NCBI GenBank assembly: GCA_001816835.1
Contig: MHDB01000013.1
Location: 25,334-57,433 of the forward strand
Length of the DNA: 32,100 nucleotides
From: Candidatus Woykebacteria bacterium RIFCSPLOWO2_01_FULL_43_14
GTDB lineage: Bacteria > Patescibacteriota > Microgenomatia > Woykebacterales > 2-01-FULL-43-14
Direction of reading: 5' to 3'
Shown here: piece by piece, positions 1 to 32,100 of the stretch
How positions within the stretch are numbered: the first letter of the stretch is position 1
Layout: each line of letters begins with the position of its first letter
The notes under the pieces: generated by a model
Told to the model about the DNA's origin: nothing
The model's input: the letters and a program-made list of their open reading frames with translations, nothing else
The model's database searches: none
Position numbers and translations under genes: made by a program

Positions 1-2
1 AA

Positions 3-704
3 TATCCAGGTGATGATATCCCTGTGGTTCGTGGCTCGGCTCTTAAAGCCATTGAAGGTGACGCCAACGCAGTTAAATCTATTGAAGAACTTATGTCCAA
101 GGTTGACGAGTATATCCCAACCCCAGTTCGAGAGCTTGATAAGCCATTCCTCATGCCGGTGGAGGATGTTTTCTCTATTAAAGGGCGCGGAACTGTTGTT
201 ACAGGTAGGATTGGCCGTGGCATCGTCAAAGTTAACGACACAATCGAAATTGTGGGTATTAGGCCTAAAACTTCTCAGACAGTAGTGACCGGAGTAGAAA
301 TGTTCCGGAAACAACTTGACGAGGGTCAGGCTGGGGACAACGTAGGGTTACTTCTTCGGGGTATTGAAAAAGAGGATGTCGAGCGTGGTCAAGTTTTGTC
401 CAAGCCTGGTTCCATTAAGCCTCACACTGAATTTGAAGCAGAGGTTTATGTTTTAACCAAAGAAGAAGGCGGTCGTCACACCCCATTCTTTAAAGGTTAT
501 AGACCCCAGTTCTATCTCCGAACAACTGACGTTACTGGTGAAGTAACTCTTCCAGAGGGAACCGAGATGGTAATGCCAGGGGATAACATTAAAGTTACAA
601 TTAAACTAATTGGTCCTGTTGCCTTAGAAGAAGGTCTTAGGTTTGCTATCCGTGAGGGTGGTCACACTGTAGGAGCAGGGGTAGTTAGTAAAATAATCGC
701 GTAG
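3..704 (+). CDS. tuf: Elongation factor Tu, 5'-truncated by the window edge
   Basis: Frame is open from position 3 (YPGDDIPV...). Motifs [38 protein letters not shown] and [13 protein letters not shown]. Confidence 0.99.
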
Positions 705-710
705 GAGTCT

Positions 711-773
711 GTAGTACGTAGTTTTTAGTTTGTAGTTATTTTCTACAACCTACTAACTACAACCTACTAACTA
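711..773. repeat. Inverted array of degenerate 7-bp units (GTAGnnn / CTACnnn)
   Basis: Left arm GTAGTAC GTAGTTT TTAGTTT GTAGTTA; right arm CTACAAC CTACTAA CTACAAC CTACTAA CTA. Confidence 0.85.
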
Positions 774-778
774 ATTAG

Positions 779-1087
779 ATGGCTAAAGGTCGAATACGAG
801 TTCGTTTAAAATCATATGACAACAGAGTGCTAGATGATAGCGCCGAGGATATCCTTGACACTGCTATCAGGACTGGCGCCAAAGTGGCTGGGCCGATCCC
901 ACTGCCTACACGGATAGAGCGTTATACAGTAACAACCTCACCTCATGTAGATAAAGACGCCCGTGAGCACTTTGAAATTCGAACTCACAAGCGATTAATA
1001 GATATTATTGAACCAACTCCTAAGACACTTGACGCTCTTATGCACTTAGACCTTCCTGCTGGTGTCGACATTGAAATAAAAATGTAG
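779..1087 (+). CDS. rpsJ: 30S ribosomal protein S10
   Basis: [40 protein letters not shown]. Confidence 0.99.
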
Positions 1088-1114
1088 TTAAGTTTTTCTG
1101 GTGTATGTAGGGAT

Positions 1115-1138
1115 AAAAGAGCCTAAACGGCTTTTTTT
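1115..1138 (+). terminator. Intrinsic terminator-like hairpin between rpsJ and rplC
   Basis: AAAAGAGCC-TAAAC-GGCTTTTTTT: short GC stem followed by a T7 tract. Confidence 0.55.
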
Positions 1139-1148
1139 GTTGAAGAGT

Positions 1149-1928
1149 ATGAAATTAAGGCAAATTATGGGTGAAAAGTTAAATATGTCCCAAATGCCTG
1201 ATAGGCATGGAAGGGTCAGCGCAACTACCATACTAAGAGTATCTCCCAATGTTGTGGTAAAACTAAATGCTAAAAAGGCTTTAGTTGCTTTTGGTTACAG
1301 AAAGAAACTAGCTAACGCAATCAAGGGTATTGTTAAAGGTCTGAAAGACGTATCCCCAAGGGTTTTGAAAGAGCTTGAATTGGGTAACGAGGAAGTAAAA
1401 AAGGGCGAGCAGGTAAAAGTAGGCGACGTGTTCCGTAAAGGGGATTTGGTTGATATAACTGGTATTTCAAAAGGTAAAGGATTTGCCGGTGGTGTGAAAA
1501 GACATGGTTTCGCTGGTGGTCCTAAGACGCATGGTCAGTCCGATCGGCACCGTGCTCCTGGGTCTATTGGTTCTGGTACAACCCCAGGAAGGGTTTTAAA
1601 AGGTCTACGTATGGCTGGACACATGGGTGTTGATCAGGTGACCATACAGGGCCTTGAGATATTGGATATCGATGAGGAAAATAATCTGGTGACTATTAGA
1701 GGAGCTGTCCCTGGATCAAGAACAGGGGTGGTTACACTCACCCGCTCGATTAAGAAGAAAAAAGCTTATCACGAACCGGAAATTCCTGCACTACCCCAAC
1801 TTCCCAAGGAAGAGCCTAGCGTTTCAGATGAGAACGTAGAAAGTCCTGCTTCACAACCAGTAGCTGAAAGTAAAGAAGTCGTTCCTGTTGAGGCCGCCAA
1901 AGAAAACGGTGAGGACACAAATGGCTAA
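1149..1928 (+). CDS. rplC: 50S ribosomal protein L3 with acidic C-terminal extension
   Basis: VDITGISKGKGFAGGVKRHGF, THGQSDRHRAPGSIG, MAGHMG. ATG 1149 is preferred over GTG 1101, which lies upstream of the hairpin. Confidence 0.97.
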   Translation: MKLRQIMGEKLNMSQMPDRHGRVSATTILRVSPNVVVKLNAKKALVAFGYRKKLANAIKGIVKGLKDVSPRVLKELELGNEEVKKGEQVKVGDVFRKGDLVDITGISKGKGFAGGVKRHGFAGGPKTHGQSDRHRAPGSIGSGTTPGRVLKGLRMAGHMGVDQVTIQGLEILDIDEENNLVTIRGAVPGSRTGVVTLTRSIKKKKAYHEPEIPALPQLPKEEPSVSDENVESPASQPVAESKEVVPVEAAKENGEDTNG

Positions 1929-2592
1929 ATTAGAAACGACTACAACACCTGAAACAAAGGTAAATATTGCTGTGTTTGGTAAAAATGGCTCCGCTGCTCC
2001 AGTAGTGATTGAGAAGGAATTGCTTGTTTCCAAGGTAAAGCCTGGTATGATTGCTCAGGTTGTTCGGGTAATGCTTTCAAACGAACACCAAGGAACTGTT
2101 GCTGTTAAAGACCGTTCAGAAGTTTCAGGTGGGGGGCGAAAGCCTTGGAAGCAAAAAGGAACAGGTAGGGCTAGACAAGGCTCGATTAGGTCCCCTCAAT
2201 GGGTGGGTGGCGGTGTAGTCCATGGCCCTCAGAATGATAAGAGAAAGTTAACTTTACCTAAAAGTTGGAGTAAGAAAGCCTTAGTTGAGCTCTTAAAGCA
2301 GGTGATAATCGAGGAAGCCTTGGTCTTAATAGAGGATTTTAATCTTGAAAAACCAAAGACTGCGGAGCTTGTGTCTGCTTTGTCTAGCATAAAAACTAAG
2401 GGTAAAACCCTTTTTATTTTGGACAAACTAGATAAAGTGACTTTTTTGTCAGCCCGTAATATCCCAAATCTTACACTTATAACTTGGGAAGGCATGAACA
2501 CTCTTAGTTTACTAAGGGCAGATACAATAGTCACCAAGGTTAGTAGTTTTGAAAAGCTTAAAAAGATTTTGGAAGATAACAATGGAAAGTAG
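1921..2592 (+). CDS. rplD: 50S ribosomal protein L4
   Basis: RSEVSGGGRKPWKQKGTGRARQGSIRSPQWVGGGVVHGP; ATG 1921 overlaps the rplC end. Confidence 0.98.
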   Translation: MAKLETTTTPETKVNIAVFGKNGSAAPVVIEKELLVSKVKPGMIAQVVRVMLSNEHQGTVAVKDRSEVSGGGRKPWKQKGTGRARQGSIRSPQWVGGGVVHGPQNDKRKLTLPKSWSKKALVELLKQVIIEEALVLIEDFNLEKPKTAELVSALSSIKTKGKTLFILDKLDKVTFLSARNIPNLTLITWEGMNTLSLLRADTIVTKVSSFEKLKKILEDNNGK

Positions 2593-2893
2593 TCAGGTTT
2601 TGGTAAAACCCCTCTTCACTGAAAAAACTCTTAGTTTGTCAGACAAGGGTCGTTATACTTTTGTGGTGGCTTTAAAGGCGAATAAGTATCAGATAAAAAA
2701 AGCCCTTAAGGATATGTTTAACGTGGATGTCAAAGAAGTAAGAACGATGATTGTTAAAGGGGCGCTCAAAAGGGTTGGTAAGAAAAGATTGCTTACAAAA
2801 CAAAGTAACTATAAAAAAGCGATAGTACTACTGAAAAAAGATCAAAAACTTGATCTTTTTGATCAAGAACCTCCCAAAGAGGAAGGAAAATAG
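2582..2893 (+). CDS. rplW: 50S ribosomal protein L23
   Basis: KPLFTEK, YTFVV..ANKYQIKKA, YKKAIV; operon position. Confidence 0.97.
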   Translation: MESSQVLVKPLFTEKTLSLSDKGRYTFVVALKANKYQIKKALKDMFNVDVKEVRTMIVKGALKRVGKKRLLTKQSNYKKAIVLLKKDQKLDLFDQEPPKEEGK

Positions 2894-2899
2894 CAACAC

Positions 2900-3730
2900 A
2901 TGGCAATTAAGAAAATGGGTGGATCGACGCCTTCGCGAAGATTCATGACAGGACTAAGTAAAAAAGATTTAACTAGCAGCAAGCCTCATAAAGGCTTAAG
3001 TAGGATTCTGCCTAAAACAGGCGGTAGGGACAGTACTGGTCGGATTAGTGTTCGACACCAGGCTGGGAAGCAAAAGAGGTTATATCGTGAAATTGACTTT
3101 CGACGCGATAAGTTTGATGTGCCAGGGGTAGTAAGTACCATTGAATATGACCCAAACCGTTCGACTTCGATCAGCTTGGTCACTTACAAAGATGGTGAAA
3201 AAAGATATATCTTGGCTCCTCAAGGACTTAAGGTAGGAGACAGCGTTCTTTCTGGTGAAAAAGTGGAGGCTAAAGTAGGGAATGCCTCTCCTTTAAAAAA
3301 CCTTCCGATTGGTAGTGTCGTTCACAACATCGAGATGTCACCTCATTCTGGTGGTCAGTTGGCACGATCTGCGGGTACGTATGCGACTTTAATGGCTATA
3401 GAAGATAATTGGGCGCACTTAAAATTGCCCTCAGGCGAAGTCAGAAAAATTCCCCAAAACTGTATGGCTACTTTGGGAGCTCTTAGCAATTCTGATTGGA
3501 AGAACATAGTTATTGGAAAAGCTGGTAGGTCAAGGTATAAAGGTAAAAAGCCAACGGTTCGAGGTGTTGCCATGTCACCGCGTGACCACCCCCACGGTGG
3601 TGGTGAGGGCAGATCGCCTATTGGAATGAAGTCTCCCAAATCTCCATGGGGTAAGTTTACCTTAGGAAAAAGAACTCGTAAAAAAACCAAAGCATCAACG
3701 AGCCTAATTTTGCAAAGAAGGAAACATTAA
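2900..3730 (+). CDS. rplB: 50S ribosomal protein L2
   Basis: [37 protein letters not shown]. Confidence 0.99.
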
Positions 3731-3732
3731 TT

Positions 3733-4017
3733 ATGTCAAGATCAACTAAAAAAGGACCCTATATAGACGCTAAACTATCAAAGAAGATAGAAAAATTAAA
3801 CCAACTGGGTAAGAAAGAACCCATCAAGACTTGGGCTAGAGATAGTCAGATATCGCCTGAGATGGTTGGCCATACGATCTCAGTCCACAATGGAAGGATT
3901 TTTATCCCAGTTTTTGTTGTCGAACAGATGGTCGGACATCGATTAGGTGAATTTTCCCTAACACGCACCTTTCGTACTCATGGAAGAGTGGTGGAGAGGA
4001 CAACTTCACCAACATAG
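3733..4017 (+). CDS. rpsS: 30S ribosomal protein S19
   Basis: [28 protein letters not shown]. Confidence 0.99.
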
Positions 4018-4021
4018 GATA

Positions 4022-4096
4022 AGTACGTAGTACATAGTACGTAGTTGGTAGTAGGTAGAAAATTTCTACGTACTACGTACTAAAAACTACCAACTA
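4022..4096. repeat. Inverted array of degenerate 7-bp units, same family as 711-773
   Basis: AGTAC GTAGTAC ATAGTAC GTAGTTG GTAGTAG GTAGAAA ... CTACGTA CTACGTA CTAAAAA CTACCAA CTA. Confidence 0.88.
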
Positions 4097-4100
4097 AATT

Positions 4101-4430
4101 ATGGAAATAGTAAGCAGTAACAAATACATAAGAATATCTCCACGGAAGGTAAGATTACTCTCAAAAAAGCTGGAAAATCTTCCTGTGGGAGTGGCTGTCA
4201 CTACTCTGAGGTTTATGCCTCAGAAAGCGGCAATACCTCTCATTAAGGTCATAAAAGCTGCGACTAGCGATGCTGAGCACAACTTCAAGCGAGATAGCCA
4301 GAAATTGGTGATCAAAAAGATTGAGGTGAACGAAGGACCGACCCTAAAGAGGAGTATTCCTCGAAGCCGAGGTATGTCCCACCCCATTCTGAAGCGAACT
4401 ACGCATATAAAAGTAACTCTAACTGATTAG
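4101..4430 (+). CDS. rplV: 50S ribosomal protein L22
   Basis: IRISPRKVRL, VNEGPTLKR..PRSRG, ILKRTTHIKV. Confidence 0.98.
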   Translation: MEIVSSNKYIRISPRKVRLLSKKLENLPVGVAVTTLRFMPQKAAIPLIKVIKAATSDAEHNFKRDSQKLVIKKIEVNEGPTLKRSIPRSRGMSHPILKRTTHIKVTLTD

Positions 4431-4503
4431 ACTCTAAGATCAGTTTGTGGTAGAATTCAGCTTCTCGGTTGGTTAGCTAAGAACTATTTGGAGGTTTATT
4501 AAA

Positions 4504-5136
4504 GTGGGTCAGAAAGTTAATCCCAACGCATATAGACTAAGCCTAAAGAAGAATTGGCTGTCGCGTTGGTTTGCGGATGGTAAAAGATATAGAGACTACT
4601 TGTTAGCGGATTTGAAAATCCGAGAGGCAGTTATGTCCAAATTAGTGCCCGCGGGTGTAGCTGAAGTGACTATAGAGAGAAGTGGTAACCAGACCACTGT
4701 CAATGTCAGTGTTTCTCGACCGGGAATGGTCATTGGAAGAGCTGGGACTGGTGTTGAGGAACTCAAGAAGTTTTTGGCAGTATTAAGTGGTGGTCCTGTA
4801 AAACTGGAAGTTAAAGACATCAAGAACCCTGACGTGAACGCTTATCTGGTCGCTAAAAACGTTGCAACTCAGATCGAAAGACGCTACCCACCAAAAAGGG
4901 CGATAAACCAAGCGGTTGATCGTGCAATGCGCGCTGGGGCTAAAGGTGTCAAAATTTTGATCAGCGGTCGTATTGGCGGGGCTGAAATTGCTCGAAGGGA
5001 AAAGGCGGTTTCTGGTACAATACCTCTCTCCTCATTGAGAGCGGACATTGATTATGCTTCAGTAGCAGCTAAGACTCCCACTGCCGGAGTGCTCGGAGTG
5101 AAGGTTTGGGTATACAAAGGAGAGGAAATAACCTAA
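4504..5136 (+). CDS. rpsC: 30S ribosomal protein S3
   Basis: MGQKVNP, RPGMVIGRAG, SGRIGGAEIAR, GVKVWVYKGE; GTG start with GGAGGT upstream. Confidence 0.99.
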   Translation: MGQKVNPNAYRLSLKKNWLSRWFADGKRYRDYLLADLKIREAVMSKLVPAGVAEVTIERSGNQTTVNVSVSRPGMVIGRAGTGVEELKKFLAVLSGGPVKLEVKDIKNPDVNAYLVAKNVATQIERRYPPKRAINQAVDRAMRAGAKGVKILISGRIGGAEIARREKAVSGTIPLSSLRADIDYASVAAKTPTAGVLGVKVWVYKGEEIT

Positions 5137-5160
5137 GTGTATTGGGTTGATGGATAGCTT

Positions 5161-5574
5161 ATGTTACAGCCGAAACGAGTTAAATATCGAAGACAATTTA
5201 GGGGTTCTTGGAAAGGTGTTGCTACTCGGGGGAATGCGCTGGAGTTTGGTGAATTTGGGTTGAAATCCATGACTCGTGGTTGGGTAAGCGCTCGAGAAAT
5301 AGAATCCGCTAGACGAGCAATGACTCACTATACAAAAAGAGGTGGTCGAATCTGGATTCGGGTTTTCCCAGATAAGCCAATTACTAAGAAACCACCAGAA
5401 ACCCGCATGGGAAGCGGAAAAGGCGGCGTAGACCATTACGTTACTGTAGTCAAACCGGGAACAGTCATTTTTGAGATGGGTGGGGTAAGTAAGGATATAG
5501 CCACTGAGGCAATGAGACTCGCCGCTATGAAACTAAGTGTCGATGTAAAATTTATTACTGAGGATGATATCTAA
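5161..5574 (+). CDS. rplP: 50S ribosomal protein L16
   Basis: [36 protein letters not shown]. Confidence 0.99.
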
Positions 5575-5772
5575 ATGTTGAAAGCAAAAGACCTAACTAG
5601 CAAAAACGTGCCAGAGCTTCTTAAATCGTTAGCTGACTTTCAACTGGAGATATTCAAAATGAAGTCAGATTTGACCAAGCAAAAAGTCAAAAATGTTAGG
5701 GCTATTAAGAACAAAAGAATAGAGTTGGCACGTATAAAAACAATCCTGCGACAAAAGGAAGTAAAAATCTAA
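5575..5772 (+). CDS. rpmC: 50S ribosomal protein L29
   Basis: 65-aa basic helical protein with ELARIKTILRQK, between rplP and rpsQ. Confidence 0.93.
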   Translation: MLKAKDLTSKNVPELLKSLADFQLEIFKMKSDLTKQKVKNVRAIKNKRIELARIKTILRQKEVKI

Positions 5773-6002
5773 TGAAAGAATTCGTTGGTGAGGTTGTAAG
5801 TAATAAAAGTGAAAAAACAGCCCTGGTTAGGGTAGATTGGGTGGCTGTCCACCCAGTTTATAAAAAAAGAGTCCGCAGGAGTCAAAAGATAAAAGCTCAT
5901 GACACTCTTGGGGTAAACATTGGTGATCGGGTAAAAATAATTGAAACACGGCCCATTTCAAAGGACAAGCACTTCCTGATTAAAGAGGTTTTGAAGAAAT
6001 AA
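5772..6002 (+). CDS. rpsQ: 30S ribosomal protein S17
   Basis: [36 protein letters not shown]. Confidence 0.98.
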
Positions 6003-6003
6003 T

Positions 6004-6372
6004 ATGGTTCGAGAACAATCGAGGTTAAAATCAGCCGATAACAGCGGGGCGAAAGAGTTGTATGTCATAGACATCCCCGCCAGAAGCGTTCAAAAAGTCG
6101 CCCGTCTTGGGGAGGTAATTACTTGTGTTGTAAAAGGTGCTGACCCCCAAGGTGCTGTCAAAGATGGCGAGATAGTCAAGGCCGTAATTGTGCGTACTAA
6201 AAAGGAAAAAAGACGCTCAGACGGTTCCTATATTAGATTTGACCAAAATGCAGCGGTTATTATTGGTGGGGACGGTGTACCAAGAGGGACTCGAATTTTT
6301 GGCCCTATTGCACGTGAGGTTCGGGACAAGGGTTTTTTAAAAATAGTTTCTTTAGCTCCGGAGATTGTCTAA
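6004..6372 (+). CDS. rplN: 50S ribosomal protein L14
   Basis: [41 protein letters not shown]. Confidence 0.99.
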
Positions 6373-6375
6373 TAT

Positions 6376-6459
6376 ATGAACCATGAAATTTTCAATTTCA
6401 GAACCCTGTTTCGCTTTATCTTTATGTATAGAAATAATATTAAGGAAATCTTGAAATGA
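6376..6459 (+). CDS. Putative 27-aa bridging micro-ORF (MNHEIFNFRTLFRFIFMYRNNIKEILK)
   Basis: ATG 3 nt after the rplN stop; TGA overlaps the rplX ATG (ATGA). Resembles the micro-ORF at 13854. Confidence 0.5.
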   Translation: MNHEIFNFRTLFRFIFMYRNNIKEILK

Positions 6460-6758
6460 AATTAAGAATTGGAGACAACGTAAAAGTTAATACAGGTTCG
6501 AATAAGGGTAAAACAGGTAAAATACAAAAGGTGGTCGAAGACAAGAGAAAGGTAGTTGTCGAAGGCATTAATGTGTATAAAAAACATACCCGCAAGAACA
6601 TGGGTGGTGGTATTGTCGAAAAAACATTTCCCTTGGACGTTTCAAAAGTCAGCCTTGTTTGTCCAAAATGTAACCAGACTGCTCGAATTGGGTTGACAAT
6701 AGGTAGCGATGGTAAGAAAATAAGGACTTGCAGAAAATGTAAGCAACCGTTGAACTAA
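6456..6758 (+). CDS. rplX: 50S ribosomal protein L24
   Basis: KOW motif GDNVKVNTGSNKGKTGKI, VVVEGIN, C-terminal CxxC...CxxC. Confidence 0.98.
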   Translation: MKLRIGDNVKVNTGSNKGKTGKIQKVVEDKRKVVVEGINVYKKHTRKNMGGGIVEKTFPLDVSKVSLVCPKCNQTARIGLTIGSDGKKIRTCRKCKQPLN

Positions 6759-6769
6759 GGTAAGTTAAG

Positions 6770-7321
6770 ATGGATTATTTAGATTTGTACAAAAAGGAAA
6801 TAGTACCAGCCTTCAAAAAGGAATTTGGGTTTACCAATGATTTGGCCGTTCCCAGACTTGAGAAAATTGTGCTTAACATTGGGACAGGGGACAGCCTTAG
6901 TAACGATAAGGAAAAAGAGACTCTTTTGGCGGAACTTTCTGCAATCTCAGGTCAGAAACCGTCTATTAGAAGGGCTAAGAAGGCTATAGCTGGTTTTAAG
7001 ATCAGACAAGGCGACCCTGTGGGTGTAAAAGCGACTTTAAGGGGTAAAAGAATGTACGATTTCTTACATAAGCTTGTGAGCATTGTGTTGCCTAGAGTTA
7101 GAGACTTTCGAGGTTTGGATTATAAAAGTATAGATAAGTTAGGCGGCTTTAGTCTTGGTTTTAGAGAGCACATTGTTTTTCCGGAAATAGATGTGGCTAA
7201 AATCGGGAAATATCGTGGTTTGCAAGTCACTGTCGCGACTACTAGCAAAGACCCAAAACAAACTAAAAGACTACTTGAATTATTCGGAGTTCCTTTTAAG
7301 AAGGAGGAAACAAAAGGATAG
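6770..7321 (+). CDS. rplE: 50S ribosomal protein L5
   Basis: VPRLEKIVLNIG, ISGQKP, LPRVRDFRGL, VFPEI. Confidence 0.99.
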   Translation: MDYLDLYKKEIVPAFKKEFGFTNDLAVPRLEKIVLNIGTGDSLSNDKEKETLLAELSAISGQKPSIRRAKKAIAGFKIRQGDPVGVKATLRGKRMYDFLHKLVSIVLPRVRDFRGLDYKSIDKLGGFSLGFREHIVFPEIDVAKIGKYRGLQVTVATTSKDPKQTKRLLELFGVPFKKEETKG

Positions 7322-7419
7322 GTTGTAGGCCTTCGGCTCTGAGGCTCAGGCTCGAAGAGTTTTAGGTGGTAGGTTGTAGGAGAACTAGCTACAACCTAAA
7401 ACCCACAAACTATAACCTC
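7322..7419. repeat. Inverted heptamer array with a nested imperfect palindrome at 7331-7357
   Basis: GTTGTAG [CTTCGGCTCTGAGGCTCAGGCTCGAAG] GTTTTAG GTGGTAG GTTGTAG ... CTACAAC CTAAAAC CCACAAA CTATAAC. Confidence 0.85.
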
Positions 7420-7428
7420 AAGTGATAT

Positions 7429-7614
7429 ATGGCTAAGAAATCATTAATTGTAAAAGCAAACAGAGAACCAAAATTTGCCGTAAGAGGTTATAATCGTTGT
7501 CATAGGTGTGGGCGCCCTCGGGCTTACATTCGTAGATTTGGGGTTTGTCGATTGTGCTTTAGACAACTAGCCGTAAGAGGAGAACTTCCAGGAGTTACTA
7601 AGTCTTCTAGGTAA
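7429..7614 (+). CDS. rpsN: 30S ribosomal protein S14, short Zn-binding (type Z) form
   Basis: 61 aa; RCHRCGRPR...[17 protein letters not shown]. Confidence 0.98.
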
Positions 7615-7618
7615 AAGT

Positions 7619-8008
7619 ATGGATACATTATCTGATCTACTAATAAGAATAAAAAACGGTTACATGGCCAGAAAGAAAATGGTTCTGATTCCGCACTCAA
7701 AAATGAATGAAGCAATTACAGTAGTGCTAGAGAAGAATAATTACATTGAGAAATATCAGGTCAAAACTACTGAAAAAGGTTTTAAAGACTTAGAGATAAT
7801 GCTTAAGTATGACGGTAGTGAGCCTGTCCTTACGGACATTAAGAGAGTCTCTAAACCTGGTCTTAGGATTTACTCAAGAACCAATAAACTTCCTAGGGTC
7901 TTAAGTGGTTTGGGAATAGCTATTGTGTCTACTTCGCAGGGTCTTATGACGGATAAGGAAGCTAGAAAAAAAGGTGTTGGAGGCGAGCTAATAGCTCGGG
8001 TTTGGTAA
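7619..8008 (+). CDS. rpsH: 30S ribosomal protein S8
   Basis: DLLIRIKNG, RVSKPGLRIY, GIAIVSTSQGLMT, VGGELI. Confidence 0.99.
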   Translation: MDTLSDLLIRIKNGYMARKKMVLIPHSKMNEAITVVLEKNNYIEKYQVKTTEKGFKDLEIMLKYDGSEPVLTDIKRVSKPGLRIYSRTNKLPRVLSGLGIAIVSTSQGLMTDKEARKKGVGGELIARVW

Positions 8009-8009
8009 A

Positions 8010-8558
8010 GTGAGTAGGATTGGTAAACAGCCAGTGGTGATCCCCTCTGGTGTAGAAATAAAAATCGAGGGGACTACTGTGATAGCTAAAGGTCCTAAAG
8101 GGGAATTAAGTCAAAAACTCCCCCCTTTGACGAGCTCAAGGGTGGAAGAGTCCTTGATTAGGGTTGAGGCAAAGAATGCTTCCAAAGAAGCTAGGGCAAT
8201 GCACGGTTTAGCCAGAAGTTTGGTTGCTAACTTAGTCGAAGGAGTAGAAAAAGGTTTTTCTAAGACCTTGGAACTAAGTGGTATTGGTTTTCGAGCAAGC
8301 GTTACAAGTGGGAAGCTCACTTTGAATGTTGGATTTTCTCATCCCGTGGAGATTACTCCTCCAGAGGGGATAGAATTCAAGGTTCAAGAAAACAAGATAA
8401 CAGTTTTGGGTATTGATAAACAGTTAGTCGGTCAGATGGCTGCTAAGGTGTATAAAGTAAGGCCACCAGAACCTTACAAAGGTAAAGGTATTAAGTTTGC
8501 TGGGCAAATAATTAAGAAGAAAGCTGGCAAGTCTGGTAAGGCTGGGGCAAAGGTATAA
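8010..8558 (+). CDS. rplF: 50S ribosomal protein L6
   Basis: MSRIGKQPV, KGPKGEL, GFSHPV, RPPEPYKGKGI. Confidence 0.99.
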   Translation: MSRIGKQPVVIPSGVEIKIEGTTVIAKGPKGELSQKLPPLTSSRVEESLIRVEAKNASKEARAMHGLARSLVANLVEGVEKGFSKTLELSGIGFRASVTSGKLTLNVGFSHPVEITPPEGIEFKVQENKITVLGIDKQLVGQMAAKVYKVRPPEPYKGKGIKFAGQIIKKKAGKSGKAGAKV

Positions 8559-8560
8559 AA

Positions 8561-8908
8561 ATGAAAACAAAACTTTTATCTTCTCGACGACAAGGTCGAA
8601 AAAAAGCAATCACTGCCAAGATCAAGGCTTCTACACCGATTAGGTTGGGGGTCTTTCGCTCTAGTGCTCACATTTACGCTTATATAACAGATGACACTAA
8701 AGGTAGGGTTATACTTTCTAGCCGTGATTCCACGGCTAAAACCAAAATGACTAAAACAGAGAAAGCTTACGAAGTTGGCAAAAGTATTGCACAAAAAGCT
8801 AAAGAGGCAGGAATCAAAAAGATTGCCTTCGACCGTTCCGGTTTTCTTTATCACGGTCGGGTTAAGAGTCTAGCCGAAGGGGCAAGAGAAGGAGGCTTGG
8901 AGTTTTAA
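8561..8908 (+). CDS. rplR: 50S ribosomal protein L18
   Basis: [39 protein letters not shown]. Confidence 0.99.
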
Positions 8909-8921
8909 CCAAGGAATTTTG

Positions 8922-9503
8922 ATGGATACATTTGAAGTTAGAGAATTTGAAGAAAAAGTTGTGCAGGTAAATAGAGTTTCCAAAAAAACTAAGGGTGGAA
9001 ACAAGATTGGTTTCTCAGTTTTGGTGGTGGTTGGGGACAAAAAAGGCCGAGTTGGCGTTGGTTTGGGTAAAGCTACGGATGTCCAATCCTCAATTCGTAA
9101 AGCAGTGAGCTACGCCAAAAAACATCTAATTGTGGTTCCTATGAAGGGGAACACTATAACTCATGAAACGCTCGTCAAAAAAGGCGCGGCCCGGATTTTC
9201 CTTAAACCTGCCTCCAGTGGTACTGGTGTTATTGCCGGTGGGGCAGTAAGGGCTGTTGTCGAAGCTGCTGGGATTAGGGATATTTTGTCCAAAGTACTGG
9301 GGACTTCGAATAAAGCTTCAAATGTCTATGCCACTATTGAGGCGCTACGGACCCTGAAACCTTTAAAGGTAAGACCACAAGAAGTCACCAAACAGGAATC
9401 AGCTCCTGAGCCTCCCAAACCAGCCAAAGTTACCAAACCAAAAGTTGTGACTGAAAAGAAGTCTGTCCGTAAGAAAGTAAAGGACTTAAGTGAAACTAAA
9501 TAA
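8922..9503 (+). CDS. rpsE: 30S ribosomal protein S5 with Lys/Pro-rich tail
   Basis: [43 protein letters not shown]. Start is TTG 8919 or ATG 8922. Confidence 0.98.
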
Positions 9504-9942
9504 TATTCCGGGTGTATTAACTAAAAAAGCTAAAAGAATTGGCCGAGGGCACGGTAGTGGTAAAGGTAAGACTTCTAGTCGTGGTACCAAAGGCCAAAAA
9601 TCTCGTGGCCGCATTAATCCTAGCTTTGAAGGAGGCCAGCTTAGAATTGTAAAAAGATTGCCTTTTAGACGTGGTGTTGGTAACCCTGGCTATAAATCAA
9701 AGTTTGTGGTTCTCAACGTAAGTGACCTTAACCAATTTGAGGCAGGAAGTGTCGTTGATGCTAAGTTCTTGGTCGAGAAAGGCATGATTTCCCAAGGAGA
9801 CGCTCGGAAAGGTGTTAAGATATTGGGTAATGGGGAACTGAAAGTAGCCCTAACTGTGAATCTTTCGATGTCAAAAGTAGCTAAAGAAAAAATTGGGGGT
9901 GCCGGAGGAACTACGCCGACTGAGGCAGTCAGCAATAATTAA
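9490..9942 (+). CDS. rplO: 50S ribosomal protein L15
   Basis: [38 protein letters not shown]. Confidence 0.99.
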
Positions 9943-11225
9943 TGCTCAAATACATACGAGCTTTTTGGAATACACCACAGCTGAAGAAAAAATTACTAAT
10001 CACCACTGCTGTGCTTATTATCTTTCGTTTGGTGACTTTCATTCCTGTTCCTGGAGCGGATGTTGATAACCTTAAGCAAATTATTTCTCGTTACGAAGTT
10101 TTGGGGTTGTTAGATCTTTTTTCTGGGGGGACTTTTTTCAACTTCTCTATTATCGCCCTTGGACTTAATCCTTATATTAATGCCTCCATTATCATGCAGC
10201 TTTTTACAATGGTTTTCCCCAAGCTTGAAGAGCTTTCCAAAGAAGGTGAGTATGGTAGGCGTAAAATCAATCAATATACTAGATATCTCACTGTACCTTT
10301 ATCTTTGCTCCAGTCTTTTGGGATAGTCACTTTTTTGCAAAGAGGTGACTTAGCGGTTTTTGGACAACTTAGCACTCTTGACCTGCTGGCGGTTATCTTG
10401 ACTCTAGTTGCTGGGGCAATCTTTCTGATGTGGTTAAGCGAACTGATAACAGAGAATGGCATTGGTAACGGTGCTTCGGTAATAATCTTGGTAGGTATTG
10501 TCAGCCGACTTCCAGTAGTGTTAGTCCAGACTTTTAGCTTACTGGATGAAACAAAAATCTTTAGTCTAATTGGTCTCTTGGTAATTGCTTTTTTGGTGAT
10601 TACAGGGATCGTTTTTGTCAACGAAGCTCACCGCCGTATTCCAGTTCAGTACGCTCGGAGAGCCAAAGACTCGACCCAAACCACCCAGATGACCTACCTG
10701 CCTTTACGTGTTAACCAGGCGGGAGTAATCCCTATTATTTTTGCTATTTCCTTAGTCTCTCTACCTTCTATTCTAGGTTCATTATTGACTACCTCAAAAA
10801 GCCCTTGGTTGCTAGATCTATCCTCTAAATTAGTTACTTATTTTCAAACTACCAATCCGGTTTACTACACTACCTACTTTGTCCTGGTTTTAGGGTTCAC
10901 CTATCTTTATACTGCGGTTAGCTTCAACCCCACTAAGATTGCCGAGGAAATCAAGAAACACGGCGGTTTTATCCCTGGTATTAGACCCGGCCGTCCGACC
11001 AGTGAATATCTAAATTTTATCCTGAATCGCATTACACTACCCGGAGCGATCTTCTTGGGCGTAATAGCAGTCTTACCTTTCGTAGTTACCCAGCTTACCA
11101 ATTTTCAGAACTTGGCTATCGGTGGGACGGGACTTTTGATTGTCGTCTCGGTAATTTTGGAAACTTCTAAACAAATCCGTTCTATGTTAATTCAGCGTAG
11201 TTACGAAGGTTTTCTAGGAAAATAA
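9942..11225 (+). CDS. secY: Preprotein translocase subunit SecY
   Basis: FSIIALGLNPYINASIIMQL, GIGNGASVII, AGVIPIIFA, IPGIRPG; about 10 hydrophobic segments. Confidence 0.99.
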   Translation: MLKYIRAFWNTPQLKKKLLITTAVLIIFRLVTFIPVPGADVDNLKQIISRYEVLGLLDLFSGGTFFNFSIIALGLNPYINASIIMQLFTMVFPKLEELSKEGEYGRRKINQYTRYLTVPLSLLQSFGIVTFLQRGDLAVFGQLSTLDLLAVILTLVAGAIFLMWLSELITENGIGNGASVIILVGIVSRLPVVLVQTFSLLDETKIFSLIGLLVIAFLVITGIVFVNEAHRRIPVQYARRAKDSTQTTQMTYLPLRVNQAGVIPIIFAISLVSLPSILGSLLTTSKSPWLLDLSSKLVTYFQTTNPVYYTTYFVLVLGFTYLYTAVSFNPTKIAEEIKKHGGFIPGIRPGRPTSEYLNFILNRITLPGAIFLGVIAVLPFVVTQLTNFQNLAIGGTGLLIVVSVILETSKQIRSMLIQRSYEGFLGK

Positions 11226-11777
11226 ATGGCTAGCAGGAGCGTTTACTTAGTTTTTGGCTCGGAAGGCTCAGGTAAGACTACCCACGCCAAACTTTTGGCG
11301 GATTACCTAAAGATTCCTTTTGTTTCCTCAGGATCATTAATAAGAAAAGAAATTGAGTCAGAAAGTGTGATAGGTAAAAAGTTTGCCATCCGTAGCTCTG
11401 CTTACGTTGAAGATGATTTGGTAATACCTTTTATTTTAAGTGTTCTTGAGGATAGTAAATACCGTAATGGCTTCATTATTGAAGGTTTTCCCAGGGATCT
11501 GAATCAATTAAAGTCTCTGCAAGAGTTTCTAGCAAGAAAAGATTTAGCTATAAAAAAGGCTATTTACGTAACTTTATCCGAAAGTGAAGCTATAAGACGC
11601 TTAATTCAGCGTGCTCGCAGCGATGACACGCCGGATCAGATAAAAGCTCGACTTAGCGCCTACAGAGAACACAAAAAAGAGATGATTGACGAGTTGAGTC
11701 GAAGTAAGTTACTACTTGAGATAGACAATTCCCGTGCCAAAGAAGAGGTATTTGAAGAGCTTAAAAATAAAATATGA
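11226..11777 (+). CDS. adk: Adenylate kinase-family NMP kinase, short-LID, divergent motifs
   Basis: P-loop GSEGSGKTT, SSGSLIR, GFIIEGFPR, RARSDD; canonical secY-adk-map position. Confidence 0.88.
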   Translation: MASRSVYLVFGSEGSGKTTHAKLLADYLKIPFVSSGSLIRKEIESESVIGKKFAIRSSAYVEDDLVIPFILSVLEDSKYRNGFIIEGFPRDLNQLKSLQEFLARKDLAIKKAIYVTLSESEAIRRLIQRARSDDTPDQIKARLSAYREHKKEMIDELSRSKLLLEIDNSRAKEEVFEELKNKI

Positions 11778-12523
11778 TTAAGATAAAAAATGATAAAGAG
11801 ATTTCCTTGATGGCTAAGTCGGGAAGAATAGCTGCCTTGGTTTTGGAAAAAGCCGTTGAACTAGCTAAACCGGGCACAACTACTTTAGAGATTGAGGAGG
11901 CTGTGGAGGAAGAGATTAGCAAACTGGGCGGGGAAAGTGCCTTTAAGAAAGTGAAAGGTTACCATTATGCGACTTGCTTTAGCGTTAATGACGAGGTGGT
12001 TCATGGACTACCTTCGGGTTATGTGTTAAAAAATGGCGATATTTTGGGTATAGATCTGGGAGCTACCTATCAAGGATATTTTTCTGACACCGCGACCACT
12101 GTTATAGTAGGTGGTGTCTCTGAAAAAACGACCAGGCGTTTTTTAGAAGTGGGGAAAGAAACCCTAGCTAAAGCTATAAAAGAAGCTCATATAGGTAAGA
12201 AAATTGGAGATATAAGTGCCACGATTCAGGAAAATATTGAGGCATCTGGTTACAGTGTTGTAAGAGAGCTGACTGGTCATGGCATAGGAACCTATTTGCA
12301 TGAAGAGCCTCCCGTGCCTGGGGTAGGTAAGAGAAATACTGGGCCAGAGTTAAAAGAGGGCATGGTTATTGCTATAGAGGTAATTTACAATATGGGTAAA
12401 CCAAGAGTAAGCATTTTGGATGATGGCTGGACTATAGTTACTTCGGATGGCTCTTTGTCAGGTTTGTTTGAGCATAGTATTGCGGTCACCAAAAGTGGTC
12501 CTGTAGTATTGACTAAAGTTTAA
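11774..12523 (+). CDS. map: Methionine aminopeptidase type I
   Basis: SVNDEVVHGLP, GIDLG..SDTA, LTGHGIG..LHEEP, IAIE, FEHSI. Confidence 0.98.
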   Translation: MIKIKNDKEISLMAKSGRIAALVLEKAVELAKPGTTTLEIEEAVEEEISKLGGESAFKKVKGYHYATCFSVNDEVVHGLPSGYVLKNGDILGIDLGATYQGYFSDTATTVIVGGVSEKTTRRFLEVGKETLAKAIKEAHIGKKIGDISATIQENIEASGYSVVRELTGHGIGTYLHEEPPVPGVGKRNTGPELKEGMVIAIEVIYNMGKPRVSILDDGWTIVTSDGSLSGLFEHSIAVTKSGPVVLTKV

Positions 12524-12537
12524 GTATAGCGTAGAAT
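12509..12537 (+). promoter_or_regulatory. Internal sigma70-type promoter for the infA-rpmJ-alpha genes
   Basis: TTGACT-N17-TAGAAT overlapping the map stop. Confidence 0.65.
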
Positions 12538-12554
12538 TGGCAGGTTAAATAAAT

Positions 12555-12812
12555 ATGGCAGATAAAGAATTTATTGAAGTAGATGGTGTGGTTAAAGAAT
12601 CTTTGCCGAATACCATGTTTCGAATTGAAGCGGATTTTAGTAAGGTGCTGGAGCAAATTGGCAACCAAACTACAGAACCAAAGCGGCTCCTTCTTTGTCA
12701 CATCTCAGGGAAGATGAGAATGCACTATATTCGGATTCTTCCTGGAGACAGGGTAAAAATTGAAGTTAGCCCTTATGATCTGAACAAAGGGCGGGTTGTT
12801 TACAGGTATTAG
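12555..12812 (+). CDS. infA: Translation initiation factor IF-1 with loop insertion
   Basis: [48 protein letters not shown]. Confidence 0.98.
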
Positions 12813-12821
12813 TTGCAAATT

Positions 12822-12935
12822 ATGAAAGTCCAAGCCTCGGTTAAGAAAAGATGTAATAAGTGTAAAATTATAAGGCGCGAAGGTGTTGTTAGGGTTCTGT
12901 GTGAAAATCCGCGCCACAAACAGCGACAAGGATAG
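12822..12935 (+). CDS. rpmJ: 50S ribosomal protein L36 (Zn-binding form); not in the ORF track
   Basis: Translated by hand: [37 protein letters not shown]. Confidence 0.98.
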
Positions 12936-13025
12936 ATGGGAAATTTACAATTTACAATTTACAATTTTCAAATTAGCTCGGGGCCAGTGAAGGATGGTGC
13001 AACACCATCCGGAGCTTTAGCGTAG
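12936..13025 (+). CDS. Putative 29-aa bridging micro-ORF ([29 protein letters not shown])
   Basis: ATG immediately follows the rpmJ TAG; its own TAG ends 1 nt before the rpsM ATG. Confidence 0.45.
12944..12971 (+). repeat. Tandem heptamer TTTACAA x3 plus TTTTCAA
   Basis: Read directly from the sequence. Confidence 0.9.
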
Positions 13026-13026
13026 G

Positions 13027-13446
13027 ATGGCAAGAATAGCAGGAGTAGAATTACCTCAAAATAAAAAAGTATTGTTTGCCCTTCCTTATATATACGGATT
13101 GGGTCTAACTTTGTCTGAGAAAATTACTGAAGCAACTAAAATTGACCCAGACAAACGAGTGAAAGATCTTACTGAGGATGAGGTAATCAAACTTCAGAAA
13201 GAAGTAGAAAAATATGAGGTTGAGGGTGATCTCAGAAGATTAGTCATTGGTAATATCCGAAGATTGGAAGACCTCAAAACTTATCGGGGCCGGCGTCATC
13301 AGAAAGGTTTACCAGTCAATGGGCAACGCACCAGAAGTAATGCTCGTACCAAAAGAGGCAAGAGGGTAACAATTGGAGCTATGAAGAAAGACGCAATCTT
13401 GAAAATGGAGGCTAGCGCCAAGACTAAAGCTCCAGCCACAAAGTAG
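13027..13446 (+). CDS. rpsM: 30S ribosomal protein S13
   Basis: [42 protein letters not shown]. Confidence 0.99.
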
Positions 13447-13465
13447 GTTCTAGGGAATTGTATTT

Positions 13466-13852
13466 ATGACTGAATCAAAAAAAGAAACAACTAAGAAAGT
13501 AAAAGAGGTGTCAGCAGGTAAAGTTTTTGTCACAGCGACATTTAATAACACCTTAATTACAATCACTGATAGTAATGGTGATACCTTAACCTGTGGAAGT
13601 GCGGGCAGCAGCGGTTTTAAAGGTGCTCGTAAGTCGACTCCGTATGCAGCAACGACTGCAGTGACTGATGTAGCCAGAAAGGCTCAAAATATGGGGCTAA
13701 AAGAGGTTGAGGTGTATATCAAAGGTCCTGGTGCAGGTCGTGATGCTGCTATAAGGGCTCTACGGGGCTTAGGGCTGCGAATTAGCGCTATTGCTGACGT
13801 TACGCCGATACCTCACAACGGCACCCGCCCAAGAAAGATGAGGAGGGTGTAG
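13466..13852 (+). CDS. rpsK: 30S ribosomal protein S11
   Basis: ATFNNTLITITD, GFKGARKSTPYAA, GPGAGRDAAIRAL, DVTPIPHNG. Confidence 0.99.
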   Translation: MTESKKETTKKVKEVSAGKVFVTATFNNTLITITDSNGDTLTCGSAGSSGFKGARKSTPYAATTAVTDVARKAQNMGLKEVEVYIKGPGAGRDAAIRALRGLGLRISAIADVTPIPHNGTRPRKMRRV

Positions 13853-13853
13853 T

Positions 13854-13916
13854 ATGAACCATGATTACATCAGAACCATATTTTTACTTGACTATTTGAA
13901 AGAGGTTGAGGCGTAA
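13854..13916 (+). CDS. Putative 20-aa bridging micro-ORF (MNHDYIRTIFLLDYLKEVEA)
   Basis: ATG 1 nt after the rpsK stop; TAA 2 nt before the rpsD ATG. Shares MNH[ED]..RT[LI]F..[IL]KE with the ORF at 6376. Confidence 0.5.
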   Translation: MNHDYIRTIFLLDYLKEVEA

Positions 13917-13918
13917 AA

Positions 13919-14533
13919 ATGGCGAGGTATACTGGACCAAAATTTAGATTGGATCGAAGGGAAGGGGTTAATCTTTTCCTTAAGGGTGAACGAAGCTTAG
14001 GTCCTAAACATCCTTTAGAAAGAAAAGGAGCTGTTCCTCCTGGTCAGCATGGTCAGAAGAATACTCATAAGAAAGTAAGTGACTATGGGCAACAGCTCAG
14101 GGAAAAACAAAAAGTAAAAAGAATGTACGGAATCTTGGAAAAGCAGTTTAAGAACTACTTTACCCTGGCCGCCAAGAAAAAAGGTTCGACAGGAGAAACG
14201 CTACTTCAACTTTTAGAAAGCCGACTAGATAATGTTGTTTATAGACTTGGTTTAGCGGCTTCCCGCAACCAGGCAAGACAATTTGTGACCCATGGACATG
14301 TTTTGGTTGAGGGTGAGAAGTTGGATATCCCATCGTATAGGGTTAAGGTCGGGGAAGTAGTATCTATTAAGGGTAAGATGACCCACCTGCTGCCCCCGCT
14401 AGATAAGAATGCTAAGATTTCTGAGTGGTTGGAAAAGAAGGCTCTAGCTGGTAAACTATCCAGGATGCCACAGAGAGAAGAACTTGACCCAACAATAAAC
14501 GAACAATTAATAGTTGAATACTATTCTAGATAA
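13919..14533 (+). CDS. rpsD: 30S ribosomal protein S4
   Basis: MARYTGP, PPGQHG, QLREKQK, LESRLDNVVYRLG, LIVEYYSR. Confidence 0.99.
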   Translation: MARYTGPKFRLDRREGVNLFLKGERSLGPKHPLERKGAVPPGQHGQKNTHKKVSDYGQQLREKQKVKRMYGILEKQFKNYFTLAAKKKGSTGETLLQLLESRLDNVVYRLGLAASRNQARQFVTHGHVLVEGEKLDIPSYRVKVGEVVSIKGKMTHLLPPLDKNAKISEWLEKKALAGKLSRMPQREELDPTINEQLIVEYYSR

Positions 14534-14587
14534 TTAATTAGCTTACTCCGTCAGCTGGTGGGGTACAAACTAATAGTAGGAGGCAAA

Positions 14588-15523
14588 ATGCTCGATCAGA
14601 TTAATATTTCGGTCCTGAAGCAGGATCATAATTACGGTGAGATAGTTGTTGAACCATTGCCACAAGGTTATGGGTTGACTCTTGGTAATGCCTTAAGACG
14701 TGTACTACTTACGTCTTTACCTGGCATGGCTGTCACGTCGGTAAAAATCACTGGGGTGGCTCACGAATACTCTTCGATTGAGGGTGTAAAAGAGGACGTC
14801 GTCCAGATTCTTCTCAATCTAAAAAGAGTTAGACTTTCTCCTGAGACAGATAAAGAGATAAAAACAGGTGATATAAAGATTTCTTTGTCTGAAAAAGGTT
14901 CCAAAGAGGTTAAGGCCGGGGACTTTAAGGTAATCGGGCCTGCCAAAATCGCGAACCCAGAGCTGGTAGTCGCTACTCTCACTAGTGCTAAATCCAAGTT
15001 GGATCTGGAGGCAAGTGTCGAGTATGGTTCAGGGTATGTACCAGTGGAAGACCGCAAGGCGGCAGGTAACGGCACGATTCCACTCGACGCTGTTTATAGT
15101 CCTGTGATGCGGGTTAACTACAAAGTCGAAGCAACCCGTGTTGGGCAGATTACCAACTTTGACAAACTGACTATTCAAGTTTATACCGATGGGACTATTA
15201 CGCCTGAGGAGACCATTAAGTCTGCTTCCAGGATTTTGGGAGACTACTTCGGAGTTCTCCAAGGTCCCTACGGGGTAGGGGCTTCCAAGAAAGCGCCCAA
15301 AAACCAGTCTTCTAGCACTAAATTAGCTAACGACGCACCGATTGAGGAGTTGGATTTACCAACTCGGGTGACGAATTCGTTAAAAACGGCTGGGATTGAA
15401 ACTCTAGGTAACCTTATAGAGACACCTCGAGAAAAAATTATGGCTCTTAAAAACCTTGGAGCTAAGTCCTTTATTACAATAGAGGAAAAGCTTAAAGAAA
15501 AAGGTATAGCAATTAGCGAATAA
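14588..15523 (+). CDS. rpoA: RNA polymerase alpha subunit
   Basis: EPLPQGYGLTLGNALRRVLL, HEYSSIEGVKEDV, alpha-CTD IEELDLPTRVTNSLK. ATG 14588 follows AGGAGG. Confidence 0.99.
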   Translation: MLDQINISVLKQDHNYGEIVVEPLPQGYGLTLGNALRRVLLTSLPGMAVTSVKITGVAHEYSSIEGVKEDVVQILLNLKRVRLSPETDKEIKTGDIKISLSEKGSKEVKAGDFKVIGPAKIANPELVVATLTSAKSKLDLEASVEYGSGYVPVEDRKAAGNGTIPLDAVYSPVMRVNYKVEATRVGQITNFDKLTIQVYTDGTITPEETIKSASRILGDYFGVLQGPYGVGASKKAPKNQSSSTKLANDAPIEELDLPTRVTNSLKTAGIETLGNLIETPREKIMALKNLGAKSFITIEEKLKEKGIAISE

Positions 15524-15545
15524 GACCTCAAAAGGAATTTGAACT

Positions 15546-16028
15546 ATGCGTAAATCAGTTTATGGTTACAGATTAAGTCGAAATAGCAATCAAAGAAAAG
15601 CCTTGTTTAAAGGTCTTATGAACGCGCTTATAATGCGTGAAGGAATCGAGACTACAATAACTAAGGCTAAAGCTATCAAAGGACCTTTTGAGAAGTTGGT
15701 AACCAAGGCGAAAGACAACACCATCACTGCAAGACGGACTCTTATCGCTAAGCTCGGTATGGAAAATACAGCTGCCAAAATGGTAGAATTGATCGGCCCA
15801 AGATTTAAGGACCGCAGTGGTGGCTACACCAGAATTATTAAGATCGGTCCACGACACGGCGATAACGCGTTGATGGTGAGACTTGAATTTGTAGAAGAAA
15901 TAAAACCTGTCGAAACCAAAGCAGTTAAGAAAGTGGAATCTTCTCAGTCGCCTAAGATAAAAGTAACCAGAAAGACTGTGGTCAAGAAAGAAAAACCAGA
16001 ACCTAAGAAGGAAGATAAAAGTGCTTAA
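15546..16028 (+). CDS. rplQ: 50S ribosomal protein L17 with Lys/Glu-rich tail
   Basis: IETTITKAK, RFKDRSGGYTRIIKIGPRHGDNA. Confidence 0.98.
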   Translation: MRKSVYGYRLSRNSNQRKALFKGLMNALIMREGIETTITKAKAIKGPFEKLVTKAKDNTITARRTLIAKLGMENTAAKMVELIGPRFKDRSGGYTRIIKIGPRHGDNALMVRLEFVEEIKPVETKAVKKVESSQSPKIKVTRKTVVKKEKPEPKKEDKSA

Positions 16029-16458
16029 AAAAACGACCCTTGTTATGAAAAAAACGCAAATTATCCCAAAATGGTATCTTATTGACGTGAAAGATAAGGT
16101 CTTAGGACGCGCTGCGACTAAAATAGCTAGGTTGCTTTTGGGTAAAGATAAGCCGACTCTATCGGATAATTTACCAGTTGGCGATTTTGTTATTGTGACC
16201 AATAGCAAGGCAGTTGGGGTAAGTGGTCGGAAAGAAGAAGATAAAAATTACTACAACTACAGCGGTTATCCCAGCGGTCTTAGAGTAAGAACACTTCGAG
16301 TGGTTAGAAAAACCAAACCTGAGGAAGTCATTAGACACGCTGTTTGGGGGATGATGCCTAAGACCAAGTTGGGTAAGGAATTGATGGCTAGGTTACATAT
16401 CTACCCGGGAATCGAGCACTCTCATGAAGCTCAAAAGCCTGAGAAGGTGGCGGTATAG
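16021..16458 (+). CDS. rplM: 50S ribosomal protein L13
   Basis: WYLID..VLGRAAT, GDFVIVTN, YSGYPSGLR, AVWGMMPK, HEAQKP. Confidence 0.98.
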   Translation: MLKKTTLVMKKTQIIPKWYLIDVKDKVLGRAATKIARLLLGKDKPTLSDNLPVGDFVIVTNSKAVGVSGRKEEDKNYYNYSGYPSGLRVRTLRVVRKTKPEEVIRHAVWGMMPKTKLGKELMARLHIYPGIEHSHEAQKPEKVAV

Positions 16459-16460
16459 CT

Positions 16461-16910
16461 ATGGCACAAGAAGTTAAAGAAAAAAAGACTACCGTCCTTA
16501 AGCGACCAAAGATAAGCAAACCACAATGGTATGAAGGTACTGGAAGGCGAAAGACTGCTATTGCTCGAGTGAGGGTCTTTTTAGGTAAAGAACCTATGAC
16601 TATAAATGGCGTTGCTGTTGATAGTTACTTCCCCGGAGCAAGTGCCAAAAGAGAATATGAGCGACCTTTAAGTCTGGTTAATAGACTTGATTCTCTTACC
16701 GCTACGGTTAAAGTGCTCGGGGGTGGTTCCCATTCACAACTTGGTGCTCTAGTGCACGGCCTTGCCAACGCTTTAATAAAATTTGACCCCACTTTCCGTT
16801 CCCAGCTAAGCGTGGCGGGATTACTAACTCGGGATTCTCGAATGAAAGAGAGTCGTAAGTTTGGTTTGGCCGGTAAGGCAAGAGCCAAAAAACAATCTCC
16901 AAAACGCTAG
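16461..16910 (+). CDS. rpsI: 30S ribosomal protein S9
   Basis: GTGRRKTAIARV, GGGSHSQ, LLTRDSRMKESRKFG, QSPKR. Confidence 0.99.
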   Translation: MAQEVKEKKTTVLKRPKISKPQWYEGTGRRKTAIARVRVFLGKEPMTINGVAVDSYFPGASAKREYERPLSLVNRLDSLTATVKVLGGGSHSQLGALVHGLANALIKFDPTFRSQLSVAGLLTRDSRMKESRKFGLAGKARAKKQSPKR

Positions 16911-17182
16911 TTTTTGTACAATTCGCTGTGGGTTCCAAGCATTTCAAAAATAATAACCGTTTTTGTCTCGGAGTAAATTGCACGCCAGTCACCAGTGATA
17001 TTGATACTTCTAAGATTGCTAAGACTGCCAGATAATTTATGGTTATTCAGTTGGGGTTGAAAAGGGTCTTGGTTGAAAACATCTCGTCTATCTAAAAAGG
17101 CTATTTTTATCTCAATTGGAGCTCTCTTGAGCTGCTTTTGAAATCTTCTTGAGTATTCAACTCTTTTTGTGTTTTCGATCAT
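16907..17182 (-). CDS. Type II TA toxin, RelE/YafQ superfamily mRNA interferase
   Basis: YSRRFQKQLK, LNNHKLSGSLSNLRSINITGDWRAIY, LGTHSELY. Confidence 0.92.
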   Translation of the reverse strand: MIENTKRVEYSRRFQKQLKRAPIEIKIAFLDRRDVFNQDPFQPQLNNHKLSGSLSNLRSINITGDWRAIYSETKTVIIFEMLGTHSELYKN

Positions 17183-17462
17183 GGTCTATAAGGTCATTGA
17201 GATATTTTTGCTCTTCTTGCCAAGTCTCAAAAGAGATCACTTGACCCGCTTTGATGTCTTCAGCGGATTCTTTGAGGGATTGAATAAGATATTCAGAGGG
17301 CTCCTCTTTACGAGTACTAAATGTGACAGTTTTGGTTCGGGTTAGCTCTTTTAGATAAGCATTAATAAGACTACTAAGACTAAAGCCAAGGTCACTTGCC
17401 ACTTTCTGGGCACGCTTTTTTAATTTTTGGTCAATCTTAACGTTCACAACAGCTGAATTCAT
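17157..17462 (-). CDS. Type II TA antitoxin, RelB/DinJ family
   Basis: RHH-like VNVKIDQKLKKRAQKVASDLGFSLSSLINAYLKEL; overlaps the toxin start. Confidence 0.9.
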   Translation of the reverse strand: MNSAVVNVKIDQKLKKRAQKVASDLGFSLSSLINAYLKELTRTKTVTFSTRKEEPSEYLIQSLKESAEDIKAGQVISFETWQEEQKYLNDLIDHDRKHKKS

Positions 17463-17498
17463 ATATACTTAGTATATACTATATATAGACTAAGTCAA
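17462..17498 (-). promoter_or_regulatory. TA promoter with overlapping palindromic operator
   Basis: TTGACT-N16-TATACT ending 8 nt before the ATG; palindrome TATATACT-T-AGTATATA at 17462-17478. Confidence 0.6.
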
Positions 17499-17500
17499 TA

Positions 17501-17538
17501 GAAATAAGAAAGGTGTTGCATTCAACTACAACACCTTT
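17501..17538 (-). terminator. Intrinsic terminator overlapping the purD stop
   Basis: AAAGGTGTTG...CAACACCTTT 10-bp inverted repeat followed by CTTATTTC on the minus strand. Confidence 0.7.
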
Positions 17539-18794
17539 GAGGCGATATCAGTTCTACTTTGCTTACCGGTAAAGGAGATTTCGGCAACACCCTTGTAGGC
17601 AAGCTTTCTGGCTTGGTTGCCCTTACCTATTCCCACTACGTTTAAGACGCGTCCCCCATTTGTGACTAAGACCGCAGCTTCCTCTTTTGTTCCGGCATGG
17701 AACACCACACATCCCAAACTCTCTGCCCTCTCGATACCGGTGATTGGAAAACCAACCTCATAGTTTTCTGGGTACCCCTGAGAAGTAAGCACAACGCAGA
17801 CTGCTTGATCAGGCGACCAAGAGAGTTCTCCTACCGATGTGCCGTCAAGAAGATCTACCAAGATCTGAGCAAAGTCTGATTCCAAGCGGGTGAGTATTAC
17901 CTGGGCCTCGGGGTCTCCCATACGGGCGTTGAACTCCAGAACCTGAAACCCATCCTCTGTGAAAATAAGGCCTGCATATAGAAAACCAATGAAAGGCGTT
18001 CCTAGACTTCGCATCTTAAGAAGAACTGGATCGACAATGGATGTCATTACTTGTCTAGATCTAGCAGCAGTGACAAAGTTTACTGGCGAGTAACAACCCA
18101 TCCCGCCGGTATTGAAGCCTTGATCACCGTCTCCCACCCGTTTGTAGTCTCGGGCCGGGCCAAAAGCAACTGTTTCATTGATGCCTACAAGGACGAAGAA
18201 GGAAACTTCTTCACCGACCAAAAATTCCTCGATTACCACATGGTCCCCAGCTTGGCCAAAAGCTTTTTGTGTCATGATCTGATGTATTGCTTCCTGAGCC
18301 TCTCCTATTGTTTTAGTGATAAAGACACCCTTGCCTAACGCAGCACCATCAGCTTTTATGACTAAAGGCTGGTCTGGGTAGCTGTCAAAATGAGCCTCCA
18401 CATAACCCAAAGCTTCTGACACGTTGCTAAAAACATCAAACCCAGCAGTTGGAATCCCAAGTTCTGATAGCAGTTCTTTGGAAAAGACTTTACTCCCCTC
18501 TAGCTTTGCACCAGCCGTGTCAGGACCAAAGAAACGAAAATCGGTTGCTCTCAATAGATCGCCGAGTCCACCATATAGTAGGTCTTCAGGCCCAGAGATA
18601 ACCAGGTCAGGTTGCAGTTCGTGAGCTAATCTAAGATAATCCTCCGGTTGATAACTAGCCATTTCTATACAAGTAGCATATCTTGCTATTCCGGGGTTTC
18701 CTGGGGATACGAATACTTGGTTGTTGGGGTTCTTCGCGACGGCCCAGGCCAGAGCGCTTTCTCTACCACCTTTACCAGGGATTAGTACTCTCAC
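17526..18794 (-). CDS. purD: Phosphoribosylamine--glycine ligase (GAR synthetase)
   Basis: GKGGRESALAW, PGNPG, LEGSKVFSK, VIKADGAALGKGV, DYKRVGDGDQGFNTGGMGCYSP, LEFNARMGDPEAQ, FHAGT, TNGGRVL. Confidence 0.97.
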   Translation of the reverse strand: MRVLIPGKGGRESALAWAVAKNPNNQVFVSPGNPGIARYATCIEMASYQPEDYLRLAHELQPDLVISGPEDLLYGGLGDLLRATDFRFFGPDTAGAKLEGSKVFSKELLSELGIPTAGFDVFSNVSEALGYVEAHFDSYPDQPLVIKADGAALGKGVFITKTIGEAQEAIHQIMTQKAFGQAGDHVVIEEFLVGEEVSFFVLVGINETVAFGPARDYKRVGDGDQGFNTGGMGCYSPVNFVTAARSRQVMTSIVDPVLLKMRSLGTPFIGFLYAGLIFTEDGFQVLEFNARMGDPEAQVILTRLESDFAQILVDLLDGTSVGELSWSPDQAVCVVLTSQGYPENYEVGFPITGIERAESLGCVVFHAGTKEEAAVLVTNGGRVLNVVGIGKGNQARKLAYKGVAEISFTGKQSRTDIASKVL

Positions 18795-18824
18795 CTATCA
18801 CTCTCCTTGTGTTTCGGCGTTTGT

Positions 18825-18833
18825 ATTATAGCA
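18825..18833 (-). promoter_or_regulatory. Extended -10 promoter of purD
   Basis: TGcTATAAT on the minus strand, followed by an AAGGAG SD before the GTG. Confidence 0.65.
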
Positions 18834-19003
18834 TTAACGCGACTTTGCTGATTAAAAATTGCTCAAAGAACTTTCCTCCCACCAAGGTGAGGGCTGTTTA
18901 CGTTTCTCCGCGAAAGCGAGTTTTTATGCCTTAATTTTAGTTGCATTTGTTAAGGCAAATCTTAAGGAGAAGATCATAGGGTTTTACTACAAGCTTGATC
19001 TTG

Positions 19004-19046
19004 TGGTATAATGCCCGCGATTAAGAGGTGTGTGAAAAATTTCACA
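19004..19046 (+). promoter_or_regulatory. Extended -10 promoter plus downstream palindromic operator candidate
   Basis: TGgTATAAT at 19004-19012; TGTGAA-AAAT-TTCACA at 19031-19046. Confidence 0.65.
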
Positions 19047-19141
19047 TCCCTCATAATCATCCCGCCAGAATCTGGCGTTTCCGAGCTCTCAAGGTTCGGA
19101 GGCACCTGACAACTGAATACCAAAAGTCGAAAGAGGGAGAG

Positions 19142-20107
19142 ATGACAACTACCCCTAACTCTCAAGCCTATAATGGAAGAACTTATGAGCAAGCGCTACA
19201 AGAGAGAAATGATTGGTTGACTAAACTTGCTGAGGCCGTTAAAGCAAAAGTAATAGAACTTGGGTTTAAGAAGCTAGATAGAAGAGGAAGAGCGCCGTCC
19301 GATTTTGGTGCGGCTCTTAAGCCAAAACACGCCAGTACCTGGCTTTCCATTATCGGAGCACGTAGCGTTTTGGAGAATCAGTTAGAAATTTACGCCCGGC
19401 TTTATTTTCTCGGAATTCTAGATGCAAACCCCACCAAAATTCCTCCCCGTCCCAGCAGAAATCCGAAAGGCGGTTTTAGTCTTAGGCCAGTTGCGTGGGA
19501 CGAAGAGCGATTGAATAGGTACCTTGCTGAACATAAAGAGGAACTCGAAGAATTGAGGTCAGTAGTTGGGCAACCAACCCAGAGGGCCGCCGGTCGTACT
19601 GGTGGGACTAGACGTTCTCGCCAAAGACGGGTACATATCACTGCCACAGAACTTGTGAGTGATCAAGTGCATAGAGTATTAGCGGAGCCACCAACAGCTG
19701 CGGCGCCAACTATAACTCAACCAAGGGTTGGTTTGCTCGAGGAACTGGGGGCTTTAGTAACTAATTTGTCAGCCGAGTGGGGTCGGAATTTCGGACGAGA
19801 ACTGGGTGCCGCTTTTTCCGCGGAAGCTCTCAAGACTTTACAACATCTGCATGTACCAGTTGCGGCGATAGAACCAAATAGTTCACATCAAGAAGTAGCA
19901 TCAAGTGGCTCGGTACAAAGTATGTTAGATGGTTTAAACCGAGTATTGGAGACTTTGATGGGTGGTACTCCCGAAATGAGAGACCAGTTCATTAAACAGT
20001 ATGCTGAAGGGGTCAGACAAGCCTATTCTAAACTGGCCATTCTGACTCTGGACCCAGACCAAAGGGAAGACTCCCTGAAAGAAACAAGGAGATGGAAGCC
20101 CAAGTGA
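19142..20107 (+). CDS. Hypothetical protein (321 aa), possible N-terminal HTH-like domain; gene 1 of the GHKL operon
   Basis: Long ORF, ATG preceded by GAGGGAG, 16-nt overlap with the next gene. No recognised family. Confidence 0.8.
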   Translation: MTTTPNSQAYNGRTYEQALQERNDWLTKLAEAVKAKVIELGFKKLDRRGRAPSDFGAALKPKHASTWLSIIGARSVLENQLEIYARLYFLGILDANPTKIPPRPSRNPKGGFSLRPVAWDEERLNRYLAEHKEELEELRSVVGQPTQRAAGRTGGTRRSRQRRVHITATELVSDQVHRVLAEPPTAAAPTITQPRVGLLEELGALVTNLSAEWGRNFGRELGAAFSAEALKTLQHLHVPVAAIEPNSSHQEVASSGSVQSMLDGLNRVLETLMGGTPEMRDQFIKQYAEGVRQAYSKLAILTLDPDQREDSLKETRRWKPK

Positions 20108-22113
20108 TTAAACCACCTAGCTCACTAAGGCTTAGACTAGTCACGCAAACCACGATTCAATACTTAGCCGGCTTCAACGACAACCCGCAAGAGGCCTTAA
20201 AAGAAAGTGTGGCCAATGCTTTGGATGCCAATGCCAAAAAAATTTGGGTGGAGGTAAGTCGTATAAATGGAGAAATGCGCTTAGTTGTATGTGATGACGG
20301 TGACGGTATTCTTGATCGTATGTTTGAACATGACACCCTAAGACTGGATCAAGCTTACGCTGATCAGGTAAAGGGAGTGGCAGTAGATTTCGAAGAACTT
20401 AAAAGGGAACTCTCCCCAGTCTCCCGACACTCTTTTGAGTACATGGTAGGGGCTATTGGTTTATCGGCTAAGACCCCTGGTCAAGGGAAAATTGGGATGC
20501 GCGGCTTTGGTGGGACGACTGCGCCTTATAGTTATGCTCACGGGAAGGTGGTCTACAACACCCGACCTTCGTTAGAACTTGCTCGGAGTCGCTACCCAAA
20601 TCTTAAACGAGAGCCAGAAGTGGCTAATTATCGCCTAGACATGGGTGGTAGAGAGAGCATTGGGATCATTGATCCGGTTCTTAGTTTAGTGGACTCTCCA
20701 CCGACCGATCCGTATCGGAAGCCTTTGGTTCATGGAACGAGGTTAGAAATTTACGGCGTCGATCCCGACTTCGAGTTCTTTTTAAGGCCTGAGGCCCTTG
20801 CGGAGTACTTTAAGAGAAATTTGGGTCAGGCTCTTAGAATTAGAAACGCCGATTTGGTAATTGTTGATAAGCTTTCTGATAAGGGTTTGGCTACCGGTGG
20901 GATCGAGCATCGGGTAGAACCACCGGTGTACAAGGGGTACCAAATCTTTACTGGGACTCTGTTTGTAGAGGGAGGCGCTCCTTTTAATGCTGATCTGTTT
21001 CTTGATCCTTCAGAGAGAACTCCAGAAATAGAGCTTTATCGAAGAGGGGATCGCGCTGGTTCGCTCTTTCCTCGTAACGCCGCCCAGGATATCGCTTTCA
21101 AGGAGGATCCACTCCTAAGGAAACTCTTGGATAGCGTCTTTAAGAGGCTAAAGGGTGTTCTCCACTTTCCCCAAACAGGTGACTTTGAGGATGATTCTGA
21201 TTGTTGGGATACTTCCAAGAAACGTCTCCTTTTCAATTCACCAAAAAGTCGTAGATTTGTGGCGGCTCTGCTTAAGCGTGAAACGGAATTCGCTGAGATA
21301 GTTAGGAGGACTTTAGAGCAAATTGATGAGCGAAGAGAAGGAGAGCAAGCCAGGATACTTGGTGATGCCCTGACTGCTGCGATTCGGGAAACGGACTATT
21401 TCCGAAACAAACTTGGGGTAAAGGAGGAAGAACCTAAGCGAAAGATAAAGCCAGGAAAGGGACCTACCAGGGGACCTAGCAAAGGAACTTATAAGTTGGA
21501 GTACGTGATTGTTTCGGTCAGGAACCAGAATGGTGAGGGGGTGTCAGGTATCCCCGTTCAGATTTGGCAGAGTGGTCAGATGCTTGGCGAGCCTAGGATA
21601 ACTAAGAATAGCGGCTCAGTCTCCTTTGGCAAAAAACCAAAGGGAGCATACCGGGCAACTATTGCTTTACCACTCGAAATCACAGCACCTCTAACCTCAG
21701 CCAGCTTTGAGTTGCCAGAGGATAACGAAGGAGTCAGAGTGTCTTTTAGAGTAACGACACCGGTTCAAGTCGGTACCGGAGTGGTGAAGATTCCGGATAT
21801 CATCCCGATTATTCGACCTTTTAGTAACGCTGAGGATGATCCCGAATCGCCTTGGCACAGCCGGATGAATCTTGGGATGGTGGAAATAAACAATTCCCAC
21901 CCTGTTTATCGGGAAGCGGAGGCCAAGGGAGATTGGACGAGATTAGCTTATCAGGTCCACTGTTTGTCCTCAGCGGTCGCAAACCACGCCGGGGCCGGAG
22001 ATAGAGCTTTGACGGTGCAAATGTCGACGATACTTTTTGCCAGGCTTATGTTTAATGCTCAAGAAACTGAGCGGGCAGCTCGGGCCAAAAGTGCCGCTAA
22101 CCGTCGCAAATAG
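20092..22113 (+). CDS. GHKL (MORC/Hsp90/MutL-like) ATPase with an Ig-like segment and EINxxHP C-terminal motif
   Basis: N-box EALKESVANALDA, G1 VCDDGDGI, G2 GKIGMRGFGG, G3 HGTRLEI; C-terminal VEINNSHPVY. Confidence 0.88.
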   Translation: MEAQVIKPPSSLRLRLVTQTTIQYLAGFNDNPQEALKESVANALDANAKKIWVEVSRINGEMRLVVCDDGDGILDRMFEHDTLRLDQAYADQVKGVAVDFEELKRELSPVSRHSFEYMVGAIGLSAKTPGQGKIGMRGFGGTTAPYSYAHGKVVYNTRPSLELARSRYPNLKREPEVANYRLDMGGRESIGIIDPVLSLVDSPPTDPYRKPLVHGTRLEIYGVDPDFEFFLRPEALAEYFKRNLGQALRIRNADLVIVDKLSDKGLATGGIEHRVEPPVYKGYQIFTGTLFVEGGAPFNADLFLDPSERTPEIELYRRGDRAGSLFPRNAAQDIAFKEDPLLRKLLDSVFKRLKGVLHFPQTGDFEDDSDCWDTSKKRLLFNSPKSRRFVAALLKRETEFAEIVRRTLEQIDERREGEQARILGDALTAAIRETDYFRNKLGVKEEEPKRKIKPGKGPTRGPSKGTYKLEYVIVSVRNQNGEGVSGIPVQIWQSGQMLGEPRITKNSGSVSFGKKPKGAYRATIALPLEITAPLTSASFELPEDNEGVRVSFRVTTPVQVGTGVVKIPDIIPIIRPFSNAEDDPESPWHSRMNLGMVEINNSHPVYREAEAKGDWTRLAYQVHCLSSAVANHAGAGDRALTVQMSTILFARLMFNAQETERAARAKSAANRRK

Positions 22114-22167
22114 CTTAATTACTCTTTTCTTTTTGGGGGTCCGGGATTGCGTGAGAAGGGAGGAAAG

Positions 22168-22932
22168 ATGGACCAGCAGCAAAACCAAACCCGACAACGT
22201 CTGCACACGAGCAGACTGCGTCTAGCAAGACTAATCAGACGGATTACTTTAAGAAGAGCCAAAGAGCTCATAGCTTTAAATTTTGCCAGAAGATACGAGA
22301 AGATTTTGGCCCAAGCCATGAAAGACTTGGACACGGCTGGCACTTTGAATATACCTGATGTTGAGCGCTTGATGAGGGAAGTAGTAGAGACTTTGACAGG
22401 AGTTTTTAGCGCCGAAGGAGAAGGTATGGAGATACTTATTCCTTCGGACGCAAGTGCGCTCGGAGATAATCTGGGTGTGGTACCTACCCCGAGGCAGAAG
22501 AAACCCCCACGGAAAGGGAAAAAACTAGTACTTAAAACTACTGACCACGGAGCCAATATAGTAGCGTTTAACTTTGGAGAAAAACCTCCGGCCGAGACTT
22601 TTGAAAGTGCTCTGCGTCGGACCTTTGGAGAAGGCTGGGAATCAAAAACAATTGCTGTAATGGGTCATGGCCCAGGTAGAATTGAACAAAGAACTTTTGC
22701 TCAGGATGTAGCTCTTGGGTCTGGGAGTGTCTTAAGAAGGTACGTTAGTACCACTATAAGCAATCTTTTGATTATGAAAAAAGGATTACCTCCAGGGGCA
22801 ATCGTTGGTTCTCAGCTCCAGCGTTTATTTGCCCAGCTTAACGAAACTCTACGTTGGGATGATATCCCCCCAACCATAAATAAATGGGGCATTAAGCTTG
22901 AAGATCAAGGAGAAGAGGCCGCACAGAGCTAG
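22168..22932 (+). CDS. Hypothetical basic protein (254 aa); gene 3 of the GHKL operon
   Basis: ATG preceded by GGGAGGA; Arg-rich N-terminal helix and RQKKPPRKGKK linker; terminator at the stop. Confidence 0.8.
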   Translation: MDQQQNQTRQRLHTSRLRLARLIRRITLRRAKELIALNFARRYEKILAQAMKDLDTAGTLNIPDVERLMREVVETLTGVFSAEGEGMEILIPSDASALGDNLGVVPTPRQKKPPRKGKKLVLKTTDHGANIVAFNFGEKPPAETFESALRRTFGEGWESKTIAVMGHGPGRIEQRTFAQDVALGSGSVLRRYVSTTISNLLIMKKGLPPGAIVGSQLQRLFAQLNETLRWDDIPPTINKWGIKLEDQGEEAAQS

Positions 22933-22958
22933 TGAATTTTCACTAGCTCTTCTTTTTT
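22925..22958 (+). terminator. Intrinsic terminator closing the three-gene operon
   Basis: AGAGCTAGTGAA-TT-TTCACTAGCTCT then TCTTTTTT; the stem includes the TAG stop. Confidence 0.85.
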
Positions 22959-22965
22959 GGCAAAA

Positions 22966-22994
22966 TTGACTTTTCGGCTGTCAAAATCTAATAT
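22966..22994 (+). promoter_or_regulatory. Sigma70-type promoter of the PMM/PGM gene
   Basis: TTGACT-N17-TAATAT, then an AGGAGG SD. Confidence 0.65.
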
Positions 22995-23016
22995 GGAGGG
23001 ACTGTAGGAGGTACTT

Positions 23017-24411
23017 ATGCCAATTTTGAAAAGAACCATGTTCCGTGAGTATGACCTTAGAGGTCGTGAGTCTGAAGATGAGTTAAACGACTCGTCAGTT
23101 TACTATGTAGGTCGTGGTTTCGGAGCCTTCCTCTCCAAACGAGGTATTAAGGAAGCGGTTGTTGGTCACGATGCCCGTGCTACCTCCGAAAGTTTTCAAG
23201 CAAACATCATCAAAGCTCTCAATGAATCCGGGATTGATGTTGTTGATATCGGCACAGTAACAACCCCAATGAGTTACTGGTCACAGTACCATTTTAAAGT
23301 CAAAGGTTTGGTAATGGTTACTGCCAGCCACAACCCTGTAGGTTGGAATGGAGTAAAACTTGGTTGTGACCTTTCCTATACGCTTCTCACCGACGAGATG
23401 AACGAAGTTTACGACACTATTTGTAAAGAGGAATTTGTTAATGGTTCTGGCAGTGTGCGGAAAGAAGACATTCTTGAGGAATATGTAAAAGATCTAACCT
23501 CTCGCGCCAAAATTACCAAAAAATTTAAAGTTCTTGTTAATACCGGTAATGGCACAGCAGGCCTACTTGCTCCAAAGCTTTTATCAGCAGCTGGGTGTGA
23601 CGTAGTAGAGCATTTCACCAATATTGATCCGACATACCCCAACTACACGGCTAATCCAGATGGTACAGCTATGATGGAAGATACCGGCAAGCAAACCTTG
23701 GCTAACAAGTGTGATTTGGGTTTTGCTTTCGATGGTGATGGGGATAGGTTGGGATTAGTGGACGAAAAAGGTCAAACCGTCTGGCCGGACCGCTACATTA
23801 TTTTGCTCTCTCGACTGGTTCTTTCCAAAAACCCTGGGGCAAAAATAGTTTTTGATGTCAAAGTTTCGGAAGCTCTACCTGAGGACATCAAAGCCCACGG
23901 TGGTATCCCGATTATGTGGAAAACAGGGCATTCTCACATCAAGGCCAAATTGGCTGCGGAAAAAGCGGCTTTAGCTGGCGAAGCGAGTGGTCATATATTC
24001 TTTGTTGATGATTTTTACGGGTTTGATGACGCCACCTTCGCAGCTTTGAAAATATTAGAGTACCTCTCGTTAGAGAATAAACCTGTGTCAGAAGTAATCG
24101 CTGGAACCCCTTCTTACGTTTCTACACCCACTATCCAAGTCAAGACGACAGACGAAGATAAGTATAAGGTGGTGGAAGAAGTGACTAAAGAATTCAAAGA
24201 CGAGGGTTACAATGTGGTAGATATTAATGGGGCTAGGGTTTATACCGAGGGTGGTTGGGGACTTGTGAGAGCTTCCTCTAACACCCCGACCTTAGTTTTG
24301 AGATTTGAGGCTAAAACCCAACAGAATTTGGAGAAGATCCAAGCACTTTTCAGACAGAAACTTGCGCGTTTTGACGTTGTTAGCAAAGACTGGGACAGCT
24401 CCGGCCACTAA
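23017..24411 (+). CDS. Phosphomannomutase/phosphoglucomutase (AlgC-like alpha-D-phosphohexomutase)
   Basis: FREYDLRG, TASHNP (phosphoserine), FDGDGDR (metal), AGEASGH (sugar), LVRASSNTP. Confidence 0.96.
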   Translation: MPILKRTMFREYDLRGRESEDELNDSSVYYVGRGFGAFLSKRGIKEAVVGHDARATSESFQANIIKALNESGIDVVDIGTVTTPMSYWSQYHFKVKGLVMVTASHNPVGWNGVKLGCDLSYTLLTDEMNEVYDTICKEEFVNGSGSVRKEDILEEYVKDLTSRAKITKKFKVLVNTGNGTAGLLAPKLLSAAGCDVVEHFTNIDPTYPNYTANPDGTAMMEDTGKQTLANKCDLGFAFDGDGDRLGLVDEKGQTVWPDRYIILLSRLVLSKNPGAKIVFDVKVSEALPEDIKAHGGIPIMWKTGHSHIKAKLAAEKAALAGEASGHIFFVDDFYGFDDATFAALKILEYLSLENKPVSEVIAGTPSYVSTPTIQVKTTDEDKYKVVEEVTKEFKDEGYNVVDINGARVYTEGGWGLVRASSNTPTLVLRFEAKTQQNLEKIQALFRQKLARFDVVSKDWDSSGH

Positions 24412-24453
24412 AGAGTGGACAAGGTACGCTCAAAATCGTATAGTATACACAGT

Positions 24454-25461
24454 ATGAAGTTAGAAAAGGTACTTATTATCCTGACCCTTTCGGTGGTTAT
24501 TATTTTACTTTCAGCTGTGAGGATCGGTGAGTATTTTGGAAGCATCTCCAGCGTCCCAACCCCCAAGAACCCAGATTCCTCAGTCCCAGCTTCTCAAGAA
24601 GAGATAAAACCTCTGGAGCAAGAGCTCCAGCTGACATTTGACACTAAAACTGCGAGTAAAGATCCTTTTAACGATTCAAACGGCCCTTTTTATCATGATG
24701 TTAACCTGGCGACCTCCATTGACGGTGTAAATTTTGCTTTTGATTCATTGGTACTGGAAAAAGCTTCCGTGCCGGATGTGGTCAGATTAGCTGACTCCAC
24801 CTTGGCCATTTATGCAGTGGATGGGTCTGGGAGATCTAAATCGGGGTTGATGGTTGCTATCTCCAAAGATGAAGGTCAGACTTGGCAACAAGGGTCAGTC
24901 CAGTTTGATTCCTTAGTTCCAGGGGCAGCTGACCCAGATGTGGTCGTGCTGCCTGATGGTAAAATAAGACTTTATTTTGTAGTTTTTGAGGATGTAGAGA
25001 ATAAGACAGTAGTACCAACCAATATGGTAAAAAGTGCTACCTCTTCAGATGGGGTAAACTTCAGTTTGGAATCCGGTGAGAGGCTTAAATATAGCAACCT
25101 TACGGATCCAGACGTTGTAAAGATAGGAAACTCATGGTTCATGTACTTCTCGCAAGGGGCCAAACTGTTGGCTGCTATCTCAAGTAATGGCTTAAGTTTT
25201 AAGTATCAGAAAGATATTCGCTCACTTGGTAGTGTTTCTAGCACAGTTAAAATAACTGAGGAGACTTACCGCCAATTTTACTGCAACAATGGTATAAAAA
25301 GCGCAACTTCCATTGATGGGCTTAGTTGGAAAGACGATGCAGGCTATAGACTTAAGCCAGGAACTAAAGAATTTGTTTGTGACCCCGCCCCTCTCAAAAC
25401 AGAGGGTGACAATTGGCTTATGTACTACAAAGTAGCCAAAGTTAGTGAGTCTAAACAATGA
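24454..25461 (+). CDS. Membrane-anchored or exported five-bladed beta-propeller, glycoside hydrolase/sialidase-like
   Basis: N-terminal hydrophobic helix; five repeats of S-x-[DN]-G-x-x-[FW] (one SKDEGQTW Asp-box), mostly followed by DP-x-V...[LM]Y. Confidence 0.75.
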   Translation: MKLEKVLIILTLSVVIILLSAVRIGEYFGSISSVPTPKNPDSSVPASQEEIKPLEQELQLTFDTKTASKDPFNDSNGPFYHDVNLATSIDGVNFAFDSLVLEKASVPDVVRLADSTLAIYAVDGSGRSKSGLMVAISKDEGQTWQQGSVQFDSLVPGAADPDVVVLPDGKIRLYFVVFEDVENKTVVPTNMVKSATSSDGVNFSLESGERLKYSNLTDPDVVKIGNSWFMYFSQGAKLLAAISSNGLSFKYQKDIRSLGSVSSTVKITEETYRQFYCNNGIKSATSIDGLSWKDDAGYRLKPGTKEFVCDPAPLKTEGDNWLMYYKVAKVSESKQ

Positions 25462-25841
25462 AAACTATAAATCAAACGTATGTGATAAAAGCCACTCCAA
25501 AAGAAATATGGCGTGCTTTGGTAGATCCAGATCATATTGAGGTCTGGAGTGGTGGTAAAGCTAAGATGAGTGACAAGCAGGGTGTGCCATTTGAGTTATG
25601 GGATGGAGATATCTACGGTACTAACCTGGAGGTGGTTACCAATAAAAAACTGGTTCAAGAGTGGTACGGTGGCGACTGGGATAAGCCTTCCAAGGTAACC
25701 TTTGTGCTCACCGCCCTTGGCCCGGAGCAAACTCAGGTCGCCCTTCTCCACGAAAACGTGCCTGATAAAGAAGCCCATGATATAGAAGACGGTTGGAAGA
25801 GATACTACTTGGGGGAGATAAAGAAGTATCTGGAGCAGTAA
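25458..25841 (+). CDS. SRPBCC/AHSA1-like (START fold) domain protein
   Basis: IKATPKEIWRALVDP, KKLVQEW, SKVTF, GWKRYYLGEIKKYLE. Confidence 0.9.
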   Translation: MKTINQTYVIKATPKEIWRALVDPDHIEVWSGGKAKMSDKQGVPFELWDGDIYGTNLEVVTNKKLVQEWYGGDWDKPSKVTFVLTALGPEQTQVALLHENVPDKEAHDIEDGWKRYYLGEIKKYLEQ

Positions 25842-26036
25842 TTACTTCGGCTCTGGGATAACGAGCAGAGCTAATAAATAGGTTATTAAACCTAGAACGA
25901 ACCCTGTAAAAACGGTAATAATAAGCCAGGCCAGTCTTAATATCGTAGGATCGACGTTTAAATACTCCCCTAGCCCGCCAAAAACCCCAGCCCAGATCCG
26001 GTTAGTTTTACTTCGATAAAGCATTTTCGTTTGCAC
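25842..26036 (-). CDS. pspC: PspC domain protein
   Basis: LYRSKTNRIWAGVFGGLGEYLNVDPTILRL...YLLALLVIP. Confidence 0.92.
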   Translation of the reverse strand: MQTKMLYRSKTNRIWAGVFGGLGEYLNVDPTILRLAWLIITVFTGFVLGLITYLLALLVIPEPK

Positions 26037-26062
26037 GTGTCTATTTTATCACGGTCTGATAC

Positions 26063-26118
26063 TTTTGGCCAAACCACCCTTCGCTAAAGCTATGGAGTGG
26101 CTGGCCTGAAGGCCAAAA
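26063..26118. repeat. REP-like nested palindrome
   Basis: TTTTGGCC...GGCCAAAA enclosing CCACCCTTCGCTAAAGCTATGGAGTGG; the core's reverse complement matches 13009-13026 at 15 of 18 nt. Confidence 0.6.
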
Positions 26119-26150
26119 AGAAACCCACGCAGTAATAACTGAATGGGTTG

Positions 26151-26825
26151 TCAGACACGATAGAAGAAGCGATAGTATAGCCCTCTCCCCAAAAGTGTTG
26201 CTATGGTGGTTACTGTAAAAGCGACCCCTAACCATTGGTTAAGCCATGCGTTTCCTGTGAAAAACACAAGACCGACCAAAATGTAACAAAGAAGCCCTCC
26301 GAGAGCCAAGTTGGCTGCTGTCTTGGGTTGCTGTTCGGAAACTTCCCAAACCAAAGATAGTAAGATTGCGCATACGACAAAGAAAGAGGCTACAAATAGG
26401 TACTTGTTCATCGGGGCGTATGTCCCCAACGTCGCTCCGACCATCCACACAAAAACCAAGTGATGGTTTTGCCGACCCCCAGCTCTCGGAGTCTTTGGTG
26501 GGTGTTGTATACCAAGATATCCTGAGAGAAGAATGAGCGGCAGAATGATTAACCCCACACTGATTAGATTGCTTCCAAAAGGTGTGGTTGGGATTAACAT
26601 TTTTGGTACATACGCTGAAGCAAGATTAGCGACAAGCATATATATGATGCTAGTCGCAGCCAGAAATGGAAAATCAAAGATTCCAGCTAGCCCAATCGCT
26701 ACTAATACAGAAGCTAACAAAAAGTCCCACTCTGTTTGCCAAACGCTAAATACAAACAAAAATGCCAAGATTAAGGCACCAGAGGAAGCTGTCTTCCCCC
26801 AAGAGATCTTCTTTCCTGTGATCAC
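26151..26825 (-). CDS. Hypothetical polytopic membrane protein
   Basis: About 8 hydrophobic segments; AGGAGA SD and TTGATT-N17-TAAATT upstream. Confidence 0.8.
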   Translation of the reverse strand: MITGKKISWGKTASSGALILAFLFVFSVWQTEWDFLLASVLVAIGLAGIFDFPFLAATSIIYMLVANLASAYVPKMLIPTTPFGSNLISVGLIILPLILLSGYLGIQHPPKTPRAGGRQNHHLVFVWMVGATLGTYAPMNKYLFVASFFVVCAILLSLVWEVSEQQPKTAANLALGGLLCYILVGLVFFTGNAWLNQWLGVAFTVTTIATLLGRGLYYRFFYRV

Positions 26826-26890
26826 TAGACTTCTCCTTTGGCCTATAATTTAGCACAAAGCGCCCATAAAATCAAGCATTTTTCATAAAG

Positions 26891-26918
26891 AAACCTCTTA
26901 GCTTAAGCTAAGAGGTTT
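26891..26918 (-). terminator. Perfect 28-bp palindrome, probable intrinsic terminator
   Basis: AAACCTCTTAGCTTAAGCTAAGAGGTTT just downstream of the 26928 stop, with a T-rich tail on the minus strand. Confidence 0.75.
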
Positions 26919-26927
26919 TGTAAGTCT

Positions 26928-27698
26928 CTACCTTGTAGGCAAATTGTTTGAGGAAGATATGAGTTTTTTTACCAACGCCTCGCCAGAGTACTTTAAGATA
27001 GAATTTTGGGTTTCTCTGTCCAGGATCCGTGCCAAGAACATTGCTCCCACGATCCAGACCATGATAAGTGTCAAGCCCGGCTTAAGTGTTGCGATCTGAG
27101 ACTCGGTCCAGAAGGCGATCTCTTTCGAAAACAGCGCCGTGGTGGTAAGGAAACACACCAGACACATAAACCAAAGAGTCATTCCCTGAAGATAGGGGTG
27201 TTTTCTAACCATCCGAAAGGCCAGAAAGCCTGTTACCAACATCACAAGTAGGAAAAACCTGAGACCTTCAGGACTCTCAGAGTAAGAAAACCCTCCCAGC
27301 AATCCCAATCCTGCAAGAAAAACAGGGTGATAAGTACCGCTTCTCAAAAAGTAAAGCTTATCCTCAGTTGGTCGCCCATCCCATATGTGTAGGGTGGTGA
27401 TAACAGTCGGTATGGTCAGGAAGGCGATGAAAAGAATACTCATTGGCCACGTTTGGGATATGAAAACAAAGCTGGTTTTTGCTGAGATGCCCCACGATGT
27501 AGCTCCAAATATCACAAAACTAGCTAAGCTGTATCCAAAGCCCTTTTTATGGACTAAAACGAAGAAAAGCATCCAAAAAATGACGATTGGGATTAAACTT
27601 AGGGTGTCCAGGGAAACGAAGATCCCTGACATAAGCCCAAATGGGACAGAAAGCCAGAGGCTGTATTCCCCGATCTCTTTCCCCCGTCGTAGTTTCAT
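26928..27698 (-). CDS. Hypothetical polytopic membrane protein
   Basis: About 8 hydrophobic segments; AAGGAGG SD; TTGACT-N17-TAAACT promoter at 27758-27730. Confidence 0.82.
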   Translation of the reverse strand: MKLRRGKEIGEYSLWLSVPFGLMSGIFVSLDTLSLIPIVIFWMLFFVLVHKKGFGYSLASFVIFGATSWGISAKTSFVFISQTWPMSILFIAFLTIPTVITTLHIWDGRPTEDKLYFLRSGTYHPVFLAGLGLLGGFSYSESPEGLRFFLLVMLVTGFLAFRMVRKHPYLQGMTLWFMCLVCFLTTTALFSKEIAFWTESQIATLKPGLTLIMVWIVGAMFLARILDRETQNSILKYSGEALVKKLISSSNNLPTR

Positions 27699-27770
27699 CT
27701 ACCCTCCTTGGGGCTGTTTTCTGACCCATAGTTTATCATAAGACTTGCCCTAAGTCAAAAGAACTAAGTT

Positions 27771-27802
27771 TAAGGTGACACCCTCGCGAGGGTGTCACCT
27801 TA
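27771..27802. repeat. Perfect 32-bp palindrome (REP-like element or terminator)
   Basis: TAAGGTGACACCCTCGCGAGGGTGTCACCTTA equals its own reverse complement. Confidence 0.85.
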
Positions 27803-27826
27803 GTAAAAGATTGGTATATTAAGACA

Positions 27827-28234
27827 TTAGCGCCAGGAGGCCAGTATCATACTCATGACAACTAGGCTAACTAGATAATAACCAACTTGAATGGAATAGA
27901 GTTTCCAGCTTTTTCCTGAAAAGACGGTATCAGAAGCAAAGGTAGGAACCACGAACCCCAACCATGCCCAGAAGCCCGTTTGAGCCCCATTCACCAAATC
28001 CGCTGCTCCGGCGTAAGTCACAAAGTGAGCCATGATGTAGGCCTGAACTAAGGCCCCTATGAAAGTTACACTATAGCCTAACCCCGCTCCATTTTTGAGC
28101 TCGTCTGTGCTTTTACCGATGAGGTTCATCCATGGTTTGCCAAAGACCGGCGCCGAATACCAGACAAACCCTAGTATCATGCTTGAAATAGTGGCTGCCA
28201 CCACAGCCCAAAAGTTTACATTTACTGTTTCCAT
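27827..28234 (-). CDS. DUF1761-family membrane protein
   Basis: VNFWAVVAATISSMILGFVWYSAPVFGKPWMNLIG, GFWAWLGFV, KSWKLYSIQVGY. Confidence 0.88.
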   Translation of the reverse strand: METVNVNFWAVVAATISSMILGFVWYSAPVFGKPWMNLIGKSTDELKNGAGLGYSVTFIGALVQAYIMAHFVTYAGAADLVNGAQTGFWAWLGFVVPTFASDTVFSGKSWKLYSIQVGYYLVSLVVMSMILASWR

Positions 28235-28297
28235 AGTTTAGACCCTCCTAATAGAAGTATATTACAAAGTCCTTGTAGTTGGGGTTATAATAATATT

Positions 28298-28831
28298 GTG
28301 ATCGAAATAAGACTAAAATTCAACGACCCCAGAAAAGTCCTTTCACAGTTACTTTCCGAGGGGTCGGTAATCGAGGAATATGAGACTGAGGATGTCTTTT
28401 TTAGTCCGAAGGACCAGCTTTGGGATTATGAAAAGAAAAACTTTCGTTTGAGGGAAAATACTATTGCGGGTGTCGCGAAAGTATATTTGATCTACCGTGA
28501 GGTTGAATGGTCAAGGAATAGTAAAACCTTTAAAGTTGAGTGGAAATATGAGTTGCCTAATGCGCTTGACCAGGGTGTTGAGATAGTTAAGTCTTGGGGC
28601 TTTGAGGAGATAGTCCGTTACAAGAAATTAGGAAAACACCTCAAGAGTTTGGGTGGTGAGATTTATTACGAGGAGATTGAGCACATCGGACCTATGGTTG
28701 AGATAGAAAGAAACACCCAAGAAGAGATAGACCAAGCGATCGCCAAGTTATTCAAAGGACTGGATTATCAAATAGTTGCCGAAAGTGTACCGTCTCTAGT
28801 AAGTAAAAGTTTGACTTTGAAGACGAAGTAG
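28298..28831 (+). CDS. CYTH-domain (class IV adenylate cyclase/triphosphate tunnel) protein, divergent
   Basis: MIEIRLKF (cf. ExExK), DVFF, FRLRE, WGFEEIVRYKK, IEHIGPMVEIE. Confidence 0.75.
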   Translation: MIEIRLKFNDPRKVLSQLLSEGSVIEEYETEDVFFSPKDQLWDYEKKNFRLRENTIAGVAKVYLIYREVEWSRNSKTFKVEWKYELPNALDQGVEIVKSWGFEEIVRYKKLGKHLKSLGGEIYYEEIEHIGPMVEIERNTQEEIDQAIAKLFKGLDYQIVAESVPSLVSKSLTLKTK

Positions 28832-28839
28832 GGTATAGT
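28811..28839 (+). promoter_or_regulatory. Sigma70-type promoter for the RRM gene, implying a ~150-nt 5' UTR
   Basis: TTGACT-N17-TATAGT. Confidence 0.65.
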
Positions 28840-28996
28840 GAATCAAGCAGATTTGAATCAGTAAATCTGTTTAAGTTTGATCGAGTTTTTACGTAGTCAA
28901 GATAAAGATACCCCGCAATAAATTTGTATCGTGTCCAGCTATTTAGAGCACTCCACATTTAGACAGTTTTATTAATTTAAAAGAAAGAAGGTTCAA

Positions 28997-29329
28997 GTGG
29001 CCAAAAAATTATTTGTTGGTAGCCTCCCTTATCAAGCAACTAGTGCTGAGCTCGAAGAAGTTTTCGCTCAGGCTGGTAAAGTAGACAGTGTCAATGTTAT
29101 TATGGACAAGTTCTCGGGCCAGAGCAAAGGTTTTGCTTTTGTGGAAATGTCTACTGAAGAAGAAGCCCAAAAAGCTGTCTCAACCCTTAATGGCGCTGAT
29201 TTCCAAGGTCGAAAATTAGTAGTTTCTGAAGCTCGCCCACAAGAAGATCGAAACCGTGGAGGTTTTGGTGATCGCAGTGGTGGTGGATTTAGAAAAAGCG
29301 GCGGTTTCCAAAGAGACAAAAGATGGTAG
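28997..29329 (+). CDS. RRM (RNP-1) RNA-binding protein with Gly/Arg-rich tail
   Basis: RNP2 LFVGSL, RNP1 KGFAFVEM, tail RGGFGDRSGGGFRKSGG. Confidence 0.96.
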   Translation: MAKKLFVGSLPYQATSAELEEVFAQAGKVDSVNVIMDKFSGQSKGFAFVEMSTEEEAQKAVSTLNGADFQGRKLVVSEARPQEDRNRGGFGDRSGGGFRKSGGFQRDKRW

Positions 29330-29351
29330 AAACCTATGAGGTTTCACACAG

Positions 29352-29582
29352 GTGATAGATAATCCTTGTGTGCGGTGTGGTAAACCACGTATTTGTGAAA
29401 AAACTTGGACTGAAGTAGTTGTTACTTCGACTGTGACCTACTCTAATTGGGTGTGTCCTGATGACGAGTGTCAAAAAGTTGTGGCCGCGGGGATAAAAAT
29501 CAAAAAAGAAAAAGCTGAAGCCTTAAGACGAGACATTGAAGAAAAAGCTCTCGCCCGCAAAGCCAATTTCAATAAAAAATAG
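29352..29582 (+). CDS. Small hypothetical protein, putative Zn ribbon plus coiled coil
   Basis: CVRC...CPDDEC followed by a Lys/Glu-rich helix. Confidence 0.7.
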   Translation: MIDNPCVRCGKPRICEKTWTEVVVTSTVTYSNWVCPDDECQKVVAAGIKIKKEKAEALRRDIEEKALARKANFNKK

Positions 29583-29619
29583 ATAAAACTAAGAATTAGC
29601 TAATTTCCTAGGATTATTA

Positions 29620-29907
29620 CTATTTAATTCCCACAAAATCAATACGAGGGTAAAGTGCCCTTATTTCCACCCAAAATTTATCAGCTAGAGTTGAAGAAAA
29701 CTTGGCGTAGCCTGTGTTTTCCGAGTGACCACACAAAATATTTTCGTAGCGCTTAATAATAGTGACGACTTCTTCTCCGACACGGTTAAACTCGTCTTTA
29801 TATTTCGTTCGGTCTTGGGCAAAGTTATCGTGCACGACTTTAAACTTTTCAAAAAGATCCTTATTTTCCTTGAGCATTTCCTGAAAACATTTATGATACT
29901 TGGTCAT
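29620..29907 (-). CDS. Hypothetical helical protein
   Basis: 95-aa ORF with protein-like composition; TATAAT 7 nt before the ATG. Confidence 0.75.
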   Translation of the reverse strand: MTKYHKCFQEMLKENKDLFEKFKVVHDNFAQDRTKYKDEFNRVGEEVVTIIKRYENILCGHSENTGYAKFSSTLADKFWVEIRALYPRIDFVGIK

Positions 29908-30071
29908 AGGTAGAATTATACAGCATTTTAAACCTTAAAAAGACGTAGCTATGTTTTATACGTAGGCAAATTTAGGACAAAAAGAAATAGCTGAACTGAC
30001 CTAGCCGTATAATCATGAAAGGCATATTTAAATAAATCAAATAGTGTAAAATATGCATTAAGTAAACACAT

Positions 30072-30881
30072 ATGAGCATAAAATTTGTTCCCATCCTTAG
30101 ACAGTGGCCTAGCTTAAAGCTAGTAAGAATATTAGGTGTTGTTTTAGTTCTAGTTGCCTCCATAGTCATTTTTTCCAAACCCACTTCAAAGGTTCAAGAA
30201 AAACTTCCTATATCGTCCCCTGTCCAAAAAGAAGTTAATCCGGATGAGCCGCCTCTCAAACTAAAAAATATTGGGGTAAATTTGGATTACTATAATCCAG
30301 AAACTAATAAGGCCGGGGATTTTGAATTTACTAAAACCAGACTGGAATTTAATAGGTTATTTATGGGGTTTGGGTTTGTTATTCCGGCGGATGTGGCTAG
30401 TTCTAATAAGGAAAAATCCAACCCTCAACCCACTTTTATTGTCCCCCTAGGTACTCCGGTTAGGTCTTTGGTAGATGGGGTAGTTGCTGCAATGCCAACT
30501 CTGTGGAGTGGGGACATTTCCATTCAAGTGACCACTGATGGGAAGATGCAAAAGTGGATTTATGAAACTGAGCATGTCAGAAACCCAAAAGTTAAAGTCG
30601 GTGACCGTGTTTCTGCTGGACAAGTTATTGCCGAGGTTGATAACTTTGGTAACAGTGCCCCGAGTGGTTTTGGTGCCACAGAAATAGGTATTTTAAAAGG
30701 TGGGCAGAAACCAGAGCATGTTTGCCCATTTGCTTATTTGGATGAGAGTATTAAAGAAGAGACTCTCAAAAAACTCACTTTCCTTTTTAAATCCTGGGAA
30801 GAGTACACTGGAGACAAAACCCTGTATGATGAGGCCAATCCAATTCCTGGTTGCCTAACCTTAGATCCTATCGAAGGTTAA
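30072..30881 (+). CDS. Membrane-anchored M23/LytM-fold protein lacking the Zn ligands
   Basis: N-terminal TM; PLGTPVRSLVDGVV, EH...VKVGDRVSAGQVIAEV, VCPFAYL. No HxxxD or HxH. Confidence 0.75.
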   Translation: MSIKFVPILRQWPSLKLVRILGVVLVLVASIVIFSKPTSKVQEKLPISSPVQKEVNPDEPPLKLKNIGVNLDYYNPETNKAGDFEFTKTRLEFNRLFMGFGFVIPADVASSNKEKSNPQPTFIVPLGTPVRSLVDGVVAAMPTLWSGDISIQVTTDGKMQKWIYETEHVRNPKVKVGDRVSAGQVIAEVDNFGNSAPSGFGATEIGILKGGQKPEHVCPFAYLDESIKEETLKKLTFLFKSWEEYTGDKTLYDEANPIPGCLTLDPIEG

Positions 30882-30927
30882 GGTATCTAAGAAATAAGTT
30901 TTAAAAAGAAGTACAATAAGTGTACAT

Positions 30928-31233
30928 ATGACTAAGAATCCTATCATCAATGCTCTTGCGGCTGTAGGTTACATCTGTATTGTTGCGTCAGTAATGTTTT
31001 ACGGGTCGCAGTATAAGGGCCCTGATAATTCTATCTTTGCTCCAATTGCGTTTATCTCTGTCTTCACACTTTCTGCGGCTGTAATGGGTTATCTCTTTCT
31101 ATCCCAACCTCTCCTAATGTATTTTGAAGGCAAGAAAAAGGAAGCGGTAAATCTTTTTCTTCAGACACTGGCCGCCTTTGCCGTGCTCACCGCCACGATC
31201 CTTAGCCTATACTTTTCAGGGATATTGTATTAG
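30928..31233 (+). CDS. Small three-TM hypothetical membrane protein
   Basis: Three hydrophobic segments; SAAVMGYLF..P...GKKKEAV. Confidence 0.75.
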   Translation: MTKNPIINALAAVGYICIVASVMFYGSQYKGPDNSIFAPIAFISVFTLSAAVMGYLFLSQPLLMYFEGKKKEAVNLFLQTLAAFAVLTATILSLYFSGILY

Positions 31234-31345
31234 GTGACTTGGCTAAGTCCTTCCCAGCGTCAATGATATATCTTCACACACCTGGTGTATGCCAGCTTGA
31301 CACGTAGGGAATTAGTACGTTTTTCTTCTAAAGAATAGGAGTCTT

Positions 31346-31603
31346 TTATTTGTAAATATCTCGACGGTGGCCGACTCGTAATATTTCAATAGCATCGTCT
31401 GCAATTACAAAAATTACTCTGTAGGTACCCACTCTAAATCTTCTAGCCTCTTTTATTTCAAAACCAGTTAATCCTGTAGAGTGATTAACAGGATCCATGA
31501 TCAGTTTTGATTCTAGAGCTTCTTTTACTTTGCTTTTAACTAAGTTATCTAATTTGGAAATTTGTTTAGCCGCATTTTTAGAGAATTTGAGGGTATAAAC
31601 CAT
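31346..31603 (-). CDS. relE: Type II TA toxin, RelE/ParE family
   Basis: YTLKFSKNAAKQISKLD, RRFRVGTYRVIF, ILRVGHRRDIYK. Confidence 0.92.
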   Translation of the reverse strand: MVYTLKFSKNAAKQISKLDNLVKSKVKEALESKLIMDPVNHSTGLTGFEIKEARRFRVGTYRVIFVIADDAIEILRVGHRRDIYK

Positions 31604-31606
31604 TTT

Positions 31607-31858
31607 TTAAATGTCACCAAAGACCTCTTCGTGAGTATAAAATTCGCCTTTTTTCATCTGTTCACGAGCTTCTTTGATCGAATCCAGAAAAGCCTTACTA
31701 TTGGCCGCTTCAATGTCTTCAAGAAGATCTAAATTGACTAATCCGGCAACAGGTTCGCCGTTCTTTGTCACAATCAAGAAGTCTTTCTTCTTGTTTACCT
31801 CGGAAATTGCTGAGGCGAGGTTATTGCGAAGTTTGGTGGTTTCAACAGCTTTAGGCAT
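31607..31858 (-). CDS. Type II TA antitoxin, Phd/YefM family
   Basis: TTKLRNNLASAISEV...LIVTKNGEPVAGLV; ATG 31858 preferred as start. Confidence 0.9.
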   Translation of the reverse strand: MPKAVETTKLRNNLASAISEVNKKKDFLIVTKNGEPVAGLVNLDLLEDIEAANSKAFLDSIKEAREQMKKGEFYTHEEVFGDI

Positions 31859-31867
31859 AACAGAGTA

Positions 31868-31896
31868 AATGTACAATGTTGATGTACAAAAGTCAA
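31868..31896 (-). promoter_or_regulatory. TA promoter with two TGTACA operator palindromes
   Basis: TTGACT-N17-TACATT; TGTACA at 31870-31875 and 31883-31888. Confidence 0.75.
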
Positions 31897-31945
31897 TATT
31901 TGGATAGAGTTACTTATTCGCATAGATTCGAATATAATCATCACA

Positions 31946-32100
31946 GTGTACGATTCGACGAAGCCTTACAAAACAAAAATTTTAAAGCTAATCAAAAAGA
32001 CCTGGAAATCCCCTTATCTAAAAGTTAAAGAAAGCATTTACCCAATCACCACCCCGACTAAAATCTACGAACAAATTGATCATACCGATGGGGTGGGAAC
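31946..32100 (+). CDS. purM: PurM/AIR-synthase-like protein, 5' part only; not in the ORF track
   Basis: Hand translation from GTG: MYDSTKPYKTKILKLIKKTWKSPYLKVKESIYPITTPTKIYEQIDHTDGVG(T), matching the PurM TDGVGTK motif. TATAAT lies 7 nt upstream. Confidence 0.7.
   Translation, partial: MYDSTKPYKTKILKLIKKTWKSPYLKVKESIYPITTPTKIYEQIDHTDGVG

Follow-up and report, generated by a model that had tools for sequence, protein, structure and literature searches.

The closest described counterparts of the spacers analysed here are mycobacterial interspersed repetitive units (MIRUs; Supply et al. 1997), which section 11 of PMC12548453 and PMC3184786 describe as dispersed repeats of 40-100 bp located within operons at start codons. 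According to the same accounts, the MIRU ORF meets the flanking genes at its ends or overlaps them (-4 spacing), an arrangement thought to leave expression little affected. Section 11 of PMC12548453 also treats short upstream ORFs that "deliver" ribosomes, as well as synthetic bicistronic designs, where a stop codon abuts the next start; such ORFs have been proposed to act solely by driving translation of the next gene and melting RNA structure. A separation of about 20 nt nearly abolishes termination-reinitiation, as described in PMC10666635.

The window is the whole 32,100-nt stretch of Candidatus Woykebacteria DNA that was analysed. Three spacers in its ribosomal-protein operon, rplN>rplX, rpmJ>rpsM and rpsK>rpsD, are filled end to end by ATG-started micro-ORFs (Table 1), exactly where an earlier note made from the sequence had placed them. 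Gene identities were backed by Pfam for 16 of the 16 proteins submitted, and the anti-SD at the 16S 3' end, CACCTCCTT, is canonical. Micro-ORF 1 starts 3 nt past the rplN stop, and its stop TGA forms an ATGA overlap with the rplX start codon at 6456. The gap between the rpmJ stop and micro-ORF 2 is 0 nt, and this ORF ends 1 nt short of the rpsM ATG at 13027, while micro-ORF 3 starts 1 nt after the rpsK stop and ends 2 nt ahead of the rpsD ATG at 13919. By the figures in PMC10666635, termination-reinitiation works over very short distances, and these ends fall within them. SD-like motifs are found in the 3' ends of the upstream genes: GGAG in rplN (6360-6363), with the micro-ORF 1 ATG 12 nt downstream; AAGGA in rpmJ (12928-12932); and GGAGG in the last Arg-Arg codons of rpsK (13842-13846), followed 7 nt on by the micro-ORF 3 ATG at 13854. 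The rplN>rplX spacer also has an ATG at 6383, the second one in ATGAACCATGA, whose ORF stops 1 nt short of the rplX start codon, so both ATGs in this spacer open ORFs that reach the rplX start.

Table 1. Positions in the window of the micro-ORFs, flanking genes, repeat features and other long spacers.
Feature	Positions	Strand	Remarks
S19>L22 spacer	4018..4100	+	83 nt; dispersed long-hairpin repeat, no bridging ORF
MYWVDG ORF	5137..5157	+	6 codons, GTG start; rpsC/rplP spacer
rplN (L14)	6004..6372	+	Pfam PF00238, E 2.6e-46; stop TAA 6370-6372
AAC-loop core, rplX copy	6374..6409	+	ATATG 6374-6378 pairs CCTGT 6405-6409 (4/5)
Micro-ORF 1 (MNHEIFNF...)	6376..6459	+	27 aa; ATG start within hairpin lower stem
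Second ORF in rplN>rplX spacer	6383..6454	+	23 aa; frame other than that of micro-ORF 1
3' module TTAAGGAAATCTTGAAATG	6438..6458	+	common to yidC copy; BLAST 21 nt, 95%, C44:13187-13207
rplX (L24)	6456..6758	+	Pfam PF17136 and KOW
L5>S14 spacer	7322..7428	+	107 nt; composite of dispersed repeats, no bridging ORF
rpmJ (L36)	12822..12935	+	Pfam PF00444; stop TAG 12933-12935
Micro-ORF 2	12936..13025	+	29 aa; ATG start
A/T-rich heptamer repeat AATTTAC	12942..12975	+	3 copies plus variant; rpmJ>rpsM spacer
Hairpin GGATGGTG-CAA-CACCATCC	12992..13010	+	just 5' of rpsM; predicted fold and sequence
rpsM (S13)	13027..13446	+	Pfam PF00416
rpsK (S11)	13466..13852	+	Pfam PF00411; stop TAG 13850-13852
AAC-loop core, rpsD copy	13852..13881	+	GTATG 13852-13856 pairs CATAT 13877-13881 (5/5)
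Micro-ORF 3 (MNHDYIRTIFLL...)	13854..13916	+	20 aa; ATG start
rpsD (S4)	13919..14533	+	Pfam PF00163 and PF01479

The long spacers are lineage-specific insertions. As the earlier note had supposed, they consist of inserted DNA: the same junctions are overlapped or short in same-family genomes, and copies of the spacers occur elsewhere in the genome. The rplN>rplX gap is -4 (an ATGA overlap) in both same-family genomes, one of which (G001) has gaps of 18 nt at rpsK>rpsD and 23 nt at rpmJ>rpsM. In a set of 100 related loci the gap has a median of 2 nt at rplN>rplX, 3 nt at rpsK>rpsD and 42 nt at rpmJ>rpsM. Five of the six long spacers tested by BLAST match dispersed repeats elsewhere in the genome.

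The rplX and rpsD spacers are copies of one repeat, the AAC-loop element; rpmJ>rpsM contains an element of another kind. In the AAC-loop element an AAC/AAC internal loop separates a lower stem of 5 bp from an upper hairpin that varies between copies, and the tail is T-rich. In the rplX copy the AAC loops lie at 6379-6381 and 6402-6404 and the upper hairpin at 6382-6401, with the T-rich tail next; in the rpsD copy they lie at 13857-13859 and 13874-13876, the upper hairpin at 13860-13873, and the tail is TTTTT. This genome carries five copies, and within the class the consensus turns up in 48 of 301 genomes. The lower stem covaries: among 14 copies compared, pairing is 5/5 in 12 and 4/5 in two, with the compensatory variants ATAAG/CTTGT, ATAGG/CCTGT and ATATG/CATAT, and the upper stems differ in sequence across all 14. 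The paralogue of the rplX copy lies in the yidD>yidC spacer (C44:13128) and that of the rpsD copy in the clpB 5' leader (C39:3157). The elements described here resemble Neisseria REP2 and the Borrelia IR repeats, as presented in PMC3184786, in their 3' modules, TTAAGGAAWTCTTGAAATG (rplX, yidC) and GGTTGAGGCGTRAAAATG (rpsD, clpB), which are common to copies. In REP2, by that account, the start codon is fused to the gene; the ORFs found here are distinct from the gene and reach only as far as its start.

We give roughly even chances to the reading that the micro-ORFs are by-products of handing ribosomes across the insert by termination-reinitiation, in the manner of MIRUs. Small dispersed hairpin repeats have been inserted at S10-spc-alpha operon junctions that were ancestrally overlapped or nearly so, moving the next start codon 66-91 nt away and beyond the reach of termination-reinitiation. 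The ATG 0-3 nt after the upstream stop would mark approximately the former site of the displaced start codon, and the SD-like motifs in the last codons of the upstream gene (GGAGG for micro-ORF 3) would serve it. Ribosomes terminating or binding there would start the micro-ORF, translate through the hairpin and melt it, and stop at -4, +1 or +2 nt relative to the following start codon, a position from which they could reinitiate. The 27-, 29- and 20-residue peptides would be by-products, and it would be the open frame, rather than the peptide, that renders the insertion harmless in an operon needing balanced output. The data show the insertions, the families of repeats, the covariation of the hairpins, the geometry and the enrichment over chance; that the ORFs are translated, that ribosomes are handed over and that selection keeps the frame open are inferences from these.

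The likeness to MIRUs, as these are described in the sources above, lies in dispersed intra-operon repeats with imperfect internal inverted repeats and a bridging ORF. The sequences are unrelated, however; AAC-loop copies number only five, with the ORF in three; this genome showed no tandem variation in copy number; and the present case concerns a CPR host and a ribosomal-protein operon. Unlike the ribosome-delivering ORFs of those sources, the micro-ORFs are fed by the stop of the upstream gene, which would place two hand-overs in series, and they lie inside a mobile-looking repeat.

Bridging ORFs exceed chance expectation in counts against shuffled spacers of the kind the earlier note had called for, the shuffles giving 0.002-0.008 per spacer. 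Dinucleotide shuffling (20,000 rounds for each spacer) put the chance of an ATG-started bridging ORF at 0.0079, 0.0026 and 0.0034 for ORFs 1, 2 and 3. Mononucleotide shuffles (40,000, over all seven operon spacers of 54-107 nt) gave 0.0059, 0.0018 and 0.0025, with 0.025 bridging ORFs expected and three seen (P for at least three = 1.3e-6); such figures overstate independence, because the ORF 1 and ORF 3 spacers have the head ATATGAACCATGA in common by descent and the heptamer repeat leaves two of three frames of the rpmJ>rpsM spacer stop-free by construction. None of six operon spacers contained a bridging ORF when reverse-complemented or reversed. Bridging ORFs are enriched in the sense orientation in the operon, and more weakly so in relatives, where ATG-started ones were counted in 9 of 245 distinct long r-protein spacers; the relatives are kin, and two of these nine are orthologous L22>S3 spacers. 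The reverse-complemented and reversed controls of the relatives' spacers gave none each, and shuffles of a 251-spacer set predict about 1.8. In this genome such ORFs are essentially absent outside the r-protein cases: among 159 co-directional spacers of 40-200 nt they occur only in the two callable r-protein cases, and a relaxed scan of 497 junctions added two unrelated loci. The genome-wide and relatives' counts carry error because the former used crude ORF calls (at least 90 aa) and the latter start codons set from tblastn.

It is possible, if rather doubtful, that the ORFs are incidental and without a role, the repeats happening to carry a 5'-edge ATG and few stops and the downstream genes using their own SDs. 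Shared ancestry and the heptamer do inflate the shuffle statistics, and where a junction was overlapped, whatever is inserted makes up the whole spacer by construction. Yet when the related spacers are merged, we estimate about 1e-4 for two independent events (~0.002-0.006 each, six spacers), and the asymmetry in relatives is 9 sense versus 0 reverse-complement. The hairpin is conserved as nucleic acid and the peptide is not. An ATG is present in three of the five copies (rplX, rpsD and the clpB leader) and missing from two; in all three ATG-bearing copies the frame runs on without a stop until it overlaps the next ATG or is at most 2 nt from it. This holds despite frame changes, since two compensating indels put the middle parts of the rpsD and clpB copies in different frames. 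The double opening of the rplX spacer and the strong SD ahead of ORF 3 also argue against coincidence.

The SD-like motifs that the earlier note reported upstream of rplX (AAGGAA) and rpsD (GAGG, 7 nt before the ATG) were found in the sequence. The former lies in TTAAGGAAATCTTGAAATG together with the rplX start codon. Since the downstream genes keep their own SD motifs, hand-over would not be indispensable, and since the plausible SDs of rplX and rpsD belong to the 3' module of the element, de novo initiation may suffice. Other facts that count against hand-over are the descent of the ATG from a common source in two of the three cases and the lack of a bridging ORF in the S19>L22 and L5>S14 spacers and the yidD>yidC copy, which has no ATG and an in-frame TGA. 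There are also ORF-less canonical copies between co-directional genes in other genomes, such as one after secY (L041). No RNA run contains the stretch. Of the relay across inserted DNA proposed in the earlier note, then, the inserts, end distances and sense enrichment stand, and the ORF-less long spacers and downstream SDs tell against it.

The S19>L22 repeat has copies in C23, C40 and C7 (90-96% identity), and its predicted fold pairs the S19 stop codon with the L22 start codon (z -4.2). Repeats of the L5>S14 spacer recur at C13:18726 (75 nt, 100%), C22 and C41, and its predicted fold is also strong (z -3.3). In contrast, the folds of the three spacers with bridging ORFs are weak (z -0.08, -0.95 and -0.47), a difference that counts in favour of hand-over. 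The MYWVDG ORF exists and is the weak case the earlier note took it for, because shuffling produces a comparable ORF, whatever its start codon, at a frequency of 0.048. The motifs noted before rpsC (GGAGGT) and the likely rpoA start, ATG 14588 (AGGAGG), are both present. The second ATG at 6383, two of the ORF-less long spacers and the repeat nature of the spacers are additions to that note.

The T-rich tail, which follows the extended stem in 14 of 14 copies, raises the improbable alternative that the AAC-loop hairpin is a weak terminator or processing site in a translation-sensing attenuator. A ribosome on the micro-ORF close behind the polymerase would block the hairpin, and read-through to rplX or rpsD would then track translation capacity. 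The arrangement would resemble a pyrBI-type leader. The ATG does lie inside the lower stem, and among 53 copies in other genomes the TAA of the element is the stop of the upstream gene in nine, and nine lie between convergent ORFs. However, the stems are A/T-rich and were not flagged by a terminator scan (12 sites versus 10.8 expected from shuffles), the fold of the rplX copy is no better than that of shuffled sequence (z -0.08), the 38 unambiguous copies divide into only 23 sense and 15 antisense with respect to the upstream ORF, and the rpmJ>rpsM spacer holds a different element. As extragenic imperfect palindromes with covarying stems, single or tandem, on both strands and across genomes, AAC-loop elements resemble REP/BIME elements with RAYT (Y1) transposases; the AAC/AAC internal loop and conserved direct flanks, TAAGAACC ... 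GAACCTTGT, are non-REP features. This genome has ten Y1_Tnp-like ORFs, each with palindromic sequence on both flanks, and the spacer repeats match none of these palindromes.

That the ORFs encode functional micro-proteins or sequence-specific regulatory leader peptides is very improbable. There are similar N-termini (MNHE and MNHD), and the stretch EIF(N/D)FRTLFR is encoded by the rplX copy and the yidC copy alike, but these similarities fall on conserved hairpin nucleotides, and the yidC copy cannot start at an ATG and is interrupted in frame. The rpsD and clpB copies differ in mid-part frame. The micro-ORF peptides have no Pfam match, their exact sequences are absent from a collection of 15 billion proteins, and nothing similar occurs at the three junctions in 100 related loci. 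The suggestion in the earlier note of regulatory leader peptides is therefore unlikely to hold, as the peptides are not kept between paralogous copies.

Autoregulatory leaders of r-protein operons, for example the S4 site of the alpha operon, are structured RNAs before rpsM or inside such operons. Comparison of the window and the three paralogous loci with Rfam matched no family, even with E values up to 1 allowed, and AAC-loop elements differ from such leaders in also preceding clpB and yidC. It is nevertheless conceivable, although we consider it unlikely, that the rpmJ>rpsM spacer is mainly an alpha operon promoter or leader in which the ORF is coincidental. The junction is at least 40 nt in 26 of 51 relatives (median 42), one family (f2) has a conserved hairpin upstream of rpsM, and here a stable hairpin precedes rpsM and TACAAT-like -10 boxes lie within the heptamer repeat. 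Promoter-like sites show no excess, though (22 versus 19.9 in shuffles), no leader was matched in Rfam, shuffles reproduce the 0-nt/1-nt geometry with a P of only about 0.002, and a promoter does not preclude a pass-through ORF. The heptamer repeat also forms the arms of long A/T hairpins at eight further places in the genome, nine sites in total.

The S10-spc-alpha ribosomal-protein superoperon lies on the + strand of the window, and all 16 of its proteins submitted to Pfam matched the expected families. When the start of rpoA is placed at ATG 14588, behind AGGAGG, seven of the operon's spacers are 54-107 nt long. Three of the seven (rplN>rplX, rpmJ>rpsM and rpsK>rpsD) are filled from one gene to the next by a short ORF, with exactly the coordinates and gaps that an earlier note on this DNA had reported; the S19>L22, L22>S3, L5>S14 and S4>rpoA spacers are unbridged. 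In the first of the bridged spacers a second, 23-aa ORF begins at ATG 6383 in a different frame and stops 1 nt short of rplX. The GTG-started ORF that the note had listed as a weaker case is present and is indeed weak (any-start shuffle frequency 0.048).

Positions of micro-ORFs, repeats and other features in the window and elsewhere in the host genome (G000; C numbers are its contigs)
Feature	Position	Strand	Description
Micro-ORF 1 (rplN>rplX)	window 6376-6459	+	27 aa; starts 3 nt past rplN stop; ATGA overlap with rplX (end gap -4)
Micro-ORF 2 (rpmJ>rpsM)	window 12936-13025	+	29 aa; 0-nt gap to rpmJ; ends 1 nt before rpsM (end gap +1)
Micro-ORF 3 (rpsK>rpsD)	window 13854-13916	+	20 aa; 1-nt gap to rpsK; ends 2 nt before rpsD (end gap +2)
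GTG-started ORF	window 5137-5157		weaker case
S19>L22 predicted fold	window 4011-4110		stop paired with start
L22>S3 spacer motif	window 4428-4456		promoter-like
High-depth bins	window 7084-7354, 12775-13045		metagenome contig depth
Heptamer hairpins	C41:13815, 14491, 15593, 22231		inverted AATTTAC arrays
Locus L111	C9:3440-3600		fifth AAC-loop copy
Locus L112	C39:3090-3240		clpB 5' leader copy
Y1_Tnp ORF	C20:19704
Y1_Tnp ORF	C17:44629
Y1_Tnp ORF	C26:49379
Y1_Tnp ORF	C28:12638
Y1_Tnp ORF	C12:11665
Y1_Tnp ORF	C2:3110
Y1_Tnp ORF	C14:6911
Y1_Tnp ORF	C17:12162
Y1_Tnp ORF	C8:3394
Y1_Tnp ORF	C6:3230

The bridging micro-ORFs are a correct observation and exceed what chance would produce. We define a bridging ORF by its start, -4 to +3 nt from a stop codon, and by its end, -4 to +4 nt relative to the following start codon. 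The comparison with shuffled spacers that the note had proposed gave far fewer such ORFs than are seen: the probability of a bridging ATG ORF was 0.0079, 0.0026 and 0.0034 for the spacers of micro-ORFs 1, 2 and 3 (20,000 dinucleotide-preserving shuffles per spacer). For all seven spacers, 40,000 mononucleotide shuffles predict 0.025 bridging ORFs and P(3 or more) = 1.3e-6, though the shuffle nulls overstate independence, because the first 12 nt are common by descent to two of the micro-ORF spacers and because the heptamer repeat of the third lacks stops in two of three frames. Reverse-complemented or reversed operon spacers, placed between the same flanks, contained no bridging ORF (0/6).

The spacers are inserted DNA, as the note had supposed. 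rplN and rplX overlap (-4) in both genomes of the same family, and in one of them (G001) rpsK>rpsD and rpmJ>rpsM measure 18 and 23 nt; the median gaps at rplN>rplX, rpsK>rpsD and rpmJ>rpsM across 100 related loci are 2, 3 and 42 nt. Nearly every junction is sporadically long in the relatives, where palindromic or tandem repeats specific to the lineage fill it. The closest relatives have at best 59-60% SecY identity in a single metagenome scan, and L14 identity to the nearest species genome is 74%. Contigs from four metagenome DNA runs, which represent the same strain and unrelated conserved fragments, showed no variant or indel in the spacers that was informative. A search for sequencing runs that contain this DNA turned up no RNA run.

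BLAST searches of the 807-kb host genome found other copies of five of six long spacers. The S19>L22 spacer matches sites in C23, C40 and C7 at 90-96% identity over 55-63 nt; copies of the L5>S14 spacer lie at C13:18726 (75 nt, 100%) and on C22 and C41; and the heptamer (AATTTAC)n of rpmJ>rpsM occurs at 9 sites in the genome overall. The rplN>rplX spacer has its counterpart in that of yidD>yidC, and the rpsK>rpsD spacer in the clpB 5' leader. These last four sites, together with a fifth on C9, are the five genomic copies of a hairpin repeat that we call the AAC-loop element.

The lower stem of the AAC-loop element has 5 bp (consensus ATAAG/CTTGT) and is topped by a symmetric AAC/AAC internal loop. 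Above this comes an upper hairpin, 4-9 bp long, that differs in sequence from copy to copy; a T-rich tail completes the element. Among 14 copies, five from this genome and nine from metagenome loci, both stems covary and the lower stem is fully paired (5/5) in 12 and paired 4/5 in two; compensated lower stems are seen at yidC (ATAGG/CCTGT), rpsD (GTATG/CATAT) and clpB (ATATG/CATAT). The upper-hairpin segments of the own-genome copies measure 20, 14, 16, 19 and 15 nt, so that their differences are not multiples of three. Fold z scores for three copies range from -2.3 to -3.0. A strict consensus, TAAGAACCT-N6-24-AGAACCTT, was found on both strands in 48 of 301 sampled genomes of the class, with up to 32 copies, and the same pattern run backward matched once in those genomes; matches of a looser pattern in same-order genomes other than the host stayed at control level. 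In other genomes, 9 of 53 copies supply the upstream ORF's stop codon with their own TAA; where the neighbours are unambiguous (38 copies), the preceding ORF is sense in 23 and antisense in 15. Neither the spacers nor the three paralogous loci had an Rfam match at E up to 1. The data show that the core operon of a 0.8-Mb genome has been invaded by hairpin repeats at five or more junctions, and that one of these repeats is a family without an Rfam match, spread over many families of the class.

Two other interpretations of the element's ends and repeats were tried. A start-codon target-site duplication, suggested by ATGAAATT at both ends of the rplX insert, was rejected because ATA(A/T)G belongs to the covarying lower stem and to the cross-genome consensus. 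That rejection is limited to the AAC-loop element; the rpsM insert has ATGG at both ends. The GAACC direct repeats were considered as a protein-binding DNA site, and their variable spacing (12-18 nt) and the covarying stems favour a hairpin instead.

The L22>S3 spacer has no other genomic copy; it carries a promoter-like motif, TAGACT-17-TAGAAT plus extended TG, and rpsC is preceded in it by a strong GGAGGT. On C41, which also bears the 16S rRNA gene, inverted AATTTAC heptamer arrays form four long A/T-rich hairpins, three of them after an identical GC-rich palindrome, CGCGCACAGCGCGAG. Two bins of the window reach contig depths of ~180-330 in four metagenome runs (20 or less in small run X10), and the remaining bins have about 3-80 in three large runs; the deep bins probably reflect repeat modules or rpmJ shared with many other community contigs.

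The peptide is not conserved. None of the micro-ORF peptides matches a Pfam family, and their exact sequences are absent from the protein collection. An ATG is present in three of the five own-genome AAC-loop copies, through a change of ATAAG to ATATG, and this variant is essentially confined to the host genome: elsewhere in the class it occurs at control level, save for one copy in a tandem array in genome G187. The yidC copy has no ATG and has an in-frame TGA, and two compensating indels put the middle thirds of the rpsD and clpB copies in different frames, both copies being open and both ending in VEA-stop. The note had offered regulatory leader peptides as an alternative; a conserved one is not supported by the sequences, since paralogues are read in different frames and two of five copies have no ATG. 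Nor did we find the conserved peptide or stalling motif of a leader-peptide attenuator.

Two copies outside the operon have surroundings of their own. At the clpB locus (L112) a CIRCE-like inverted repeat, TTAGCACTT-N10-AAGTGCTAA, lies upstream of the gene and overlaps a TTGACA box, and the ATG-variant element occupies the entire predicted 5' leader, so that the clpB micro-ORF would be leaderless or nearly so. At the C9 locus (L111) a canonical element lies ~75 nt downstream of a strong promoter-like TTGACT-17-TATACT inside an 8-bp long-range stem, ACAGCCGG/CCGGCTGT, with TTTTG after it. The next sequence is not a protein gene, and Rfam gave no match; this element may be a small RNA.

Several results indicate that the open frame in the inserts is not random. 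All three ATG-bearing copies stay open until the next ATG, ending within 2 nt of it or overlapping it. In relatives, 9 of 245 distinct long ribosomal-protein spacers carry a sense bridging ATG ORF, as against none when the spacers are reverse-complemented or plainly reversed; when any start codon is allowed, there are 13 in sense and 1 in each of the two controls. A set of 251 spacers from relatives gave 10 bridging ORFs, one of them the L30 gene, against 1.8 expected. In the host genome, a scan with crude ORF calls and a first-start rule found 159 co-directional spacers of 40-200 nt, of which the two callable ribosomal-protein cases alone were bridged (1 in the reverse complement; 0.98 expected), and a start-agnostic scan of 497 junctions added only a 33-aa membrane-like ORF and one TTG-start case.

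Micro-ORFs that relatives have of their own point the same way. Three genera of the sister family f2 (loci L115, L117 and L118, from G010, G005 and G008) have in common an rplV>rpsC micro-ORF of 12-14 codons (peptides MSKYFLIEKEIC, MKTYFLIIERVG and MKKYLVISKKKGFC) that starts 1-4 nt past the rplV stop and is separated from rpsC by 1-2 nt. Two junctions of G010 contain a repeat of that genome's own, and one of the copies carries a bridging ORF.

How would ribosomes cross such inserts? According to one passage of a published study, termination-reinitiation drops steeply with distance and is nearly abolished at about 20 nt (PMC10666635), so the inserts would break the ancestral coupling; both ends of each micro-ORF would fall within range. 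The 16S 3' end is canonical (CACCTCCTT), and the micro-ORF starts have GGAGG, from the last rpsK Arg codons, 7 nt before ATG 13854, AAGGA 3 nt before ATG 12936 and GGAG 12 nt before ATG 6376. On geometry and statistics, a ribosome relay, which has a known precedent, is the best available reading. The geometry and the enrichment in the sense orientation support the relay by termination-reinitiation that the note had proposed; inserts of this operon that lack an ORF, and the downstream genes' own Shine-Dalgarno (SD) motifs, weaken the reading.

The folds differ between the two kinds of spacer. Those with an ORF fold weakly (z -0.08, -0.95 and -0.47), and folding is strong in the repeat spacers that lack one (z -4.2 for S19>L22, -3.3 for L5>S14). 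In minimum-energy folds the element pairs with the rplX or rpsD start region, at z -0.08 and -0.95. In the predicted S19>L22 fold the rpsS stop UAG is base-paired with the rplV start AUG; this 83-nt insert would thus join the two codons with no ORF involved, and the L5>S14 insert folds similarly.

A relay has parallels in the interspersed repetitive units of mycobacteria (MIRUs), for which Supply et al. 1997 is said to be the primary paper. As with MIRUs, the repeats form dispersed families, all three micro-ORF repeats lie between co-directional operon genes at the downstream start codon, and the ORF within the repeat abuts or overlaps the flanking stop and start. They differ in that only three of five AAC-loop copies have a bridging ORF. 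Transcription of the repeats within the polycistronic mRNA and translation of their ORFs are putative, and homology to MIRUs is unlikely given the different phylum and the A/T-rich sequence. Portions of one paper describe short ORFs that serve only to deliver ribosomes, and MIRUs that insert at start codons to give an internal ORF coupled at -4 nt (PMC12548453); an excerpt of another has MIRU ORF ends overlapping adjacent genes (PMC3184786).

If the relay is real, throw-away ORFs would be selection's answer to junk insertion into a stoichiometric operon, the MIRU idea would reach beyond mycobacteria to uncultured Candidate Phyla Radiation bacteria with their tiny genomes, and nature would provide a case in which to test how long a chain of termination-reinitiation events can be and how well it works. 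The operon invasion and the repeat family hold independently of the micro-ORFs, in spacers that annotation pipelines otherwise ignore or fill with spurious small proteins.

A more elaborate proposal, which we consider improbable, is that the class-wide hairpin repeat TAAGAACC-hairpin-GAACCTTGTTT gave rise to a lineage-specific translatable variant, a self-coupling insertion cassette. An A-to-T change would have created ATATG, compensated on the other stem strand, and the copies would have an SD+ATG tail in common. Overlapped junctions of an essential ribosomal-protein operon would be colonisable because ribosomes are relayed by two successive termination-reinitiation events; ORF-less inserts would instead couple by folding, pairing stop with start codon. 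Since the ORF crosses a terminator-like hairpin, read-through could also depend on translation capacity. 

Apart from this proposal, the terminator-like hairpin, with its T-rich tail after an extended stem, may have an attenuator role, and the rpmJ>rpsM spacer may hold a promoter or leader. Against both, the promoter and terminator scans gave no enrichment over shuffles. The spacers lack the G+C-rich stem with an immediate T run of an intrinsic terminator: the AAC-loop stems are A/T-rich, and the terminator scan did not flag the spacers.

In f2 the rpmJ>rpsM spacer has a conserved hairpin upstream of rpsM, CTTGTCTACTGCTTGCGACC ... GCAGCGACAAGG (loci L116, L120, L125, L127, L128 and L130), a candidate ribosomal-protein leader with no counterpart in the window.

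The AAC-loop element, an imperfect palindrome with conserved structure, also resembles the REP palindromes linked to Y1 transposases (RAYTs). The spacer repeats are nevertheless not the palindromes that flank the host's own Y1 genes: the flanks of ten Y1_Tnp ORFs gave no spacer-repeat match beyond an 11-nt chance match. These ten IS200/RAYT-like ORFs, of 212-235 aa, all lie outside the window in the 0.8-Mb genome. Each has G+C-rich palindromic sequence on both sides, different from gene to gene; the match between the two flanks came out by BLAST in five of the ten and on visual inspection in the remainder. Such a REP-RAYT-like arrangement is unusually abundant for a genome this small.
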